Positions 1 through 64,000 of a DNA stretch of 64,000 nt are shown piece after piece (position 1 is the first letter of the stretch; every line of letters starts with the position of its first letter). The translations under genes were made by a program, and so were the position numbers. The notes under the pieces were generated by a model. The model ran no database searches. It was not told the DNA's origin and saw only the letters and a list, made by a program, of their open reading frames with translations. The stretch comes from Syntrophorhabdaceae bacterium (lineage in GTDB: Bacteria; Desulfobacterota; Syntrophorhabdia; Syntrophorhabdales; Syntrophorhabdaceae). The stretch covers positions 576,001 through 640,000 of the forward strand of contig OY762209.1 in the NCBI GenBank assembly GCA_963665295.1, written 5' to 3'.

Positions 1-1007
1 GACAGGGACGGGAACAGGGACGATCACCAGTTCCCCGGAGGGCATCACTTGCGGAAGCACCTGCTCGTACGCTTACGCGGAAGGCACGAAAGTAACCCTC
101 ACCGCAGAGGCGGACGCTGATTGTGCATTTCAGGAATGGACGGGCTGTGCCTCCGTGAGCGGGACCACCTGTACCGTTACCATGACCTCCGATGCGACGG
201 TAACCGCCAGATTCGGCCACAACGCGACCCTCAAGGTGACCAAAACAGGTAACGGCGCAGGCTCCATCACGAGTTCCCCTGCGGGTATCAGTTGTGGAGA
301 TACGTGTTCGTACATATATGGGCCGGGCGCCGCGGTCATCCTCACCGCTACTGCGGGCTCAGGGTCAAGGTTCCAATCGTGGAGCGGATGTCCATCGCCG
401 AACGGGTCCTTTTGCACCGCCGTCATGAGCGCCGACACGGCGGTTACCGCACAGTTTGCTCTGGTGAAGACCCTCACCTGTCACGAAGTCCGATCCGGCA
501 AAAGGCGGAAAAATCCACGGCAGCACCGGCATCGATTGCGCGGGCCCTTGCCGCCGGGCGAGCGATGCCTACCTTCTGGGACAGGCAGTGACCCTCAACG
601 CGAGTTCGCGGCCCCAATCCGATTTCCTGTACTGGACGGGTGACTGCGCCCTCGAGGGGCACAACACCCGATGCAACGTCGTGATGAGCCGGGATATCTC
701 GGTGGGTGCGGTCTTCGTGCCTTCAGCCACACGGAAGGTCACCCTGAAGGTAACCAAGGGGAGGTCGAATGGTGGAACCGGCCGGGTCGAGAGCGATGAC
801 GGCAGTATCACCTGCGGCGGCACATGCAGCAACTCCTATCATGCGGGCGCGCCCGTCGTGTTGTCGGCTGTTGCGGATGGGGGAAGCACGTTCATCGGCT
901 GGAAACCGGACTCCCTCGGCTGCGCCGGCACAGCCCCGTGCGTCGTGACCATGGAGGAAGCCCTTACCGTGACCGCCGTATTCGGCAAATCAGAGGAGGG
1001 ACAGTGA
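1..1007 (+). pseudogene. 3' part of a surface protein with tandem divergent InlB B-repeat domains; +1 frameshift near 479; 5' end outside the window
   Basis: Repeated units such as TGxGxGxITSSPxGIxCGxTC...VTLTA...FxxWxGC...CTVTM...TVTAxF run in frame 2 up to ~478 and continue in frame 3 from 480 (VTKSDPAKGGKIHGSTGIDC...) to the stop at 1007. Confidence 0.75.
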
Positions 1008-1018
1008 AGAAGACTATC

Positions 1019-1378
1019 CTACCTCGCCGCGGCCCCCTTATCCGACAATTTGCCCGCGAAGCGACCGATCACGGGCAGGCGGAACCTTTCTCCCTTGAAG
1101 GCTTTCCACATGAGGGTGGCCCAGAGGGCGACCCCTACGAACCAGAGGCAGGACGCCAGGAGGAACCCCACGCCGGGGATTGAGACCAGGATAATCATTA
1201 CCACCATCAAACCCAGGAACGTGATCAATGACTGCATGGCGTGAAACCGGACAAAAGAGCTGTTCTTCTCCATGACCAGGAAGATGATGCCCGTCACCCA
1301 ACCAAAACTGTAGCAAAGAAGCGCCTCGAAGCTCTCGTCCATTCCAAGGGATGTCTCCTGCCTCGTATCCTCTTCCAT
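1019..1378 (-). CDS. DUF4870-family small membrane protein
   Basis: MEEDTRQETSLGMDESFEALLCYSFGWVTGIIFLVMEKNSSFVRFHAMQS motif; AGGGGG RBS before the ATG at 1378. Confidence 0.85.
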   Translation of the reverse strand: MEEDTRQETSLGMDESFEALLCYSFGWVTGIIFLVMEKNSSFVRFHAMQSLITFLGLMVVMIILVSIPGVGFLLASCLWFVGVALWATLMWKAFKGERFRLPVIGRFAGKLSDKGAAAR

Positions 1379-1562
1379 ATTGTTCCCCCTTATATATGAA
1401 TCTCTATGTTGAGAAGGGTAAGTAAAAGGGACCGCCCTTGTCAATACAAATATGGGGCACGGCCGGAGCCTTTGCGGCGCCGTAGCCGCATCTCCATATT
1501 CCGGTTGAGGTTTCGGAACGTTTTGCCTATAGTATAGCAATTACACGCCAAAGGAGGATAAT

Positions 1563-2678
1563 ATGTCTCAATGGGAACTGGTTCTGGATCATGATTACCG
1601 CTGCGGCTCCAGCGAAGATCGATCAATGAATGGCCATGACGGCATTTCCAATGCACCTGTCGAAGAGATGGCAGGGAAGAAAGGGTTTATCTTTTCCAAT
1701 GCCCGAAAAACGCTTATGGTGCCCTTCTGGGAAAACACACAGAAGGTCCCCGGTGTCCGCGTGGAGGTGGACTGTCTCTTCGGCCGCAGAGGGCCCCTGA
1801 TGACGGCATCCAACAGGAACATCGTCAATTCCTTTGGTTGCTTCTTCATCGGGGTCAACGCGGGGGACCATTTATTTGTCTCCATAGGCCGGGGCGGACC
1901 CGACTCTTCCCTCGGGCTGGAGCAGAAGGTGCCCCTCGACAAATGGGTAAAGGTGACCTTCGAGTATACCCCCTTCGGACAGGCGCGGCTCTCTTTGGAT
2001 AACGTCTCCACCGAGCGGCAGGGCCTGGGGTTCTCATTTCCGTGGTTAAGCAGGGCGGGTATCGAAATCGGCGGCATCACCCTGCAGGGCAGGGGCGCTT
2101 TCCCTTCGGCTATGTGCATAGGGGCTGTACGAATATACCGGCCCATGCCCGTGTCTCTGCCCCTGGTGTTCACGAAGGACAACAAACTTACCGATAAACA
2201 GCGCAAGGCGTCGGATGAACTCACCAGGTTTCTCTCCGATCCCACGATAAAAAAACAGATGACCAAGTACCGCGACGGGCTCGTGGCGGCCCTCAGGGAA
2301 CTGGTGATATCCGGCTGCAGGAACAAGCCTCACCTTGCGAAAGAGATGCGGCTCCTCGGCGCAAAATTCACGGAGGTTGTCGATAAAAGGCAGAAGAAGG
2401 GACCGGGTTCAGTCACGGCTGAAATGGCGGACCTTGCCACGAAGATGATGACTCTCCTTAAAACGGAAATCCCCCGGGAGGAACGGACGGCGGCGATCAG
2501 GAAGTTTTCGGACTGGGAAAAACGCAACCCCGCGCCGGAGAGCGTCCTCAAAACACGGGCGTCCGCGAAGGTTATAGACCCGGAAGTCTTCAAGATAGAG
2601 ACGTCATTCCGCTCGGCCATAAAGCAACATATCCTGTCCGACATACCAGAAAACCTCTGGCCGGGCGAATACAAATAA
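1563..2678 (+). CDS. Hypothetical protein with a LamG/concanavalin-like beta-sandwich N-terminus and a helical C-terminus
   Basis: AAGGAGG RBS; DRSMNGHDG...VPLDKWVKVTFEY...ARLSLD...IEIGG pattern resembles LamG-like domains. Confidence 0.65.
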   Translation: MSQWELVLDHDYRCGSSEDRSMNGHDGISNAPVEEMAGKKGFIFSNARKTLMVPFWENTQKVPGVRVEVDCLFGRRGPLMTASNRNIVNSFGCFFIGVNAGDHLFVSIGRGGPDSSLGLEQKVPLDKWVKVTFEYTPFGQARLSLDNVSTERQGLGFSFPWLSRAGIEIGGITLQGRGAFPSAMCIGAVRIYRPMPVSLPLVFTKDNKLTDKQRKASDELTRFLSDPTIKKQMTKYRDGLVAALRELVISGCRNKPHLAKEMRLLGAKFTEVVDKRQKKGPGSVTAEMADLATKMMTLLKTEIPREERTAAIRKFSDWEKRNPAPESVLKTRASAKVIDPEVFKIETSFRSAIKQHILSDIPENLWPGEYK

Positions 2679-2705
2679 TTCAAGAGAACATTACGGAGGA
2701 TTGCC

Positions 2706-4013
2706 ATGAATGATCAGGAAGTCAAAGATCTTGCCCTTCAATATCTGCCCATATTCTATTTCCACGAAAATGAACATTTCGGCCCCATGAGATTCGATGA
2801 ATTCGTCGGATCGTGCAAGCTGTGGCAGGACGACAACGACACGGAATGGTTCGGCGAGTCTCTCACACCCGTACAGCAGGAAGGCGCCATGGACATGGAC
2901 GTGCTCATGGCGATGAACAACAACGCGGACAAACCGAGAGAACTCTTCCTTGACTACGCCGGGTGGGGTGATGGCGGGCTTGATTTTATCAGGCACGAGG
3001 AGTGCAATCCCGACGGGGCCTTCGCCAAATACGGCGGCATAAATCTGCCCCGCAATTTCCATCTTTACGCCCACATTGCGCCGGGAGAGGCATTCATAAG
3101 CCAGTCGAAGCTTGTGGATACGATACAATACTACAAGGACCAAGGTTACTATAACGAAGCGACGAGGGTCAAGATTGTCGCCAATATGGAAAAGATATTC
3201 CGGAAATTCATGGCCCTGAGCTACGCCCCCTTCTACTGCATGCAGGACAGTCCCCGTTTCGGCGGGATGGACTATCATGAAGGCGACCTGGAGGATGCCG
3301 TTACCATTATCTTCAATTACAAGGCAAGGTTGGACCAGGACCATTCACCGAGATATGTGGCTTACAAGAGGCACGGCATCCAGATAAGCTCGGATTTCGA
3401 CATGATGGCGTGGGACGGGGAAGTAAAGACGGCCGACGGATATGACGAAGTCGAACGGACCGGAGACCACCCCCACGCATGGGTAGCCGGGGGCAGCCAC
3501 GCGACATATCCGAAAAGGGGATACTATTCGCGGAGGGGTATCCCGCAGGAGGTGTTCGATTATTACTGGTACGTAGACCCCCTGACATCGTGCGCCCTCT
3601 TTATCACCCACCTCGTGCTGGAGTACCTGGACATCCCGGACGTTGCCCGCTGGTCCCTTTCCGATGACGACGATGCCACGGGCGGAGGAAAGACCGTCGG
3701 GGAAGCGGGGGGTAACGCCGACTGGAAGGAAGACGAGATTGAAGTCATAGACAGGTTCAACAACAAGGCGCCGCGGTGGTGGGACGGCTACAAAGGCCGC
3801 ATGGGCCTGAAAGTGAAAAAGACCCTTCGGAAAAAGCACACGAGCGGACCCCAGCAGGGCAGTGGGCCGGTTTGTCTCATAGGTGAAAACGCCATGGACA
3901 GGGCGGTTTTCCGGGACCTGTGTAAAGACGATGCCACGAGGCAGGCGCTGCTGGATGCGATGACGAAGGAAGCAATGGAGCGGGTCCGTGAAATCGCGGG
4001 CATTCCTCTATAG
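2706..4013 (+). CDS. Vps62/NPP1-like hypothetical protein
   Basis: GGAGG RBS; motifs YLPIFYFHENEHFGP, YHEGDLE and GDHPHAWVAGGSHATY. Confidence 0.65.
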   Translation: MNDQEVKDLALQYLPIFYFHENEHFGPMRFDEFVGSCKLWQDDNDTEWFGESLTPVQQEGAMDMDVLMAMNNNADKPRELFLDYAGWGDGGLDFIRHEECNPDGAFAKYGGINLPRNFHLYAHIAPGEAFISQSKLVDTIQYYKDQGYYNEATRVKIVANMEKIFRKFMALSYAPFYCMQDSPRFGGMDYHEGDLEDAVTIIFNYKARLDQDHSPRYVAYKRHGIQISSDFDMMAWDGEVKTADGYDEVERTGDHPHAWVAGGSHATYPKRGYYSRRGIPQEVFDYYWYVDPLTSCALFITHLVLEYLDIPDVARWSLSDDDDATGGGKTVGEAGGNADWKEDEIEVIDRFNNKAPRWWDGYKGRMGLKVKKTLRKKHTSGPQQGSGPVCLIGENAMDRAVFRDLCKDDATRQALLDAMTKEAMERVREIAGIPL

Positions 4014-4111
4014 ACGTTGTTGTCTCGGCCCCGCGCAGCCTGCCCGTATCGGCGGGGCTGCGCGGGGACATGGGCGAACAGGGCAAACCATTCCCCCGCG
4101 CCCCTGTCCGG

Positions 4112-5380
4112 TCACTCCCGGTTTCCTGTTTCAACGGTTGTGGCCGCTTTGATCTTCACCACCGCCTTCGGATCGTACATCTTCTCCCTGATGAACATGC
4201 CCGGGAGAAACGTGGCAATCAGGTACGCAATTCCGCAGGTGGCAATGCCCGCGCCGATGGAATAATCCGTGGCCATCCAGCCGATAAATGCGGGAGAGAT
4301 GATGGAGCCGATCCGGCCGATATTATAGGAAGTGGACATGGCGGTCCCGCGAACGGCCGTGGGGAAACTCTCGGTGAGATAGGTGGCGTTTATCGCATAA
4401 AGGGCGCCATAGAGGCCTCCGAAGATCAGCAGGAGGAAGGCGACGTTGGATTTGTCGGCAAAGAACATGATGAGCGGGATGGCTGCGGTGATGCCGAGCC
4501 CGGTGAAAACCCATGTGATCCGCCGGCCGAAGCGGTCGGCCAGCAGGCCCACCACGGGCTTCGAGAGAATCCCCATGGCGTAACTCGCGGCGAGAAACCA
4601 CCCCATGTCTTTCAGGGTCACGCCCAGGTCTCTGACCAGGTAACTCGGAAGCCATGTATTCGCCCCATAGTACCCGAACTGGAGACACACGGCGGTGCCG
4701 CTCCAAAGCAGAAAAGTCCCCCGCGTGGCCTTGTTGTCCCAGATGAGGGCAAATTCGTTCTTCTTTTTTCCGTTCCTCCGCGCCGCTTCGCGGGCAGCAA
4801 ACCAGCTCGGCGGATCGGAAATGCCCCGCATCAACGCAAGGCAGGCGACGCCGGGGATAACGGCCAGGACGAACATGGGCCGCCAACCCCAGGTGGGCAT
4901 CACGACGCCGGAAATCAAGGCCGCAAGGACATAGCCCATGGACCAGCCCGCCATCACGATGCTGAGAGCCGTGGTTCTCACTCTTGTGGGGACATACTCG
5001 GATACCAGCAGGTTGCCGATACTGTAGACCGCAGCGAGTCCGAGACCGGAAGTGATACGCATGACCGCGATTTGCCAATATTCGTGGCAAAACCCGATGA
5101 CACCCGTACATAATGAAAATACGAGGATAGACCACCACGTCACCCGGACCCGGCCGAACCGGTCGGCCATCCAGCCCGCTCCCATGCCCCCGATCCCCAT
5201 GCCGATAAGCGTGCAGGTTCCGAGCATCCCGGCTGAAACGGGTGAAATCTTCAGTTCTTTCATGAAACCGGGCAGGGCCAGCGCCAGTATCTGAAGATCG
5301 AAACCGTCCACGACCATGGCAAGAACGATGGTCCCTGTCAGCATCACGGCCTTCTTGTCAATTCTCTCTTTGGCCTCCAA
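4112..5380 (-). CDS. MFS transporter, aromatic acid:H+ symporter-like
   Basis: DGFDLQ, GWMADRFGRVR, SEYVPTRVR and TESFPTAVRGT motifs; many hydrophobic segments; probable TTG start at 5380 after a GGGGG RBS. Confidence 0.9.
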   Translation of the reverse strand: MEAKERIDKKAVMLTGTIVLAMVVDGFDLQILALALPGFMKELKISPVSAGMLGTCTLIGMGIGGMGAGWMADRFGRVRVTWWSILVFSLCTGVIGFCHEYWQIAVMRITSGLGLAAVYSIGNLLVSEYVPTRVRTTALSIVMAGWSMGYVLAALISGVVMPTWGWRPMFVLAVIPGVACLALMRGISDPPSWFAAREAARRNGKKKNEFALIWDNKATRGTFLLWSGTAVCLQFGYYGANTWLPSYLVRDLGVTLKDMGWFLAASYAMGILSKPVVGLLADRFGRRITWVFTGLGITAAIPLIMFFADKSNVAFLLLIFGGLYGALYAINATYLTESFPTAVRGTAMSTSYNIGRIGSIISPAFIGWMATDYSIGAGIATCGIAYLIATFLPGMFIREKMYDPKAVVKIKAATTVETGNRE

Positions 5381-5585
5381 TCTTCCCCCTTCCCGCGCAC
5401 GGGAAATAAGGCGCTGCCCCATGGAGAACTATCGGAATTACCTGCCCTCCCGATGAGGGACTCCATCTCCGGATAGATGAGATCATGCCTCATATTTATG
5501 TTGATATCAACCTTATTCGCAGGGTGCGCGGCACGGACAATGCCGCCTAACCCGGCACGGCGCCGGTTTAAGGATAAATTCCGGC

Positions 5586-5613
5586 TTGACAAATACCGCT
5601 CCTCTGTTAAAAT
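5586..5613 (+). promoter_or_regulatory. sigma70-type promoter of adc
   Basis: TTGACA-16nt-TAAAAT with an extended -10 TG. Confidence 0.55.
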
Positions 5614-5734
5614 GAACCGGGGCAAGAGGGATGAGATTGCCACCAGGAATATCTCCGGCGCGGTCATGACCGTATTTTCTCATAACCTGCCGGTTGATCG
5701 CTACGGCTTGAATACTGCCGACAAAGGAGGAAGT

Positions 5735-6484
5735 ATGAAAATCGATGAAGTGAAGAAGAGTGTGGCCATGCCCGTTACGAGCCCGTCCTTTCCGCCCGGG
5801 CCGACCCGGTTCCGCAACCGCGAGTTCCTGATCATCGATTATGAAACGGACATGGATGCGCTCAGGGCCGTTGTGCCCGAACCCCTCGAAGTAGACAAGC
5901 CGGTGGTGAGGTATGAGTTCATCAGGATGCCGGATTCGGACGGTTTCGGCTCCTATAACGAGTCGGGACAGGTTATCCCGGTACGATTCAATGGTAAGGC
6001 AGGGAGCTATGTCCATGCCATGTACCTTGACGACGTGTCGCCCATCGTGGGCGGCAGGGAATTGTGGGGATTTCCGAAAAAATATGCGCACCCGGAAATG
6101 CACGTGGACCGGATCAACAAGGACTGCTATGTGGCGGCCCTGAAATACGGAGAACTGGAAGTGGTCCGCGCCACCATGGCGTACAAATGGCAGCGGCTGG
6201 ACAAGGACGCCCTCGGTGAAGCGGTAGCCGCTACCCCGAACTTCCTGCTCAAAATCATTCCCGATGTGGACAACACCCCGAAGATCTGCCAGCTCGTGCG
6301 ATACTTTATCGTGGACCTCACCGTAAAGGAAGCCTGGACCGGACCAGCGTCCCTGCAACTGTTCTCCCATTGCATGGCCCCTGTGGCGGACCTGCCTATC
6401 AAGCGCGTCACGGGCGCCGTCCATTTTATCGCGGACCTGACCCTCGGATTGGGGGATGTAGCCTACGACTATCTGAAAGAATAG
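5735..6484 (+). CDS. adc: Acetoacetate decarboxylase
   Basis: [18 protein letters not shown]; Schiff-base motif [22 protein letters not shown] before the ATG at 5735. Confidence 0.9.
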
Positions 6485-6524
6485 AGGCCGACCAAGGGAA
6501 CTCCTCCGGCCCGATCCATTGCCC

Positions 6525-7454
6525 TCAGGCGTTCCCTTTATCCTTTTCCAGGAAATGGCGCAGGGTCTCATTCCTGAGTCTCACCATCTTTTCCTTCATC
6601 TCCGGAGTCCAGTCATAGAACCCCTTGCCCGACTTCAGACCGAGGTTGCCATCCTCCACCAGCTTTTGCATCAATTTGGAGGGCTCCGATGCCCTCGACA
6701 AATCGGCGAAAAGGTACGTGGATATGATGTGGAATATGTCGAGGCCACCCATGTCCGCGCTCAGGAAGGGACCGGTCACGGGAAGACGCCTGCCGTGGCC
6801 GTATATGATCGATTTATCCACCTCCTCGACATCCGCATAGCCCTGTTCCACGATGTAAAGGGCCTCCCTCAAAAGGGCCAGTTGGAGCCTGTTGCCTATA
6901 AAACCGGGGCACTCTTTATTCATGCGGACCGGCTGCTTGCCCAGGGCCTTCACCCATTCCATGGTCCTGTCCATAACCTCCCCGGACGTCTTTTCGCCGG
7001 GCACAACCTCCACAAGGGGAATGAGTTGGGGTGGGTTCCAGAAATGGGCGACCACGACCCTTTCCGGATGGTTCAGACCCTTTGCGATGGCGGTAGGACT
7101 CAATCCGGACGTGTTTGTCGCAAGGATGACGTCAGGAGGCCGAATCTCGTCCAGTTCTTTAAAAACCTTCTGCTTGAACTCAAGGTTTTCGGGCAGACAT
7201 TCCATAACGAGATCAGCGGACCCGGCTGCCTCGCGGATCGACGTCACGCATGTGATCCTCTCCATTACCGCTGAGACGCCGTCCCCGGGCAGCGCCATTC
7301 CGTTGAGGCTTTCCCTGATCATGTTCAGTGCCCTTTCAAGCAACTCCTGAGAGACATCGCACAACACCACGCGCCGGGAAGCGAGCGCCCCAAGCTCCGC
7401 GATGCCATGCCCCATCGTTCCCGCACCCAATACCGCAACATTTCTGATTTCCAT
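6525..7454 (-). CDS. 3-hydroxyacyl-CoA (3-hydroxybutyryl-CoA) dehydrogenase
   Basis: GAGTMGHGIA Rossmann motif, ATNTS, HFWNPP, PGFIGNRL, GxKSGKGFY. Confidence 0.92.
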   Translation of the reverse strand: MEIRNVAVLGAGTMGHGIAELGALASRRVVLCDVSQELLERALNMIRESLNGMALPGDGVSAVMERITCVTSIREAAGSADLVMECLPENLEFKQKVFKELDEIRPPDVILATNTSGLSPTAIAKGLNHPERVVVAHFWNPPQLIPLVEVVPGEKTSGEVMDRTMEWVKALGKQPVRMNKECPGFIGNRLQLALLREALYIVEQGYADVEEVDKSIIYGHGRRLPVTGPFLSADMGGLDIFHIISTYLFADLSRASEPSKLMQKLVEDGNLGLKSGKGFYDWTPEMKEKMVRLRNETLRHFLEKDKGNA

Positions 7455-7765
7455 GCCACCCTCCCGAAGAACCGGTCCGCCATCCCAACAAACCGGGGAA
7501 AGGTCCAGGCGGTGAGCCTTCCCGGTCTGCGCCAAGCCCTGTACCACGGGCGCCTGAGTCCAGTAAACCTCATCGGGATACTCCTGTCAAGGGCGGCTGC
7601 GGCAAAGGCGGAATTGCCCCGTCGCCCGGATGGCGGGGAGTTCACTGCCCTGAGGTGTTGATGGCGGGGCGGCGGGCGGTTTATAGAGACCACGGGATGA
7701 TTAATTCTGTTGAGCCCCCATGGAAGAAATGTGATACTTAGGTAATGTGAGACTTTGGAGGGGTT

Positions 7766-9478
7766 ATGATAAAGAGGTCGTCAGGTGGGTTCCCGGTTGT
7801 CGCTTCCATGATTCTTTTTTGCGTGAGCTTCATTTTCCATCCTTTTGCGTCGTCGGCAGCCTCCGAAGTCTCTGCCGGGCCTCCCGCCGGTCGGACAACC
7901 GTCCAACTGAAAGGCAATGCGCCGCAGTCCACGGCCCCCGCCGATGAGAAGAAATCCGACTGCAAGTATGTAGGGTCGGCTGCGGGAACCTTTTCGGGCG
8001 ACGACAGCGGCACATGGGACGCTTTTGTCAACAGTGGGTGCAAAATAAGTGGAAGCGGCCATTCAGAGGAAGTAGGGAATTTCACGGTAACGGGCAACGT
8101 GTCGTCGGGGGGCAAGATCCGTATGGTTGCAGGCTCCGCAACGACAGGCGCCGTTTTTGACGGGCAGATTGCCGGTTCCGGGGCAATATCAGGCTCCTGG
8201 CGAAACGCCCTCTGGGCGGAGACCGGTACATTCGAAGGGACTTTCTCGTCCTACGCCATACCGCCCATAGATATCGGAGAAATCAGCTTCAACTGGGGGG
8301 AGGAAAGTTCCGCCATCAATCTGAAGGCCCGCGTCAACAAGGCGGATGTCGCCGTTCCGATTCCTGAATACGTGAAAGGCGCAGCAAGCGAGCCAGCCGC
8401 ATATGTAAGGAATGCGGCGGTGACCATTCAGGCCAGATTTGTGGCTAATAGCCCCTTGAATCAGGTTACCGTGTGGGCGGAGGGAAGCCTTGGCGGGCTT
8501 CCGAAAAAGACGGTTGACTTCGGGGGCGCCACGTCGTCTCCCTCCGTTGACTTCACTGCCTTGAAGAGGCTGCCCAATAAGATCGGCGTAAACAAGATCG
8601 TGTGGAAATGGAAATACATGGGCCTGGACGGCAAGGTCAGGGATATGGGCAAGACCTCTCATGTGGCGTATACCTCCTTCGCAGCGCCACTCTCCACCCC
8701 CGTGTACAAAGAGCTTATGGCCTGGACGGCCGACTGGGCAAGCAATCTGGGCAACGAAAAGCAGATCACCGACGCCATCATCAGGAAACTGGGGCGGTCG
8801 GGGATGCAGTACGGCATGGCGGCCTGGGACACGGCCACCATGCTGGATGCGGGCGGCGGCATGTGCGGCGGATGGTCGCAAATGTTTGCCGACATGGCGG
8901 CGACTCACGGGGTGTTTCTGCACCGGAGGTGCTTTATTCTGCAGAATGACGCAGTCCCATCGCCGGAGGCGAAGTGGCTTTATATCGTCATAAAGGCAGC
9001 GGGCCTGAACAGAAGCGAACCGGCGACCGACCCGTGGAATTGGGGAGACGTGGACAAGAAGTCGGCATACCCCTATCCCCTGTACCTGGGTAACCTTTCC
9101 AAAAAAGATGACGTGAACTACGTAACGGAAAAGAGATGGGCCTTCGCCTCACCCTATGATGGGCATTGCATCGATTTCCTCGAATATGACGGAAAGGTCT
9201 ATCTCTATGACCCCAGTTTCGGCAAGGGTCCGTTCAATAACACCTTCACCTCGGTGCCGAGCGGTTCAATGACGGGGACCGCCCTGAGCACGTTCAGGAC
9301 GAACTACCACGACAAGGCCATCGACTACTTGAGGGGTGTCATTGCATACCGTAGCTGCCGCACCTGTGAGCCCGAGACCGACCCGTCTTTCGAACTGGAC
9401 GTGAAAACGAAGAACATACCGGCCCTGCGTGACCCGGCAACGCCGGAAACATTTGAAATGCACTATATATGGGATTAA
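7766..9478 (+). CDS. Secreted protein with a putative transglutaminase/papain-like Cys-His-Asp domain
   Basis: N-terminal signal peptide; GGMCGGWSQMF ... DGHCIDFLEYDGKVYLYDPSFG. Confidence 0.65.
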   Translation: MIKRSSGGFPVVASMILFCVSFIFHPFASSAASEVSAGPPAGRTTVQLKGNAPQSTAPADEKKSDCKYVGSAAGTFSGDDSGTWDAFVNSGCKISGSGHSEEVGNFTVTGNVSSGGKIRMVAGSATTGAVFDGQIAGSGAISGSWRNALWAETGTFEGTFSSYAIPPIDIGEISFNWGEESSAINLKARVNKADVAVPIPEYVKGAASEPAAYVRNAAVTIQARFVANSPLNQVTVWAEGSLGGLPKKTVDFGGATSSPSVDFTALKRLPNKIGVNKIVWKWKYMGLDGKVRDMGKTSHVAYTSFAAPLSTPVYKELMAWTADWASNLGNEKQITDAIIRKLGRSGMQYGMAAWDTATMLDAGGGMCGGWSQMFADMAATHGVFLHRRCFILQNDAVPSPEAKWLYIVIKAAGLNRSEPATDPWNWGDVDKKSAYPYPLYLGNLSKKDDVNYVTEKRWAFASPYDGHCIDFLEYDGKVYLYDPSFGKGPFNNTFTSVPSGSMTGTALSTFRTNYHDKAIDYLRGVIAYRSCRTCEPETDPSFELDVKTKNIPALRDPATPETFEMHYIWD

Positions 9479-9493
9479 TTACGGGGGATAACC

Positions 9494-9940
9494 ATGAAAA
9501 AAACAATAGCCTGTGTCTGTGTCGGTGCTGCAATCTTCTTTTCCTTTTTCGCGGGTTCCGTTGTGGCTGCCGATAACCCCGGTGTGGACCGGAACTCCGC
9601 GGTCGTCTCCGTCTCCCGATTCCTTCAGGATACGGAGGCGCCGGTGGATTACACCGAGGTCTCCCGGGCCATCCTCCTTCTCGGCCCCGGCAGCGAGGGG
9701 TTGCTCGTGCAGGTATTGAAACGGGAGAAGGCGGTCAAAGTCACTGAAGGGGTCAGGCTTCCAGGGGTCATGAGCCCCCTGGACATGCTCAAGGCAACCG
9801 CCCTCGATGCCCTTGGAGAACTTCGCGCCTATCAGTGTATTAATGAAATGAAAGAGGTGTACCACAAAACCGGAAACGGTACGTTGCGCCGCATAGCGAA
9901 GAAGAATATTGAAGCCCTGGGCGGCTCCGCGGATGAATAG
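9494..9940 (+). CDS. Small secreted helical (HEAT-like) hypothetical protein
   Basis: Signal peptide; ATALDALGEL...LRRIAKKNIEALG; starts 15 bp after the upstream gene with a GGGGGA RBS. Confidence 0.65.
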   Translation: MKKTIACVCVGAAIFFSFFAGSVVAADNPGVDRNSAVVSVSRFLQDTEAPVDYTEVSRAILLLGPGSEGLLVQVLKREKAVKVTEGVRLPGVMSPLDMLKATALDALGELRAYQCINEMKEVYHKTGNGTLRRIAKKNIEALGGSADE

Positions 9941-9981
9941 GCGGCCGGCGATTTCCCCATCGGGCCTTTCGTGAGTCGCCC

Positions 9982-10608
9982 ATGATGTTCGACACTATCC
10001 TGCTTTACGCTATCACGTGCTTTACGGTTACCGTCATTCCAGGCCCCACCATGCTTCTCGCCCTCACCAACGGGACATCCCGAAGATGGCGGGTAGCTGC
10101 CATGGGCATTCTCGGCGCTGCCCTTTCCGACCTGCTTCTCATCGGCGCAGTTTCCATCGGCTTGGGTGCCTTGCTGGCAGCCTCCGAAACCATCTTCTCC
10201 GTGGTCAGATGGGTCGGCGTCTTCTACCTTGCATGGCTCGCGATCCAGTTGTGGCGCAATCAACCTGCCGGGTTGCCGACAGGCTCCGGTTGCCTGCGTC
10301 TGTCGGCGGGGAGAGCCTTTTTCAGGAGTCTCCTGGTGTCGTTGTCGAATCCGAAGGGTTTGCTCTTCTTTTCCGCGTTCCTCCCCCAGTTCATCGACAC
10401 CTCCAAGGCGCAGACGCCTCAGTACCTGCTGCTCGCACTGCTCACGGCAGCAATGGACATCGTGGTAATGGCCTGCTACGCGACCGGCGGCGCCCAAGCC
10501 GCACGGCTTCTTACCGTCAAAGGCCTGCGTCGTTTGAACAGGGGGTGTGCGTCGCTGTTGTTATCGCTCGCCGCTTTCCTGGCGCTCTATCGCAAGTCAA
10601 ATGCGTGA
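9982..10608 (+). CDS. LysE/RhtB family translocator
   Basis: IPGP, YLAWLAIQLW, SNPKGLLFFSAFLPQF. Confidence 0.92.
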   Translation: MMFDTILLYAITCFTVTVIPGPTMLLALTNGTSRRWRVAAMGILGAALSDLLLIGAVSIGLGALLAASETIFSVVRWVGVFYLAWLAIQLWRNQPAGLPTGSGCLRLSAGRAFFRSLLVSLSNPKGLLFFSAFLPQFIDTSKAQTPQYLLLALLTAAMDIVVMACYATGGAQAARLLTVKGLRRLNRGCASLLLSLAAFLALYRKSNA

Positions 10609-10676
10609 CCCCTTGCGCCCGGGGTCGGCTATCCGGTAACATGTACCCGCGGCAAGCCTCAATTCCGTGCCGGTCT

Positions 10677-11699
10677 CTAGGCAAGCCCGGACATGAGGCG
10701 GTTTATGTATCCGTCGATTCCGCCTTCCGCTGTTTTGTCGATTCTCTCCATTTCGGGCCTGATCCGTTTCATGGTCTCTTCATTGCGGACCACGTCGAGG
10801 GACAGGTTGCTGTAGGAGCTTCGCTTCAAAAGCGAGAATGCCTGTTTCTGCTCTTTCGATAGAGAAAGGTAATCGTCAAGGCCCTTCAGCATCCGCTCCT
10901 TATCTTCATCGAGATACCCGTTCACATCCATGAGAAGGTTCAGGCCGAAGTCACCGCAGACAAGATAGCTGTGCATGGCGTTGAGGTGCTCCAGGAGCAT
11001 GCGGATTTCCCTTATTATCTCTTCATCGGTCATGGGAAAAAAGGTGCCGTCTTCAACCATCTTCCTCATGGAGGACCTGGGGTGCATGGCGAAGGTACGG
11101 ACCCTGATAAAGTCCGGCTGAACCATGTTCAAAAGCCGTACTGTCTCCAGGGCATGCTCTTCGCTCAGCGTCCTGCCGCCGATACCGGGCATGATATATT
11201 CGGACAATTCAATGCCTGCTTCTTTGACGTGTCTGCCGCCCACGACAATATCATCCGGGGTTATCCCCTTCCTGATCATCTTCAACACCTTTTCGGAGCC
11301 GCTCTCCATTCCGACATGCAACCTCGTCAATCCGGCTTCCTTCAATTGCGTGAGTTCCGCGACGGTTCTTCTCTTGAGGGTCGGCGCCCTTGCATAAGAT
11401 GTTATCCTTACAATAGAAGGGAATTTCTCTTTGAGATACTTTATGATCTCCAAAACGTCTTCGGTTTTCAGTACAAGGGAATCGCCGTCCTGCAAGAACG
11501 CTGTCCGGACGGGATAGTCTCCGTATTCCCTCGCCATGCTGTCAATATCCTTCTTTACCTCTTCCACCGTTCTCCGCGAAAACTTCGTCCCCTTGTAGGA
11601 CGAACAAAAGGTACACTGATTCCACGGACAATTTCTCGTTACCCTAACCAGGAGGCTCGAAGCCTCGCTGGGGGGCCTTATGTTCCCTTGTTCATACAT
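10677..11699 (-). CDS. Radical SAM protein
   Basis: IRPPSEA.SLL.RVTRNCPWNQCTFC (CxxxCxxC); GMESGS; ATG at 11699 with AGGAG RBS. Confidence 0.9.
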   Translation of the reverse strand: MYEQGNIRPPSEASSLLVRVTRNCPWNQCTFCSSYKGTKFSRRTVEEVKKDIDSMAREYGDYPVRTAFLQDGDSLVLKTEDVLEIIKYLKEKFPSIVRITSYARAPTLKRRTVAELTQLKEAGLTRLHVGMESGSEKVLKMIRKGITPDDIVVGGRHVKEAGIELSEYIMPGIGGRTLSEEHALETVRLLNMVQPDFIRVRTFAMHPRSSMRKMVEDGTFFPMTDEEIIREIRMLLEHLNAMHSYLVCGDFGLNLLMDVNGYLDEDKERMLKGLDDYLSLSKEQKQAFSLLKRSSYSNLSLDVVRNEETMKRIRPEMERIDKTAEGGIDGYINRLMSGLA

Positions 11700-12217
11700 A
11701 TTATCAGGCTCCTGTAAGAATACCCCTACCCCCGTGCCTCCATAGTCCTTCACCGCCGATCAATATCAACATAGCGTTCCCTATCAGATAACCTTACCCT
11801 ATTCGAGCGTGTCCGTCCATAGCAACCCCCTTCCCACGGCTATCTCCCTGCGCTGTGGATCAGGCCCGCTACGTAGACCCTGCTGCCGTGTACTATCTGA
11901 TCAATATTTACGATGTGATATTGTCGTCTACGGCAAGTCAGAATAAATAGCCTGCTTCCGCCTCGCAAAGGGGCCTTTCCTTTGCGACGAGTCGTGGGAC
12001 GCCCCCCATTCCTCCTGTTAGCGTGACATCCCTTTAATGCAATTTGGTTTTCATTGACAAAATGACGTCACATATGATACTTCGAAGCCGGGCGTTCCTT
12101 GCATGTCCATTCCGTGGCGTTGGCGCGTGGAGCTTCCCCTTTATTCAGCCCCTGTTGCGCGACTGGTCCGGCGATCGGAGCAGTCTTGGCCTATAATTCC
12201 GGAAAGGAGCGAAGACC

Positions 12218-12655
12218 ATGTCGGCAGATGAGATAACCGGCCGGCAACCCCGTGGTATTCTCGTATTGAGGACCGTGGCGATGCCGAAAGACACAAACTC
12301 CAAGGGCAATATTTTCGGCGGTTGGATCCTGTCCCAAATGGACATAGCCGGGGACCTGATGGCATCGGAGATCGCCCGGGGCAGGACGGTTACAGTCTCG
12401 GTGGACAGGATGACATTCAAACTGCCTGTCCGGCTGGGGGAAGTTATCGGCATATACGCGGAGTTGGCAAGAGTGGGCACTTCATCCATGGACATCATGC
12501 TTGAAGTCTGGGCCAGACAACTCCTCGGGGCGTACGAGGCGGAACACCAGCTGGTCACGGAAGGCACATTCCGTTATGTCGCCATCGATGATGACGGCAA
12601 ACCCCGCATGGTACCTGACAACCCGCAATTCTTTTCGAGGCGCACGCCGGATTAA
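12218..12655 (+). CDS. yciA: Acyl-CoA thioesterase (hotdog fold)
   Basis: LRTVAMPKDTNSKGNIFGGWILSQMDIAG; FRYVAIDDDGKPR. Confidence 0.88.
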   Translation: MSADEITGRQPRGILVLRTVAMPKDTNSKGNIFGGWILSQMDIAGDLMASEIARGRTVTVSVDRMTFKLPVRLGEVIGIYAELARVGTSSMDIMLEVWARQLLGAYEAEHQLVTEGTFRYVAIDDDGKPRMVPDNPQFFSRRTPD

Positions 12656-12773
12656 CCGAAGGGTGCCAAGGGGACCGCAAACAACCCTGACGGTCTTCCA
12701 CACGATTACCCGTCTTCGTCATGCCCTCGCTCATGCCAAGGCCCTCCTCTGCGGAGGAGCAGGACGGGGCAAG

Positions 12774-13049
12774 GTGATATTCGAGCACCGTGTGCACGGG
12801 TCCAAAGGCATGGAGTACTCCCCTTCGGCAAACGCTCTCGACCACGTGAGCAAGGTGAATGACATGGCGGCCCTCCACCCAGGGAGCATAGGCGGCCCGG
12901 GAGAAGGCTTCGTCAAATCCGGCCGGGTGAAAATAGTGGATACCGGGAAGATAGAACGCCCCTTCGGCTTTATCACCATAGGCGAGCCTCAGGGCAAGGT
13001 AAAAAAGGTAATAGAGGCCTACCGCAAGGAGGCCGACATAGCCGAATAG
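12774..13049 (+). pseudogene. Possible C-terminal remnant of a PstS-like substrate-binding protein
   Basis: PGSIG...IERPFGFITIGEPQGKVKKVIE resembles PBP C-termini; no convincing N-terminus. Confidence 0.3.
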
Positions 13050-13169
13050 CACGCAGGAGCGAGCTATTGCCCGGGTAATCAGCCGACGCCGACGCCCGGC
13101 CTCTCAGGACGACGGCCGGCCGGCCGTGATGAGTGAACCGAGAGGAAAGGCTGCATGGGCCTGGTGGGG

Positions 13170-13440
13170 GGGTGGTCGGGGAGGGTTCTTCCCGGATGCT
13201 CCCTGGCGCTGAAATGTGACCCATTGCTCAATTTCACCGCCCTCGATACGCAGTGCGCAGCAAGTCTTCATTTAAGGGTAAGTCGGCAGTCCGCAAATCC
13301 TGCCTGTTTCGTCACGCCTGATCCTCCTGTCCGGCGCATCGTGCCCGCAGGAAGACGCGGTCACCGGTCGGCAAAATCGGGCAGGGTCCCCACATTTCAT
13401 CTTAATGCTCGCCACCGGGAAGAACCCTCCCCGACCACCC
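13170..13440. repeat. 271-bp palindromic element (MITE/REPIN-like) with perfect 26-bp terminal inverted repeats
   Basis: GGGTGGTCGGGGAGGGTTCTTCCCGG (13170-13195) is the exact reverse complement of 13415-13440; an inner TGAAATGTG/CACATTTCA pair extends the symmetry. Confidence 0.8.
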
Positions 13441-13522
13441 GGAACGTTGGGATTGGAGAGCATGTATTACCGATCGAGGCCGGTTCCTGTCCCCTCTTCA
13501 CAAGACGTCATCTGTCGTAATT

Positions 13523-13714
13523 TTGGGATATAATATCGTACACGGCAAGCGCGGGGTAAGCGCCGACACGGCCCTTCGCCTTTCCCGCTATCTTTCCCTA
13601 CCAGAACGTTGTTGGCTCAACCTGCAGTCAAGCTATGACCTTGAGGTCGAAAAAGACAAGCTGAAAAGCAGGATCGAAAGGGAAGTGAAAATACTTGAGA
13701 AAACAACCGCATAG
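13523..13714 (+). pseudogene. higA: HigA antitoxin, C-terminal fragment
   Basis: NIVHGKRGVSADTALRLSRY...WLNLQSSYDL; the N-terminal HPGE part is missing and no higB is present. Confidence 0.75.
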
Positions 13715-14191
13715 CAGCAGGGATGAGAGCCATTCGGCCATTCAACTGCGCGGGTCCCGAAAGTGCCCGGCTCGTTGTTGAGATTCCCTGTCGTGCCAAA
13801 CCCTTGTCCTGGCTTATTTTGCGGGATCACCCCAGAGGGCGGAGGTCCGTCGAAGATGGATCGTATTAAACGCCTGAAGGCCGTCCACGTCTACCCCTCG
13901 TTTTGAACCAAAATCCTCTATGTCTGCGGTCCTTGTCTGTCTGCTAAAGATCCCTCCTTCCTGAAGGCGAGTTTGTGTGTGTTTTTCGCGATATGAACAT
14001 GAACATATCATGTGGCAACAGATTGCCTCCTGCGTAATTAACCTCGCCGCGAAATGATTCTGTTTGCTGGGGTCACACGCGTTTTGATCCTCGTCCCAAT
14101 TGAAAATAGTAATGGTGATGAGGGGAAAACCATGTCAAATACTGATTGTGAAAAGTGTCGAATATTAGGAACTTGCGTGGGGGCAAAATGG

Positions 14192-14211
14192 TGCGGAAAA
14201 AACTAATGATT
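14192..14211 (+). repeat. Left arm of a 20-bp perfect inverted repeat bracketing the island
   Basis: TGCGGAAAAAACTAATGATT; its reverse complement is at 21779-21798. Confidence 0.75.
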
Positions 14212-14387
14212 TGTACGCACAAATCAACTACTCCTTCCTGAAAGCAAGTCTGCGGTCTCTTCCCCTCGTGTACTGAGTTTCATTCGGTAAAATACAACCA
14301 TACGGTCCATGGCAAGGAATTAATTTGACATTATTTTTGCCCAATACGAGAATAGAACAAATACCTTAAATAAGCAGGATAAGACGG

Positions 14388-17300
14388 ATGGTAGGGGTCA
14401 TTGAATTATTTAAAGGACCGACCCCGATACCCTTACGGCCAGCCTCAAACGGAGGACAGGAAGACAAATTGTCTGAGGAATTTAGTCAATCGGGTTGGGA
14501 TAAACTGAATGCTCGTTTTGCAGAACGAACTCGATGGGCCAATCTGTCAGTAACTATCGAAGAGATCGCAAAAGAAAACAGGTCACTTATCGAGAGCCTT
14601 AATAGGTTCGATCCAAAGTTTGCCATTCCCCTCCTGGCAAGCCTTCTAACACTCCCAAAATACCAATCGCATTGTATCCGCTTTGAAATTCTGGTTGTTC
14701 TAGCGATAATCCACTGCCGCGGCAGGAAAAAGGCGAGTCTAAATGAACCGATTCGCTGGTTCTCTCAGATAGGCGAGTCGCAATGCGTGTTAGGTGAAGA
14801 TCCTGCCGAAGATGTCTTTGTTTCTCTGGTGAGGGATGGCAAAGGAGACTACCGGCTTCTTCAAGGTATCTGGGAGTCCGCAGGTTTCTATACTCAATGT
14901 GTCTTGGACGCAATTGAGACCATGCCCAACACCGGCCAGTATGAGCAAATCAAGAAGAGCATCCGTGCTCTTCTCATAATATCCGATATAGTATGCAAGA
15001 AAGCCGGTCTCTCTCGCTATCAACTGGGTTCCGATGAGCGCTATTCAACGTTATCACCGCAGGCACTTCCGGGACGTAATGCCCTAATCTCTCGCGTGAC
15101 AATTACGTTCACGGAGTTGGATGAATACGGCATTACTCCCACCGATATCTTGCCGTTTACCTTTCATCCTGAGATGCGAAACGAATTGCCTATGCAACAA
15201 ATTGGCCTTAGTTACTTGCATCGCTGTCCGCTCATCGTGCACGATGAGCCTCGTCTCACGGTCGCCCTCCCTTCAGCCCTGTCGGTAGCAATTCGGGACT
15301 ATGCGATCGCAAATGTCATAGAAAGCGGACTGACTGAAACTTTTGATGATGCGCTTGCTCAGAATTACTCCAGACTATTCTTCGATACACCTCTCCTTGG
15401 CGGTCCAACGCGAGCCCCGGTCTTCTGGGAAAAGTCAGGTACATTCCAATGGTCGAATTTCTCCCTAAGAGTCGATGAAGGCTACTTCATCTCGTTCCAC
15501 GTGGTCCTACCGTCAGTGCAGATGCATCCCGATGGTGGCTTCAAGGGCGTCTATCGAGATGGAGGAAATCTGGCCAAAACGCTGCAATCTTCGATCAATG
15601 GGGTTGTCAAGCATTTCCAAGGGCAGAACGATTTCAAAGAGGGACTTGTTGTTCTCGTACTCTGCGGCTGGGGTAAAGGTTATACTACCCAAGTTGTCAA
15701 ACTCGCTGACCCGCATTGGCGCTTGGAAACCATGTCCTCAGCGGATCTCGTACGACTCAGTTGGCTTGGTGACATGAGTCCCAGCTACTTCTGGCGCATT
15801 CAAGACGGGTTGGAAGCCGTAAGGAAGGCTGGGGTCGAGATCGTCAATCCCAATGGGATTCTGAACCTGATCGGATGGGTACGCAGCAACAACGGCCACT
15901 TCGTGCCGCATGCACAGCTACCAGAAGGCGAGATTTCCCCAGAACGGCCCCTAATACTCAACCTCCCTCTCAACCTTCTGCGGGAAGTGCGCGCTGATTC
16001 CGATCGCGGTTATGACCGACACAGCGTGGTGGATAACGTTGGAGTTCAGCACGACGTCCAACACGTCTCGCCCAAGCCATTTTTCAGCAGCGGAAGCTCG
16101 CGACGTGTCTATGCCTCCATGGACGACATCGAAAAGGGAACGCATACGTCAGTGTATGAAGGCTCACTCAAGCTTTGGATCTCACTGACCGCGCGCAACT
16201 TCTCAGAAATAGAAGTCGAATCCCGGCTGTGGGAAATGGCAAATGAATGGCTCCGCCGCGTCGGCGATGCCCTCGATAAACGGTACGGTGCGATAATCGA
16301 GACGCGTAATCTCAAGGCCTATGTTGAATTCCATGACGATGACATACCAAAGGAAGGAGGAGATAAACCAGCTTTCGAAGATCTTCTTCCCTGTTGTATA
16401 ATAGAGCCTCACAGCGAGCCTAATGCTTGTAAAGCTGTCTTCCAAGCCGGGTTCGTAGCTGGCTTTCGCATCGCCGAGAATGTTGCCGAGCGACTCTTCG
16501 TCCGCACTGTGGCGCGGGCCTATTTGCATCTCCTCGGTATAGAAGATTGCGATGGTGAGGCCAAGGCCGTTGAGGCCCTTGTCGTTCCAAATGACGACGC
16601 GCGTAGCTTCCATCTCGTTTACGCGCAACAATTCATGGACTACGTTCGCGATACTTTGCCCAAAAAGCTAATCGCTATCGATCCGGTAGATGATGCCGCC
16701 AGCAAGATAGGCCTTGGTTGGCGTGTCCTTGAAAGAAACCAAAGCAACAAGATCGAAGGAAAAGATGCTTGTACAAGCTTTCTTCGTAAAATAGTTGATG
16801 TCTTGCTGACTGAAATTTTCGTCGCACTTCAATCGTTTAGCCGGCTTTCAGCGCTGATGCGCCTTGTGGCCAATTCTGAAAAAGCAAATGACGAGGCGTA
16901 CCATTGGGGGCGGACATCAGCAGCTCTCCTTGGTCTCCATGGCAACGAGCCAGGCACCGTCGATCGCTATGTCGAGCAGATGTCGAAGTTTGCTGGAGCC
17001 AATGTCGCAAGCCGTATTCTGATTGAGATCGGCTTATGTGTCTGTCCGGCAGGGGGAGGGACCCAACTCTCGGATATCGAGCTAAGCAAGTTGATCGCGC
17101 AGGCTGCCTTGGTAGTACGTATTGGTGGTCTCTCGGACGCGATATATTATAACGCGCTCGCCCCGGAACTCACTATTTCGCCTTTGGGTGACATCCTCTT
17201 TCGCAATGATTTTGGCCTCATGGTGGTCGAACCTATGCTGGCCCGCGAGATGGAGAACAGGTTTATCGGTAGTGCCCCCTTGCAGAGGAAGAATTATGAA

Positions 17301-18257
17301 GAACCCCCACTCGCTTCGAACGCCAAAGGCAATGTAGGAGAAGAATTCTGGGATGCATGGAAAATCGAGATGGGTTTTAATCTTGACGAAGGCCGAAACA
17401 TTATTGATGCTCTGGAAAACAAAGGCATTGAGGATCACGCTGCCTTATTAAAGATCCGGCAAAGCGAGTATCTAACTCTTGTCTGTTCCGACAAGGTTCC
17501 CGAAGACGCAGCGAGAAGATTTCTTAATCAGTTTTCGCTATCCACGAGGCCGCAGTGGGATAAACCTCCTGAGGGCTTCATCGGCAGAGATCTTTACCCG
17601 TGGCGCTATGGCCGGCGTTTATCCTTTGCAACTCGCCCTATTCTAATGTTAGATGAGACCGATGATCCCTTGCTGATTGTGGCGCCGGGTGCCCTGCGAA
17701 AGGGTTTCGCTTACGTTTTGGACGGTGCCTATAGTGGTCGACTTGAGCGGGCCTTCTTTCGCACCAATGAAATGAGGGATGCCTGGTTGGGGAAAGCACG
17801 GGAAGGTCACACCTTCAACGCTGAGGTTGGGAAGGCTCTATCAGAGGCCGGATGGCACGTCCGGGAGAATGTTGGCTTGCCCGAGCTTCTCAATCGCAAG
17901 ATTGAACGCAACTATGGAGATATTGATGTGCTTGCATGGCGACCGGATCGCGAAGAGGTATTGGTTGTTGAGTGTAAAGATTTGTCATTGGCGCGCAACT
18001 ATTCCGAGATAGCGGCTCTGCTTTCAGAGTATCAAGGCATCGAAGCGGAAGGCAGATCAGATAAGCTAAAAAAACACCTCGACCGGGTGGCGCATCTCCG
18101 CGATAATTCTGACGAACTTAAGCGATTTACGGGACTTCAAAGGCTACAGGTCATATCTTGCCTCGTGTGCAGTGGCGTGGTCCCTATGCAATATGCAAAG
18201 ATAGGCACCATCACAAATACCCGCGTCGGCAGAGTCTCCGATATTCTGAACCTCTAG
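14388..18257 (+). CDS. Large (1289 aa) protein with a C-terminal PD-(D/E)xK (NERD/REase-like) nuclease domain; candidate defence protein
   Basis: GHTFNAEV...YGDIDVLAW...VLVVECKD...KHLDR at the C-terminus; AT-richer than the flanks; TTGACA-17-GAGAAT at 14325-14353. Confidence 0.75.
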   Translation: MVGVIELFKGPTPIPLRPASNGGQEDKLSEEFSQSGWDKLNARFAERTRWANLSVTIEEIAKENRSLIESLNRFDPKFAIPLLASLLTLPKYQSHCIRFEILVVLAIIHCRGRKKASLNEPIRWFSQIGESQCVLGEDPAEDVFVSLVRDGKGDYRLLQGIWESAGFYTQCVLDAIETMPNTGQYEQIKKSIRALLIISDIVCKKAGLSRYQLGSDERYSTLSPQALPGRNALISRVTITFTELDEYGITPTDILPFTFHPEMRNELPMQQIGLSYLHRCPLIVHDEPRLTVALPSALSVAIRDYAIANVIESGLTETFDDALAQNYSRLFFDTPLLGGPTRAPVFWEKSGTFQWSNFSLRVDEGYFISFHVVLPSVQMHPDGGFKGVYRDGGNLAKTLQSSINGVVKHFQGQNDFKEGLVVLVLCGWGKGYTTQVVKLADPHWRLETMSSADLVRLSWLGDMSPSYFWRIQDGLEAVRKAGVEIVNPNGILNLIGWVRSNNGHFVPHAQLPEGEISPERPLILNLPLNLLREVRADSDRGYDRHSVVDNVGVQHDVQHVSPKPFFSSGSSRRVYASMDDIEKGTHTSVYEGSLKLWISLTARNFSEIEVESRLWEMANEWLRRVGDALDKRYGAIIETRNLKAYVEFHDDDIPKEGGDKPAFEDLLPCCIIEPHSEPNACKAVFQAGFVAGFRIAENVAERLFVRTVARAYLHLLGIEDCDGEAKAVEALVVPNDDARSFHLVYAQQFMDYVRDTLPKKLIAIDPVDDAASKIGLGWRVLERNQSNKIEGKDACTSFLRKIVDVLLTEIFVALQSFSRLSALMRLVANSEKANDEAYHWGRTSAALLGLHGNEPGTVDRYVEQMSKFAGANVASRILIEIGLCVCPAGGGTQLSDIELSKLIAQAALVVRIGGLSDAIYYNALAPELTISPLGDILFRNDFGLMVVEPMLAREMENRFIGSAPLQRKNYEEPPLASNAKGNVGEEFWDAWKIEMGFNLDEGRNIIDALENKGIEDHAALLKIRQSEYLTLVCSDKVPEDAARRFLNQFSLSTRPQWDKPPEGFIGRDLYPWRYGRRLSFATRPILMLDETDDPLLIVAPGALRKGFAYVLDGAYSGRLERAFFRTNEMRDAWLGKAREGHTFNAEVGKALSEAGWHVRENVGLPELLNRKIERNYGDIDVLAWRPDREEVLVVECKDLSLARNYSEIAALLSEYQGIEAEGRSDKLKKHLDRVAHLRDNSDELKRFTGLQRLQVISCLVCSGVVPMQYAKIGTITNTRVGRVSDILNL

Positions 18258-18660
18258 CTTAATTGCAGCCCCGGGCGCAATCTTTAGTTTACCGACCTCG
18301 TCGTAACTTCCGTACTGATCAGGTATTGTTTCTTACTTACGACAGTTCTCATGCTCAGCCACCAAGATAGTGGGCTGATGAAGGGTGCGCCACCGATGCC
18401 TACGCAGGCTCGATGACGCTTTCTATGCGTAATCTTCGGTTGCACCGCCATAGCCTCTTACCGCTTTGCAGGTGCACGGGCCTATTTTCGGTGTCGGCTC
18501 ATTTTGAAGAATTCGCTCAGAGGGCTCGTGCTGATGTACTTCCTGAAAGAGATTCTTTCCCTTGCTGCCCAGCATGAAAGGTTACAAGTGGTATTTATCG
18601 AGCAATTGCTGCATGCAACATAACATCGCTCTGCCGATGATATGTTGCAAATAGGCGAGG

Positions 18661-19801
18661 CTAGTGTACTGTCTCACTAATAGCTTTACAATTACCCTTG
18701 GCTATGCTATCATAGTGCATGTGGAATCCAGCCAGTACGCTAGACATGACGGAAGAGCGGAGAAAGACATTGGAAACATGGGTCAAAGCAAAGAAGACTC
18801 CCCAAAGGGTGGTTCTACGCTCCCGCATCTGCCTGCTCGCGGCAGAAGGGATGTCCCATAACGCCATAGTGAAGAGGCTCAATACCTCCCGCCCTACGGT
18901 GATATTGTGGGTAGGCAGGTTCAAAGAACAAGGTCCCTCGGGCTTATCAGAGGACGCACCCCATGGGCCGAGTTCAAGGCGCCTTAACCCGGAGATAGTG
19001 CGCACCATCGTGGAAGCCACACTCCATACAACTCCCAAAGATGCTACTCAGTGGTCCACCCGCACCATGGCAAAGGAGAAGGGCGTGAGCCATGCCACCG
19101 TGCAGCGCATCTGGGATGCCCATGGACTACAGCCCCATCGGGTAGAAACTTTCAAGCTGTCCAGAGACAAGAAGTTCGTGGAGAAACTGACCGATGTGGT
19201 GGGCGTCTATCTCAATCCTCCCGACAAAGCGGTGGTACTCTGTGTGGATGAGAAAAGCCAGGTGCAGGCCCTGGACCGGACCCAGCCGGGATTACCGATG
19301 AAGAAGGGGCGCTGCGGCACGATGACCCACGACTACAAAAGGAACGGCACTACCTGTCTTTTTGCCGCCCTCAATGTTCTGGAAGGAAAAGTCATAGGCT
19401 CCTGCTATCCCCGCCACAGAAATACCGAATTTCTTAAGTTCCTGCGTACCATAGACCGTCAGGTGCCAAAGGGCCTCGATGTCCATATGATTCTCGACAA
19501 CTACGGAACTCATACCCACCCCAATGTGAAAGCATGGCTCGAAAAACACCCCCGTTTCGTTCCCCACTTTACACCCACAAGCTCGTCGTGGCTTAACCTG
19601 GTGGAGCGCTGGTTCGGGGAGATCACACGAAAGAGAATTCGTCGCGGCATCTTCAAAAGCGTTCAGGAACTGGTGACCGCCATCGAAGAATATATTCGCT
19701 GCAACAACGAAGACCCCAAACCCTTCGTATGGACCAGGAAGGCCGAGGAGATACTTGAAAAAGTGAATCGCTGTAAAGGCGTTACTGAGACACTACACTA
19801 G
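18661..19801 (+). mobile_element. IS630-family insertion sequence, apparently intact
   Basis: Ends CTAGTGTACTGTCTCACTAA / TTACTGAGACACTACACTAG (18/20 inverted match including the flanking CTAG); TA at both ends. Confidence 0.95.
18719..19801 (+). CDS. IS630 transposase
   Basis: HTH plus DDE: CVDEKSQVQAL, THDYKRNGTT, ILDNYGTH, SSWLNLVERWF. Confidence 0.97.
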   Translation: MWNPASTLDMTEERRKTLETWVKAKKTPQRVVLRSRICLLAAEGMSHNAIVKRLNTSRPTVILWVGRFKEQGPSGLSEDAPHGPSSRRLNPEIVRTIVEATLHTTPKDATQWSTRTMAKEKGVSHATVQRIWDAHGLQPHRVETFKLSRDKKFVEKLTDVVGVYLNPPDKAVVLCVDEKSQVQALDRTQPGLPMKKGRCGTMTHDYKRNGTTCLFAALNVLEGKVIGSCYPRHRNTEFLKFLRTIDRQVPKGLDVHMILDNYGTHTHPNVKAWLEKHPRFVPHFTPTSSSWLNLVERWFGEITRKRIRRGIFKSVQELVTAIEEYIRCNNEDPKPFVWTRKAEEILEKVNRCKGVTETLH

Positions 19802-19872
19802 ACTCCTGTCGTAGCGGATTGTATCTCTTTGATTTCTTACGGAATATTCTTCAAGGTCCGATCCTTTATCTG

Positions 19873-19901
19873 TTGACATTCTCTCCACCAAATACTAAGA
19901 T
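19873..19901 (+). promoter_or_regulatory. Near-consensus sigma70 promoter facing the cassette array (Pc-like)
   Basis: TTGACA-17nt-TAAGAT about 30 bp upstream of the GTTAGGC core. Confidence 0.7.
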
Positions 19902-19920
19902 TTCCACAAATTACATACTG

Positions 19921-19940
19921 CGGTAGATTAATTGTTAGGC
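19921..19940 (+). other. attI-like site (core GTTAGGC at 19934-19940)
   Basis: GTTRRRY core exactly complementary to GCCTAAC of the next attC; not preceded by an attC hairpin. Confidence 0.6.
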
Positions 19941-19958
19941 GCAAGCATGTAGGAACCA

Positions 19959-20243
19959 ATGAAGGCTAAGATTGACGCACTGCAAGTCACCAGTCAACCG
20001 CTCACCGGCAATTGTTCGGGGGTATATTTCTTATTCGATGAACACGAATTGGTCTACGTCGGTCAGGGCTGGAATTGTTTCTTGCGTGTGGCCGAGCATA
20101 CGAGAAGGGATTCAGACAAAATCTTCACGAATTGGAACTTCATCAAAATTAAAAGTGAAAAAGAAAGAAAACAATTTGAACAAGAAGTAATAAACAGATT
20201 CAAGCCCAAATATAACAAGGTCCATATGGGAGACGGTTCATGA
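19959..20243 (+). CDS. GIY-YIG nuclease (cassette 1)
   Basis: SGVYFLF...VYVGQG...RVAEH...FEQEVINRFKPKYN. Confidence 0.88.
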   Translation: MKAKIDALQVTSQPLTGNCSGVYFLFDEHELVYVGQGWNCFLRVAEHTRRDSDKIFTNWNFIKIKSEKERKQFEQEVINRFKPKYNKVHMGDGS

Positions 20244-20434
20244 TTAACACCGGCAAGGCGTGTTCAATCTGTGGTAAGTGGCACCGTTTAGAAGAATATA
20301 CATACGGCAACCGAGAGAACAGATCTTACTGCAAGACATGCAACAAAGAAGAAAAGAAGGCATATGGAAAAGGCGGCGCACAAGCAGCTAGAGAATATAG
20401 AGAAAATGAAAGAAGTAAATGGAAAAGGGCCTAA
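20240..20434 (+). CDS. Small zinc-finger protein (cassette 1)
   Basis: CSIC...CKTC; ATGA overlap with the GIY-YIG gene; stop codon lies inside the attC inverse core. Confidence 0.7.
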   Translation: MINTGKACSICGKWHRLEEYTYGNRENRSYCKTCNKEEKKAYGKGGAQAAREYRENERSKWKRA

Positions 20435-20489
20435 CAATCGGCTGCACCGAATCCAGGCTATGCCCGTCTCGGTGAGCCGCATGTTAGCT
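20429..20489 (+). other. Integron attC site
   Basis: GCCTAAC ... CGGCT(G)CACCGA / TCGGTGAGCCG stem with an extrahelical base ... GTTAGCT; 61 bp. Confidence 0.9.
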
Positions 20490-20517
20490 CCACAAAGATG
20501 AAACTGAAGAGGCGACC

Positions 20518-21612
20518 ATGAAAGAAAATCTGATGAATGCGATCAAAGAAATTAGAAACGACGGTTCTCTGTTGATCTTGGATGAAGCATCAATCAAGTC
20601 GGCTATCATACTCCGCCTTCTTTCGTTGCTGGGGTGGAATCCTTTCGACATTAACCAAGTTAAACCCGAGTATACCGTAGAATCCAAACGGGTAGATTTC
20701 TCCTTAAGAATAAATGGTGCAAACAAGGCTTTCATAGAAGTGAAGCGACCGAGTGAAAACCTTGAGCCACATCAGGAACAGCTTCTGGGATACTCATTCA
20801 GGGAAGGAGTTAAGATCGCAATTCTAACAAACGGAGTTACCTGGTGGTTCTATCTCCCGTTAAACGAGGGCAGTTGGGAACAGCGACGATTCTTTACTGC
20901 TGATTTTACGGAACAACCACTCGAATCGATAGCTGACCGATTCATTGCTTTGCTGTCAAAAGATCATATCGCGACGGGTGACGCGGTAAAAAATGCCGAA
21001 GGCCTATATCAAAGTCGCCAAAGAAAAGGCATTCTGAAAGAAGCCTTGCCTAAGGCGTGGCATAAATTAATTAATGATCCAGACGATCTCTTGGTTGATC
21101 TCTTGATAGAAACCACCGAAAAACTGTCTGGGTTTCGCCCAGAAATAGAAGATGTTGAGAGATTCTTAGGCAGTATTGCCCATCCTGCATTTCCAAAGCC
21201 TGGAACCCCTCTTTCTCCCGCGCCTCCGAAGCCGTATCAACCCCCGAGGCCGGGAGTTTCTGAATCATCTACCGATGGCTATATCAACAAACAGATCGTG
21301 GCATTTACACTACTCGGAAAAACATATCGTCCTCGTAATTGGAAAGAACTTATGGTCACTGTCGCTGAGGAAATGTACCGGAGGCATCCTGCGGACTTTG
21401 AACGTGCGCTTATGCTTCGTGGTCCCAAGATGGCCTATTACGCACTTCATGCCAATCAATTGAGTCAACCATCACAAATTTCCGATTCGAAATACTTTGT
21501 AGAGACAAAACTGAACACAAACTCAATAGTAAGGCGATGCCACGGATTGCTGTCACTTTTCGGATATAGTGATACTGATTTAAGCATAGAGGTAGATGAA
21601 AAGAGAACATGA
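20518..21612 (+). CDS. HsdR_N-like PD-(D/E)xK nuclease fused to a SeqA-C-like domain (cassette 2)
   Basis: LLSLLGWN...PEY...RVDFSL...FIEVK...QLLGY...ILTNGVTW; Pro-rich linker; C-terminal RGPKMAYYA...KYFVETKLNTNSI. Confidence 0.8.
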   Translation: MKENLMNAIKEIRNDGSLLILDEASIKSAIILRLLSLLGWNPFDINQVKPEYTVESKRVDFSLRINGANKAFIEVKRPSENLEPHQEQLLGYSFREGVKIAILTNGVTWWFYLPLNEGSWEQRRFFTADFTEQPLESIADRFIALLSKDHIATGDAVKNAEGLYQSRQRKGILKEALPKAWHKLINDPDDLLVDLLIETTEKLSGFRPEIEDVERFLGSIAHPAFPKPGTPLSPAPPKPYQPPRPGVSESSTDGYINKQIVAFTLLGKTYRPRNWKELMVTVAEEMYRRHPADFERALMLRGPKMAYYALHANQLSQPSQISDSKYFVETKLNTNSIVRRCHGLLSLFGYSDTDLSIEVDEKRT

Positions 21613-21682
21613 GCTAACCCGTCGCTACCTTTAGCCGGATCGCGGCCCTGTCGGGCTGCTCTGGCTGATCCTATTGTTGTCG
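21612..21682 (+). other. Degenerate attC site
   Basis: AGCTAAC is complementary to the cassette start GTTAGCT; TAGCCGGA/TCTGGCTGA stem; ends GTTGTCG; spacing is atypical. Confidence 0.55.
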
Positions 21683-21778
21683 CTCTTTTAATCGGTAATG
21701 GTTGTTTTTGCGGAACCGCTCACATTCACACTTTGTAGGTGTACGCGAGAAAATCCAATCCGATAATGCAGGCGCAAT

Positions 21779-21798
21779 AATCATTAGTTTTTTCCGCA
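21779..21798 (-). repeat. Right arm of the 20-bp perfect inverted repeat
   Basis: AATCATTAGTTTTTTCCGCA is the reverse complement of 14192-14211. Confidence 0.75.
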
Positions 21799-22081
21799 TG
21801 CTTTTGTCATTATCTAACCCACTAACGAGATTACACTTATTTCCCGCGCGTTTGAGAGGGTTCTTTACGCAGTCCGGATATCGTACCTGTCACAGCTTTT
21901 TTGTGGTAATGGTGGACGGAAGGCAAAGCCCCCCTGTAGACTTGTGGAGCCAGCCCTCCCGGTGTTGCCCTGGACGTGCTATTCAGATCGCCACCGGCAG
22001 TTATCATTGTGGATTATCTTCCTTCCTGGTGCCAATTTCCCGGCATCCTCTATTTCAATAATTAATTATGCCGGGTCGTGT

Positions 22082-22219
22082 GGATGGCCGCAGGGGGTGA
22101 AGGCTTCAGGTTCGTTGCTCTGTGAAGGTTCGTGGGGCGTCGGCGTATTAAATATACGCCAGAGCACGCGTACCTTTGCAGAGCGGCGGAGATGGAGTCT
22201 TCACCCCCTGCGGCCATCC
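22082..22219 (+). other. Long structured hairpin element, copy A (candidate ncRNA or ssDNA element)
   Basis: 21-bp perfect closing stem extended by G.U pairs, nested stems, terminal GGCGTA/TACGCC hairpin; homologous to 41641-41779. Confidence 0.7.
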
Positions 22220-22398
22220 GTCCAAGTGAACATAAAGCCAAACAGACAACACAAACCGCGAACAGACGAGAGCCATCCCCGCAAAACCCCGACACTCTCC
22301 CTTCCTCTCTCCCGCTCACGCCCCACGCTCACGCCCCACGCTCACGCTCGGTTAATGCTTGACTCTCTTACTGCCCGCCGTGGTATCATAAGGACGCT

Positions 22399-23364
22399 AT
22401 GGGATTGACACACATTACCGACGGGCGGGTTAAGCTTATTATGGTCGGGGGGAAAGGCGGGGTGGGGAAGACTACCTGCGCGGCGGCCATTGCCCTGAAG
22501 ATCGCCATGGACGGGAAGAAGGTGCTTGTCATTTCCAGCGACCCCGCTCCCTCTCTGTCAGACATCTTCGAAGTCGCCATCGGCAATGACGAGGTGCGCA
22601 TTACCGGCGACTACGAGCTTTACGGCCTGGAAATCTCCTCCGACGCGGTGCTCAGGAAGTGGAAAGAGCGCTTCGGGCCCGAGATCTACGAGGTGGTCCG
22701 GTCCTTCGCGGACGTAGACTACGATTTCGTCGACTACATCGGGACCGCGCCCGGCATCGAAGAAGAGTACATGCTCAACTACATCATGGAACTCGTGCAG
22801 GGCGGCGCCTACGACGTGGTGGTATGGGACACGGCGCCCGCAGGGCACACCTTGCGCCTCCTCAGGCTCCCCCACCTCTTTCTCAAGCACATGGAAGCGG
22901 CCACGAAGTTCTACATGAACATATACGGCTACCTGGAGAAGCTGAAGGACACGGTGAAACTCAAGGGGTCGAAGAGAACGCTCCTCGAGGTGATCGGCAG
23001 CTGGGAGGCCCTTTCGGAACAGATCGTGGCCTTCATACGGGACCATGAGATCACCAAGTATGTAATCGTCACCATCCCCGAGGCCCTCGGCGTGAAGCTT
23101 ACCGAGAGGGTGATAAAAGAATTCGAGGAAAACCGGCTTACCGTGGAAAATATCATTATCAACCACGTGGTGAAGGACGCGGACTGCGAGTTCCACAGGA
23201 CACGCAAGGCCATGCAGGAGCACTACATGGGGTCGATCAGGGACACCTATAAGGGATCGAGTATCGTCACTCTCTACCTCGCGGCTAAGGAGATACGAGG
23301 CCTGGCAAGGATAATGGAGGTCTCGAAGGTCCTCTTTTCCCCGGAGGAAGGACCGGGGGCGTGA
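22399..23364 (+). CDS. ArsA/Get3-family ATPase (single domain)
   Basis: GGKGGVGKTT, SDPAPSLSD, DTAPAGHT. Confidence 0.92.
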   Translation: MGLTHITDGRVKLIMVGGKGGVGKTTCAAAIALKIAMDGKKVLVISSDPAPSLSDIFEVAIGNDEVRITGDYELYGLEISSDAVLRKWKERFGPEIYEVVRSFADVDYDFVDYIGTAPGIEEEYMLNYIMELVQGGAYDVVVWDTAPAGHTLRLLRLPHLFLKHMEAATKFYMNIYGYLEKLKDTVKLKGSKRTLLEVIGSWEALSEQIVAFIRDHEITKYVIVTIPEALGVKLTERVIKEFEENRLTVENIIINHVVKDADCEFHRTRKAMQEHYMGSIRDTYKGSSIVTLYLAAKEIRGLARIMEVSKVLFSPEEGPGA

Positions 23365-23948
23365 AGACCGGGGGCGTGAGGAAAATAAAGGTCACCGGGG
23401 GCTATCTCAGGTCCAGGAGCATCGAAATCCTCGAAAACGACATAGCGCGGTACACCCCCTCCAAGGTACGGCAGGCAATATTCAACATAATCGGCGACGT
23501 GGAAGGGAAACGGGTCCTCGACATTTTTGCGGGCTCCGGCTCCTTTGCCATCGAGGCATTGAGCAGGGGCGCAGCCTTTGCAACGTGCGTCGAGAAAGAC
23601 AGGGAAATGTGCGCCCTCATCCGGCGGAACCTTGAATCTCTCGGCCTCTCTCCCGTCTGTGAAATACTTAACATGGATGCGGAGCGCGCAGTGCCTTTTC
23701 TTTATAAAAAGGCGGCCAAGTATGATATAATTTTCATGGACCCTCCGTACAACAGGGGGTATATAGCGGCAATTACATCGCTCTTTGAAGAAGCGGTGAT
23801 TTACGAAAGCGATACGGTCTTCGTAATAGAGCATTCGAAGAGAGAACCATGTGACGCTCCCGGATCCGGGGGGAAGGAGCGCACCTTGACAAAACAATAT
23901 GGCGACACGTGCATTACCACATATGAGCTGCAACACGATCTCACTTAA
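23361..23948 (+). CDS. rsmD: 16S rRNA m2G966 methyltransferase
   Basis: VRQAIFNII, LDIFAGSGS..IEALSRGA, DPPY; adjacent to coaD. Confidence 0.92.
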   Translation: MKTGGVRKIKVTGGYLRSRSIEILENDIARYTPSKVRQAIFNIIGDVEGKRVLDIFAGSGSFAIEALSRGAAFATCVEKDREMCALIRRNLESLGLSPVCEILNMDAERAVPFLYKKAAKYDIIFMDPPYNRGYIAAITSLFEEAVIYESDTVFVIEHSKREPCDAPGSGGKERTLTKQYGDTCITTYELQHDLT

Positions 23949-23959
23949 AGGAGTCCCCG

Positions 23960-24448
23960 ATGAAACGCAAAGTGGCAGTGTATCCCGGTTCTTTTGACCC
24001 CATCACCAACGGGCACCTCGATATCCTCAACAGAGGGCTCGAGCTTTTCGACAAAGTCATAGTGGCAGTTGCGTATAATATTGAAAAGAAGGCGCTCTTT
24101 TCCGTCGAGGAGCGGATGGAACTGATCAAGCTGTCCGTGGACGGCAACGAGAACGTGCTCGTGGACAACTTCAACGGTCTCCTGGTCAATTATGTGAAGA
24201 AGGTGGACGCGAAATTCGTGATCAGGGGCCTCCGGGCCATGAGCGACTTCGAGTACGAATTTCAGATGGCTTCCATGAACAGGAACTTAAATAAAGACAT
24301 GGACACCTTGTTTATGATGACCAGCAAGGATTATTATTTTATTAGTTCCAGAACGATCAAGGAGGTCCAGCAATTCGGCGGTTCCGTGAAAGGGCTCGTG
24401 CCCCCCATAGTGGAGACAAGATTGAAAGAGAAGTTTTCCCTGAAATGA
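23960..24448 (+). CDS. coaD: Pantetheine-phosphate adenylyltransferase
   Basis: YPGSFDPITNGH, RGLRAMSDFEYE. Confidence 0.97.
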   Translation: MKRKVAVYPGSFDPITNGHLDILNRGLELFDKVIVAVAYNIEKKALFSVEERMELIKLSVDGNENVLVDNFNGLLVNYVKKVDAKFVIRGLRAMSDFEYEFQMASMNRNLNKDMDTLFMMTSKDYYFISSRTIKEVQQFGGSVKGLVPPIVETRLKEKFSLK

Positions 24449-25731
24449 AAAAGGCCTTCCTGCCGGTCATTCTCCTGGCTCTCCTTGCGCTTTTCGCGTT
24501 CCGGGCCGAGGCAGGGGATGTATATGTGGCGAAGGTCCAGGGTGTCATAGGCCCTGCCACGGCAGGATTCATATCGGATTCGATCGCGAAAAGCGAGGAA
24601 AAGGGCGCGGAGGCGCTCGTCATACTCCTCGACACCCCCGGCGGCCTCGACACGGCCATGAGGGACATCGTAAAAGACATCATGGAGGCGAAAGTCCCCG
24701 TCATAACCTACGTCTATCCCTCCGGCGCGCGCGCCGCGTCCGCGGGATGTGTCATCCTTCTCGCCTCCCATGTGGCGGCAATGGCCCCCGGCACGAACGT
24801 GGGCGCAGCCCATCCCGTAACCATAGGCAAGGACAAACCGGACAAGGTAATGATGGAGAAGGTCCTCAAGGACGCCGAGGCCTACGTGCGGAGCATTGCG
24901 AAAAAACGGGGCCGGAACGAGGAATGGGCGGCAAAGGCGGTGACCGAGAGCGCGTCCATTCAGGCGAGCGTTGCCCTCAAACTGAAGGTTATCGATGTGG
25001 TGGCCGCCAATGTTGACGAACTGTTGAAAAGCATAGACGGCAAGACCGTGGACACAAAAAAGGGTGCGGTCCTCCTCAGGACGGCGGGAGCGAAGAAGAT
25101 TGAGATAGAAACACCCTTCAAATACAGGTTTCTCGGCTTTATAAGCGATCCCAACGTAGCCTACATCCTTATGATGATCGGCATTTACGGGATACTCTTC
25201 GAGATTTACAATCCCGGGGCCGTTTTTCCCGGCGTAATAGGAGGGATATCCCTCATCCTCGCTCTCTACTCCTTCCAGGCCATACCGATCAGCTATGCCG
25301 GGGCGTTCCTCATACTTCTCGGCATCATATTCTTTGTCCTCGAAGTGAAGATCGTGAGCCACGGGGTGCTTGGTATTGCAGGCATAATAGCTATTGTGAT
25401 AGGCTCTATTATGCTTGTTGACCTCCCGTCCGGAAGCATGCTCTCCATTTCCTGGAAGTCCATCCTGGCGGTGGCGGTGATTTCGGCCCTTTTCGTCTTC
25501 GGTGTACTCTCCTTTGCGATCAAGGCGCAAATGTCGAAGGTGAAGACAGGCGAAGAAGGGCTCACCGGAGAGGAAGGGATTGCCCGGACCGATGTTCTCG
25601 AGACCGGAAAGGTCTTTTTGCACGGTGAACTATGGAATGCAGTGAGTGATGAGCCAATAAAGGCGGGTGAGAAGGTCGTGGTTTCCGGCGTAAAAGGCCT
25701 GACTTTGAGAGTCGGGAGAAAGGGGGTTTAG
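24445..25731 (+). CDS. nfeD: NfeD-family membrane-bound serine protease
   Basis: [25 protein letters not shown]-terminal OB domain GELWNA. Confidence 0.93.
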
Positions 25732-25732
25732 C

Positions 25733-26482
25733 ATGATTCCTGTTTATTTGTTTGTAGTGGTGATTATAGTGTTCTTCCTTGTAAGCGCGATAAAGATTCT
25801 CAACGAATACGAGAGGGGCGTCATCTTCAGGCTTGGGCGGGTGCTCGGCTCTCCCAAGGGACCGGGACTCATCATCCTCATACCCATAATCGACAGAATG
25901 GTAAAGGTGAGCCTGAGAACGGTGGTCCTCGACGTACCCTCCCAGGACATGATCACCAAGGACAATGTTTCCATAAAGGTAAATGCAGTCGTTTATTTCC
26001 GCGTCATCGATCCCCTGAAGGCGGTCATCGACGTGGAAAACTTTCTCTACGCCACGAGCCAGCTTTCACAGACGACCCTGAGAAGTGTCCTCGGTCAGGC
26101 CGAACTCGACGATCTCCTCTCCCACAGGGAGAAGATCAATGAAAGGCTCCAGGAGATCCTTGATACCCACACAGAGTCCTGGGGTATCAAGGTCTCGAAC
26201 GTGGAAGTGAAAAACGTCGATCTCCCCCAGGAGATGCAGCGCGCCATTTCACGGCAGGCAGAGGCGGAAAGAGAAAGAAGGGCAAAGGTGATCGCGGCCG
26301 AAGGTGAATTCCAGGCATCGACAAAACTATCGGAGGCGTCCGACATACTCTCCAGGAACCCCATGGCACTCCAGCTACGCTACTTACAAACCCTTATCGA
26401 GATATCGACGGAGAAGAATTCGACCATAGTCTTCCCTCTTCCCATTGATCTTATCAAGGTTTTTACAGAGAGACTGAAATGA
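25733..26482 (+). CDS. Slipin / stomatin-like SPFH protein
   Basis: [39 protein letters not shown]. Confidence 0.95.
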
Positions 26483-27672
26483 AAAAGTGGTTATCAGCCC
26501 TAATAGTCATAGTCCTCATGTGCACCGGCACGGCCTACGCGGAAAAAGCGCGCAAGAAGACGAGCGCCCTGAAACAACCGGCCAAGGCGGCCGTTGCGAA
26601 GGTGAAGGAGGACCCGTGCAAGGCCTTTATAGTCGCGGAGGCGACGACCGGCACCGTCCTTGACGGCGAGAATGTCCATGCCAGGCGGCCTCCCGCGAGC
26701 GTGACAAAGCTCATGCTGGCCCTGGTCGTCCTCGAAAAGCTTTCAAGGAACGAGATTGCCCTTACGGACAAGATCACCGTAACGCCGGACGTGGCGCGGA
26801 TAGGGGGCAGTCAGGTCTACCTCAAGGTGGGCGAGACCTTTACCCTCGAAGAGCTGATGAAAGCCGTCATGGTGGCCTCGGCGAACGACGCGGCCTACGC
26901 GGTGGCGGAGCACGTGGGAGGAAGCAAGGAAGGGTTCGTGACACTCATGAACGAAAAGGCCAAGGCCCTCGGCATGGCTGATACGGAGTTCCATTCGGTC
27001 CACGGCCTCCCTCCTTCGAAGGGTGAACAGGAAGACCTTACCTCCTGCAACGACCTTGTGCTCCTTGCCCGGGAAATCCTCAAATATCCCAAAATCATCG
27101 AATGGACGTCGATCAAGACGGAGGGTTTCAGGGGCGGCGCGTTCATCATGAATAACCATAACAAGCTCCTCACCAAGATGCCCGGCGTGGATGGGCTGAA
27201 GACGGGCTTTTACCGGGAGACCGGTTTCAATGTGGTCGCCACGGCGAAGAAGGGCGATCTGAGGTTCATCACCGTGGTCATGGGCAGTCCCTCGGCCAAG
27301 ATACGGGACGACATCGCCATGGAAAAGATGAAGAAGGCCTTCGGCCAACTCCGCATGATGAGCGTGGTGAAGAAAGGTGAACTTGTCGATAAAGAGGTAA
27401 TGCTTCAGGACGGAAAATACAGGAAGCTCAAAGGAGTGGCAGGGGCCAACTTCCTCTACCCCATTACGAACGACAAGAAAGGCAGCATCAAGAAAGAGAT
27501 TGTCATGCCCGACAAGATCAAAGGCGAGATAAAAGAAGGGCAGAAGATGGGCGAGATCATCGTGAAATTCAACGATGTGCAGGTGGGCAAGGTGGACGTG
27601 GTCTCTCCGGTGTATGTCCCTACCGCGAATCTGTTTACCCGTTTTATCCGGAAGCTCGGGCTCAATATATAA
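26479..27672 (+). CDS. D-alanyl-D-alanine carboxypeptidase (S11)
   Basis: [17 protein letters not shown] motifs. Confidence 0.93.
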
Positions 27673-27695
27673 GCTGAAAAGGGGATCTGGGGACC

Positions 27696-28925
27696 ATGTT
27701 GAGAAATAAAGAGATCGTAGTAGGAATAACGGGCGGCATAGCCGCATACAAGACCGCCGAATTGGTGAGGGCCTTTACCAAAAGAGGTGCCAACGTGCAT
27801 GTGGTGATGACGAAGAACGCCATGGAGTTTGTGACGCCCCTGACGTTTCAGACCCTTTCGGGCAACCCCGTGGTCCACAATATGTTCGAGCTTTTCACGG
27901 GCTCCAAGATAGGCCATATCGCTCTTTCCGATATCGCCGACCAGGTGGTGATCGTGCCGGCCACGGCAAATATCATAGGCAAGATAGCCAACGGCATTGC
28001 CGACGATTTTCTCACCACCATGATCATGGCTATAACCGTGCCGGTCCTTTTTGTGCCCTCCATGAATACGAAGATGTGGGAAAGCGCGGCGGTTCAGGGC
28101 AATATCGAAAAGCTGAAGGACAACGGGTTCCAGTTCATGGAGCCGGGAAGCGGCGACCTCGCGTGCGGGACCACAGGTAAGGGGCGTCTCCCCACTATCG
28201 AAGAGATCATCGAGAAGATGGAGGATATCTTCACGGAGAAGGACCTCACCGGCGAAACGGTCCTTGTCACGGCGGGCCCCACCATGGAATATATCGATCC
28301 TGTAAGGTGCATCACCAACAAGTCGTCCGGCAAGATGGGATACGCCATTGCAAAGATCGCAAAGCGGAGAGGCGCGGAAGTGGTGCTTATTACAGGTAAG
28401 ACCTATCTCCCGCCCCCGAGGACGGACATACCCTTCATAGAGGTGATTACCGCCGCGGAAATGCGTGACGCGGTGATGCAGCACTATAAACAGGCCACTA
28501 TCATTATAAAGGCCGCTGCGGTGGCGGACTTCAGGTGCCGGGCGGAAAGCTGCCAGAAGATCAAGAAGAAGGGCGGTGACAAGTGCATGACCCTCGAACT
28601 CGACAAGAACCCGGATATCATCGCGGAACTGGGCGAGGTCAAAGGGGACAGGATCCTCGTCGGCTTTGCCGCAGAGACGGAGAACATGCTGGAGCACGCA
28701 GCGGACAAGCTGAAAAGGAAGAACCTTGACCTTATCGTGGCAAACGACGTTTCCAAGGCAGGGATAGGGTTCGGTTCGGACAATAATGAGGTGGCAATCA
28801 TCGACAAGACGGGCAGCGTGCGGCAGGTGCCCCTTCTCACCAAGGACGAGGTCGCTCACATCATCCTCGACGCCACAAAAAAAATACTGAAAAAAAGAAA
28901 GAAAGCCGAAGAAGATTGGTATTGA
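27696..28925 (+). CDS. coaBC: Phosphopantothenoylcysteine decarboxylase/synthetase
   Basis: GITGGIAAYK, PATAN, LACG..G.GRL, TAGPT.E.IDPVR...SSGKMG, GFAAET. Confidence 0.97.
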   Translation: MLRNKEIVVGITGGIAAYKTAELVRAFTKRGANVHVVMTKNAMEFVTPLTFQTLSGNPVVHNMFELFTGSKIGHIALSDIADQVVIVPATANIIGKIANGIADDFLTTMIMAITVPVLFVPSMNTKMWESAAVQGNIEKLKDNGFQFMEPGSGDLACGTTGKGRLPTIEEIIEKMEDIFTEKDLTGETVLVTAGPTMEYIDPVRCITNKSSGKMGYAIAKIAKRRGAEVVLITGKTYLPPPRTDIPFIEVITAAEMRDAVMQHYKQATIIIKAAAVADFRCRAESCQKIKKKGGDKCMTLELDKNPDIIAELGEVKGDRILVGFAAETENMLEHAADKLKRKNLDLIVANDVSKAGIGFGSDNNEVAIIDKTGSVRQVPLLTKDEVAHIILDATKKILKKRKKAEEDWY

Positions 28926-30319
28926 TGAGAGCATCGAGCAGTGCGTCCCCCGCGGCACGGAACGCCGGGAGGGAGATAAAGAGATTGCGATTCGCATGGA
29001 CCCTTGCGTCCGTGGCGCTGGGTATTTCCCTCTGTTTTCACGCCTTTCCCGCCTTTTCCTACGAAGAGGAAGACAGGGTAATAAAAGTGGTGGAGATGGC
29101 GAGCAAGGCCATCGTCAACATAAAGACCGAGGAATGGTCCAAGGCCCCGGAAGAGCCCAAGAAGACAAGTGTCTTCAAAAGGCTCCTGAGCGAGGAGGAA
29201 GAGCCGGAGGCCTTTGAGAACCAGGGCTCCGGAGTCGTCCTCGACCCCAGGGGAATCATCGTCACCAACGAGCACCTTATCTCGAAGGCCGTCAACATAC
29301 GGGTAAAGTTCATGAACGGCAAGGACTACGAGGCGTACGTCCTCGGAAGCGACCCGGAATTCGACATAGCCCTTCTCAAGGTGACCGACAAGGCCGACCT
29401 GCCCTACCTGAAGATTACCCGGCCCAAGAGCATAAGGGTGGGACAGAAGACGATCGTGATAGGCAACCCTTTCGGGTTGTCAAGCTCCATTTCCGTGGGA
29501 GTGGTGAGCGCCCTCGGAAGGAACCTGAGGATCGACGGCAAGGTGTACGCGAACCTCATCCAGACCGATGCGGCAATAAACCCGGGCAACAGCGGCGGGG
29601 CCCTTCTCGATATGGACGGCAATCCCCTTGGTATCGTCACCGCCATTTACGGCGAGGGCAAGGGCATAGGCTTCGCCATTCCCATGGACGATGTGATGAA
29701 CATGCTCTCGGAATTCCTCGAAAGCAAGATAAAGCGTCCCATATTCGGCGTCTTTACGGAAAAGAAGAGGGACGAACGGGGCCCTTATTTCTACGTGGCA
29801 AAGGTTATTCCCGGAAGTCCCGCCGAGAGGTCCGGCGTGAAGGTGGGCGACCGCATCGTGGAGCTTAACAAGAAGAAGATCAAGGAAGGCTTGAAGCCTC
29901 ACAGCGTCCTAAGAAGCGTAAAGGCCGGAGGGACCATCCAGTTCAAGATCATGAGGGGCACAAGGACATTCCTGATAAACGTAAATGACAAGACCATGGA
30001 GGGATACATGCCTCTTCCCGCGGACGAAAGCCTGTGCAATATGCGGATAGCGGATATAAAGGGCTATCCCAGACTCAAGTTCAAGTTGAAGGATAAAGAG
30101 GGCGTTGTGGTAACCAAGGTGCACAGCAAGAATTCCGTGGACCGGTGCGGCCTCCTTCCGGGGGACGTAATTCTCAAGGTGAACAATAATATGGTCTCCA
30201 ACACCAAAGATTTCGAGTCTTTTATGGCGGAAGGCTTAAAGAGGAATTATATTTTGTATCAGGTGAAAAGAAGTGAGGATATCTTCTTTGCGCCTGTGAA
30301 ACTTGATACCTTGCTCTAG
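28925..30319 (+). CDS. HtrA/DegP-like serine protease with PDZ domains
   Basis: GSG...TNEH, DIALLK, IQTDAAINPGNSGG; ATG overlaps the coaBC stop. Confidence 0.92.
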   Translation: MRASSSASPAARNAGREIKRLRFAWTLASVALGISLCFHAFPAFSYEEEDRVIKVVEMASKAIVNIKTEEWSKAPEEPKKTSVFKRLLSEEEEPEAFENQGSGVVLDPRGIIVTNEHLISKAVNIRVKFMNGKDYEAYVLGSDPEFDIALLKVTDKADLPYLKITRPKSIRVGQKTIVIGNPFGLSSSISVGVVSALGRNLRIDGKVYANLIQTDAAINPGNSGGALLDMDGNPLGIVTAIYGEGKGIGFAIPMDDVMNMLSEFLESKIKRPIFGVFTEKKRDERGPYFYVAKVIPGSPAERSGVKVGDRIVELNKKKIKEGLKPHSVLRSVKAGGTIQFKIMRGTRTFLINVNDKTMEGYMPLPADESLCNMRIADIKGYPRLKFKLKDKEGVVVTKVHSKNSVDRCGLLPGDVILKVNNNMVSNTKDFESFMAEGLKRNYILYQVKRSEDIFFAPVKLDTLL

Positions 30320-30327
30320 GGGGTCCT

Positions 30328-30702
30328 ATGAACGACGAAAAAGGCTACACAGTTAAAGACACATCGGGAGATTCCCGGGACGAGGATGTAATGGCGGGTT
30401 CAGGAAAGCACCAGGAATCGCCGGAGGATGCCCTTAAGCGGGAAGACTTCTTTACCGGCCTCACTTTCTCCGCCCTCATACTCTCGCTCTCTACTTCGGC
30501 ACTGGTGAACCTGGGCGAACTGCCCGATCCTCTCTCCAATGAGAAGGCTCTTAATTTTCCCCTGGCGAAGCAGACAATCGGGATTATCGAGATGCTGAAA
30601 GAGAAGACCAGAGGCAACCTGAGCCAGGATGAGGACAGGCTGATCAACAACATGCTCTATGACCTCAGGATGAAATACGTGGGGGCCGCAGGAGCGAAGT
30701 AA
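30328..30702 (+). CDS. DUF1844 domain protein
   Basis: FSALILSLSTSALVNLGE.PDP...AKQTI...LKEKTRGNL...LYDLRMKY. Confidence 0.88.
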   Translation: MNDEKGYTVKDTSGDSRDEDVMAGSGKHQESPEDALKREDFFTGLTFSALILSLSTSALVNLGELPDPLSNEKALNFPLAKQTIGIIEMLKEKTRGNLSQDEDRLINNMLYDLRMKYVGAAGAK

Positions 30703-30876
30703 GATCGTCCTCCCGGACGATCAACCGAAAATACCGGCGGAGAAGAGCCGCCGGGTTCATGCCTCCCGACATAATAAAACCGCACGCTCCTTGAGCGAAG
30801 GCGGCCCGCGCCACGGGGTCAGGAGGCATCCTTTTATGGTGACGCCCCTTGACCCGGTGACCCGTCCTGTTTCTTC

Positions 30877-31599
30877 CTACTTTTTACCCGCCGCCCTGGA
30901 AACCTCCAGCAGGAAGTCTTCAGCGCGAGGGTTCTTCGCCGTTGTCCTGATCAATATATCCGTGGGGCTCACCTTACTGTTACGATAGTACGCGCGGTTC
31001 CATCCATTTCTTACTTTGACCACCGCGCCGTCAAGGGAGATGCCCGCGAAAAGTCCCTGAGACCGGGAAAAGCTGAGTATGTCCGCGCTCAGGTTGGCGG
31101 TAGCCGCTGCGGTCCCCGCACCTATGGGGCCGGCGGCGATACCCACGTCAGCTCCCAGTTTCACGCTGCTGTTGAGAAATGCGGTGACGCCCCGCTCCGT
31201 CATGGCCAGGAGCACCACCTCCGACGCCTGACCTCCCGCCTGAAGGCCGAAGCTGACCTCGCCGATGGTATAGAATGCGGGCCCTACCCAATGCCCTGTC
31301 CTCGCATCCCGCACCGCAAGCACCCCGCTCCCTCCCGAGGCGCCCACGATGAAGGCCCCTTTAAGGATCTGAGGAGCGATGAAGACACCCTTCGCATCTT
31401 TCAAAAGGCTGCGAAACGCGTCCATCTCGGGCGCTGCAAGAAAATTCTCGAAGGTCATGCGGCTCTTCTCCACGAGCTGCCTCGCGTCGGCAAGATCGCT
31501 TGCCCCCAATGCAGGAAAAGTCATGACGCTGCACAGCAAGACAACAGCCAGGACACCCTTCAGCGCTTTCTTCCACACACATCTGTTCATCATATCCAT
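30877..31599 (-). CDS. Lipid-binding SYLF (Ysc84) domain protein
   Basis: KGAFIVGASGGSG, PAFY...SFGLQAG, SQGLFAGISLDG. Confidence 0.92.
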   Translation of the reverse strand: MDMMNRCVWKKALKGVLAVVLLCSVMTFPALGASDLADARQLVEKSRMTFENFLAAPEMDAFRSLLKDAKGVFIAPQILKGAFIVGASGGSGVLAVRDARTGHWVGPAFYTIGEVSFGLQAGGQASEVVLLAMTERGVTAFLNSSVKLGADVGIAAGPIGAGTAAATANLSADILSFSRSQGLFAGISLDGAVVKVRNGWNRAYYRNSKVSPTDILIRTTAKNPRAEDFLLEVSRAAGKK

Positions 31600-31736
31600 A
31601 CTGCCTCCCTTGCGAAGGGGTTACGGGTGCCCGCCGTTGCCGACGGGCGCCTTCGCACCCCGTCTTCTTCATGATGCGACCGCCCGGGGGCGCCCGCCAA
31701 TTTTACGTCCTGCCTGAATTGTTGCCGGTAAAGCCC

Positions 31737-32261
31737 TTACTTTGCCGGTTCGAAATGGGCATTCCTGTTTTTGGCCCAGCACTCCTCGTTATGTTCCTTG
31801 CAGAGCGGCCTTTCCTTACCGTAGCTCACCGTGTTGAGGAGCGCGCCATCGACTCCCAGGCCCACGAGGTAACTCTTCGCTGAATCGGCCCTCTTCTGAC
31901 CCAGGACCAGGTTGTACTCTACAGTACCCCTCTCATCGCAGTTGCCCTCGATCCGCACCTTCTTGCCCGGGTTCTGTTTGAACCAGTCCATATCCTTCTT
32001 CAGTATGTCCGCGTCCCCTGTCCTGATGTTATACTTGTCGAAATCAAACTGGATGTCGCTCAATGCGGCGGCGGGCGGTGGGGGCGGTGGGGGCGGCTGA
32101 ACGGGCATCTCTTTCGGAGGTTCCGGAGCAGGCGCCTTCACTTCAGGTGCGGGCGGGGGCGCCGTCTCACCCTTCTGGGCCTGCATGAAGCATCCACAAC
32201 CACTGAGAAACAATGCAAATACAACGAGCACACAAAAGCAGACTACCGACCTTGTTTTCAT
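31737..32261 (-). CDS. pal: Peptidoglycan-associated lipoprotein
   Basis: Lipobox LSGC, Pro-rich linker, FDFDK, EGNCDERGTVEYNLVLG, SYGKERP. Confidence 0.9.
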   Translation of the reverse strand: MKTRSVVCFCVLVVFALFLSGCGCFMQAQKGETAPPPAPEVKAPAPEPPKEMPVQPPPPPPPPAAALSDIQFDFDKYNIRTGDADILKKDMDWFKQNPGKKVRIEGNCDERGTVEYNLVLGQKRADSAKSYLVGLGVDGALLNTVSYGKERPLCKEHNEECWAKNRNAHFEPAK

Positions 32262-32525
32262 AAAGTCCTCCTCCTTCTCTTTTTTTGAAAGGCATACGAG
32301 AAACCCGATATGCCCCCGACTGCAGCGACGTCTCTTCCTTTTAATAATATTATCCTCTCTTTGCAGGTTTGCAATATCTTTTTGACAAGAATTTACAGGG
32401 GTTTAAGGGTTATTAGAGGAAAAGAGGCGCGTAAGGTCAGGGAGGGTTCCGGTTTGAAGCCTTTTGAGCCCGCGGAGGGCTGCGCCGCCTCGGAGATGCG
32501 AGACGCCGCAGCCGGGGACCCCCGT

Positions 32526-33914
32526 TCACAGCCAGTGAGATGCGAGACGAGCGATCAGCTCTTTCAGCCGGACCCAGAGCGGCCGTTCGGCCCACTCCTT
32601 CGGCGTGATTGCCTTTGATGCAGCCACATCCCTTTGGAACAGGTCCTCCATCTGGTTCGCGAAATCCACCCCGAGAATGACGGCGTTTATCTCGTTGTTC
32701 CGAAGGAAGCTCCAAAGGTCAAAGTTGGTGGAGCCTACCGTGGACCAGACACCGTCGATAACCGCCGTCTTCGCATGGAGCATTCTGTCGCCGCGTTCGT
32801 ACAGCTTTACCCCCGCTTCGAGAAGGTCTTCGTAATGAGACCGGCCTGAGAGAAGGGCCGGTTCGGAATCGCTCACGCCGGGAAGGACAAGGGTTACGTC
32901 AACCCCACGCCGCGCTGCGCCGGTGAGGGCTTCCATCATCTGCTCGTCCGGCACAAAATAGGCGTTGGTCAAATGAACGAACCGCCTCGCGCTCTTTATG
33001 GCCGAGACGTACATAACGTAGGTGAGCCGCTTTGAATCACCGGGCGTGCTCCCCACTGCCGTGATCAACTCCTTTCCCTCGGACCGGGCGGCCGGGAAAT
33101 AGTCCCTGCCTGTGAGGGGAGGTCCTTTTTGCGCGCGCCATGTCCTGAGGAACAGTTCCTGGAACTGAGCAACGGCGGGCCCTTCGATCATGACGTGCGT
33201 ATCCCTCCACCCGAAGGTCTCCCCGTCGTTCGGGCGCGCTCGCGAAGGACTCGCGGAGAAGACACTGCTGATATTCACCCCTCCCGTGAAGGCTGTCCTC
33301 CCGTCGATGACTACCACCTTCCGGTGGTCCCGGTGGGTGATCAAGTCCCGCCGCCTCGCCTGCAAAGGGTTGATGGGATTGAATTCGAGGGTCTTCACTC
33401 CTCCTGCCCGCAACTTCCCGAAGAAGGCGGCAGGCGTATTCTTGCAGCCTACACTGTCGTAAATCAGGTTCACCTGAACACCCTCGGCCTGTTTTTGAAG
33501 GAGGAGCTCCGCAAACCGTCGGCCCACGTCGTCGTCATCGAATACGAAGGTTTCAAGATTGATGTGGTCCCTTGCCGCCGCAATGGCTTTTGACATGGCG
33601 GCGTACGTGGCGGGGCCGTCCACGAGAAGGGTGGCGCGGTTTCCCGTGGTGAGCGAGTGTCCGCTCAAGGACTGCATAAGCACGATATTGGCCTGGAGCA
33701 AATCCGTGGGGCCGGCCTGCCGTTCAAGGCGGGTGAGTATACGGTCGCTCGCCCTGCGCGGCAATCTTCCTCGGACGCCTGCGATTTCCGGCGATTCGAC
33801 GCTTTCCGAGCTTTCCTCCATGAGGCGCGAAACGTCCGGAAGGGTGGCGGTACATCCCGCGAGGAACAGGATGCACAAAGACAGGAGGAACACTACAACT
33901 CTTGAACGCGACAT
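32526..33914 (-). CDS. cls: Cardiolipin synthase (PLD family)
   Basis: Two HKD motifs, HRKVVVID and HAKTAVID. Confidence 0.9.
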   Translation of the reverse strand: MSRSRVVVFLLSLCILFLAGCTATLPDVSRLMEESSESVESPEIAGVRGRLPRRASDRILTRLERQAGPTDLLQANIVLMQSLSGHSLTTGNRATLLVDGPATYAAMSKAIAAARDHINLETFVFDDDDVGRRFAELLLQKQAEGVQVNLIYDSVGCKNTPAAFFGKLRAGGVKTLEFNPINPLQARRRDLITHRDHRKVVVIDGRTAFTGGVNISSVFSASPSRARPNDGETFGWRDTHVMIEGPAVAQFQELFLRTWRAQKGPPLTGRDYFPAARSEGKELITAVGSTPGDSKRLTYVMYVSAIKSARRFVHLTNAYFVPDEQMMEALTGAARRGVDVTLVLPGVSDSEPALLSGRSHYEDLLEAGVKLYERGDRMLHAKTAVIDGVWSTVGSTNFDLWSFLRNNEINAVILGVDFANQMEDLFQRDVAASKAITPKEWAERPLWVRLKELIARLASHWL

Positions 33915-34097
33915 ATACGCCCCTCACAACAGCCCGCCATATACCCCCCTTAATGAAGAAGGTAATGGCTGGACAGGGGCAAAGTCAACGGTTCCATCAG
34001 GGCCGGATTCCCCCGGGTCGCACGGGCGGACAGACCTCTGGGCGAGGCGGACCTACTGCAATTGTCATGGGAGGAAAGGCGAGCCGGTGAAGCAGGT

Positions 34098-35393
34098 TCA
34101 GCTGCCGAAGACCCGTTTGAAGATCGTGTCCACGTGCTGGAAATAATGCTCGTTGTTGGTGGTGCCCTCGATCTCGTCCGCGGTCAGGTACCTGCCTATC
34201 TCTTCGTCCTTCTTCAACTCAACGGTAAAATCGAGGCCCTGCTCGTAGCACATCATGGCTACCCTCTGGGTAAGTTTGTAGGCGTCCTGTCTTGTAAGGC
34301 CCTTTTTGATAAGGCTCAGGAGTATCGCTTCCGAATGGTGGAGCCCTTTCGACAGGCCCATGTTCGCCGCCATCCTTTCAGGGTAGACTATGAGGTTCTT
34401 GTACATGTTCTTCAGGCGTTCGAGCATGTAATCGAGGAGGATCGTCGCATCGGGGCCTATTACCCTCTCCACGGAAGAATGGCTGATATCCCTTTCGTGC
34501 CAGAGCGGTATGTTTTCGAGGGCGGAGAGCGCATATCCCCGGATCAGGCGGGCGAGACCGCACAGGTTCTCCGAGGCTATGGGGTTCCTCTTGTGAGGCA
34601 TGGCCGATGAACCGGTCTGCCCTTTCTGAAAGAACTCCTCCGCTTCGCCCACTTCCGTTCTCTGGAGGTGCCTCACTTCCAGGGACATCTTCTCTACCGA
34701 CGACGCGATAATGGCCAGGGTGGTGAAAAACTCCGCATGGTAATCCCTGGGCACGATCTGTGTGGAGATGGGCGCGGGTTTCAAGCCCATTTTCTTGCAT
34801 ACATATTCTTCCACAAAGGGAGGTACATGGGCGAAGGTGCCCACGGCGCCGGAAATCTTGGCAAAGGCGATGCGCTCACGCGCCGCTTTCAACCGTTCCA
34901 GATTCCTTCTCATTTCATCGTAAAAATGAGCCATCTTGAGACCGAAGGTGATGGGCTCCGCGTGTATGCCGTGACTCCTCCCGATCATGGGGGTGTCCTT
35001 GTACTTATAGGCCTGCTCTTTCAGAACGGACATGAGGTTCTGTACGTCCTGCACCAGTATGTCGGAGGCTTCCTTCAGAAGGCACGCGAAGGACGTATCG
35101 AGTATGTCCGACGAGGTGATGCCCATATGGATAAACTTCGACGAGGGGCCCACGAACTCCGAGACGCATTCTATAAAGGCCACCACATCGTGTCTGGTTC
35201 TCTTCTCTATCTCAAAGATCCGATCCACGTCGAAGCGGGCCTTCTCGATGATGTTCTCCATGTCCTGACGCGGTATGAGGTTCAATTCCCCGTATGCCTC
35301 ACAGATGTTTACCTCGATCTCGAGCCATTTCCGGAACCTGTTCGCATCATTCCATATCTTTGTCATGCGCGGCAGCGTATACCTGTCTATCAT
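34098..35393 (-). CDS. purB: Adenylosuccinate lyase
   Basis: MIDRY, RHDVVAF, GRSHGIHAEP, GSSAMPHKRNP. Confidence 0.97.
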   Translation of the reverse strand: MIDRYTLPRMTKIWNDANRFRKWLEIEVNICEAYGELNLIPRQDMENIIEKARFDVDRIFEIEKRTRHDVVAFIECVSEFVGPSSKFIHMGITSSDILDTSFACLLKEASDILVQDVQNLMSVLKEQAYKYKDTPMIGRSHGIHAEPITFGLKMAHFYDEMRRNLERLKAARERIAFAKISGAVGTFAHVPPFVEEYVCKKMGLKPAPISTQIVPRDYHAEFFTTLAIIASSVEKMSLEVRHLQRTEVGEAEEFFQKGQTGSSAMPHKRNPIASENLCGLARLIRGYALSALENIPLWHERDISHSSVERVIGPDATILLDYMLERLKNMYKNLIVYPERMAANMGLSKGLHHSEAILLSLIKKGLTRQDAYKLTQRVAMMCYEQGLDFTVELKKDEEIGRYLTADEIEGTTNNEHYFQHVDTIFKRVFGS

Positions 35394-35399
35394 GGCTCT

Positions 35400-35429
35400 A
35401 TGATACCTTAAGCGCCCGGCCCTTGTCAA
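35400..35429 (-). promoter_or_regulatory. purB promoter (leaderless arrangement)
   Basis: TTGACA-18-TATCAT, then 6 nt to the ATG; no Shine-Dalgarno. Confidence 0.65.
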
Positions 35430-35509
35430 TTTGGAATCGTGGGAAAATGATCATGAGTGCCCGCGTTGCCCGCGCCCACGGTGGTAAGCGGGAGTCGAAA
35501 ACCCTGCGG

Positions 35510-36346
35510 TTATTGTGAGGGGACGGTGTGGAAGAGAAACCCCCGCCACGCGTTCTTCTGCTCCATCCTGAGGAGGTGAAGGGAATTGAAGAGAGCGACG
35601 AGGCGCGTCCTGTCCCTGCCCAGGATGCCCGACACGACGATCTTTCCTCCCGGCGCGGCAAAGGACTTCACCTTCTCCGAACAAGCAGTAAAGGTCCTTA
35701 TATCGAGGTTCGCGAGGACCACGTCGTAGACGCCCCCCACGTGGGTGAGGTCGGCGCAGATTACTTCTATGTTTGTCGCCTTGTTCAGGCTTATGTTCTT
35801 TCGCGCATTGAGGACCGTGTCGAGGTCATTATCCACGGACACCACGCTTTCGGCGCCCCTTTGACGGGCGTAAAGGGAGAGTATGGCGGAACCGCATCCC
35901 AGGTCGAGAACGCGTGCGCCCGTAAGGTCCATCGCCTTCATGATCTTTATCATGAGCCGTGTCGATTCGTGCCTCCCCGTTCCGAAGGCCATGCCGGGTT
36001 CGATGATGAGAGAAGGGCCTTTCGCGCGGGTTTTGTTCCACGGGGCCAGAACGGTAAGGTCCTCTATTTTTATGGGACGGAAATACTGCATCGTAAGGGT
36101 GCTGTAGTCCCTGAGTTCTTCCTGTTCTATCTTGATGTCACGCAGGGGCACGGGTGAGGCGTCTACCGCTTTGAGGAAGGCTTCCCGGTCGTCGGGATAG
36201 AACTTCACGAGTACGGTCTCGCCCTTCTCTTCCGTCCAGACTCCTGTTTTGGAGAGGAGATAAAGCTCCTCGGGGAGCAACTCTTCCATGCCCTTGTCCA
36301 CAAGCAGTTCTATACGGGTCTTGTACTGCGGTTCAGGATTTTTCAT
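35510..36346 (-). CDS. prmA: Ribosomal protein L11 methyltransferase
   Basis: IEPGMAFGTGRHEST, VLDLGCGS. Confidence 0.9.
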   Translation of the reverse strand: MKNPEPQYKTRIELLVDKGMEELLPEELYLLSKTGVWTEEKGETVLVKFYPDDREAFLKAVDASPVPLRDIKIEQEELRDYSTLTMQYFRPIKIEDLTVLAPWNKTRAKGPSLIIEPGMAFGTGRHESTRLMIKIMKAMDLTGARVLDLGCGSAILSLYARQRGAESVVSVDNDLDTVLNARKNISLNKATNIEVICADLTHVGGVYDVVLANLDIRTFTACSEKVKSFAAPGGKIVVSGILGRDRTRLVALFNSLHLLRMEQKNAWRGFLFHTVPSQ

Positions 36347-36376
36347 CGATGAGAGAACCGGTTCCTTGTCAATCTC

Positions 36377-37249
36377 CTATGCACGGGGGAATACAACCCT
36401 GCCCATTCTCTCCGTGTCATATCCCGTGAAATCTCTCACCCGGTGCAGGAGCCGCGACTGTTCGAAAAAAGCGAGGAACTCTTTTACAGGGGCGCTGTAG
36501 AAGTGCTCGGTAGAGACGACCAGTTCGAAGTTCTCCCTGAAGAGGGGAACAAAATCGAGGCCGAGTATATGGGCGATATACCGGATACCGAAGGCCGCAT
36601 CCCCGTCGCCTCTGAGTACGCTCTGCCCCGCTTCGAGGTGCGAGCCGGCTTCCAGGCTGTACCCCTTGATGCTGGCCGGGTCTATCCGTTTCTCCTGAAC
36701 GAGAAAATCGAAGAGGAGCCGCGTCCCGGAACCCTGGTTTCTGTTGATGAAGGAGATCCCTTTGCCGGGAAGATCACCAAGAGAACCGATCTCCAGGGGA
36801 TTGCCTTTCTGAAGATAAAGGCCCTGTTCCCTCATAAAGAGGTGGACCACCACGTAATCGTCCGTGCCGAGGTACTTGTCCACGTAGGAGAGATTATACT
36901 CCTTCTTTTCTGTGTCGAAGATATGAACGCATGCAATGGTGGCGCTGCTCTGTTTCAGGGCCTTGAGACCGTTTATACTCCCCACCGGGGCGTAGTAGAC
37001 GAGCCCATCCCTCCCCTTGTTGTATGCGTCGATAATATTCCTCAGGAGTACATCATCGCTGCCGGCGATATAGACCTGCTGCTCCCTCTCCGTATTCTCC
37101 AGTATCCACTTGTCGATCAGTTCCTTTACGAACGCTACGGTCCCGCCGATCTTCATCGATGGTATGCGCGATTCCTGGGCAAGCTTGTATATCTTCTTTT
37201 CGTTTATCTTGAGATACTTCGAGAGATCTCTCGCGGACATGATTTCCAT
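36377..37249 (-). CDS. Excisionase-type HTH plus periplasmic-binding-like domain regulator (TaoR-like, Mo/W-related)
   Basis: LSKYLKINEKKIYKL HTH; AGSDD, GSINGL, REQGL, NRNQGSGTR; divergent from the tup genes. Confidence 0.85.
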   Translation of the reverse strand: MEIMSARDLSKYLKINEKKIYKLAQESRIPSMKIGGTVAFVKELIDKWILENTEREQQVYIAGSDDVLLRNIIDAYNKGRDGLVYYAPVGSINGLKALKQSSATIACVHIFDTEKKEYNLSYVDKYLGTDDYVVVHLFMREQGLYLQKGNPLEIGSLGDLPGKGISFINRNQGSGTRLLFDFLVQEKRIDPASIKGYSLEAGSHLEAGQSVLRGDGDAAFGIRYIAHILGLDFVPLFRENFELVVSTEHFYSAPVKEFLAFFEQSRLLHRVRDFTGYDTERMGRVVFPRA

Positions 37250-37256
37250 GGTGACA

Positions 37257-37285
37257 ATTATAACTCAAAAAAAGATTCTTTGCAA
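37257..37285 (-). promoter_or_regulatory. Promoter of the regulator (leaderless arrangement)
   Basis: TTGCAA-17-TATAAT, then 7 nt to the ATG. Confidence 0.65.
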
Positions 37286-37410
37286 CGGTAGTGAAATTGT
37301 AAGTTTTGGTTATTACCGGGCGCGCGTGGTAATCATGATTGCCGTAACGTGTTGAAGCTTCTGTGTTTTTTTGATATAGTGATCGTAGAATACGCATAAG
37401 GAGGCCTGTC

Positions 37411-38268
37411 GTGCAAAAGATTTTGACAAAATGGAGTTTTATCGTCTTTCTCGGGCTGGCCCTGACTATGCCTTCCCTCCTCTATGCTGAGCCGCCGGAG
37501 TCCATCCTCTGGGCCTGCACCATCGGTCCTATCGATTCGGGCGTCGTGGCTGCCCTGGAGAAGGGCTACGAATCGGAATCGGGGGTAAGGGTGCGCCACG
37601 TCGGAGCAGGCACCGGTGCGACCCTCGACCTTGCAAAAAAAGGGAATATCGACCTCGTCATGGTCCATGCCAGGGCCCTCGAGGAAAAGTTCATAAAGGA
37701 AGGCTTCGGCACGGAAAGGATCGACCTCATGTATAACGATTTCGTCATCGTTGGGCCCCCGGAAGACCCCGCGGGTGTAAAAGGCACGAGGAAGGCGGTG
37801 GACGCCCTCCGCAAGATCGCCGAAAAAGGGGCCCTCTTTGTGACGAGAGGCGACAAATCCGGGACCCACGTGGCTGAAACGGCCCTCTGGGACAAAGCGG
37901 GCCTGAAACCGGCGGGCGCCTGGTACAAGACCTATGAGAAAGGGTCCGAAGGCAATGTGCCCACCCTCCGTTACACGGACCTTTCAAAGGCCTACACCGT
38001 TATCGACCGGGCAACATTCCTCACCCTGAAGAAGGAGATCAACCTCGCCATACTGGTGGAAGGAGACGAGGCGCTTCTCAACTACATCAGTATCATCCCC
38101 GTTAATCCCCGGACGGTAAAGAGGGTAGACCCTGAAGGCGCCATGGCCTTCGCGAAATGGCTCACCTCGCCGGAGAAAGGGCAAAAGGTCATCAGGGATT
38201 TCGGCAAAGACCAATATGGGAGTCCGCTCTTTTTCCCCAATTCCAGGGAATGGCGGGCCATTCACTAA
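37411..38268 (+). CDS. TupA-like oxyanion-binding protein, variant motif
   Basis: GTG, VHA, MYNDF.IVGP, TRGDKSGTH; CTIGPIDSG replaces TTTSxxDSG. Confidence 0.85.
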   Translation: MQKILTKWSFIVFLGLALTMPSLLYAEPPESILWACTIGPIDSGVVAALEKGYESESGVRVRHVGAGTGATLDLAKKGNIDLVMVHARALEEKFIKEGFGTERIDLMYNDFVIVGPPEDPAGVKGTRKAVDALRKIAEKGALFVTRGDKSGTHVAETALWDKAGLKPAGAWYKTYEKGSEGNVPTLRYTDLSKAYTVIDRATFLTLKKEINLAILVEGDEALLNYISIIPVNPRTVKRVDPEGAMAFAKWLTSPEKGQKVIRDFGKDQYGSPLFFPNSREWRAIH

Positions 38269-38316
38269 AATGTGCCCTTTTCTGAGGATCGGAAAAAACA
38301 CAAAGGAGGAAACTTT

Positions 38317-39171
38317 ATGAAACGTGTTCCGGCAATATGCTCAATCGCATGGATGGCCTTCATGCTTCTCTGCGCATTCGGCCCATCTCCCGCTCTTGCG
38401 GAGAAAAATATTATCCTCGCCACAACCACAAGCACCCAGGATTCCGGCCTTCTCGACGTTCTCATTCCTGTCTTTGAAAAGAAGACGGGGTATTTCGTGA
38501 AAACCATAGCGGTAGGCTCGGGTCAGGCCATGGCCATGGGTCAGAAGGGAGAAGCCGACGTGCTCCTCGTCCATTCCCCCCAGGCGGAGATGAAGTTTAT
38601 GACCGAGGGCTTCGGCGCGACCCGGCGACTCGTCATGCACAATGACTTCATAATAGTAGGACCCGCTTCCGACCCCGCAAAGCTCCGGGGCGCGAAGACA
38701 TCGTCGGAGGCGATGAAAAAGATCGCCGCATCGAAGAGCATCTTTCTGTCGAGAGGAGACAACTCGGGGACCCATTCGAAAGAGCAGGCCCTATGGAAAG
38801 CCGCAGGCGTGAAATACGACGGCGAGAAGTGGTACCAGCAGACAGGCCTCGGCATGGGGCAGACCCTGAACGTGGCATCCGAGAAACAGGCATATACCCT
38901 GGCCGACCGCGGCACGTACCTGGCCCTCAAGAAAAGGCTCTCCCTCGATATACTGGTCCAGGGAGATGCGAGCCTTCTCAACATCTACCATGTGATCGAG
39001 ATGAACCGCGCCAAGTTTCCCAGGCTGAACGCGGCGGGCGGCAAAGCTTTCGCCGATTTCATAGTTTCCCCGGAGACCCAGAACATAATCAAGACCTTCG
39101 GCGTGGACAAATTCGGGTCGCCCCTCTTTTTCCCTGACGCAGGCAAAAAGGTGGAGGACCTGGGGAAATAG
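38317..39171 (+). CDS. tupA: Tungstate ABC transporter substrate-binding protein
   Basis: ATTTSTQDSGLLD, SRGDNSGTH, GMGQTL. Confidence 0.93.
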   Translation: MKRVPAICSIAWMAFMLLCAFGPSPALAEKNIILATTTSTQDSGLLDVLIPVFEKKTGYFVKTIAVGSGQAMAMGQKGEADVLLVHSPQAEMKFMTEGFGATRRLVMHNDFIIVGPASDPAKLRGAKTSSEAMKKIAASKSIFLSRGDNSGTHSKEQALWKAAGVKYDGEKWYQQTGLGMGQTLNVASEKQAYTLADRGTYLALKKRLSLDILVQGDASLLNIYHVIEMNRAKFPRLNAAGGKAFADFIVSPETQNIIKTFGVDKFGSPLFFPDAGKKVEDLGK

Positions 39172-39175
39172 ATAG

Positions 39176-39874
39176 ATGGAACTGATTCTTGAGGGTGTAA
39201 AGAAGGCATTTTTCCTTCTCTTCACCCTCGACCCGGAAGTGCTGCGCATTACCCTTCTTTCCCTTGAGGTCTCGGGGGTCGCGACCTTGCTGAGCCTCAT
39301 AATAGGGGTGCCTTTGGGGGCAATGATCGGCCTTTCCAATTTTCCCGGAAAACGCCTGACCGTGGGCCTCATCAACACGGGTATGGGATTGCCCCCTGTG
39401 GTGGTCGGCCTCTTTGTTACCATATTCCTCTGGCGAAGCGGCCCTCTCGGGTTTTTGGGCATGCTCTTCACCCCCTCCGCCATGATCCTCGCCCAGGCGG
39501 TCATCGCCACCCCCATCGTCATGGGCATTACCGTGGCCGCCATGCAGCAGTTACCGAGGGACTTGAGGCTCCAGGTACTCTCCCTCGGAGCGAGCAAGCT
39601 CCAGATGTTCCTCACGCTCCTCAAGGAGGCGCGTCTTTCCCTTCTCGCCGCGGTCATGGCAGGCTTCGGCGGCGTGATCTCCGAAATAGGCGCGTCCATC
39701 ATGGTGGGCGGCAACATAAAAGGATATACCAGGGTCCTCACTACTGCGACGGTTATGGAAACGAGCAAGGGAAACTTCGATGTGGCCATCGCCCTCAGCA
39801 TTATCCTCCTCGTCCTCGCATACTGTATCAACCTCATACTGACCCACGTGCAACAGAGGGAGCGGCCGCGATGA
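39176..39874 (+). CDS. tupB: Tungstate ABC transporter permease
   Basis: MGLPPVVVGL, RSGPLG, SEIGA..MVGGNIKGYTR. Confidence 0.93.
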   Translation: MELILEGVKKAFFLLFTLDPEVLRITLLSLEVSGVATLLSLIIGVPLGAMIGLSNFPGKRLTVGLINTGMGLPPVVVGLFVTIFLWRSGPLGFLGMLFTPSAMILAQAVIATPIVMGITVAAMQQLPRDLRLQVLSLGASKLQMFLTLLKEARLSLLAAVMAGFGGVISEIGASIMVGGNIKGYTRVLTTATVMETSKGNFDVAIALSIILLVLAYCINLILTHVQQRERPR

Positions 39875-40959
39875 CCTCCGTACCCATACTCGACGTAAAG
39901 GGGGTCAAGGTCGTCCTCGCGGGAATACGCGTTCTCGACATCCCGTCCCTCTCCCTTGCAGAAAGAGAGGTACTTTCCCTCATAGGGCCCAACGGCGCGG
40001 GGAAATCGACCCTTCTCAAGGCCTTAAGCTCCCTCATCAGGATCAGCGCGGGCGCGATCCTGTTCCATGGTCTCGAAGTAGGCTCCGACTGCCCCCTGCC
40101 CCAGTACAGGAAGCGGGTTACCATGGTCTTCCAGGACCCCCTCCTCTTCGACACCACCGTCTTCGGAAACGTGGCGGCAGGCCTCCGGTTCCGGGGCATC
40201 AGGGGCCGGGAGATGGAGACCGCCGTTGCCGAGGCCATGAATCTTTTCGGCATCGACCACCTCGCGGGCCGGGCGGCGAGAAAGATATCAGGCGGAGAGG
40301 CCCAGAGGGTGAGCCTTGCGAGGGCCTTCGCCACCAAACCGGAGGTCCTCCTCCTCGACGAACCCTTTTCCGCCCTCGACCCCCCCACACGGGAAACGCT
40401 CGTCACGGACCTCGAATCCGTGCTGCGCCTCTCCAACATCACCGCGGTTTTCGCGACCCATGACCGGACAGAGGCCCTGCGCCTCTCTCACAGGATCGCC
40501 GTCATGCACGAAGGGCGCATCCTTCAGATAGGCTCCCCCCACGAGATCATGAACTATCCCATCGACCCCTTCGTCGCGTCCTTCGTCGGCGTGGACACCT
40601 TTGTAAGCTGTCTGGTCGCTTCGGTCGGGCAGAGCACCTTCACCGCAACAGTGGGCGACCTCAGGATCGAGGCCCCGGGAGGGCACAAAGTGGGCGACAG
40701 GCTTTTCCTCTGCATCCGCCCCGAGGATGTAATCCTTCGCGCAGCGAACGGGAGCGCTCCGGGCGACCCCAACACCTTCCGCTGCACAGTCCGGAAGGTC
40801 ACCTCCATGGGCCCCTACCACAAGGTCCTGGTGGACTGCGGATTCCCCCTCACCGCCTACGTGACCCGCCCCCACGCCCAGGACCTGGCCCTGCAGGAAG
40901 GCCAACCCCTCACCGCAACCATCCCCCCCACCGCCATCCACGTAGTAAAAGAAGGGTAA
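39871..40959 (+). CDS. tupC: Tungstate ABC transporter ATPase with TOBE domains
   Basis: GPNGAGKS, ISGGEAQR, LLLDEP. Confidence 0.9.
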   Translation: MTSVPILDVKGVKVVLAGIRVLDIPSLSLAEREVLSLIGPNGAGKSTLLKALSSLIRISAGAILFHGLEVGSDCPLPQYRKRVTMVFQDPLLFDTTVFGNVAAGLRFRGIRGREMETAVAEAMNLFGIDHLAGRAARKISGGEAQRVSLARAFATKPEVLLLDEPFSALDPPTRETLVTDLESVLRLSNITAVFATHDRTEALRLSHRIAVMHEGRILQIGSPHEIMNYPIDPFVASFVGVDTFVSCLVASVGQSTFTATVGDLRIEAPGGHKVGDRLFLCIRPEDVILRAANGSAPGDPNTFRCTVRKVTSMGPYHKVLVDCGFPLTAYVTRPHAQDLALQEGQPLTATIPPTAIHVVKEG

Positions 40960-40981
40960 GCTGTTGATAAAATAAGAGCGT

Positions 40982-41641
40982 CACTACCAGAGGGAATGCA
41001 GGTCCGTTCTTGGTTTCCGGTCTGAATAGGCCTGTCTATGGAAGTATCTGAATTGAAGCATGGAACAGTGCAATGTTTGCCCCCGGCGACCTTTGTTCTT
41101 CTTAATGAAATCAATTGGAGCCGGGCGGAATGGATGGAAGATACCGGGAGGCACTACCAGAGGGAATGCAGGTCCGTTCTTGGTTTCCGGTCTGAATAGG
41201 CCTGTCTATGGAAGTATCTGAATTGAAGCATGGAACAGTGCAATGTTTGCCCCCGGCGACCTTTGTTCTTCTTAATGAAATCAATTGGAGCCGGGCGGAA
41301 TGGATGGAAGATACCGGGAGGCACTACCAGAGGGAATGCAGGTCCGTTCTTGGTTTCCGGTCTGAATAGGCCTGTCTATGGAAGTATCTGAATTGAAGCA
41401 TGGAACAGTGCAATGTTTGCCCCCGGCGACCTTTGTTCTTCTTAATGAAATCAATTGGAGCCGGGCGGAATGGATGGAAGATACCGGGAGGCACTACCAG
41501 AGGGAATGCAGGTCCGTTCTTGGTTTCCGGTCTGAATAGGCCTGTCTATGGAAGTATCTGAATTGAAGCATGGAACAGTGCAATGTTTGCCCCCGGCGAC
41601 CTTTGTTCTTCTTAATGAAATCAATTGGAGCCGGGCGGAAT
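40982..41641. repeat. Perfect tandem repeat, 170-bp unit, ~3.9 copies
   Basis: CACTACCAGAGGG... starts at 40982, 41152, 41322 and 41492; copies identical by eye; the last copy lacks 20 bp. Confidence 0.97.
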
Positions 41642-41779
41642 AGGCGGCCGCACGGGACGGACACTTCAGATAGGTCAGGCTGTGAAGGGAGGCTGGGCGT
41701 CGTCGTACTCAAGTACGACAGAGCACGCCTCCCTTTGCAGAGTGGCCTATATGGAGCGTTCGTTCTGTGCGGCCGCCTA
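41641..41779 (+). other. Long structured hairpin element, copy B
   Basis: TAGGCGGCCGCAC/GTGCGGCCGCCTA closing stem and nested stems; colinear with 22082-22219. Confidence 0.7.
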
Positions 41780-41980
41780 AGGACTTGCATTACGGAAGCA
41801 ACCTGCCCCATTTTAGCCCCCAACCCGCATTGCAGTTCCCCCTGCCGGGGACGGGCAAAAGACCACAACAAAACCCTTGATAATCTTGACGTTCTGAAGT
41901 AACTTTTCAAGGAGGTGTCACGTGCCGGGAGGTGCGCCGACACAATTATCTTAGCCGAAAGCGCACGCAGGGGGTTATCG

Positions 41981-43690
41981 ATGTTATTCTCCAAGATGTT
42001 TATTCCTACAATGAAAGAAGTCCCGAAAGAGGCCGAGGTAGTGAGCCACAAACTCATGCTCCGGGCCGGTTTCATCCGGCGCCTCGCATCGGGCATCTAC
42101 ACATGGCTGCCCCTGGGGCTCAGGTCCTTGCGAAAGGTCGAGAAGATCATACGGGAAGAGATGGACAAAAAGGGCGCCCAGGAGATCCTCATGCCCCTGG
42201 TCCAGCCCAAGGAACTCTGGGTCGAAAGCACGCGTTGGGAAAAGTACGGAAAGGAACTTCTCAGGTTCGTGGACAGGAACAACCGGGACATCTGCCTTGC
42301 CCCGACCCACGAAGAGGTCGTCACCGACCTCGTGAGACGGGAGGTGCGTTCATACAAGGAGCTTCCCTTGATCCTCTACCAGATACAGACAAAATTCCGG
42401 GATGAAATAAGGCCGCGCTTCGGCGTCATGCGGGGCAGGGAATTCACCATGAAGGACGCCTACAGCTTCGATATGGACGAGTCAGGGGCCGAGGCGAGCT
42501 ATCTCAACATGTACGACGCGTACATGAACATCTTCAAGCGCTGCGGCTTCAGCTTCAGGGCAGTGGAAGCCGACACGGGCCAGATCGGAGGGAGCTTCTC
42601 CCACGAATTCATGGTCCTCGCCGATACGGGAGAGGACATCATCATCTCCTGCAGCAACTGCGGCTATGCGGCAAACCTCGAAAGGGCCGAGATAGGGTTC
42701 GTGGAGCGTGAAACCTCACGGAAAAAAGGCGCCTTCAAGAGGGTCGAAACCCCCGGGAAGAAGAAGATCGACGACGTGGCGCAATTCCTCGGCGTTGCCC
42801 CGGACAAACTCGTGAAGACCCTCATCTACAATACGGACCAGGGCGTCCTGGGAGTGCTCGTCAAGGGCGACAGGGAGGTAAACGAGACGAAGCTCAGAAA
42901 CCTCATGGGTCTCGAATACATGGAACTGGCGGATGAAGAGACCATAGAGAAGGTCACGGGCGGTCCCCTCGGCTTCTCCGGGCCCATCGGCCTCAAGATC
43001 CCCCTCGTAGCGGATATGGACATCCTCTTCATGGAAGACTTCGTGGCAGGCGGAAACGAGAGGGACGTGCACGTAGTGGAGGTGAACGTGGAAGACTTCG
43101 CCGTGAAGGGCTTTTACGACCTCAAGACCGCCCAGCCGGGTGACCTCTGCCCGCGGTGCCGCGATAAGCACACTGCCACAAAGGGCATCGAGGTGGGCCA
43201 CATATTCAAACTGGGCCTCAAATACAGCAAGGCCATGAACGCCACCTTCCTCGACAACGGCGGGAAAGAACAATACATGGTAATGGGCTGTTACGGCATC
43301 GGCGTAAGCAGGACCGTGGCCGCGGCAATCGAGCAGGGACATGACGAGAACGGCATGGTCCTCCCCATCGCCATCGCCCCCTTCGAGGTAGACGTCCTGC
43401 CCGTGAACACATCCCATGCCGAGAGCATGGAACTGGCGAACCAGGTGTACAAAGCGCTCCTTGACAAGGGGATCGATGTGATCCTCGACGACAGGGACGA
43501 GAGGACGGGGGTCAAATTCAAGGACTGCGACCTCATAGGCATACCTGTCCGCGTCACCATAGGGGAACGGAACTTGAAGGACGGTTACGTGGAGATAAAA
43601 CTCCGGCGTGAAAAAGAGTCGGAGAGGGTAAAGAAGGAAGACGTAATAGAAAGGATTATTGCCCATGTTGAAGAGCTTAAACGCGTGTGA
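41981..43690 (+). CDS. proS: Proline--tRNA ligase
   Basis: SHKLMLRAG, PTHEE, KFRDEIRPRFG, GIEVGHIFKLG, MGCYGIG. Confidence 0.98.
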   Translation: MLFSKMFIPTMKEVPKEAEVVSHKLMLRAGFIRRLASGIYTWLPLGLRSLRKVEKIIREEMDKKGAQEILMPLVQPKELWVESTRWEKYGKELLRFVDRNNRDICLAPTHEEVVTDLVRREVRSYKELPLILYQIQTKFRDEIRPRFGVMRGREFTMKDAYSFDMDESGAEASYLNMYDAYMNIFKRCGFSFRAVEADTGQIGGSFSHEFMVLADTGEDIIISCSNCGYAANLERAEIGFVERETSRKKGAFKRVETPGKKKIDDVAQFLGVAPDKLVKTLIYNTDQGVLGVLVKGDREVNETKLRNLMGLEYMELADEETIEKVTGGPLGFSGPIGLKIPLVADMDILFMEDFVAGGNERDVHVVEVNVEDFAVKGFYDLKTAQPGDLCPRCRDKHTATKGIEVGHIFKLGLKYSKAMNATFLDNGGKEQYMVMGCYGIGVSRTVAAAIEQGHDENGMVLPIAIAPFEVDVLPVNTSHAESMELANQVYKALLDKGIDVILDDRDERTGVKFKDCDLIGIPVRVTIGERNLKDGYVEIKLRREKESERVKKEDVIERIIAHVEELKRV

Positions 43691-44867
43691 CCTCACCCCG
43701 GCGGAGGAGATAAAAGGCAGGATAGACCGGCTCAAGGGCAGAATGGCAAAAGAGGGTATCTCTTTTGCGGTCATCCTCCAGAACGTGGACCTCTTTTATT
43801 TCACCGGCACCCTGCAAAAAGGGGTGCTTGTCGTGGCCCTCGACGAAGATCCCCTCTTTTTCGTGGAAAAGAGCATGGTAAGGGCCCGCATCGAAACACC
43901 CCTCGACATTATCCCCATCAAAAAGGACAAGGACGTAAAGGAGGTCCTCGCGGCAAAAGGGCTCCTTAAGGGAGCATGCGGCATGGAGTTCGACGTCTTG
44001 CCCGTTCAAGTCTACGAGCGGTGGAAAAATATTCTCGGTCACGACACGTTCAAGGACCTTTCGTCCCTGGTCCGGGACGTACGCCTCGTCAAGAGCCCCT
44101 TTGAGATCGACCAGTTGCGAAAGTCAGGCGAAATCATCTCGAAGGTCTTCACCAAGGCCCGGGAGGTGGTGAGAGAGAACGCCCGGGAAGTTGACATAGC
44201 GGCGGTTCTCGAAGCGGAAGGGAAGATATACGGCCACCAGGGTTTCTTGAGGATGCGCGGACTCAACCAGGAGATGATGAACTGTTATGTGACCCACGGC
44301 CCGTCCGCAACCTTCCCTTCAGGAGCGGATGTCCCCATATCGGGAGTAGGTGTGACCCACGCTATCGGACAGGGGCCTTCCATCAACAGGGTCGTCAAGG
44401 GTGTTCCCCTCCTCATCGATTACGGTGGAGGATATAACGGCTATATCACGGACGAAACGCGGGTTTTCGTGGTGGGAGACCTTAAGGAAACCTTTAAGAC
44501 CGCCTACGCAACAGCGCGGGAGATCATAGAGGACGCCACTGTCTTCGGAAAGGAAGGAGTGGATGCCACGGAGCTATTCAACCGGGCGGCCCGGGTGGTG
44601 GAAAAAGAGAAGCTGTCGGACTATTTCATGGGACACGGCGAAGGAAAGGTGGCTTTCATAGGGCACGGCCTCGGCCTCGAGATCAACGAACTTCCCGTGA
44701 TCACCCCCAGGCACCATATCACCCTGGAAGAGGGCATGGTCTTTGCCTTTGAGCCCAAATTCATCTTCCCCGGTGAAGGCGCGGTGGGGATCGAGGTGGA
44801 CTATGTGGTGAGGAAAGACCGCCTGGAGCGGATAAACGATTTTCCTATCGACATAGTGTGGCTCTGA
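43665..44867 (+). CDS. Xaa-Pro peptidase family (M24) protein
   Basis: DY...YITDETR, GHGLGLEINE.P, FEPK, GIE. Confidence 0.9.
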   Translation: MLKSLNACDLTPAEEIKGRIDRLKGRMAKEGISFAVILQNVDLFYFTGTLQKGVLVVALDEDPLFFVEKSMVRARIETPLDIIPIKKDKDVKEVLAAKGLLKGACGMEFDVLPVQVYERWKNILGHDTFKDLSSLVRDVRLVKSPFEIDQLRKSGEIISKVFTKAREVVRENAREVDIAAVLEAEGKIYGHQGFLRMRGLNQEMMNCYVTHGPSATFPSGADVPISGVGVTHAIGQGPSINRVVKGVPLLIDYGGGYNGYITDETRVFVVGDLKETFKTAYATAREIIEDATVFGKEGVDATELFNRAARVVEKEKLSDYFMGHGEGKVAFIGHGLGLEINELPVITPRHHITLEEGMVFAFEPKFIFPGEGAVGIEVDYVVRKDRLERINDFPIDIVWL

Positions 44868-45023
44868 AGAGGCCCGCAAAGTACCCGAAGTGTGACAAAT
44901 GTCACAGTATTCAGTGGTGAAAAGGATCATATCTGAGCATAGAACAAACCTGTATTTTTCGAAGCGCTGAAGCGGCGAGCCGCCGCGCGCGCTCAGGATA
45001 CCGAAAAAAGGAGGACACTCAAG

Positions 45024-46238
45024 ATGACCGGGAAAACAAAGAACAGATTGTCGGGGTTGATGTTGTGGTTATTGGCGGTCTCATGCGCTGCATTCATATC
45101 AGTTTCCGGCCATGGGTCGGTCTACGCATGGGAATGCACGGGAACCCCGTCTCAATGCGCGGATTACCTCGAAGCGGTGACAAGCGCCCAGGGGGACCTG
45201 ACTCCGGATAAGGTATACACGAATCTCACCCCCGTTACGACTACCAATCCGAACCTTATATGGAAGGACGGCGTGCCGGGATCGAGACTGCTCGTGGCGG
45301 CGTACAAGTACGGCACGGATGCGAATCCTCCCTTCTTCGCATGTCAGCCCGGCGTGCCCTTCCCCAAAGACTGCGCCGTATTGGGAAGCCCGTGGGTAAC
45401 CATGGTCCCGGAACTCCTCAATTTCTTCCAAAAAAATACCTATTCCACCCTCAGGATCGAACAACTCCTCGGGTTGCCGCCAAACTACGGCAATGACTGG
45501 ATCGTCGAATACTGGGCCAATCCCGCGGACCTTTTCCGTCCCGGCATGGACCCACAGACCTCGTACCGGGAGGGGACAGTCCAGTTCCCGTGGAATTCAA
45601 ACGCCTTTCTGACCATGAACTCAGGCGACAACGCCAAGGTGTGGGACGACTACTGCACCATTTCCACGGACCCCTCGTGCACCTGCGTCGCAGGCGCCCA
45701 GTACACGGACTACCAGTGCTGGTTTCAGAACAGGAGGACGTGGGTATACTCCTATGATCTCTCCGGAGCGCCCTATCCCTGGACAGGACTGGGGTATACC
45801 TATGACTGGGGGAACTCGAAGACGGTGGTGGGTCTGAGCGAATTCGTACTTAACAAAGCCCCGGACCACGATCCGTTTATCGTCACCATCCAGTCCGTAA
45901 CCAAGGCAAGTGAGTATCTTGCACGAAACCAGAAGGTCACCCTTACCGTTAACAAGAGCGGTCTCGGCAAGGGTTCCGTAAAAAGTACCCCTTCAGGCAT
46001 CAGTTGCAGCAAGAATTGCACGAGCACATCGAAGAAGTTCAACAAGTATGCCGATGTGACCCTCACCGCCAAAGCCGAGAAGGGCTCGATCTTTACCGGA
46101 TGGGGCGAGGCATGTTCGGGTATCGCCTTGACGTGCACCATACCGCTCACATCCGACCTCACCGTTACGGCCGGCTTCGCCGCAGACACGGACGCCGCCA
46201 AGACAGGGGAAGCGCCGAAGACGGGAGAAGCGAAGTAG
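45024..46238 (+). CDS. Secreted protein: uncharacterised domain plus C-terminal InlB B-repeat
   Basis: Signal peptide; RIEQLLGLPP...LFRP...YPWTGLGYTYDWG...GLSEFV; C-terminal GKGSVKSTPSGISC...FTGWGEAC. Confidence 0.75.
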   Translation: MTGKTKNRLSGLMLWLLAVSCAAFISVSGHGSVYAWECTGTPSQCADYLEAVTSAQGDLTPDKVYTNLTPVTTTNPNLIWKDGVPGSRLLVAAYKYGTDANPPFFACQPGVPFPKDCAVLGSPWVTMVPELLNFFQKNTYSTLRIEQLLGLPPNYGNDWIVEYWANPADLFRPGMDPQTSYREGTVQFPWNSNAFLTMNSGDNAKVWDDYCTISTDPSCTCVAGAQYTDYQCWFQNRRTWVYSYDLSGAPYPWTGLGYTYDWGNSKTVVGLSEFVLNKAPDHDPFIVTIQSVTKASEYLARNQKVTLTVNKSGLGKGSVKSTPSGISCSKNCTSTSKKFNKYADVTLTAKAEKGSIFTGWGEACSGIALTCTIPLTSDLTVTAGFAADTDAAKTGEAPKTGEAK

Positions 46239-46240
46239 CG

Positions 46241-46762
46241 ATGCTCTACTCCTTTGACGGAAAATCGCCCCGGATCGGCGACGACACCTACGTAAGCGAG
46301 CACGCCCTCGTTATAGGGGATGTGATCATCGGGGACAAGTGCTACATCGGTCACGGCGCCATACTCCGCGGGGACTATGGCGCGATAACCATCGGCCCGG
46401 GCACCGCGGTGGAGGAAGGGGTGATCATCCATGCGCCACCGAATGACCTCTGCCGCATAGAAGAGAGGGTCACCATGGGCCACGGCGCAATCATCCACGC
46501 GGCCCTCGTGGGGAGCCGCTCGGTAATAGGGATGGGCGCGGTCCTCAGCATCCGCTCGGAAGTGGGCGAAAACACGATCGTTGCCGAAGGCGCGGTGGTG
46601 CGCATGAACCAAGTCATCCCCTCCGATGTGGTAACGGGAGGAAACCCCGCGAAGACAATCCGGAACATGACCCCCAAAGATGTGGAATACTGGGCCATGG
46701 CAAAAGAGCTTTACATCAACCTTGCGAAGAAGTATTGCGTCGAGGGGATGCATCCCCTCTGA
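46241..46762 (+). CDS. Gamma carbonic anhydrase / PaaY-CaiE family protein
   Basis: Hexapeptide repeats; VIGDV, LRGDYGAI, GHGAIIH. Confidence 0.9.
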   Translation: MLYSFDGKSPRIGDDTYVSEHALVIGDVIIGDKCYIGHGAILRGDYGAITIGPGTAVEEGVIIHAPPNDLCRIEERVTMGHGAIIHAALVGSRSVIGMGAVLSIRSEVGENTIVAEGAVVRMNQVIPSDVVTGGNPAKTIRNMTPKDVEYWAMAKELYINLAKKYCVEGMHPL

Positions 46763-46827
46763 GAGATGATGTTTCGGCCCCGGCCTTCCCGGCCGCGGGC
46801 TCGCGGGCCGCGACGTGTGGGTTCGCC

Positions 46828-47235
46828 CTACCTGCCGTGCTCTCCCTTCTTCTCCGACCTGAAGCGGGCAAGCTCGTCCGCAAGCCACCGGGCCGTAGGT
46901 ATTTCCGGGCCGTTGTTGCACTGGACCAGATAGGTCTTGCCGGAGATCTCGCTTTTCGTGGCCGCCAACTTGATGAAGTCTTCCGTTGATTTTATCCGCC
47001 CCTTTTTCATGAAGTAATCGTACTTCAATTTCACGTGGTCCAAGGGACCTTTCACGTCTTCGTACCATGAACCGTTTCGATAGAAGCGGCAGCCGGACTT
47101 TTCGATATAACCGAGAAGGTGGGCAATTTCCGACCGGCTCTCGGGAGACATCTCCTGGGGAATTCCCGGCAAAGGGACGGTGAGAAACACGATCAAAAGG
47201 AGGATGGCGGGAATTGCTCTCAGGGTATGTCTCAT
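46828..47235 (-). CDS. DUF5329 family protein
   Basis: EIAHLLGYIEKSGCRFYRNG...KYDY...STEDFI...ATKSEISG. Confidence 0.85.
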   Translation of the reverse strand: MRHTLRAIPAILLLIVFLTVPLPGIPQEMSPESRSEIAHLLGYIEKSGCRFYRNGSWYEDVKGPLDHVKLKYDYFMKKGRIKSTEDFIKLAATKSEISGKTYLVQCNNGPEIPTARWLADELARFRSEKKGEHGR

Positions 47236-47409
47236 TTGCGGGCTTGTCCTTGTCCCGCCCATCAGGGCGGCACGGAATGATTATAAACCGGCGCGCCCCT
47301 TTATTTCAAGGCCCTCTTCCACCCAGGGGCTAATGCCCGGCATTGCCCCGTGACAGTCACCGAAAACGGGGACCGGCACGGCCCTCGTTTTCGGTCGGTT
47401 AAGACAGCC

Positions 47410-48315
47410 TTACTTTTTCGCGTTGGGCACCATTACTACCATGCTGGTGCTTGCCTCGAACCATTCGCCTGTTGTCTTGAGCTGGGCCATCACGGTAAGT
47501 GTCGCTGTATAAGTGGCCTTCTGCTTGCCTGGGGCAGGCAAAATACTCGTAAACTCGCCTGCCAGGGACTGGGGGTTGGTGGGATTGCTCTTGTCATAGC
47601 GCAGGAACTTCACGTTGAGGGAGCTTCCGTCCGCGCTCGAAGGCGAACCCGGAGCCCTGAAGATCGCCACGGTCTGATCGATGGGGGAACCGCCCGTAAC
47701 CGGTACCTGTATCCTTACGATCTTTACCGAATCAGGATCGATATCCTTTTCGGAGTAGCCGTCAGGGAGCCTGACCTTGCAGCTCGCCCAATTTCCCTTG
47801 CTGTCGAGGTTGAGCGTTTTCGGCTCGAAGCCGACGAGCATGGTGTCGTTTATTTCGTGTCCACCCAGGATATACTGGGCGCCGCTTGCGGCTTCAAAGA
47901 GGACATAGAGTTTCCCTCCGTCGCCGTAGGCGATATGCGTATATGTACCGACTATGCCGGTGGGGATTTTCGGTTGCGCGGCAAGAACGGTCAAGCCCGA
48001 TATCTCGTTCCACGCGGCGACTGCTGTATCCGTGACTGCAAACAGGGTCCCCTTGGGCCCCACTGCGAAGTCACGGACTATGGTGTCCGGACCCGCAACG
48101 GCCGCCGTACCCGCTATGGCGGCTAAGGGGGTGATGATGGCAACGGCGCCCGCTTCGCTGATCCCGTACAAGACGTCGTCGGCTGCAACCTCGATCACCT
48201 TTGGCGCGGCGAGAGGGAGTGGGTCATCCCACGTTACATCCTGGGCGAAGGCGCCGGCGAGGCCCCACCCGAAAATCATACTCAATGCGATTATTGCCAT
48301 GATTGTTTTCTTCAC
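47410..48315 (-). CDS. Secreted hypothetical protein
   Basis: AAGGAGG RBS plus GTG at 48315; signal peptide; EPKTLNLDSKGNW module. Confidence 0.7.
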   Translation of the reverse strand: MKKTIMAIIALSMIFGWGLAGAFAQDVTWDDPLPLAAPKVIEVAADDVLYGISEAGAVAIITPLAAIAGTAAVAGPDTIVRDFAVGPKGTLFAVTDTAVAAWNEISGLTVLAAQPKIPTGIVGTYTHIAYGDGGKLYVLFEAASGAQYILGGHEINDTMLVGFEPKTLNLDSKGNWASCKVRLPDGYSEKDIDPDSVKIVRIQVPVTGGSPIDQTVAIFRAPGSPSSADGSSLNVKFLRYDKSNPTNPQSLAGEFTSILPAPGKQKATYTATLTVMAQLKTTGEWFEASTSMVVMVPNAKK

Positions 48316-48767
48316 TTCGGTAACCTCCTTGTTCTTAAGACTCCTGTGTTGCAATCAGATTCTGTGGAGCCTTCACACCCCGTTCCGGTAACGGCCCGGC
48401 TCCTCTGTGTAAAATATGAATTAACTCGGCGGGTGCTGTTCTGCCTGAACCTCTAATCTTGAAATATGACCAATCATCCTGCCACGGCAGGAAGGCCGGT
48501 TGCCCCGACTGTTCCATCCGGTCCTGTCATTCACCTCCTTTCCCGAGGCAACGGTAATGCGAGTCCGGAAGGCCTTCCCCAGCACCCGAAGGTTCTTGTA
48601 TCACTATGGGACACCATTCTCCATGACCCACGTCACATTGCATATGCTCCCGCAACAGCCGAAAATCTGCGTAAAGCCCGGACCGGCCCGATTTTATGAT
48701 AATCCCACGCGCTTTTTTTCTAGTCATTTTTGTTGGAAATATTTGACTTCTTTTCGATCGATGCGGA

Positions 48768-49604
48768 TCAGGAAGCAGCCCGGTCCCGTGTCTCCCCGAA
48801 ATCGATGCCCATGTGGCGGCCCATGAGGGTAAACTGGCCCAGGGTCATTTCATACCCCGTCTGGACAGGGCAGCCACGGGCCAGCGCTGCCGTGAGCCAG
48901 GGCGTAATATCCGGATCGGTCACCACGTCGGCCACAAAGGTGCGGGCATCGAGACTGTGCGGGGGAAAAGGCATCCGGGGGTCGCCGTTCATGCCGAGGG
49001 GGGTGGCGTTTACCGCGAGGTCGACCCCGGCAAGGGTGTCGAGGCGGTGCGAGAGTTTGACGGAAGGGTATCGCACCGCGAGGAGGTCGAGAAGCCGGTT
49101 CCTCCTGCCGGGATCCGTCTCTATCACCGCGAGCTCCGCTGCTCCGGCCTGGGCTGCAGCATAGGCTATGGCGCCGCCCGCGCCGCCCGCGCCAAAGACC
49201 GCCACGCGCCGCTCTTTCACCTCGAAACCGTGGCGCCTGAGCGCCTCAAGGAAGCCCAGGCCGTCCACCATATCCCCTACGAGCCGCCCATCCCCCGTCC
49301 TCCTGATGACGTTGACCGCGCCCAAGTCCCGGGCCCGGTCGGAAAGTTCGTCCACGCAGCGCGCCGCTTCCTGTTTGTGCGGTATGGTGACCACGCAGCC
49401 GGGGCAATTCCGCCAGCCCCTGAGGAGGGAGAAGAAATGGCCCACCCTCTCCGGGCGAACGTCAATGGCGATCATCACCCGGTCCATGCGCTTTCCGTTA
49501 AAATAACGGTTGAAGGTGGTGGGTGATTTCACCTGTGTCGTCGGATGGCCGATCATGGGGTACACAAGGGTTGTCCCGGACGGGACCATGAAGTCGGTAG
49601 TCAT
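48768..49604 (-). CDS. Shikimate dehydrogenase-like protein
   Basis: GHP..QVKSP, VTIPHK, GAVN, GAGGAG, NATPLG. Confidence 0.88.
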   Translation of the reverse strand: MTTDFMVPSGTTLVYPMIGHPTTQVKSPTTFNRYFNGKRMDRVMIAIDVRPERVGHFFSLLRGWRNCPGCVVTIPHKQEAARCVDELSDRARDLGAVNVIRRTGDGRLVGDMVDGLGFLEALRRHGFEVKERRVAVFGAGGAGGAIAYAAAQAGAAELAVIETDPGRRNRLLDLLAVRYPSVKLSHRLDTLAGVDLAVNATPLGMNGDPRMPFPPHSLDARTFVADVVTDPDITPWLTAALARGCPVQTGYEMTLGQFTLMGRHMGIDFGETRDRAAS

Positions 49605-49649
49605 ACTTTGTTCTTCCTTTTTGATACGGCAACGGTCGTCAGACGACGA

Positions 49650-50060
49650 TCAGGGGTTGCCGGGCACCCATACCTTGTGGGACGGGACCCATCTGCCGTT
49701 TATGGATTGGCCGGGCACCTCGACCCATTGCCCTGATTTGGACCCTCCGTCACTTCCGGAAGAGGGTTTCGAGCCCTGACGGGACGTGAGTGCCGGGTCG
49801 GGATAAGCATAGGCCTGATTCGGAAAATAGACAGGTGGAGGAGGAGGATAGACATAGACGGGCCGTGGATAAACGTACACGGGTGGCGGCGGCGCGTAAT
49901 ACCAGGGCCGGGCGATGACCGCGCCGAGAACGACGCCCCCCGCGAAGACCCCGGGTCCATACCAGCCCCACCCCCCATACCATCTCCCGTGGCCCGTGGC
50001 AGGAAGGGCCAGGGATATGCCCAGAAGGGCGGTAACGATGATCAGGGAATTCCTTCTCAT
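49650..50060 (-). CDS. Pro/Tyr-rich exported hypothetical protein
   Basis: Signal peptide, YYAPPPPVY repeats, WVPSHKVWVP; AGGAG RBS. Confidence 0.7.
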   Translation of the reverse strand: MRRNSLIIVTALLGISLALPATGHGRWYGGWGWYGPGVFAGGVVLGAVIARPWYYAPPPPVYVYPRPVYVYPPPPPVYFPNQAYAYPDPALTSRQGSKPSSGSDGGSKSGQWVEVPGQSINGRWVPSHKVWVPGNP

Positions 50061-50176
50061 AGATGTCTCCTTTTCCCGAAAATACCTATAAGAAGATATG
50101 ATGTTTTACAGGAGAATTGCAAGTACCCGCGGCGGGTATCCGTATCCGACATGGACTGCGGCAGGCGCGCTACGCG

Positions 50177-50211
50177 GCCCTCAAGGCAAGGGCTCTCGCT
50201 GCCTTGAGGGC
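50177..50211. terminator. Hairpin downstream of the sigma factor gene
   Basis: GCCCTCAAGGCA/TGCCTTGAGGGC 12-bp stem. Confidence 0.5.
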
Positions 50212-50242
50212 AAAATCAGCGGTTAAATCACTTCTATCCGGT

Positions 50243-51757
50243 CTATTCCTGGAAGCTCTCCAGCGTCTTTCGTCTTGAGGGATGCTGCAGCTTTCGTAAG
50301 GCCTTGGCCTCGATCTGGCGGATGCGCTCACGGGTAAGCCCGAAGACATCGCCCACCTCTTCAAGGGTAAAGTCCGTCTTTTCGCCGATGCCGAGTCTCA
50401 TCCTCACAACCTTTTCTTCTCTCGGGGTAAGGGTCGACAAGACTTTGTCTATCTCTTCCTTAAGCGCGGTGCCCACAAACTCCGTGAAAGGCGAAGACGC
50501 CTTGGGGTCCGCGATAAAATCGCCGAGTTTTGACTCATCGTCTCCCACGGGGGTCTCGATGGACACGGTCCCGTTGGAGACCTTCATAACCTTTCTCACC
50601 TTCTCCACGGGAAGTCCCGCTTTAACGGAAATTTCTTCGATGTTCGGCTTTCTCCCCAATTCCTGGAAGAGGGTTACCGTGGCCTTGCTGATCTTGTTCA
50701 TGGTTTCGAGTATATGGACCGGCACTCTGATGGTCCGTGCGTAATCCGCGATTGCCCGCGTTATGGCCTGCCTGATCCACCATGTCGAGTACGTGGAGAA
50801 CTTGTAGCCTTTCTGATAGTCATATTTTTCCGCTGCCTTCATGAGTCCCATGTTGCCTTCCTGAATAAGATCAAGGAACGGCAAACCACGGTTCAGGTAC
50901 TTCTTGGAGATATTGATGACAAGCCTCAGGTTTGCCTGAACAAGCCTGTTCTTCACAATCTTCAGACTGTTGTCGATTTCACTCAAGGCCATCAGTTTCT
51001 GCTTTACCACGCGGGCCGCGCGATCATCCATAAACCTCACCGGCCGCGCGATCTTCCTGATGATTTCCACGATAATCTTCTTGTTGAGCCTGAGATTGAG
51101 CAGGATTTCCTCAGTCTTGTCGTTGACCTTCTTAAGCTCGGCGGCAAGCTCCGCCCTGTCCGTCCCCTGGGTCCCCACCAGCCTTCGCGTTATGTCTTCT
51201 TTCTTGTCGTGAAGGCTTTTTATGCTGTTGATGGCGGATATGGTCTTCTTCTTGTATTTGTCCTCATCCTTCTGGGTGTAGTTCATCTCATCGATATTGT
51301 TGATCACATCCAGAATGTTTACCGTGTCGTCCTTCAATTGCCGGGCTATTTCAAGAAGCTCGTCCACTGCCTCCGGCAGTTCGAAGAGGATGTTCTTTGC
51401 CCTTCTTTCGCCTTCTTCAATCTTTTTCGCTATCTGGTATTCCTCGTCGGATGTAAGAAGCGAGACATGTCCTATATCCTTCAGGTACGTCCAGATGATG
51501 TTGTCGCCTCTCTCCGGGGACAGCTTCTCGGCCTCTCCCCAGTCCGCGCTCTCTTCCTCGCCCACCTCAACCTTTTCCTGGATCGTTTCGACTACGTCGA
51601 TATTCGATTCGGAAAAAAAGTCGAACACGTCTTCAATATCCTCAGGGGAGAAAACGCTCCGGGGGAGAAAATCGTTGATCTCATCGGAGGTAAGGAAGCC
51701 CTTCTCCGTTCCCAGGTCCATAAGGTGTTTTACTTCTGCAGATTTATTTATCGTCAT
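50243..51757 (-). CDS. RpoD-like sigma-70 factor (divergent paralogue)
   Basis: Regions 1.1-4: ANLRLV, DLIQEGNMGLMKA, WWIRQAITRAIA, TLEEVG..F.LTRERIRQIEAKALRKL; dnaG is not adjacent. Confidence 0.9.
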   Translation of the reverse strand: MTINKSAEVKHLMDLGTEKGFLTSDEINDFLPRSVFSPEDIEDVFDFFSESNIDVVETIQEKVEVGEEESADWGEAEKLSPERGDNIIWTYLKDIGHVSLLTSDEEYQIAKKIEEGERRAKNILFELPEAVDELLEIARQLKDDTVNILDVINNIDEMNYTQKDEDKYKKKTISAINSIKSLHDKKEDITRRLVGTQGTDRAELAAELKKVNDKTEEILLNLRLNKKIIVEIIRKIARPVRFMDDRAARVVKQKLMALSEIDNSLKIVKNRLVQANLRLVINISKKYLNRGLPFLDLIQEGNMGLMKAAEKYDYQKGYKFSTYSTWWIRQAITRAIADYARTIRVPVHILETMNKISKATVTLFQELGRKPNIEEISVKAGLPVEKVRKVMKVSNGTVSIETPVGDDESKLGDFIADPKASSPFTEFVGTALKEEIDKVLSTLTPREEKVVRMRLGIGEKTDFTLEEVGDVFGLTRERIRQIEAKALRKLQHPSRRKTLESFQE

Positions 51758-51774
51758 TATCACTCCGAAATGAA

Positions 51775-51802
51775 AATGCCCTTTTTTGTGGAAAAGGGCA
51801 TT
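51775..51802 (-). terminator. Terminator-like hairpin in the 5' leader of the sigma gene
   Basis: AATGCCCTTTT/AAAAGGGCATT stem running into a U-rich tract on the minus strand, between promoter and RBS. Confidence 0.6.
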
Positions 51803-51834
51803 CAGATTTATGTCCCTAATTTATGACAACTTAT

Positions 51835-51863
51835 AGTATAAACCTATTTTCGTCCCACGTCAA
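51835..51863 (-). promoter_or_regulatory. sigma70 promoter of the sigma gene
   Basis: TTGACG-17-TATACT. Confidence 0.65.
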
Positions 51864-51935
51864 CATCGTTTAACAAATCGAACGGATTCATCGATCCCTC
51901 AAACGCCGTGGACCGTTGCGGGCAAAGGGCCTGCC

Positions 51936-52424
51936 TCAGTATTCCTTCACCGGGTTCAGGTTGAGCACTCGTCTGAGGATGATCAACTCCGAAAGGTGAA
52001 ACACGTTATGGTCCGCGGCGAGGAGGACCTCCCGGAATACGGTGTACCCCTTTGCATGGGGGATGGGGTTGAAAAGATCGGTCTCCGGGTCGTTAACCAA
52101 CCCTTCCAGGGCCTCCGTATCAGCCCTGATCCTTTCAACGGTCTTTTTCCATTGGGCAGGCGTGGTCGCAGCGCCCGGTTCCGGCCAGTAACCGTCGGGA
52201 AAATCGGGAGAAACGTGCTGCGGGTCTATCACGAACCGGAGGATGTCCCACTGGGCGATCCGCATGTGTTCAAGGAGATGCCCTATGGTATAATTACCGT
52301 TCGGCACCCTCCTGTTGATCTCCTCCAGAGGAAAACCCGAGACAGCCTCGTCAAAGGTCATGTGGGCGTTGCCGCCCCTCAGAAGGGCCATCAGCTCTTC
52401 GCGGATTACCTGGTCTTTATTCAT
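51936..52424 (-). CDS. DinB family protein
   Basis: GGNAH, HLLEHMRIAQWDIL, ADHNVFHL metal-binding histidines. Confidence 0.88.
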   Translation of the reverse strand: MNKDQVIREELMALLRGGNAHMTFDEAVSGFPLEEINRRVPNGNYTIGHLLEHMRIAQWDILRFVIDPQHVSPDFPDGYWPEPGAATTPAQWKKTVERIRADTEALEGLVNDPETDLFNPIPHAKGYTVFREVLLAADHNVFHLSELIILRRVLNLNPVKEY

Positions 52425-52506
52425 GTTCCACCTTCCTCCGGACATTTTGAGGAATAATAATCATTCCTCTTCGCAACGGCAACAGGACGGGGGAGGCTTC
52501 TCTCCC

Positions 52507-53550
52507 TCACCTCCGGACCTGCCAGAGGGAGTCCGCAAAAAACCGGCGACGGTCGTAAAAAGTCGCTCGCACCTCAAAGCCGTTTCGTGCGGCGAGGTGG
52601 GCAAGATCGCTTTCGCTGAACTTACAGGAGGACTCGGTGTGAATGGGCTCCCATTCGTCGAAGGTGAAGGTGCGCCGGCAAGCGTCAACGCATACTTCCT
52701 GCTTCTTCCGGCTGATGAGGAAGCTTTCCACAGCCCCTGCCTTCGGGTTGTAATTGCTGTAATATTCAAACGCTTCCAGGCGGAAATTTCCTCCCAGCTC
52801 ATTATTGATCCGGCGCAGGATGTTCATATTGAATTGCGCAGTCACACCCTGGGAATCATTATACGCCCTGTTGATCGTTTCCGTGTCTTTCTTGAGGTCA
52901 AAACCGATGAATGCGAAATCGCCGTCCTTCATGGAGTCATGCAGCCCGCCGAGGAAAATCCCGGTTTCCGAGGGATTGAAGTTCCCTATATTGGAGCCGA
53001 GAAAAAGCACCACGTTGCGCCGCCGGTTCATCCGCGACAGCCATTCGAGACCCGTGAAATAATCAGTGGCCAGCCCCTCCACGGTCAGTCCCGGGAAAAC
53101 GGTCCCTACCTCCTTCGTCAGTTCAACCAGTGCCGACCCGGAAATATCTATGGGCACATAGTGGAACCGGAAGCCCTTGTCGAGAAACGAATCGAGGAGG
53201 ATCTTCGTTTTCAGGCCGTCGCCCGCCCCCAATTCCACCAGGGTGAAACCGTGCTCCCCCACAAGGGCGGCAATCTCTTCCTTGTGGACCTCGAGGATTT
53301 CCAATTCGCATCGCGTGGGGTAATATTCCTCAAGCTCCATGATCCGCTTGAAGAGCCTGCTCCCCTCTTCGTCGTAAAGGTATTTGCAGCACAGGGACTT
53401 GGGAGTTACCGTAAGCCCCTGTGACACATGGTCGGCAAATTCCAGAAGATTCCCGTCGCCATGGATGTCTGCGGGTTCCACCGTCCTGACTGCCTCGCCC
53501 GCGGTCCTTTCCGTCAATACCTTTGGAGCAGAGAAGTTTTTCGCGTCCAT
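52507..53550 (-). CDS. egtD: L-histidine N(alpha)-methyltransferase
   Basis: PKSL.CKYLYDEEGSRLF..I.EL.EYYPTRCE, ELGAG...KT, FLGSNIGN, AYNDSQGVTA.FN, IHTESSCKF. Confidence 0.93.
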   Translation of the reverse strand: MDAKNFSAPKVLTERTAGEAVRTVEPADIHGDGNLLEFADHVSQGLTVTPKSLCCKYLYDEEGSRLFKRIMELEEYYPTRCELEILEVHKEEIAALVGEHGFTLVELGAGDGLKTKILLDSFLDKGFRFHYVPIDISGSALVELTKEVGTVFPGLTVEGLATDYFTGLEWLSRMNRRRNVVLFLGSNIGNFNPSETGIFLGGLHDSMKDGDFAFIGFDLKKDTETINRAYNDSQGVTAQFNMNILRRINNELGGNFRLEAFEYYSNYNPKAGAVESFLISRKKQEVCVDACRRTFTFDEWEPIHTESSCKFSESDLAHLAARNGFEVRATFYDRRRFFADSLWQVRR

Positions 53551-53554
53551 AATT

Positions 53555-56500
53555 TCACCTGCAAGGGACAAAATGAACCACCCTTTTGGAATCATCAATA
53601 GTCTTCTTCAGGAGGTCCAGGGCCCTGGTGATGTCCTCCTCGGTATTTTCATACCCTAGTGAGAAGCGCAATGCGCAGTGGGCGTCCTCGCGGGAAAGGC
53701 CCATGGCGAGAAGGGCATGAGACGGGTCAGGGGACCCCGAACTGCAGGCGGAACCGGAGGATAGGTAGACGCCGTGCCGGCTCATGGCCATGACCACCGA
53801 TTCGCCGCGAAAACCGGGCAACGTCATGTTCAGGGTATTGGGGAGACGCTTCTCAGGGTGACCGTTGAGCCGCGCCCCTGTCACCAGCGTCCTGATCCCC
53901 TTCTCCAGGACGTCTCTCAGTCTCCTTACACCTTCCCCTTGCGCAAGAAGGCCCGGGACCATTTCCGCTGCCCTGCCGAACCCCGCGATGCCGATGGTGT
54001 TTTCAGTGCCCGCCCGGAGCCCCCCTTCGTGCTCACCGCCGCTCACCAGGCTTTCCAGTTCTACACCCTTGCGCACATAGAGAAGGCCCACGCCTTTTGG
54101 CCCATAGACCTTGTGGGCCGAAAGGGTGAGCATGTCGATACCCGAATCCTCCACGTCAACAGGGACCTTGCCGAGGGCTTGCGTGGCGTCCGAATGGAAG
54201 AGGATGCCACGCCCGCGGGCCAGATCCGCAATCTCCCCGACCGGCTGAAGGGAGCCCGTTTCATTGTTGGCCCACATAATGCTTATAAGAAAAGTCTCCC
54301 CCGTAATGGCTCGCTCCACCTCGGCCGGATCGACTATGCCATGTTCATCCACCCCAACAAAGGTCACATCATAGCCCATTTGGGCCAGCCACCCGCAGGT
54401 GTTCAAAACAGCGGGGTGCTCGATGCGGGAAGTGATAAGATGACGCTTTCCGTCCTTCCGGGCAAAGGCGGCGCCTTTGATGGCAAGGTTGTCCGACTCC
54501 GAGCCGCAGCCGGTGAAAATGATCCTCCGGGCCGTGCAGTTGATGGCGGACGCCACCTTGCGACGCGCTTCTTCGATTAGAATCCTGGACCTCTTTCCCG
54601 CCTCGTGGACGCTGGAGGGGTTCCCATACAGGTCCATCGCCTCCTTCATGGTCTGGGCCACTTCAGGCGCGAGGGGAGTGGTGGCGTTGTGGTCCATATA
54701 CACGGGGTCGGGCGCGTGGGCGTCGCTTTGAGGAGACCCGTAGTCTTCAGGCCCTTCGCCGGTCCCGATGACCACCCGGTCTCCCTCGTCCCCTGCCTTG
54801 ATCACGTCGCACAGGAGACACTTGTACACGGGGAAGCCCGAAATGGGGTCAGATTGGCTAAGATCGGTCAACTCGTTGATATTGCATTCCCGCCACGCCT
54901 TGGGAGCCACGGGACTCCCGCCCGCGTGGTCGGCGTCGATGAAACCCCGGGCGATGTCGTCGGTCACCAGGGCACGCATGCTCACCATGCCCCTGGGTGT
55001 GGCGACATGAACCTTGTCGCCGTCCTCGATGCCCCGATCCAGGGCATCTGCCGTATTGAGGGTAACCGCAGGCTCCGGGCGCTCCCTGACCAACGCGGGA
55101 ATGCCCCGGTGCTGGGTATGGAAGGCGGTTCTCACCCTTGCCCCGGAGTTGAAGACCAGCGGGTATTTGTCGAGGAGGTCCGGCCGTGACAGGGGCCCCT
55201 CCCTCGGCTCGGTATACACAGGGAGCGGGTCGTATCCGTATTCCTTGAGCATTGTGGAGGCAATTTCGAACTTGCCCGAAGGAGTGTCGAAACCGGGCGC
55301 TCCGTCCGGTCTCAGCAGGCCCTTTTCCCATTTGCGGTACTGCATCATGGGGGTCTCGATGGAGACCGATCCACCCGCGCTTCTCACGTCTTCAGGGGTA
55401 AAACCGGAACCCTTCAATACGTAGCGGAGCAGCTCCCCCTCGTTCTGGGGGTAGAGGTGGCCGTAACCCAGCCGTTGCGCAAGCTCCGCAAGGATGAAGA
55501 AATCGTTCCGTGCTTCACCGAGAGGCTCTATCATCCGTTCCCTGATCCTGAAAAGGGGTCCGTAGATCATGTACGATTCGATCTCATAGTATGTGGCAGC
55601 GGGCAGGACAATGTCCGCATAGGCGGCGTCGGCGGTGAACTGCCGGTCGATGCATACCTGAAAATCAAGGGCCCCGAGGGTCTTCTTCCAGAGTTCAGGG
55701 TTGGGCCACGACGTGATAAGGGAGCCTCCGAGTATGATAAGGGAGCGGATCTTATAGGGTGTCTCCTTGAGCACCGCGTCCGGCAGGGCGATGGCATGGG
55801 CCTCGTCGCGGTAGTGGACGTAAAGAGGATAGCGGTCCCTTCCCGGGCGGGGGTTGGCCACGGGGTTCTTGATCAGGCCCTCGCGGTTCACGGGAAAGCG
55901 GCTCCCGGACATGGAGAAACAAAGCCCGCCGGGAACATCTATCTGCCCTGCAAGGGCCCAGAGCACGAGGGTCGCCCGAATCCCCTGGACGCCGGTGGCA
56001 CTGAATTCCATACCCGTGTACATGAGCTGTGATACGCCCCGGGCGCCCGCTATCTCCCGGGCAAGGGAAACCACCGTGTCGGCGGGCACTCCCGTGATAT
56101 GCTCCACCACCTCCGGCCGGAAATGCTGCACATACCGGGAGAACTCTTCGAAGCCCACGGTCCAGTTCTCCACAAAGTGTTCGTCGTAAAGGTCTTCCTC
56201 GATCAGGACATTGCACATGCCCAGGGCCAACGCCCCGTCCGTGCCCGGCCGTATGGGGACCCACGTCGCGCCGGCCAGTTTGGCGGTCATAGTCTTCCGG
56301 GGATCGATCACCACGACCCTGGCGCCCCGTTCTTTCGCGGCGAGTATCCTCTTCATCTCGACTGGGGGAGAATCGGTGGCGGGGTTCGTGCCCCACACAA
56401 TCACCATCTCGGAGTTCTCCACGTCATTGAACATATTGATGAGCATGCGGCCGCACGTGAGATGGGGTGCGATCACACCGTAGGAAACATAACACAGGGC

Positions 56501-56947
56501 GCCTACCCCCATGGTGTTGGGCGACCCGTAGGGGAAAAGGACGCTGCTCGCCGACGAAACGGCTACTCCCGCGGGTTGGAAGACATCGCAGAGGGAAAGT
56601 TCGAAACTCCCCACGCCCGTATAGATGGCGGCTGCCTCGGGACCATACTCCTTCTTGATAAAGCTCAGCTTGTCTACAATGATCCCGTAGGCGTCGTCCC
56701 AACTTATGGGTTCAAAATCGTAGTCACCTTTATCTCCCTTCCTTCTCAAGGGATGGAGGAGGCGGCGCTCCGAATAGATGATGTCGGGAGAGTGTTCCCC
56801 CATGGGGCAGGTTATCCCCATGCCTGACCCTTCGTCGGGCCGGACATGAACGATCTTGCCGTCCCGGTCATACCCGGCGACAATCCAGCATCCCGCGCTG
56901 CATATGCCGCATATGCCTCTCTTCTCCCGCGCCCATGTTCCCGTCAT
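53555..56947 (-). CDS. Molybdo/tungstopterin oxidoreductase-cysteine desulfurase fusion (metallopterin-dependent ergothioneine synthase, MES-type)
   Basis: CGICSAGC Fe-S motif, WGTNP, IRPGTDGAL, ADIVLPA; C-terminal YMDHNATT, SAHKVYGPKG, SSGSACSS; 4 bp upstream of egtD. Confidence 0.88.
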   Translation of the reverse strand: MTGTWAREKRGICGICSAGCWIVAGYDRDGKIVHVRPDEGSGMGITCPMGEHSPDIIYSERRLLHPLRRKGDKGDYDFEPISWDDAYGIIVDKLSFIKKEYGPEAAAIYTGVGSFELSLCDVFQPAGVAVSSASSVLFPYGSPNTMGVGALCYVSYGVIAPHLTCGRMLINMFNDVENSEMVIVWGTNPATDSPPVEMKRILAAKERGARVVVIDPRKTMTAKLAGATWVPIRPGTDGALALGMCNVLIEEDLYDEHFVENWTVGFEEFSRYVQHFRPEVVEHITGVPADTVVSLAREIAGARGVSQLMYTGMEFSATGVQGIRATLVLWALAGQIDVPGGLCFSMSGSRFPVNREGLIKNPVANPRPGRDRYPLYVHYRDEAHAIALPDAVLKETPYKIRSLIILGGSLITSWPNPELWKKTLGALDFQVCIDRQFTADAAYADIVLPAATYYEIESYMIYGPLFRIRERMIEPLGEARNDFFILAELAQRLGYGHLYPQNEGELLRYVLKGSGFTPEDVRSAGGSVSIETPMMQYRKWEKGLLRPDGAPGFDTPSGKFEIASTMLKEYGYDPLPVYTEPREGPLSRPDLLDKYPLVFNSGARVRTAFHTQHRGIPALVRERPEPAVTLNTADALDRGIEDGDKVHVATPRGMVSMRALVTDDIARGFIDADHAGGSPVAPKAWRECNINELTDLSQSDPISGFPVYKCLLCDVIKAGDEGDRVVIGTGEGPEDYGSPQSDAHAPDPVYMDHNATTPLAPEVAQTMKEAMDLYGNPSSVHEAGKRSRILIEEARRKVASAINCTARRIIFTGCGSESDNLAIKGAAFARKDGKRHLITSRIEHPAVLNTCGWLAQMGYDVTFVGVDEHGIVDPAEVERAITGETFLISIMWANNETGSLQPVGEIADLARGRGILFHSDATQALGKVPVDVEDSGIDMLTLSAHKVYGPKGVGLLYVRKGVELESLVSGGEHEGGLRAGTENTIGIAGFGRAAEMVPGLLAQGEGVRRLRDVLEKGIRTLVTGARLNGHPEKRLPNTLNMTLPGFRGESVVMAMSRHGVYLSSGSACSSGSPDPSHALLAMGLSREDAHCALRFSLGYENTEEDITRALDLLKKTIDDSKRVVHFVPCR

Positions 56948-57166
56948 TCAGAAACCCTTATTCCCACGCCGTATTCGACGCAAATTTCGCCCGCTGTCAT
57001 CGTAGTCTATCCCTTTCGCCCATGCCCCGGCGCTGTCAACAATCCCGACCGGTCCCATGCCGGTTTCTCCATTTTTCCCCATGTTCCCTTCAGTTGTCAA
57101 GGGTAAAGCAGCGGATACCCGCGGCGGATACTGCGATAGTGCGCGATCCATAAGGACCATCCATTG

Positions 57167-57340
57167 CTATGGGCGACAGTCGTAATCGGGCCGGTTGCTG
57201 AAGTATCCCTCGGGATAGCCGCGGGGACACCGGTAATCCCGCTCACCATACCCCCGGTCGCCGTCGGCTTGCGGGAGTACCGCGCACGATGATGCGGCGA
57301 GAAGGATCGCAACCAATAATGCAGCCATCCACCTCTTCAT
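57167..57340 (-). CDS. Small putative lipoprotein
   Basis: MKRWMAALLVAILLAASSC signal; GAGG RBS. Confidence 0.55.
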   Translation of the reverse strand: MKRWMAALLVAILLAASSCAVLPQADGDRGYGERDYRCPRGYPEGYFSNRPDYDCRP

Positions 57341-57371
57341 AATCAGACTTTCCTCCCTTTCCCGACCCCAT

Positions 57372-57641
57372 CTACGAACCGGATTTGAGGTGGGCCCGTG
57401 CATGGGCCCTGGCGGATTCGACGTCACGGTTCTTAGGGGGAGCAGAGGTCACCAGGGAACCGAGCAGCCCGGCGGAGGCCTTCGCGATTTCCTCGACCGC
57501 CCTGTCGAAGGCTTCTCTATTCGCGGCGGAAGGCTTCGTAAATCCGCTGATCTTCCTCACAAACTGCAGGGCCGCCGCGCGGACCTCATCGGCCGTGGCC
57601 GGTGGTTCAAAATTATAGAGGGGCCTGATGTTCCTGCACAT
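57372..57641 (-). CDS. DUF2277 domain protein
   Basis: MCRNIRPLYNFEPPAT..EVRAAALQFVRKISG. Confidence 0.9.
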   Translation of the reverse strand: MCRNIRPLYNFEPPATADEVRAAALQFVRKISGFTKPSAANREAFDRAVEEIAKASAGLLGSLVTSAPPKNRDVESARAHARAHLKSGS

Positions 57642-57700
57642 CTTGTCAACCCCCGTGATCGGCCGTATTCGGACAGCCCTGTGCGCCTATGGGGCGCTGC

Positions 57701-58066
57701 CTATGTTTTTCGTCCCTCTTTTTCACCTTCCATATCCTCCATTATCACAAGGAGTTGCTTGTCGCCCAGCGCAAAGGCTTCCCTGACCGTCCCTTTCACG
57801 GTGATGGTAGACCCGGCCTTGGGCAATACCTTCTCGGTCACCACGGTTATCTCGCCCGTCTTGTCCCGAATGACGAAGTACTTGATCATAAAGAAACCGA
57901 ATACCTCCGTTACCTCGCCCGAGACGGTCACGGTCTTGTCCGCGTACTTCCGCGGATCATCGATGATCTTCCCGATGGGCGTGGATGTTATCCCCTGACA
58001 GCCCGAAAGGACGAGAACTGTAATAAGGGCGGCGGAAAAGGCATATAACCATGGGCGCTTGATCAT
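57701..58066 (-). CDS. OB-fold lipoprotein
   Basis: Lipobox LSGC; TPIGKI...VTVSGEV...DKTGEITV. Confidence 0.75.
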   Translation of the reverse strand: MIKRPWLYAFSAALITVLVLSGCQGITSTPIGKIIDDPRKYADKTVTVSGEVTEVFGFFMIKYFVIRDKTGEITVVTEKVLPKAGSTITVKGTVREAFALGDKQLLVIMEDMEGEKEGRKT

Positions 58067-58422
58067 GTCGGGCCTCGCGTATGATATTAGATTCATCTGG
58101 TTAAACAATAATACTCCCTCCGGAAAACGTCCAGTGCAGCCGGGAGGCGAATATGGCGTCGGCATTCCCCCCGTTGACGCACCATATCAGGCGGACCGTC
58201 ACAGAAGCGACAGTCTCCGATAATCCCGTTTCATCGTAAACCTTTACGTCGCATAGAGATTCATCCAGGTGAAAAGATGACAGATTTCTTGCATTATTCG
58301 GCAAAGGGGGATACGCTCATATTACCGTTGAGGTTCGGCGGAACTGCGCGGCCCTGCCCCCCCCGGGATATCCCCGTCGAACCCCGGACACCAAAGAAGA
58401 AGGAGGAGGAGGAGGAAGCCCC

Positions 58423-59793
58423 GTGATACGCAAAGACACTGCAAGAAGTGAAAGCAACCCGTTTCATGAGCATTTCAAATACGGGATCATCACCACCCTT
58501 GTGGCTCTGTGCGCCTTCTTTGCAACGGGTTGGTGCGCGCCCGCATGGTGCGGGGAAACGGCCGTTCTGGAAGTTACCGATGCAGGGGACCACTTGTCGC
58601 CCACGCCCTGGACCAAGGATTATATCCGCAAAAAACCTTACGTCATTTACAGCGGAAAGCTCAACACCATGACCATTCTATGGCAGACTTACCAGACACC
58701 GGCCAAATCAACCATAGTGTGGGGAACTACCACGAGTTACGGCAAAGGCCCGGTCACTGTGCATGAGAACGGCAGCCTGGCGAACGAACACCAGTTCTCC
58801 CATACAACCTCAGGCCTCCAACCGGCCACGAAGTACTATTTTCAGGTCACCAACGACGGCTACTCCCACGGCGGCTCTTTTACGACTGCCCCGGCTCCTT
58901 CCACAACCGGCGTCTCCTTCTATGGATATGGAGACAGCAGGGCCACATGGCTCGATCCGCCGGTGGAACATAACGCCGTTCTCACCCAGCTCCTCGCGGA
59001 CATGAACCAGGACCCGGTCCGGCGTCAAACCGTGCTGGTCCATCTTGGCGACTATGTCTACAACGGGCTGAACGAATACCTGTGGGATCTGCAACAGTTT
59101 AATCCGGAAGCCCAATACGAGTCCATGCACTCGACCTTTTCAAAGATGCCCTTCATGGGGGTTCTGGGAAATCATGAAGGGTACGATGCCTATGCCCGGA
59201 GAGAAACCGTATTCAACTTTCAGAACCTGGGCGAGCTTTTCCGGAAATACTATCCCTATAAATACGCCAACAACAAACGCTTTTACCACTCTTTCGATTA
59301 TGGACCCGTCCATTTTGTGGTGATCGATACGTGGTCATACAAGGATCAGATAATCGACACACAACAGGCGAACTGGCTGCAGCACGATCTCAAAACCTCC
59401 AAGAAGCCCTGGAAGGTCGCCATGATCCATACGCCCATATGGGATTGCCTGGCCGGTAACACCGCCATCCAGAACCAGCTCACGCCTATCCTGAAGGCCG
59501 GAGGGGTCCAACTGGTCCTCCAGGGGCATCAGCATTATTACAGCCACGTAACCTATAACGACATGACGTATCTTGTCCTGGGGGGCGGCGGCGCCACTCT
59601 TCTCGATCCCGCCACGACGACATGCGTTGAGGAAGCGAACAAAACGATAGTCAAAACCGCCTTTGTGTATCATTTTGCGAGGTTTGATGTTTTAGGGGAT
59701 ACTATGACCGTGAGCGTGATAAACAGCGATGGAGGGGCGGTAGAGCCACCCTTCACCATAACGAATGGGAGCGCACCGGCCAAGTCCAGGTAA
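58423..59793 (+). CDS. Purple acid phosphatase-like metallophosphoesterase with FN3 domain
   Basis: YGDSR, HLGDYV, LGNHE, QGHQHYY. Confidence 0.9.
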   Translation: MIRKDTARSESNPFHEHFKYGIITTLVALCAFFATGWCAPAWCGETAVLEVTDAGDHLSPTPWTKDYIRKKPYVIYSGKLNTMTILWQTYQTPAKSTIVWGTTTSYGKGPVTVHENGSLANEHQFSHTTSGLQPATKYYFQVTNDGYSHGGSFTTAPAPSTTGVSFYGYGDSRATWLDPPVEHNAVLTQLLADMNQDPVRRQTVLVHLGDYVYNGLNEYLWDLQQFNPEAQYESMHSTFSKMPFMGVLGNHEGYDAYARRETVFNFQNLGELFRKYYPYKYANNKRFYHSFDYGPVHFVVIDTWSYKDQIIDTQQANWLQHDLKTSKKPWKVAMIHTPIWDCLAGNTAIQNQLTPILKAGGVQLVLQGHQHYYSHVTYNDMTYLVLGGGGATLLDPATTTCVEEANKTIVKTAFVYHFARFDVLGDTMTVSVINSDGGAVEPPFTITNGSAPAKSR

Positions 59794-59820
59794 AAGTTCC
59801 ATGCCAACCTTTACCTGATG

Positions 59821-59862
59821 GGCGCCTCCGCCTGCTCCCGCGAAGGGGCAGGCGGAGGCGCC
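59821..59862. terminator. Strong hairpin between convergent genes
   Basis: GGCGCCTCCGCCTGC/GCAGGCGGAGGCGCC 15-bp stem. Confidence 0.65.
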
Positions 59863-59895
59863 GTTTACAGAAGGCTCACCTGTTGTCCCTCGCCT

Positions 59896-60360
59896 TTATT
59901 CGCTCTTATCGGAAGTATCCGCCTTGTCTACTACGGCAAGGTTCTCGATATCGTGTGCGCCGAACTCCTCTTCATACCAGCTGACGTACTCGTCCGCACG
60001 CTGGAACCGCTCATCGATGGACATCCTTCCGATGGTCCCCGTTCCATGAGCCCTTATGAAATCCCGTTCGGCCATGCGGTGGACCAACTCATACCAGAAA
60101 ACATCGTCATCGTATGCGTTTATTATCTGTACGACGCCTGAGTTCTTCTCGAATTCAGGCGCGTAGGAGTAGGTCTTCGTATCTCCATCATAGACGACGC
60201 GGTCTTCCAAGGCGAAATCTTTTGCATAAGAAAACACCTGTTGCTCCAGGTCACTGAATTCACCCGACCATTCACCTTCGAATGCGTCCGTCGTCCATGT
60301 ACCGAGGTAGAGAACCTTCAGCAGTTTGACGTACTGTTCCTCTGTAAGGTCAATCTTCAT
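59896..60360 (-). CDS. Hypothetical acidic protein
   Basis: AGGAGG RBS; MKIDLTEEQY..LL...YLG.W...FWYEL..RMAERD. Confidence 0.75.
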   Translation of the reverse strand: MKIDLTEEQYVKLLKVLYLGTWTTDAFEGEWSGEFSDLEQQVFSYAKDFALEDRVVYDGDTKTYSYAPEFEKNSGVVQIINAYDDDVFWYELVHRMAERDFIRAHGTGTIGRMSIDERFQRADEYVSWYEEEFGAHDIENLAVVDKADTSDKSE

Positions 60361-60527
60361 ACTCCTCCTTTTTAGGACCATATTAATAGCGTTAGGGGGC
60401 TTAGTCCGTCCCTTCCGGCATCACCCGATAGATTATTACAGGTTTCATCAGGCACAGTCAAAGGAAAGAAAGAAAGATGAAGTTAAGGATTGACATCTCT
60501 CTTCAATACTGATAAAAGCAGTGTTCT

Positions 60528-61151
60528 ATGGAGCTATCGTTCCAGCATTACTTCCTGGGATTGTTTGCCGTGGCAAACAACATTCCCGCCATTCCGCTCT
60601 ATTACTCAATTTGTCAGGGGTTGACCGGTGCGGAGCAGCACAAGCTGTGCCTGACCGCCACCTGTGCCTCCTTCATTACCATGTCGGCTGCCATGTTATG
60701 CGGCGCCGCCATTCTGGGTTTTTTTGATATCAGCGTTCACGCCTTTCGTGTCGCAGGGGGACTCCTTCTCCTTTCCTCGGGATTCAATATGATCAGATCG
60801 AAGGAAGACGTGGTGATTTCCCACGACGAGAACCACATGTCCGAAGTCATTTCCGTGGCGGTCATCCCCATAGCCATTCCCCTGACCACCGGGGCGGGCA
60901 CCATATCCACCATAATCGTATTCGCCGAAAAACTTCAGGTGTGGGCGGTCACGGTAAAGTTGATTGTCGCCATATGTCTCATGTCAGTGGTCATATACCT
61001 GTCCTTCCGGTATTCCGTGACCATCCTTCGCCTGTTGGGCCACACCGGCATGAGTGTGGTGACCAAGATCTTCGGCATCATCACCCTCGCCCTGGGGGTG
61101 CAGTTCATCATCTCCGGCCTGCGGGAAGCCTTTCCCGTCCTTCTAAAGTAA
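60528..61151 (+). CDS. MarC family membrane protein
   Basis: AFRVAGGLLL, VIPIAIPLTTGAGTI, ALGVQFI. Confidence 0.9.
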   Translation: MELSFQHYFLGLFAVANNIPAIPLYYSICQGLTGAEQHKLCLTATCASFITMSAAMLCGAAILGFFDISVHAFRVAGGLLLLSSGFNMIRSKEDVVISHDENHMSEVISVAVIPIAIPLTTGAGTISTIIVFAEKLQVWAVTVKLIVAICLMSVVIYLSFRYSVTILRLLGHTGMSVVTKIFGIITLALGVQFIISGLREAFPVLLK

Positions 61152-61242
61152 CTGGGGAGACGTCCGGTCGAAAGGCTGCAATCGCGACACGGTGATTGAA
61201 GCTTTTGCTGCAAAGCAAGGCGGCGCTCCTTTTATGTCCCTG

Positions 61243-62268
61243 TCATCCCTGAATGCCTGCTTTCCCGCATGCCCACCTTGCCATATTTCTCACATTTTCG
61301 TGACGGTCCCGGCATGCCCGCTTGATGGGCGCATGATACTTTTCGTCACCGCTGTTCGCCATGACCCTTATGGCGTTACTCTTCCAAAGCCAGGCGCTCT
61401 CCTTGCCGATATACCAGAACCGGGGCTGTATCTTCTCAAGATAGGTCTCTTCGTCCATTTCCAGAATCTTCTCCGGACCCAGGAGGTCTGCAATCGAATC
61501 CAGGCCGGGGAACTCCTCCTGTCCGGTCCACGTGTTCCTGTTTTTGGGGCACACGTCCTGACACACGTCGCATCCGTATAGCCAGGAGCCCATCCGGTCC
61601 TTCAGGTCGTCCGACGGAAGGTCTGAGGAGAAAAAGGACAAATGGGCGATGCAAATCCCTCTGTCCATTGCAAAGGGTTCGGATAATGCTCCCGTGGGGC
61701 AGGCGTCGATGCACTTCGTGCAATTCTCCGGACACGCCTGGGTTGCCGCAACAGGACCGTCATATTCCAGCTCCATGTTCACGGTCCATGTATCTATCCA
61801 GACAAAGGACCCCTGTTCCGTATAGAGGAAATTGTTCTTGCCGAACCGTCCCAGACCCGCTCCGGCCGCCGCCCACCTGGCTGCCACGGAGTCCTTGAAA
61901 AAGGAAAATCCCGATTTTCGGAGGTACTCTTCGAAGAGGCCGACGTTCTTGTATTCTTCCGAGTACGGGAGTCTGCCGTCGCACAAATATACCTTGCCGA
62001 AATAGTTGCTCACTCCGGGAGGGATCCGGTACCTGTCGTATCTTCTCACGCACACCACGATTGATTTCGCCCAATCTTCCTTCTTGTCGGGCGAGCTCAT
62101 GGGATACAGGCTTTCATAGAGGTGACGTGATTTCGGGAACCTTTCCACGCGCTTATCGAGGAGCGCGGCGTATTCCTTCAAAGAATCCGCCGGAATAATT
62201 CCGCACAAGTCATAACCGAGTTCATATGCTTTTGCCTTGATGTCCTTTGCGATGCCTTTCTTTCCCAT
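61243..62268 (-). CDS. Epoxyqueuosine reductase (QueG)-like Fe-S protein
   Basis: GLGRFGKN, CPENCTKCIDACPT, YGCDVCQDVCP. Confidence 0.85.
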   Translation of the reverse strand: MGKKGIAKDIKAKAYELGYDLCGIIPADSLKEYAALLDKRVERFPKSRHLYESLYPMSSPDKKEDWAKSIVVCVRRYDRYRIPPGVSNYFGKVYLCDGRLPYSEEYKNVGLFEEYLRKSGFSFFKDSVAARWAAAGAGLGRFGKNNFLYTEQGSFVWIDTWTVNMELEYDGPVAATQACPENCTKCIDACPTGALSEPFAMDRGICIAHLSFFSSDLPSDDLKDRMGSWLYGCDVCQDVCPKNRNTWTGQEEFPGLDSIADLLGPEKILEMDEETYLEKIQPRFWYIGKESAWLWKSNAIRVMANSGDEKYHAPIKRACRDRHENVRNMARWACGKAGIQG

Positions 62269-62593
62269 CGATCATCTCCCTGGAGCAGGTTTTATCACCA
62301 TCAGAATCGTGAAATTTCTGCCGGGTGCAGCATAGCGAACTTTCATCCTTTCAAATCATTATATCATAGCGAAGCCGAATCACCTATTAAAATAGGCAGT
62401 TATCCTTACATCCCCGGAGCGGGGCCAGGCGGGATCAAGGGCGCCTCTGTCATGGGGTGGCGGTGTCGCCCCTCTTCTTCCTTAAGTACCTCACATATAA
62501 TCCGATAAATACAAATAAGGCGTTATGGGTTCGGAGAATCCGGACAAGATAAGACGCCGATCGCAATGAAGACGGAGAGGAGGGGTATTTCTT

Positions 62594-63259
62594 ATGATCA
62601 GGAATAATAACGCAGTATACCATTCCCCCTTTGACACGCTTCAGCCGCGCGATGCAAGGGAAACACGGGAAAAGAGCGCCTTTGCCGACTCTAATAGGAT
62701 GGTTACCCTCAAGCCGGGGGATTATCATGTGTCCGCCGACCAGGTGGTTATCTCCACCATACTGGGATCCTGCATTGCCGCCTGTCTCTATGATCCCGTA
62801 AACCATGTGGTCGGAATGAACCATTTTCTGCTGAGCGAAACGCGATATACCAAGTCAACGCCCTTATGGATGACTGAAGCGGGGCGCTACGGCGTCCACG
62901 CCATGGAACTCATCATCAACGGCATGCTCAAACTCGGAGCGGAAAAGAGGAACTTCCGCGCAAAGGTCTTTGGAGGCGCTTCTCAATTTTCAAGCGATTC
63001 CGGTACACGCAATTTTAACTGCGTGGGAGAGGTAAACTCACGATTCGTTATCGACTTCCTGCAGACCGAGGGCATCAGGCTTGTTGCGTCGGACCTCGGC
63101 GGCGAGGAAGGAAGGGTGATCCACTTTCATGCGAAGGATTTTGCGGTGTACCAGAGGAGATTGAAGAAAACCGTTATGCCTGACCTTGTGAAGACGGAAA
63201 AACGCTTCTGGGAGCAGGAAGCGGTGAAAAAATACCCTGAGCCGGAACTGTGGGGATAA
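62594..63259 (+). CDS. cheD: Chemoreceptor glutamine deamidase
   Basis: TILGSCIAAC, GMNHFLL, RYG..AMELIIN, AKVFGGA, DLGG. Confidence 0.9.
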   Translation: MIRNNNAVYHSPFDTLQPRDARETREKSAFADSNRMVTLKPGDYHVSADQVVISTILGSCIAACLYDPVNHVVGMNHFLLSETRYTKSTPLWMTEAGRYGVHAMELIINGMLKLGAEKRNFRAKVFGGASQFSSDSGTRNFNCVGEVNSRFVIDFLQTEGIRLVASDLGGEEGRVIHFHAKDFAVYQRRLKKTVMPDLVKTEKRFWEQEAVKKYPEPELWG

Positions 63260-63766
63260 AACCGCAGATGGGCGGAAGGGACTTCGAGAGGGAGTTGAAC
63301 CAAAATACGGGTGAGAAATCCCGGTTACCCTCTTGTCAGGACTCGCGTTACCTGTAAATGTGCCGTGGTGATTGCCTGCTGAAGCGAGCACAGTCACGCC
63401 GCCGGCTCACGAACTACCCGAAAGAATTCCACCGAAGCGAGCACCCATGCAATTACGTTTCCACCATTCGCCGCGTACCCCGGGGATTTGACTTTCATTC
63501 CACTTTCATGTATACAGATATGCAGCAAGAGAATATCAATGTGGACCTTGAAGGTGAAAGATGTTCTGCATACGCAGGTGACATGATATAGGTGCGCCGG
63601 ATGGCGCACTCCGTTCCAACTCCATACGCCCGGTAATGGAGCAGATCCTCCCCGAGGACTTATAGGCCTTCCGGACTTCTCCTCACCCTGCCGGCGTATG
63701 CCGGCATTCTTTGTCTTTCGGTCATTTCTCTTCGGCCCGGGTAAAATCGATGGTGAAAGGAGAAAC

Positions 63767-64000
63767 GTGGATATACAACTTACACATCATGTCCGCTTCG
63801 GCGGATGCGCGGCAAAGATAGGTCCCGATGACCTGTCCAGTGTACTCTGCGGCATAAATATCCCTGAGAATCCCAACGTGATCGTCGGCCTCAAGGGGTT
63901 CGAGGATGCGGGGGTATACAGGCTCAGTAATGATCTCGCCCTTGTTCAGACCCTCGATTTCTTCACCCCTGTGGTAAACGATCCCTACTGCTTCGGCCGG
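63767..64000 (+). CDS. selD: Selenide,water dikinase (5' part, runs off the window)
   Basis: AAGGAG RBS plus GTG; LTHHVRFGGCAAKIGP...EDAGVYRL...LVQTLDFFTPVVNDPY.FG; not in the supplied ORF track. Confidence 0.92.
   Translation, partial: MDIQLTHHVRFGGCAAKIGPDDLSSVLCGINIPENPNVIVGLKGFEDAGVYRLSNDLALVQTLDFFTPVVNDPYCFGR

Follow-up and report, generated by a model that had tools for sequence, protein, structure and literature searches.

Two long hairpins that covary with one another, each lying upstream of housekeeping genes on the same 64,000-nt stretch of a Syntrophorhabdaceae genome (hereafter the window), raise the question of what the element is, how it spreads and what keeps its fold. The original prediction described two copies of an unrecognised element under selection and proposed either a multicopy ncRNA or an ssDNA hairpin of the REPIN/MITE type. 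The two copies and their surroundings are laid out as follows.

22039..22075, + strand: short hairpin of copy 1, with a CCCGGC stem and an AT-rich interior, the 5' module of the unit
22076..22080, + strand: linker of copy 1, running into GTGG at the foot of the rod
22081..22220, + strand: rod of copy 1, ~140 nt, covarying, interrupted by tandem-GA internal loops and closed by the family apex CGTA-loop-TACG
22221..22260, + strand: tail of copy 1, A/C-rich, with a ragged end and without terminal inverted repeat (TIR)
22359-22389: promoter-like TTGACT..TATCAT of the ArsA/GET3-type gene, also present in relatives without the element
22399..23364, + strand: ArsA/GET3-type ATPase gene, the first gene downstream of copy 1, outside the element
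40982..41641, + strand: rod-less tandem array upstream of copy 2, 3.9 identical 170-bp repeats
41592..41635, + strand: short hairpin of copy 2
41641..41779, + strand: rod of copy 2, ~139 nt, covarying
41780..41833, + strand: tail of copy 2, with 48 nt at 92% in common with the copy at genome 5.467 Mb
41984..43690, + strand: proS (start ATG), the first gene downstream of copy 2, outside the element

Re-alignment of the two rods returned all the shared blocks and the single 1-nt gap that had been described, and the four compensatory blocks quoted for the pair are correct (checked by eye). Each folds as a single rod on the + strand, at -112.5 kcal/mol for copy 1 (z = -13.2) and -105.3 kcal/mol for copy 2 (z = -14.7), with 0 of 200 shuffles equally stable; the - strand of both rods gives a fold ~23-29 kcal/mol weaker, in agreement with the + strand being the folded one. 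The CCCGGC..GCCGGG hairpins at 22039-22075 and 41592-41635 were also present as described. They do precede the rods, but they are not separate from the element, since a short hairpin stands ahead of all 27 rods of the genome (see below). The initial bases of the copy 1 tail are similar to the tail of a TIR-bounded form found in relatives. Upstream of copy 2, each repeat of the tandem array consists of the unit's 5' flank and the short hairpin, the rod being absent; the array begins 23 nt past the stop codon of a tungstate ABC ATPase gene and may be a genuine amplification or an assembly effect.

The distance to the genes had been given as ~180-200 bp, and the downstream starts indeed lie at 180 nt from copy 1 (followed by the ArsA-type ATPase gene, rsmD and coaD, in this order) and at 205 nt from copy 2. 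The promoter-like sequences downstream of both copies are native, as they occur in relatives that do not carry the element, and since the copies lie upstream of them, neither is in the leader of its downstream gene. Placement before housekeeping operons is common, but it is not a rule: by a crude ORF call, the first downstream ORF is co-oriented for 16 of the 27 copies. A small defence island (14388-21612), composed of a Upx-like anti-phage gene (1825 bits, slightly below the cut-off), an IS630 transposase and an HSDR_N-domain gene, stops 430 nt ahead of copy 1.

The number of copies had been underestimated: BLAST and an iterated HMM found not two but 27 copies in the genome (28 HMM rows, two of them the halves of one copy with an apical insertion), all copies of a ~190-nt unit made of a short CCGG hairpin followed by a ~140-nt rod, and all intergenic on ORF maps. 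They form 17 singles and five head-to-head pairs, and one such pair recurs at three loci. One pair member is split by an IS630 that separates the short hairpin from most of the rod, and one single copy has a ~75-nt apical insertion. At ten further sites the short hairpin is kept and the rod lost; rod deletions between short repeats were seen, as was repetition of the unit's 5' part, in tandem or as direct repeats. At L004:1057-2686 (genome ~970-972 kb), an ORF and a DNA methylase gene lie between direct repeats of the 5' part, and the rod follows the second repeat only. Six shorter hairpins, of the broad family described below or intermediate in form, coexist with the long form in the genome (265.7, 815.6, 1838.6, 1999.2, 3889.9 and 5052.9 kb).

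The claim that the structure is under selection on one strand withstood the larger alignment, which comprised all copies but the two interrupted ones, 25 in total. There, 97.5% of 1398 cells are paired and 35 of 56 pairs carry two-sided changes; 0 of 500 shuffles scored as high (a result that is no probability, because the copies share descent), and slid pairings were only 38-51% paired. G·T/T·G cells outnumber A·C/C·A cells by 218:13, so that wobbles fall 17:1 toward one strand. At fixed columns, bulges, tandem-GA loops and some wobbles vary little or not at all; the apical loop is variable, and no RNA tetraloop was found in the genome's copies.

A model built from this genome's copies (R1) extended the search for homologues to relatives, 18 of 40 of which gave matches (9 of 24 in the same family, 9 of 11 in the sister family and 0 of 5 among others), with 1-51 matches per positive genome. 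In a phylum-wide sample with 20 candidates scored per genome, R1 matched at least 2 of 150 genomes, and the long form also occurs in records named Syntrophorhabdales, Syntrophorhabdaceae, Syntrophaceae and uncultured deltaproteobacteria. The two-hairpin architecture, the tandem-GA loops and the apex are kept across two families. The sites are not: none of five relatives has a copy upstream of proS, and the ArsA-rsmD-coaD site is empty in four of five, the fifth (G003) having an internally deleted copy. No empty-site joint was found among the contigs aligned to copy 1, and phage and plasmid collections gave no match to the element. The element is a dispersed repeat: it is multicopy, intergenic and patchy, its sites are not conserved and its covariation is strand-specific.

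No Rfam family matched in the window at the gathering threshold (the original prediction did not recognise the element as 6S, SRP or a riboswitch); the weak miRNA-precursor matches and the one sRNA match seen at E-value level all lie below or far below threshold. The description of the element as unrecognised thus stands for Rfam, but members of the wider family had already appeared in print in 2009, as uncharacterised elements of Geobacter metallireducens, where Gmet_R1001-R1024 are listed as 24 'predicted short RNA elements' (Aklujkar et al. 2009, PMC2700814). By eye, a broad family of hairpins matches the opposite strand of Gmet_R1001-1024 as given in supplement S4 of that paper (PMC2700814). 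Like the present element, the Geobacter sequences are intergenic, multicopy imperfect palindromes with the same apex and flanking motifs on the opposite strand (again by eye); unlike it, they are ~113 nt long and are given without the extra stem and without the upstream short hairpin. For the window copies, the similarity runs through the relatives and the broad family rather than through a direct significant match. The Gmet-type apex and CAGATG-type tandem-GA motifs occur on one strand in the rods of relatives and are degenerate in the copies of this genome (G000).

A search with the apex motif, which returned at least 121 stretches, revealed intergenic hairpins in Bdellovibrio, Acidobacteriota, Bacillota and other groups, with several differing outer ends and an apex kept across phyla; pattern matches on viral contigs were mostly due to chance, a minority being true broad-family copies. 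A second model (R2) was made of 34 broad-family members picked by the apex pattern and holds only 9 pairs. All six rods of two G007 loci are recovered with R2 (E 1.3e-7 to 5.3e-4). On the window copies it gives an apex-only match that is not significant (E 0.14-0.38) and is circular, since the members were picked by their apex, and nhmmer found no bridge between the broad family and the window copies. In global alignments, the G000 copies fit the broad family better forward than reverse-complemented in 26 of 26 cases, and the broad family fits 11 ERIC copies of E. coli K-12 better forward in 45 of 46. Direct similarity to ERIC, whose consensus measures 127 bp, exceeds the shuffle level in only 2 of 26 copies of this genome, R2 has no match among the E. 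coli ERIC copies, and 0 of 25 copies have the ERIC-type TA at both termini. The ERIC/IRU elements, as far as the sources cited describe them, resemble the present family in being one long imperfect stem-loop of similar size, dispersed and without a known transposase, in being prone to internal deletion and insertion, and in having reported RNA-level effects on neighbours (PMC3184786, PMC10969869, PMC2267715); they differ in that the window's family has an extra 5' hairpin, no TA flanks and no direct similarity. From these comparisons, we take the element to be a long variant of a cross-phylum hairpin repeat known from Geobacter, with an indirect link to ERIC, and very probably a mobile hairpin repeat of this superfamily. 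No description of the long variant was found in the literature searched, with most subscription papers, ISfinder and the primary ERIC papers outside its scope.

How such a repeat may move is best seen in relatives. In G007, G020, G005, G224 and metagenome contigs, the two-hairpin core is enclosed in a ~370-bp unit bounded by 16-bp terminal inverted repeats. G007 has 67 occurrences of the end pattern, G020 has 45 and G005 has 17, against 0-5 control matches; in this genome it occurs twice, against two control matches. Among 38 full elements, 20 are flanked by an 8-bp duplication with at most one mismatch (12 perfect, 8 with one mismatch). Of 62 right ends, 48 have a Shine-Dalgarno-like motif starting 10-14 nt further out, against 0 of 60 left ends (all rows were kept in these counts, including a few false end calls and a few same-site repeats in related genomes), and the start codon usually lies 23-24 nt (range 20-25 nt) beyond the right end, in one orientation, so that the G·U strand of the rod is the message strand. 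A ~1-kb TIR-bounded version with a long non-coding insert was observed in G005, G021 and G224 (L421, L597 and L604); G021 and G224 are of different genera and share the insertion site. The predicted MITE type is thus borne out in the relatives, whose units have terminal inverted repeats and 8-bp duplications as well as a transposase family to match, but not for the window copies, where neither inverted repeats nor consistent duplications were seen. As the core is found in two families and the inverted ends in some genera only, the core is probably the older part, captured by, or inserted into, an end pair derived from an insertion sequence.

The matching transposase belongs to an autonomous element of ~1.8 kb whose ends match those of the MITE, found at L463 (on a Bacillota prophage contig, 470 aa) and at L439 (in G217, of the window's family). 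It encodes a ~470-aa zinc-finger DDE transposase, with IS6 as its best NCBIfam match (77.7 bits, below the cut-off of 125), and is flanked by 8-bp duplications, which are perfect in 5 of 6 plasmid copies. Harmer and Hall 2019 placed long IS6-like elements (ISHahy6, ISHco2 and ISTet2) in a clade VIII characterised by a size >1.7 kb, a zinc finger, a transposase of ~454 aa and an 8-bp duplication, and their account of this clade gives no experimental data and no target preference (PMC6807381). The partner element resembles clade VIII in size, zinc finger and duplication, a placement by description and not by sequence, and the likeness concerns the partner element of the relatives only, not the window copies. 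The end upstream of the transposase gene corresponds to the right end of the MITE, and in the five plasmid copies that have an annotated divergent gene upstream, this end lies 23-24 nt from the start codon in all five (two of the distances were counted by eye). Long IS6-like elements were observed on plasmids of Geobacillus, Levilactobacillus and Clostridium (L631, L632, L634, L635 and L636); in these and in L463, L439, L625 and L629, the transposase-upstream end lies 22-25 nt from the start codon of the divergent gene and ~10-13 nt from its Shine-Dalgarno sequence, a spacing that may itself reflect a targeting rule not yet described. None of the 14 loci with autonomous copies contains the rod; those of Geobacillus have a subterminal hairpin whose base resembles that of the short hairpin. 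Within the order, the transposase is present in 3 of 96 genomes, two of the genes being broken, and it is absent from this genome and from the fragmented assemblies of G007 and G020, the richest in the MITE. Other partners for the MITE did not hold: IS1 was found in 0 of 69 genomes, short IS6 (IS240-type) in 2 of 69, both of which turned out to be the long IS6-like element, and Mutator transposases are absent from G007 and G020. The nearest precedent found is the promoter-targeted insertion of Mutator-like elements of the TnGBS/ISLre2 group, described as occurring ~16 bp from sigma-A promoters (PMC3942029). In that group, the target is a sigma-A promoter and the enzyme a Mutator transposase; here they would be the Shine-Dalgarno/start codon region and an IS6-like transposase. 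No description of insertion targeted to ribosome-binding sites was found in the literature searched, with most subscription papers and ISfinder outside its scope.

Why, then, is the fold kept? DDE transposition needs no internal hairpin, so the fold must be kept by something else. We consider it an even matter whether the element is a non-coding two-hairpin repeat, passenger of mobile DNA, whose fold is kept for its action in co-transcribed messages; that the fold is read as RNA at all has, on this analysis, slightly less than an even chance. According to this proposal, an IS6-like transposase would move the MITE form in the relatives and the rod would then form a long helix in the mRNA leader, where the helix could make the insertion tolerable or be cut by a double-strand ribonuclease. 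Precedents at the RNA level are the reported cleavage of Correia repeats by RNase III and of Yersinia ERIC by RNase E (PMC10969869, PMC3184786). Two points favour a role in transcripts: these parallels with Correia and ERIC, and the insertion of the MITE form into leaders. The orientation of the rod inside the MITE may, however, go back to a single capture event, which makes its sense-strand position weak evidence for an RNA function. The window copies would represent the same core without the MITE ends; the results on spacing and on the transposase concern the relatives and not these two copies. It is tempting to go further and imagine that the transposase finds its targets through the ribosome-binding site and installs ~370-nt leaders, the rod being a branch of a superfamily with a common reader, but we hold this only as a tentative and rather doubtful idea. 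The cue could be initiating ribosomes, coupled transcription-translation or the Shine-Dalgarno DNA itself, and the scope would be dozens of genes in these anaerobes and, for one shared protein, a superfamily ranging from ERIC to Geobacter, Bdellovibrio and Acidobacteriota.

The main rival to a role in transcripts is that the fold is read on single-stranded DNA: an HUH nuclease or a tyrosine recombinase would recognise the hairpins and copy the core at replication forks, any RNA effect being incidental; we regard this as possible but unlikely. The replication-strand bias of the copies in this genome fits such a DNA-level reading at least as well as the RNA reading. With dnaA at 1.073 Mb, the leading-strand template carries the folding strand in 16 of the 17 singles (p 2.7e-4), and 8 of the 10 rod-less sites share this replication orientation (p 0.11); all sites fall within 0.66 of the origin-terminus distance (KS p 0.006, spotted post hoc). 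In the framework of the transcript proposal, this bias would reflect instability of the strongly folding strand on the lagging-strand template. With origins taken at dnaA, the same bias is seen in 21 of 23 broad-family copies of Bdellovibrio G187, and 17 of these hairpins lie inside a conjugative element; yet it is weak or absent in G188 (13/18), G189 (20/37) and G040 (5/13), and the strand bias of this genome is thus not general. The G187 hairpins (G187:C1:1,700,000-1,765,000, L371-L374) lie among short ORFs, 15 of the 17 on the same strand, and the ~70-kb element around them has relaxase-like, coupling-protein, TraG and integrase genes; they could be single-strand signals of that element.

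The ends of the copies also speak for a DNA-level process: they are ragged, no terminal inverted repeat is present in the window copies and no regular duplication is seen in this genome. The flanks of the genome's copies share a direct repeat of at least 8 nt in 7 of 26 cases, against 6.8% of mismatched controls, at inconsistent positions and without link to inverted repeats. As a point against the transcript reading, 0 of 27 copies have a Shine-Dalgarno motif within 45 nt. The head-to-head pairs and the repeats of the 5' part likewise speak for a DNA-level process, as does a GT(A/G)G at the foot of the rod in 18 of 25 copies (12 GTAG and 6 GTGG, by eye, partly paired within the stem), which recalls the GTAG tag ascribed to REPs (PMC3733652). 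The present elements share with REP/REPIN sequences their dispersed hairpins and inverted doublets; they differ by ~56 pairs against REP stems given as 6-13 bp, and by the absence of a linked RAYT (PMC3733652). The REPIN/RAYT type that had been proposed is not supported: the rod is present at 0 of 33 Y1-transposase loci, the presence of Y1 genes does not follow that of the element (15 of 19 positive genomes have them, and 14 of 22 negative ones), and the four RAYT-like genes of this genome bear ends of their own; RAYT/IS200 was rejected as the mover. A single rod locus among ~200 (L029) has a Y1 gene, ~300 nt upstream. The four RAYT-like genes (~320 aa, with short inverted ends; L021-L024, genome 825.8, 849.0, 860.5 and 1816.9 kb) are accompanied by a truncated one with its own ends at L013:4895-5680, and three of them lie after the same upstream sequence.

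The original prediction did not recognise the element as an attC, and indeed 0 of 25 copies have both R'' and R' boxes and the copies are dispersed. Over ~200 loci, no mobility enzyme lies consistently beside the rods, one integrase family being present at 3-5 loci, and clustering of the neighbouring ORFs gave mostly ordinary metabolic families. Defence or toxin-antitoxin genes stand on the 5' side of ~7 copies; capture of defence cassettes was considered, given that a methylase cassette sits between direct repeats of the 5' part, but neither a recombinase nor an array turned up and the idea was set aside. A multicopy ParB-like gene was rejected as partner because the rod lies within 1.5 kb at 6 of 30 of its loci and the gene is absent here. 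This gene (ParB_N + HTH, ~320 aa) has 36-41 copies per genome in G007, G012 and G020 (e.g. L058:1325-2293, L378-L407), which apparently consist of just a ribosome-binding site and an ORF, often beside 7-nt repeats.

That each copy would be the gene of a discrete ~190-nt protein-binding ncRNA with its own transcription is not favoured, and we judge it quite improbable: the architecture, tandem-GA loops and apex kept over two families, the invariant G·U pairs and the head-to-head pairs, which have no upstream gene for read-through, would suit such a gene, but a search for a conserved promoter or terminator at the unit gave no consensus above chance, close relatives have from 0 to ~50 matches at sites that are not conserved, the rod is often deleted or interrupted, the loop is variable and no Rfam family corresponds. 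Equally improbable, and already weakened, is the idea that the covariation is a by-product of template switching copying one arm to the other in a neutral palindrome whose fold no protein reads, for although long quasi-palindromes self-perfect and rod deletions between short repeats are seen, such a process should erase mismatches, and yet bulges, GA loops and G·T at fixed columns are (near-)invariant, wobbles favour one strand 17:1 and the apex is kept across phyla.

To our knowledge, the means by which ERIC-like repeats spread and the reason for the conservation of their fold have been open questions for three decades. The family to which the hairpins belong offers a tractable case: its natural covariation is strong, its MITE form is defined, and there is a candidate transposase, intact copies of which reside on plasmids of Geobacillus and lactic acid bacteria. 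The MITE and the autonomous element alike keep a fixed 23-25-nt spacing to the start codon, which points to targeting of ribosome-binding sites rather than of promoters. What is new here is the long variant and, for the relatives, the spacing of the MITE to ribosome-binding sites and the candidate transposase; the broad repeat family itself was known, if uncharacterised. The outcome for the two copies in the window is more modest: they are members of a dispersed repeat. Elsewhere in the window, at 53555-56947, we noted a 1130-aa protein that fuses a molybdopterin oxidoreductase domain to a NifS-type cysteine desulfurase.
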